A DNA stretch of 1,240 nt, taken from the NCBI GenBank assembly GCA_000004985.1, contig GG739484.1; one strand, 5' to 3'. Each line of letters begins with the position of its first letter. Positions within the stretch are counted from its first letter, which is position 1. Source of the stretch: Naegleria gruberi (taxonomy: Eukaryota). Positions 1 through 1,240 of this stretch are shown here, piece by piece. The translations under genes were made by a program, and so were the position numbers. The notes below the pieces were generated by a model that was not told the origin of the DNA, did no database searches, and was given only the letters and a program-made list of their open reading frames with translations.

Positions 1-10
1 ACATATTGTT

Positions 11-23
11 TTGTGTCTTTCAG
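11..23 (+). other. Candidate 3' splice acceptor: polypyrimidine run ttgtgtctttcag ending in the nematode-consensus TTTCAG|G
   Basis: Seen in sequence: T-rich tract 11-20 then cag at 21-23. The exon-like open frame starts right after it. Confidence 0.4.
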
Positions 24-109
24 GTGATGAATGTAATCCTTTAAGATTAGCAATTTTTGTCAATGATTATGAAGGTGAAGATTCACAGGTTGCATTGGAG
101 CTTGAATAG
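24..109 (+). CDS. Partial CDS: probable terminal exon of an upstream gene (phase-1 start). It encodes the C-terminal tail ...DECNPLRLAIFVNDYEGEDSQVALELE followed by a stop. Product unknown.
   Basis: The frame with codons at 26-28 stays open for 27 codons to TAG at 107-109. It is preceded by the TTTCAG acceptor. The other two frames stop within 7 codons. There is no start codon, so the gene body lies outside the window. Openness over 27 codons in AT-rich DNA is only modest evidence. Confidence 0.3.
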
Positions 110-261
110 CATCATCCACCAATCCAAATTGTTTTTTTAATTCCTCAATATCAGTTGCACCATCATATGTTCTTCACAAAATGAAACAAGCTGATAGTGA
201 ACACATCAGATTCTGCAAATACTGGAACATTTGATTTTCAACTCTTTGTTATTATTTTGGT

Positions 262-267
262 TTTATT
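262..267 (-). terminator. Polyadenylation signal AATAAA for the minus-strand small ORF, within the context TTGTAAATAAAA
   Basis: Plus-strand tttatt at 262-267 reads aataaa on the minus strand, about 42 nt downstream of the TAG at 309-311. The same 12-mer context occurs downstream of the paralogue. Confidence 0.5.
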
Positions 268-308
268 TACAATGAATGCCTAGGGTTCAAAATGATGAGT
301 TGGGGAGA

Positions 309-524
309 CTACCACTTTTTGAATTTTTTGTTTCTCATTTCCAAAGTGTTATGTGATTGAGATTTGGAAGTTTTGCTTGTTTCACTTCCAATAGAATTCA
401 ATGTTTTGTAATCAATTAAATTTCTTCTTCTTGTTCCACCCACAATATTATCCAATGAAATTTCGGAATTAAATTGTGAAGTGTTATTGGAGGAATTATA
501 CATATTTCTCCTTGTTGAGACCAT
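309..524 (-). CDS. Small intron-less ORF, 71 aa: Ser/Asn-rich N-terminus, central motif DNIVGGTRRRNLIDY, Lys-rich C-terminal tail (KKFKKW). Putative pseudosubstrate-type (PKI-like) kinase-inhibitor-like protein. Function unverified.
   Basis: Complete ATG (522-524) to TAG (309-311) frame, retranslated by hand from the sequence. The start context is agaaATG. AATAAA lies 42 nt past the stop. It has a paralogue on the opposite strand with the same motif. Typical for a compact nematode-like gene. Confidence 0.6.
   Translation of the reverse strand: MVSTRRNMYNSSNNTSQFNSEISLDNIVGGTRRRNLIDYKTLNSIGSETSKTSKSQSHNTLEMRNKKFKKW
408..449 (-). repeat. Left copy of an inverted imperfect repeat: motif-coding segment AATATTGTGGGTGGAACAAGAAGAAGAAATTTAATTGATTAC, about 71% identical to 869-910
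   Basis: Codon-by-codon comparison: GGAACAAGA and ATTGAT are identical in both copies. Differences cluster in the RRR/RHR and L/N codons. Confidence 0.7.
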
Positions 525-533
525 TTTCTTATT

Positions 534-551
534 GTTATTTTCTTTTGTTGG
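534..551 (-). promoter_or_regulatory. Conserved 5'-leader element. Minus-strand reading is CCAACAAAAGAAAATAAC, 10 nt upstream of the ATG at 524.
   Basis: Matches CCACAACAAAACAAAATAAC at 699-718 upstream of the + gene, with 17 of 18 aligned positions identical. This indicates the duplication included the leader. Confidence 0.4.
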
Positions 552-574
552 TTTTCATTAAATTTCTTTCATCA

Positions 575-591
575 AAATATTAATATAAAAA
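575..591 (-). promoter_or_regulatory. TATA-like A/T element (tatattaatat / tataaaaa) about 55-65 nt upstream of the minus-gene ATG
   Basis: Seen in sequence only. Low specificity in AT-rich DNA. Confidence 0.2.
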
Positions 592-609
592 TTCAAACTT
601 CTTGTGATG

Positions 610-624
610 AGTGGAAAATCCACT
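610..624. repeat. Perfect 6-bp-arm palindrome AGTGGA-aaa-TCCACT near the symmetry axis of the gene pair. The half-site AGTGGAA recurs at 644-650.
   Basis: Seen in sequence. A candidate dimeric transcription-factor site, but a palindrome of this size is expected by chance a few times per kb. Confidence 0.25.
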
Positions 625-664
625 AAAAATCGGAATCATAAAATTAGTGGAATCATCATGGAAA

Positions 665-674
665 TAAATAGATA
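665..674 (+). promoter_or_regulatory. TATA-like element AAATAAATAG about 70 nt upstream of the + gene ATG
   Basis: Seen in sequence. The position is appropriate relative to the ATG at 740. Low specificity. Confidence 0.25.
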
Positions 675-698
675 ATTGGTATCGGATGATGATATTTC

Positions 699-718
699 CA
701 CAACAAAACAAAATAACT
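699..718 (+). promoter_or_regulatory. Conserved 5'-leader element CCACAACAAAACAAAATAAC, 22 nt upstream of the ATG at 740
   Basis: Counterpart of 534-551 (see above). Confidence 0.4.
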
Positions 719-739
719 AAATAACAAATACTAATCAAA

Positions 740-1033
740 ATGCCAGCTAGAAATACTTCATCAAATTCTTCATCTTCCGAAGATAGAATTCCAACAAAAA
801 CAGTCTGGTCAAGATCTAAACCAATCGATTTATCTAAAAGATTACCATTATTTGATATTGATACATCTAATATTATTAGTGGAACAAGACATCGTAATAA
901 TATTGATTATCATCATGCAAATTTAAATGGTAAACAAATTTCAGTGAAAAGATCTTCTAAAAATTCAATTGAAAAGAGAGCTAAACAATCAACCACCACT
1001 AATAAGAAGATTACCAAATCGAAAAAGATGTAA
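740..1033 (+). CDS. Small intron-less ORF, 97 aa: Ser-rich N-terminus (NTSSNSSSSED), central motif SNIISGTRHRNNIDY, Lys-rich C-terminal tail (NKKITKSKKM). Paralogue of the 309-524 ORF. Putative pseudosubstrate-type (PKI-like) kinase-inhibitor-like protein. Function unverified.
   Basis: Complete ATG (740) to TAA (1031-1033) frame with start context aatcaaaATG. AATAAA lies 46 nt past the stop. Shares a 14-aa core and overall architecture with the divergent paralogue. Confidence 0.65.
   Translation: MPARNTSSNSSSSEDRIPTKTVWSRSKPIDLSKRLPLFDIDTSNIISGTRHRNNIDYHHANLNGKQISVKRSSKNSIEKRAKQSTTTNKKITKSKKM
869..910 (+). repeat. Right copy of the inverted imperfect repeat (motif-coding segment AATATTATTAGTGGAACAAGACATCGTAATAATATTGATTAT)
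   Basis: About 71% nucleotide identity to the reverse complement of 408-449. Confidence 0.7.
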
Positions 1034-1078
1034 ATTACACTGAAATATTGAATCACTTTTAAATTATCCTAATTTGTA

Positions 1079-1084
1079 AATAAA
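1079..1084 (+). terminator. Polyadenylation signal AATAAA for the + gene, in the context TTGTAAATAAAA (1074-1085)
   Basis: 46 nt after the TAA stop. The identical 12-mer context occurs after the paralogue's stop. Confidence 0.55.
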
Positions 1085-1108
1085 AAAAGAAAATTGAGAT
1101 TTATTTCG

Positions 1109-1114
1109 AATAAA
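1109..1114 (+). terminator. Second, alternative AATAAA hexamer
   Basis: Seen in sequence (cgAATAAAatt). Could be a distal poly(A) site or chance in A/T-rich DNA. Confidence 0.25.
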
Positions 1115-1240
1115 ATTGATATCTTGCACGATTTTCCAGTTCTATCATAAATGCACTCACCCAGCACAAATGACAATATGTATATCATTACAAAAAAACA
1201 ATATATTCGGATAATGACAAGTTGCACATCTCTCTAATCG

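What the first reader, a model, noticed from the sequence alone, without database searches (positions are those of the whole stretch)
262..1085. Whole-gene inverted duplication: head-to-head paralogues with related leaders, CDS and 3' UTRs
Homology covers the whole gene unit, not only the motif codons (408-449 vs 869-910, about 71% nt identity). The 5' leader element is shared: CCAACAAAAGAAAATAAC vs CCACAACAAAACAAAATAAC. The 3' UTR segments are related: atcattttgaaccct-agg vs atcacttttaaattatccta. The poly(A) context TTGTAAATAAAA is identical at nearly the same distance from each stop (36 vs 40 nt). The two copies point outward from a 215-bp spacer, so the locus is a large imperfect palindrome with an axis near 632. 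The coding regions have diverged greatly in length (71 vs 97 aa) outside the core. This points to an old duplication with selective retention of the motif and the regulatory ends, or to ongoing gene conversion limited to those patches.
Basis: seen in the sequence. Interest (0 to 1): 0.55.

Follow-up and report, generated by a model that had tools for sequence, protein, structure and literature searches.

The report
Head-to-head pair of CHZ-motif mini-genes
The window, from a Naegleria amoeba, holds two small real genes that point away from each other across a 215-bp shared promoter and encode related, basic, disordered proteins carrying a motif that resembles the histone-binding CHZ motif; the pair is an old duplication kept across the genus, not a DNA palindrome.

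Summary

**What holds up**
- The window comes from a Naegleria gruberi-like genome. Gene B has 88-95% identical relatives, including two N. gruberi predicted proteins.
- Gene A (309-524, minus strand, 71 aa) and gene B (740-1033, plus strand, 97 aa) are true paralogues. Family profiles align with hhalign E 9e-10 over 46 columns, covering two collinear motifs: a CHZ-like motif and S.NT.E.R.
- The head-to-head pair is conserved in N. fowleri (three contigs), N. lovaniensis and an unnamed relative. Gene A is not annotated in the N. fowleri and N. lovaniensis assemblies.
- Both genes are under purifying selection: dN/dS is 0.08-0.23 for A in all but one comparison (0.55 for window vs L009) and 0.09-0.25 for B.

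**What does not hold up**
- At DNA level only the 42-nt motif patch is clearly above chance.
- The shared leader and the shared TTGTAAATAAAA are generic Naegleria signals (A/C-rich leaders; UGUA plus AAUAAA), not evidence of homology.
- There is no sign of gene conversion and no meaningful cruciform potential.

**Function (inferred)**
The products are probably small, basic, disordered proteins that bind H2A(.Z)-H2B, co-expressed from a bidirectional promoter with a conserved central element (619-634). Interest is modest.

The parts
309..524 (-). Gene A CDS, 71 aa including the stop codon: MVSTRRNMYN...KKFKKW. Small, basic (pI 10.5), S/T/N-rich protein.
   Evidence: ORF. Orthologues of 68-74 aa sit head-to-head with gene B in L006, L007, L008 and L009. 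tblastn gives E 1e-14 to 1e-16. dN/dS is 0.08-0.23 in most pairs.
408..449 (-). Gene A CHZ-like motif, NIVGGTRRRNLIDY (residues 26-39).
   Evidence: Pfam CHZ PF09649 scores 21.1 bits, E 2e-4, below the gathering score of 23.3. The motif-only hhalign against the B family gives E 8e-12.
327..356 (-). Gene A second conserved motif, SHNTLEMRNK (residues 57-66).
   Evidence: SHNTLE and RN are invariant in all five A orthologues; the residue between them is M or L and the last is K or R. It aligns with the B-family motif S(K)N(S/T)(I/L)EKR.
261..272 (-). Gene A poly(A) signal context, TTGTAAATAAAA: UGUA overlapping AAUAAA (262-267), 36 nt after the stop codon.
   Evidence: I18. N. gruberi uses AAUAAA with an upstream UGUA (PMC11529991).
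525..739 (.). 215-bp spacer between the two start codons. Inferred to be a bidirectional promoter plus both 5' leaders.
   Evidence: Orthologous spacers are 179-272 bp. Promoter function is inferred, not shown.
534..550 (-). A/C-rich leader element of gene A, CAACAAAAGAAAATAAC.
   Evidence: I5. Leaders of the same kind occur at unrelated Naegleria genes, so this is a generic feature.
619..634 (.). Conserved central spacer element, TCCACTAAAAATCGGA. Candidate shared promoter element.
   Evidence: It is conserved in the alignment of nine spacers, including N. fowleri and N. lovaniensis. The pattern TCCASNAAAAANNGGA occurs only in the A-B spacer, once per locus, in 6 of 9 loci.
619..651 (.). Short inverted repeat, TCCACTAA (619-626) and TTAGTGGA (644-651), around the midpoint.
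   Evidence: 7-8 bp stem, 17-nt loop, -6.5 kcal/mol, z = -1.8. Only the TCCA...GGA core is conserved beyond the gruberi group.
698..717 (+). A/C-rich leader element of gene B, CCACAACAAAACAAAATAAC.
   Evidence: I5. Conserved in L001, L002 and L004. This is the generic leader type.
740..1033 (+). Gene B CDS, 97 aa including the stop codon: MPARNTSS...KSKKM. Small, basic (pI 10.9), predicted disordered.
   Evidence: ORF. It has 88-95% identical relatives, including N. gruberi XP_002668573 and XP_002674900, and orthologues in N. fowleri and N. lovaniensis. dN/dS is 0.09-0.25. The AlphaFold2 model has pLDDT 59 and pTM 0.15.
806..844 (+). Gene B motif 1, WSRSKPIDLSKRL (residues 23-35). Absent from gene A apart from a possible remnant at its N-terminus (MVSTR).
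   Evidence: Conserved in the B family and in the wider family as W.RS.P.D..KR.
869..910 (+). Gene B CHZ motif, NIISGTRHRNNIDY (residues 44-57).
   Evidence: Pfam CHZ scores 25.9 bits, above the gathering score of 23.3. It aligns to yeast Chz1 IDTSNIItSGRRTRgKVIDY and to rice OsChz1.
950..985 (+). Gene B motif 3, RSSKNSIEKRAK (residues 71-82).
   Evidence: Conserved across the B family. It aligns with gene A's SHNTLEMRNK.
1074..1085 (+). Gene B poly(A) signal context, TTGTAAATAAAA (AAUAAA at 1079-1084), 40 nt after the stop codon.
   Evidence: I18. TGTAAATAA is retained after the stop codon in L001, L002 and L003. See also PMC11529991.

Best explanation
The window is a Naegleria (gruberi-group) locus with two real, paralogous, intron-less genes transcribed away from each other from a 215-bp spacer.

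**Origin.** The two genes arose by an ancient duplication that put them head to head. The duplication predates the split of the N. gruberi, N. fowleri and N. lovaniensis lineages. Since then the two copies have diverged independently:
- Gene B keeps three collinear motifs: W.RS.P.D..KR, the CHZ motif I...NI..GTR.R..I[DN]Y, and S.N[ST].E.R.
- Gene A keeps the last two. It looks like gene B without its first ~22 residues and without motif 1.

**Products.** Both proteins are short, very basic, S/T/N-rich and predicted disordered.

**Most likely mechanism (inferred).** The arginine-rich CHZ-type motif docks onto the H2A(.Z)-H2B dimer, as it does in Chz1, HIRIP3 and OsChz1. The two proteins would then be small nuclear histone- or nucleosome-binding factors. 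Their co-expression would come from a compact bidirectional promoter with a conserved central TCCAC-A5-GGA element.

**The other shared patches.** The similar leaders and poly(A) contexts are generic Naegleria expression signals, not relics of the duplication.

**Shown:** gene reality, paralogy, conserved arrangement, purifying selection and motif identity. **Inferred:** histone binding, nuclear location, shared promoter and co-expression.
For: **Taxon**
- Gene B relatives are named N. gruberi, N. fowleri and N. lovaniensis.

**Paralogy**
- BLASTP of A against B gives E 9e-8.
- hhalign of the A family against the B family gives 96.5% probability and E 9e-10 over 46 columns.
- The motif alone gives E 8e-12 and the C-terminal segment alone P 3.7e-4.
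- Window gene A cross-hits gene B of other species without gaps over 46 aa (E down to 6e-7).

**Conserved pair**
- A gene A orthologue lies head-to-head with gene B in L005-L009.
- L002, L003 and L004 keep gene A's start codon.
- P0031 is an over-long ORF that joins the antisense of gene B to an A-type protein.
- The flanking genes differ between loci, so the pair moves as a unit.

**Selection**
- dN/dS is 0.08-0.25 in all but one comparison.

**CHZ motif**
- Pfam PF09649 scores gene B at 25.9 bits against a gathering score of 23.3, and gene A at 21.1 bits.
- All 8 B-family members and 4 of 5 A-family members match at E <= 1.
- The top PDB hits of the family profile are the three CHZ chaperone chains: 6m2m_M, 6ae8_C and 2jss_B.
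- The CHZ motif is required for H2A-H2B binding in HIRIP3, and CHZ proteins bind both H2A-H2B and H2A.Z-H2B (PMC10854748, PMC6544321, PMC7658359).

**Disorder**
- The AlphaFold2 model has pLDDT 59 and pTM 0.15. Chz1 is also unstructured when free (PMC6544321).

**Promoter core**
-.

**Generic signals**
-.
Against: **Weak links to CHZ chaperones**
- Gene A alone is below the Pfam gathering score.
- All matches to solved CHZ chaperones are statistically weak (E 0.02-1), because the motif is short.
- Both proteins lack the acidic helices and the DEF/Y motif that give yeast Chz1 its affinity and H2A.Z preference. They also lack the acidic stretch that contacts H2A-H2B in the OsChz1 crystal.
- They are net basic (K+R 13 and 21; D+E 5 and 7), which is unusual for a histone chaperone.

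**Missing data**
- No transcript, proteome or localisation data were found.

**Limits on the paralogy evidence**
- For the window pair alone, protein similarity outside the 14-aa motif is not above composition (z <= 1). Paralogy beyond the motif rests on family profiles built from few sequences.

**Gene A may be dispensable**
- It is lost or broken in two copies: the deletion in L001 and the nonsense codon in L005.
Confidence: 0.6

Rival explanations
1. The two proteins belong to the small-basic-protein family found here, but they do not bind histones. The CHZ-like motif would be a generic arginine-rich linear motif used for something else, for example nucleolar or ribosome-biogenesis binding, RNA binding or nuclear import.
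For: Most wider-family members score below the Pfam CHZ threshold. The proteins are strongly basic with no acidic region. Matches to solved CHZ chaperones have E 0.02-1. In the OsChz1 crystal the ordered contacts come from an acidic stretch (PMC7658359).
Against: CHZ is the only Pfam family hit. Gene B passes the curated cut-off. The three best PDB hits of the family profile are all CHZ chaperones. Seven consecutive residues, IDTSNII, are identical to yeast Chz1.
Confidence: 0.27
2. The similar patches are kept alike by ongoing gene conversion between the two inverted copies (concerted evolution).
For: Motif-patch identity is 74%, with identical codons at 8 of 10 shared residues. The residue after TR.R matches between A and B in three of four lineages: N/N, K/K and S/S.
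Against: Within-species A-versus-B identity over the motif (0.60, 0.46, 0.48, 0.54, 0.56) is no higher than between species. A and B orthologues each keep their own signature (GGTR versus SGTR) across the genus. The S/S match uses TCT versus AGT codons, which conversion cannot produce. The identical codons are the AT-rich preferred ones.
Confidence: 0.04
3. Only gene B is a functional gene. Gene A is a decaying pseudocopy or a chance ORF.
For: Gene A has no hit among 5.8 billion predicted proteins. It is not annotated in the N. fowleri and N. lovaniensis assemblies. It is deleted in L001 and carries a nonsense codon in L005.
Against: An intact ORF of 68-74 aa sits at the same place in four other loci. 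It keeps a conserved start (MV[SC]TR), motif and C-terminus, with dN/dS 0.08-0.23 in most pairs. The lack of database hits is explained by small ORFs not being called. It is called as a gene in L009.
Confidence: 0.05
4. The locus matters as DNA. It would be a large imperfect palindrome able to form a cruciform or hairpin, acting as a fragile or recombinogenic site, with the ORFs incidental.
For: The layout is symmetrical around position 632. There is a short 8-bp inverted repeat at 619-626 and 644-651. L001 has a 187-bp deletion inside one arm.
Against: The arms resemble each other only in short patches. The CDS flanks are at chance level. The centre folds at -6.5 kcal/mol with z = -1.8, and the whole unit gives z = -2.1 on 20 shuffles. 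The L001 deletion is bounded by an 8-nt direct repeat, not by the palindrome.
Confidence: 0.02
5. A and B are not products of a local inverted duplication. They would be two ancient family members that became neighbours by rearrangement.
For: Gene A is about as distant from gene B (33-39% identity) as family members from other, unnamed sources are. Nucleotide similarity outside the motif is gone, so the duplication event itself left no trace.
Against: The head-to-head pair is the unit found in every locus sampled, with different flanking genes. Local duplication is the simplest origin.
Confidence: 0.1

Closest known systems
Yeast Chz1 (YER030W), the H2A.Z-H2B chaperone and founder of Pfam CHZ PF09649
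   Same: It has the same short motif: IDTSNII-SG-R-R--IDY in gene B against IDTSNIITSGRRTRGKVIDY in Chz1. It is small (153 aa) and intrinsically disordered when free (PMC6544321). The model of gene B is also low-confidence coil.
   Different: Chz1 has acidic N- and C-terminal helices and a C-terminal DEF/Y motif that provide affinity and H2A.Z preference (PMC6544321). A and B have none of these and are net basic. The Naegleria motif is two residues shorter. A and B carry extra conserved motifs (W.RS.P.D..KR and S.NT.E.R) that were not matched in Chz1.
Non-fungal CHZ-domain proteins: human HIRIP3, Arabidopsis AtChz1 and rice OsChz1 (PDB 6M2M)
   Same: They share the CHZ motif at the same spacing as in Naegleria. 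The OsChz1 chain is the best PDB hit of the family profile and aligns without gaps (E 0.021). These proteins bind both H2A-H2B and H2A.Z-H2B, and the motif is indispensable in HIRIP3 (PMC10854748, PMC7658359).
   Different: They are several times larger than A and B (HIRIP3 is 556 aa), with long acidic or serine-rich regions and the motif near the C-terminus. A and B are 71 and 97 aa with the motif central and no acidic region. OsChz1 is the sole CHZ-domain gene in rice, not one of a divergent pair.
Unnamed family of small basic proteins found here (76-128 aa), with longer forms in Acrasis kona (KAL0483377) and Willaertia magna (KAL9642586)
   Same: Gene B shares three collinear motifs with them over nearly its whole length. 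There are 24 cluster representatives at E <= 1e-3.
   Different: The Acrasis and Willaertia forms add an acidic region and a C-terminal domain of unknown identity with no Pfam hit. Genomic arrangement is unknown for all of them except P0031.
Divergently transcribed paralogue or partner gene pairs with a shared short promoter, such as H2A-H2B and H3-H4 histone gene pairs (from general knowledge)
   Same: Two small genes sit head to head, less than 300 bp apart, and the arrangement is conserved across species and copied as a unit.
   Different: Here the partners are paralogues of each other, not two different subunits. Co-regulation has not been shown.

Membership tests
Pfam CHZ (PF09649) motif proteins | Score at or above the curated gathering threshold (23.3 bits) | tested here: met
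   Gene B scores 25.9 bits, E 6.5e-6. All 8 B-family members hit CHZ. Gene A alone is below threshold at 21.1 bits, and 4 of 5 A orthologues hit at E <= 1. Membership is therefore met for B and borderline for A.
Pfam CHZ (PF09649) motif proteins | Residue pattern of the motif: hydrophobic-D/E-x-x-N-I-[IV]...R-x-R...[IV]-[DN]-Y | tested here: met
   Alignments to yeast Chz1 chains 2jss_B and 6ae8_C and to OsChz1 chain 6m2m_M. A and B share NI..GTR.R..IDY.
Pfam CHZ (PF09649) motif proteins | Binds H2A-H2B or H2A.Z-H2B dimers through the motif | not testable with these tools
   Needs pull-down, ITC or NMR with Naegleria histones. Known only for Chz1, HIRIP3, AtChz1 and OsChz1 (PMC6544321, PMC10854748, PMC7658359).
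Fungal Chz1-type H2A.Z-specific chaperone | Acidic flanking helices and a C-terminal DEF/Y motif (a run of D/E followed by F/Y) | tested here: not met
   A has 5 D+E and 13 K+R. B has 7 D+E and 21 K+R. pI is 10.5 and 10.9, and the C-termini are KKFKKW and KSKKM. These are not Chz1 orthologues in the strict sense.
Fungal Chz1-type H2A.Z-specific chaperone | Intrinsically disordered when unbound | tested here: met
   The AlphaFold2 model of gene B with its family alignment has mean pLDDT 59 and pTM 0.15 and is mostly coil. This is a prediction only.
Inverted (head-to-head) gene duplication producing paralogues | The two products are homologous beyond one short motif | tested here: met
   hhalign of family profiles gives E 9e-10 over 46 columns. 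The C-terminal segment alone gives P 3.7e-4. Cross-species tblastn alignments are gap-free over 46 aa. For the window pair alone it is not significant outside the motif.
Inverted (head-to-head) gene duplication producing paralogues | Nucleotide similarity along the whole arms, including the UTRs | tested here: not met
   Only the motif patch (z about 7) and, weakly, the spacer and the poly(A) signal exceed shuffles. The CDS flanks give z = -1.0 and 0.9. Leader and poly(A) similarity is generic.
Conserved divergent gene pair with a bidirectional promoter | Same arrangement in orthologous loci, with both genes under constraint | tested here: met
   Five further loci have A and B head to head with 179-272 bp spacers. 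dN/dS is 0.08-0.25 in all but one comparison. A conserved spacer core is present.
Conserved divergent gene pair with a bidirectional promoter | Both genes transcribed, and co-regulated, from the spacer | not testable with these tools
   No transcript data could be reached. The gene identifiers were not found in the paper library, and no supplements are held.
Concerted evolution / gene conversion between inverted repeats | Paralogues more alike within a genome than between genomes | tested here: not met
   Identity matrix of the 48-nt motif window: the diagonal (0.46-0.60) is no higher than the off-diagonal values.
Cruciform-forming palindrome | Long, highly complementary arms with folding energy well beyond shuffles | tested here: not met
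   (z = -1.8 and -2.1). The longest exact inverted repeat, 12 nt, is matched by 87 of 300 shuffles.

The most novel reading that the evidence does not exclude
A and B would be the founding, paired members of a previously unnamed, widespread protist family of minimal (about 70-100 aa), acid-less, three-motif proteins that bind H2A-H2B or nucleosomes. The family also exists fused to a C-terminal domain in Acrasis and Willaertia. In Naegleria the two paralogues would be kept as a co-regulated divergent pair because they act together on the same histone surface. The matching residue after TR.R in both partners within lineages (N/N, K/K, S/S, the last with different codons) would then reflect co-adaptation to a shared target.
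Probability: 0.15. Interest if true: 0.55.

Novelty: new member of a known kind. Interest (0 to 1): 0.3.

Why it matters
- **Annotation.** A conserved 68-74 aa gene (gene A) is missing from the N. fowleri and N. lovaniensis gene sets examined here. It sits next to a gene labelled only 'hypothetical protein'.
- **Chromatin biology.** These are candidate histone H2A(.Z)-H2B-binding proteins in a deep-branching eukaryote (Discoba). They are reduced almost to the bare CHZ motif plus two further conserved motifs. If they bind histones, they would show what a CHZ motif can do without the acidic regions of Chz1, HIRIP3 or OsChz1. They would also define a wider family that Pfam does not model.
- **Method.** Shared leaders and poly(A) contexts in an AT-rich protist genome are generic signals and should not be read as evidence of duplication.
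- **Overall.** This is an ordinary kind of locus, an old inverted duplication forming a divergent paralogue pair, and not a new mechanism.

Tried and rejected
1. Exact look-ups of both window proteins and of the N. gruberi proteins P0002 and P0004 found no record, so the window's own contig and the N. gruberi reference context could not be read.
2. Gene A alone against 5.8 billion proteins gave no hit.
3. A scan of JGI metagenome contigs for gene B peptides gave no confirmed locus.
4. For the window pair alone, protein similarity N- and C-terminal of the motif is not above composition. It became detectable only with orthologue profiles.
5. The gene-conversion idea was rejected.
6. The cruciform or palindrome idea was rejected.
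7. The bacterial-type promoter and terminator scan is uninformative for a eukaryote: 7 sites found against 8.8 expected.
8. Rfam, tRNA and tandem-repeat scans found nothing relevant. The only Rfam match is a sub-threshold snoRNA hit at 73-121, E 0.29.
9. Literature searches for the gene identifiers and for Naegleria CHZ or H2A.Z chaperones returned nothing specific. No supplements are held for the N. gruberi direct-RNA paper.
10. Pfam on the left-flank peptides gave nothing usable.
11. Pfam on the long Acrasis- and Willaertia-type relatives did not identify their C-terminal domain.
Full report
**1. What is in the window**

The 1240-bp window is 28% G+C. It contains two ATG-initiated ORFs that point away from each other:
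- Gene A: 309-524, minus strand, 71 aa.
- Gene B: 740-1033, plus strand, 97 aa.

They are separated by 215 bp, with the midpoint at 632. Gene B has 88-95% identical relatives. Two of these are 'predicted proteins' of Naegleria gruberi: XP_002668573, and XP_002674900 (locus tag NAEGRDRAFT_69990). A profile search adds orthologues at 60-66% identity in N. lovaniensis and N. fowleri. The window is therefore from a gruberi-group Naegleria. Its exact proteins are not on record.

**2. Checking the observation**

All the listed patches exist:
- Motif patch 409-450 against 868-909: 74% complementary.
- Leader 534-550 against 701-717: 16 of 17 positions.
- Exact 12-mer TTGTAAATAAAA at 261-272 (minus strand) and 1074-1085 (plus strand), 36 and 40 nt after the stop codons.

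Results against dinucleotide shuffles:

| Segment | z | Shuffles as good |
|---|---|---|
| Motif patch | 6.7-7.0 | 0 of 500 |
| Spacer half (axis to ATG) | about 3.1-3.2 | 1-3 of 500 |
| 3' region, local | 2.9 | 2 of 500 |
| 3' region, global | 1.6 | 36 of 500 |
| CDS N-terminal of the motif | -1.0 | at chance |
| CDS C-terminal of the motif | 0.9 | at chance |

The local 3' score is carried by the 12-mer. An exact 12-nt inverted repeat somewhere in the window is common in shuffles (87 of 300). A 12-mer shared between the two 3' regions is not (7 of 2000). The features are real, but nucleotide homology does not cover the whole gene unit.

**3. The shared 'regulatory ends' are generic signals**

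Direct RNA sequencing showed that N. gruberi uses AAUAAA as its main poly(A) hexamer, with UGUA as an enriched upstream element (PMC11529991). TTGTAAATAAAA is simply UGUA overlapping AAUAAA.

In the Naegleria loci fetched here, unrelated genes show the same features:
- Actin ends with TGTAATAAA.
- Actin, PAC1, the vATPase subunit and others have the same A/C-rich, CAACAA-type leaders directly before the ATG.

These similarities indicate function. They are not evidence that the UTRs are homologous.

**4. Both ORFs are real genes, and the pair is old**

The gene B orthologues in N. fowleri (L005, L006, L008), N. lovaniensis (L007) and a Logan contig (L009) were fetched with their flanks.

In every locus, an ORF of 68-74 aa lies 179-272 bp upstream of gene B on the opposite strand:
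- It begins MV[SC]TR.
- It carries SE[IV]S..NI.GGTR.R....Y.
- It ends ...SHNTLE[ML]RN[KR]....

It is not annotated in the NCBI assemblies, but it is called as a gene in L009.

The short metagenomic relatives add the following:
- L002 and L003 keep the reverse-strand start (MVSTRRNMYN and MVSTRTTIYN).
- L004 ends exactly at that ATG.

One database 'protein', P0031, is an over-long ORF that joins the antisense of gene B to an A-type protein. The same pair therefore exists in yet another source.

Nei-Gojobori dN/dS values:
- Gene A: 0.08-0.23, except 0.55 for the window-versus-L009 comparison.
- Gene B: 0.09-0.25.

The flanking genes differ between loci, so the pair behaves as a unit:
- ARPC4 and actin in L005, L006 and L007.
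- A vATPase subunit and a reverse-transcriptase element in L008.
- A different exon in the window.

**5. Are A and B paralogues?**

For the window pair alone, BLASTP gives E 9e-8. Shuffling shows that only the 14-residue motif carries signal: z = 10, against z <= 1 for both flanks.

With orthologue profiles the picture widens:
- hhalign of the A family against the B family gives 96.5% probability and E 9e-10 over 46 columns. The alignment runs from the motif through a second conserved motif, SHNTLEMRNK in A and SSKN[ST].EKR.K in B.
- That C-terminal segment alone gives P 3.7e-4. The N-terminal segments show nothing.
- Cross-species tblastn alignments of A against B are gap-free over 46 residues.
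- In a 28-sequence alignment, gene A's N-terminal TRS is placed on gene B's W[VT]RS, at an equal distance from GTR. This suggests A is a B-like protein without the first ~22 residues. That is an inference.

The two genes are homologous over about two-thirds of gene A. The duplication predates the divergence of the sampled Naegleria lineages.

**6. No gene conversion and no cruciform**

Over a 48-nt motif window, A-versus-B identity within a species is 0.46-0.60. This is no higher than between species. A and B each keep their own signature across the genus, GGTR against SGTR.

DNA folding results:
- The centre (600-665) folds at -6.5 kcal/mol, z = -1.8.
- The whole unit gives z = -2.1 on 20 shuffles.

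**7. What the proteins are**

CHZ (PF09649) is the only Pfam family hit:
- Gene B scores 25.9 bits, above the gathering score of 23.3.
- Gene A scores 21.1 bits, just below it.
- All 8 B-family and 4 of 5 A-family members match.

Gene B shares IDTSNII...R.R..IDY with yeast Chz1.

An exhaustive HMM search found 24 cluster representatives at E <= 1e-3:
- Many are 76-128 aa basic proteins with three collinear motifs: W.RS.P.D..KR, NI..GTR.R..NY and S.NT.E.R.
- Longer forms of 283-361 aa occur, named in Acrasis kona and Willaertia magna. Their C-terminal domain has no Pfam match.

The profile of this wider family has, as its three best PDB hits, the three CHZ chaperone chains solved with histone dimers:
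- OsChz1 6m2m_M: E 0.021.
- Yeast Chz1 6ae8_C: E 0.25.
- Yeast Chz1 2jss_B: E 0.33.

These matches are weak one by one but consistent with each other.

[quoted passage not shown] It also shows that non-fungal CHZ proteins bind both H2A-H2B and H2A.Z-H2B (PMC10854748, PMC6544321, PMC7658359).

A and B are very basic (pI 10.5 and 10.9) and S/T/N-rich. Gene B is predicted to be disordered (pLDDT 59, pTM 0.15). They lack the acidic helices and DEF/Y motif of fungal Chz1 and the acidic stretch that contacts histones in OsChz1. They should not be called Chz1 orthologues. 'Small CHZ-motif proteins, probably H2A(.Z)-H2B- or nucleosome-binding' is the best-supported reading, at roughly even odds for the binding itself.

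**8. The spacer**

Across nine spacers, a central element is conserved: TCCA[CG]-N-AAAAA-N(1-2)-GGA, at window 619-634. The pattern TCCASNAAAAANNGGA occurs only there, once per locus, in 6 of the 9 loci (about 45 kb of sequence).

In the gruberi group this element is part of an 8-bp inverted repeat, 619-626 and 644-651. AT-rich, TATA-like blocks flank it at about 578-588 and 664-671. A shared bidirectional promoter is the natural inference. No transcript data could be reached.

**9. Verdict**

- The 'regulatory ends', 'gene conversion' and 'palindrome' parts are not supported.
- The locus is a new member of known kinds: a CHZ-motif protein family and a divergent paralogue pair.
- Its modest extra value is a conserved gene that is missing from reference annotations, and a wider three-motif family that has no Pfam model.

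Noticed in passing
L001 1-68 and 61-610, against window 317-384 and 564-1113: A 93-94% identical relative lacks window 385-571 (187 bp). The junction lies at an imperfect 8-nt direct repeat, TTGTTTCA and TTCTTTCA. The deletion removes gene A codons 1-47 and its leader, while gene B stays intact. The remaining gene A fragment differs from the window mostly at synonymous sites, which suggests a recent loss.
   Followed up: partly
L005 3612-3728, against L006 3546-3752 (two N. fowleri contigs): Gene A is identical in the two contigs except for one C-to-T change (CAA to TAA) that truncates the L005 copy after codon 38. This could be a null allele, a paralogue or a sequencing error.
   Followed up: partly
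Window 420-422 (gene A) and 896-898 (gene B); the same residue in L005-L009: The residue after TR.R is the same in A and B within three of four lineages: N/N in the window, K/K in N. fowleri and S/S in L009. N. lovaniensis has K/N. The two serines use TCT and AGT codons, so this is not gene conversion. It could be co-adaptation or chance.
   Followed up: partly
P0022 (Acrasis kona KAL0483377), P0028 (Willaertia magna KAL9642586), P0021, P0033, P0034: Longer relatives of 283-361 aa carry the same N-terminal three-motif module, followed by an acidic stretch and a conserved C-terminal domain (...LERLGG...F.VYIIDD...GPYK.S..L) with no Pfam match. From memory the domain looks SMI1/KNR4-like. This was not tested.
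   Followed up: no
L008 4503-6947, minus strand: The second N. fowleri copy of the A/B pair lies directly next to an ORF with endonuclease and reverse-transcriptase domains (Exo_endo_phos and RVT_1). A retroelement may have been involved in moving or copying the pair.
   Followed up: no
Window 1-262: The left flank has two possible coding readings. One is a plus-strand reading after a tttcag acceptor-like site at 17-22 (GDECNPLRLAIFVNDYEGEDSQVALELE, stop at 107-109). The other is a minus-strand open frame (...TYDGATDIEELKKQFGLVDDAIQAPMQPVNLHLHNH, stop near 60-62). Neither has a Pfam hit. A sub-threshold snoRNA Z168 match lies at 73-121 on the minus strand (E 0.29).
   Followed up: partly
P0004 (N. 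gruberi XP_002674900, 116 aa): The annotated N. gruberi paralogue departs from the family after ...SIEKRTK and ends in an unrelated hydrophobic tail. This is probably a frameshift or a gene-model error in the reference annotation.
   Followed up: no
Window 523-549, and L004 1-40: There is a two-copy 14-nt tandem repeat (ATTTTCTTATTGTT) at gene A's start and leader. L004 and L002 carry an extra 8-nt unit here, so leader length varies by repeat slippage.
   Followed up: no
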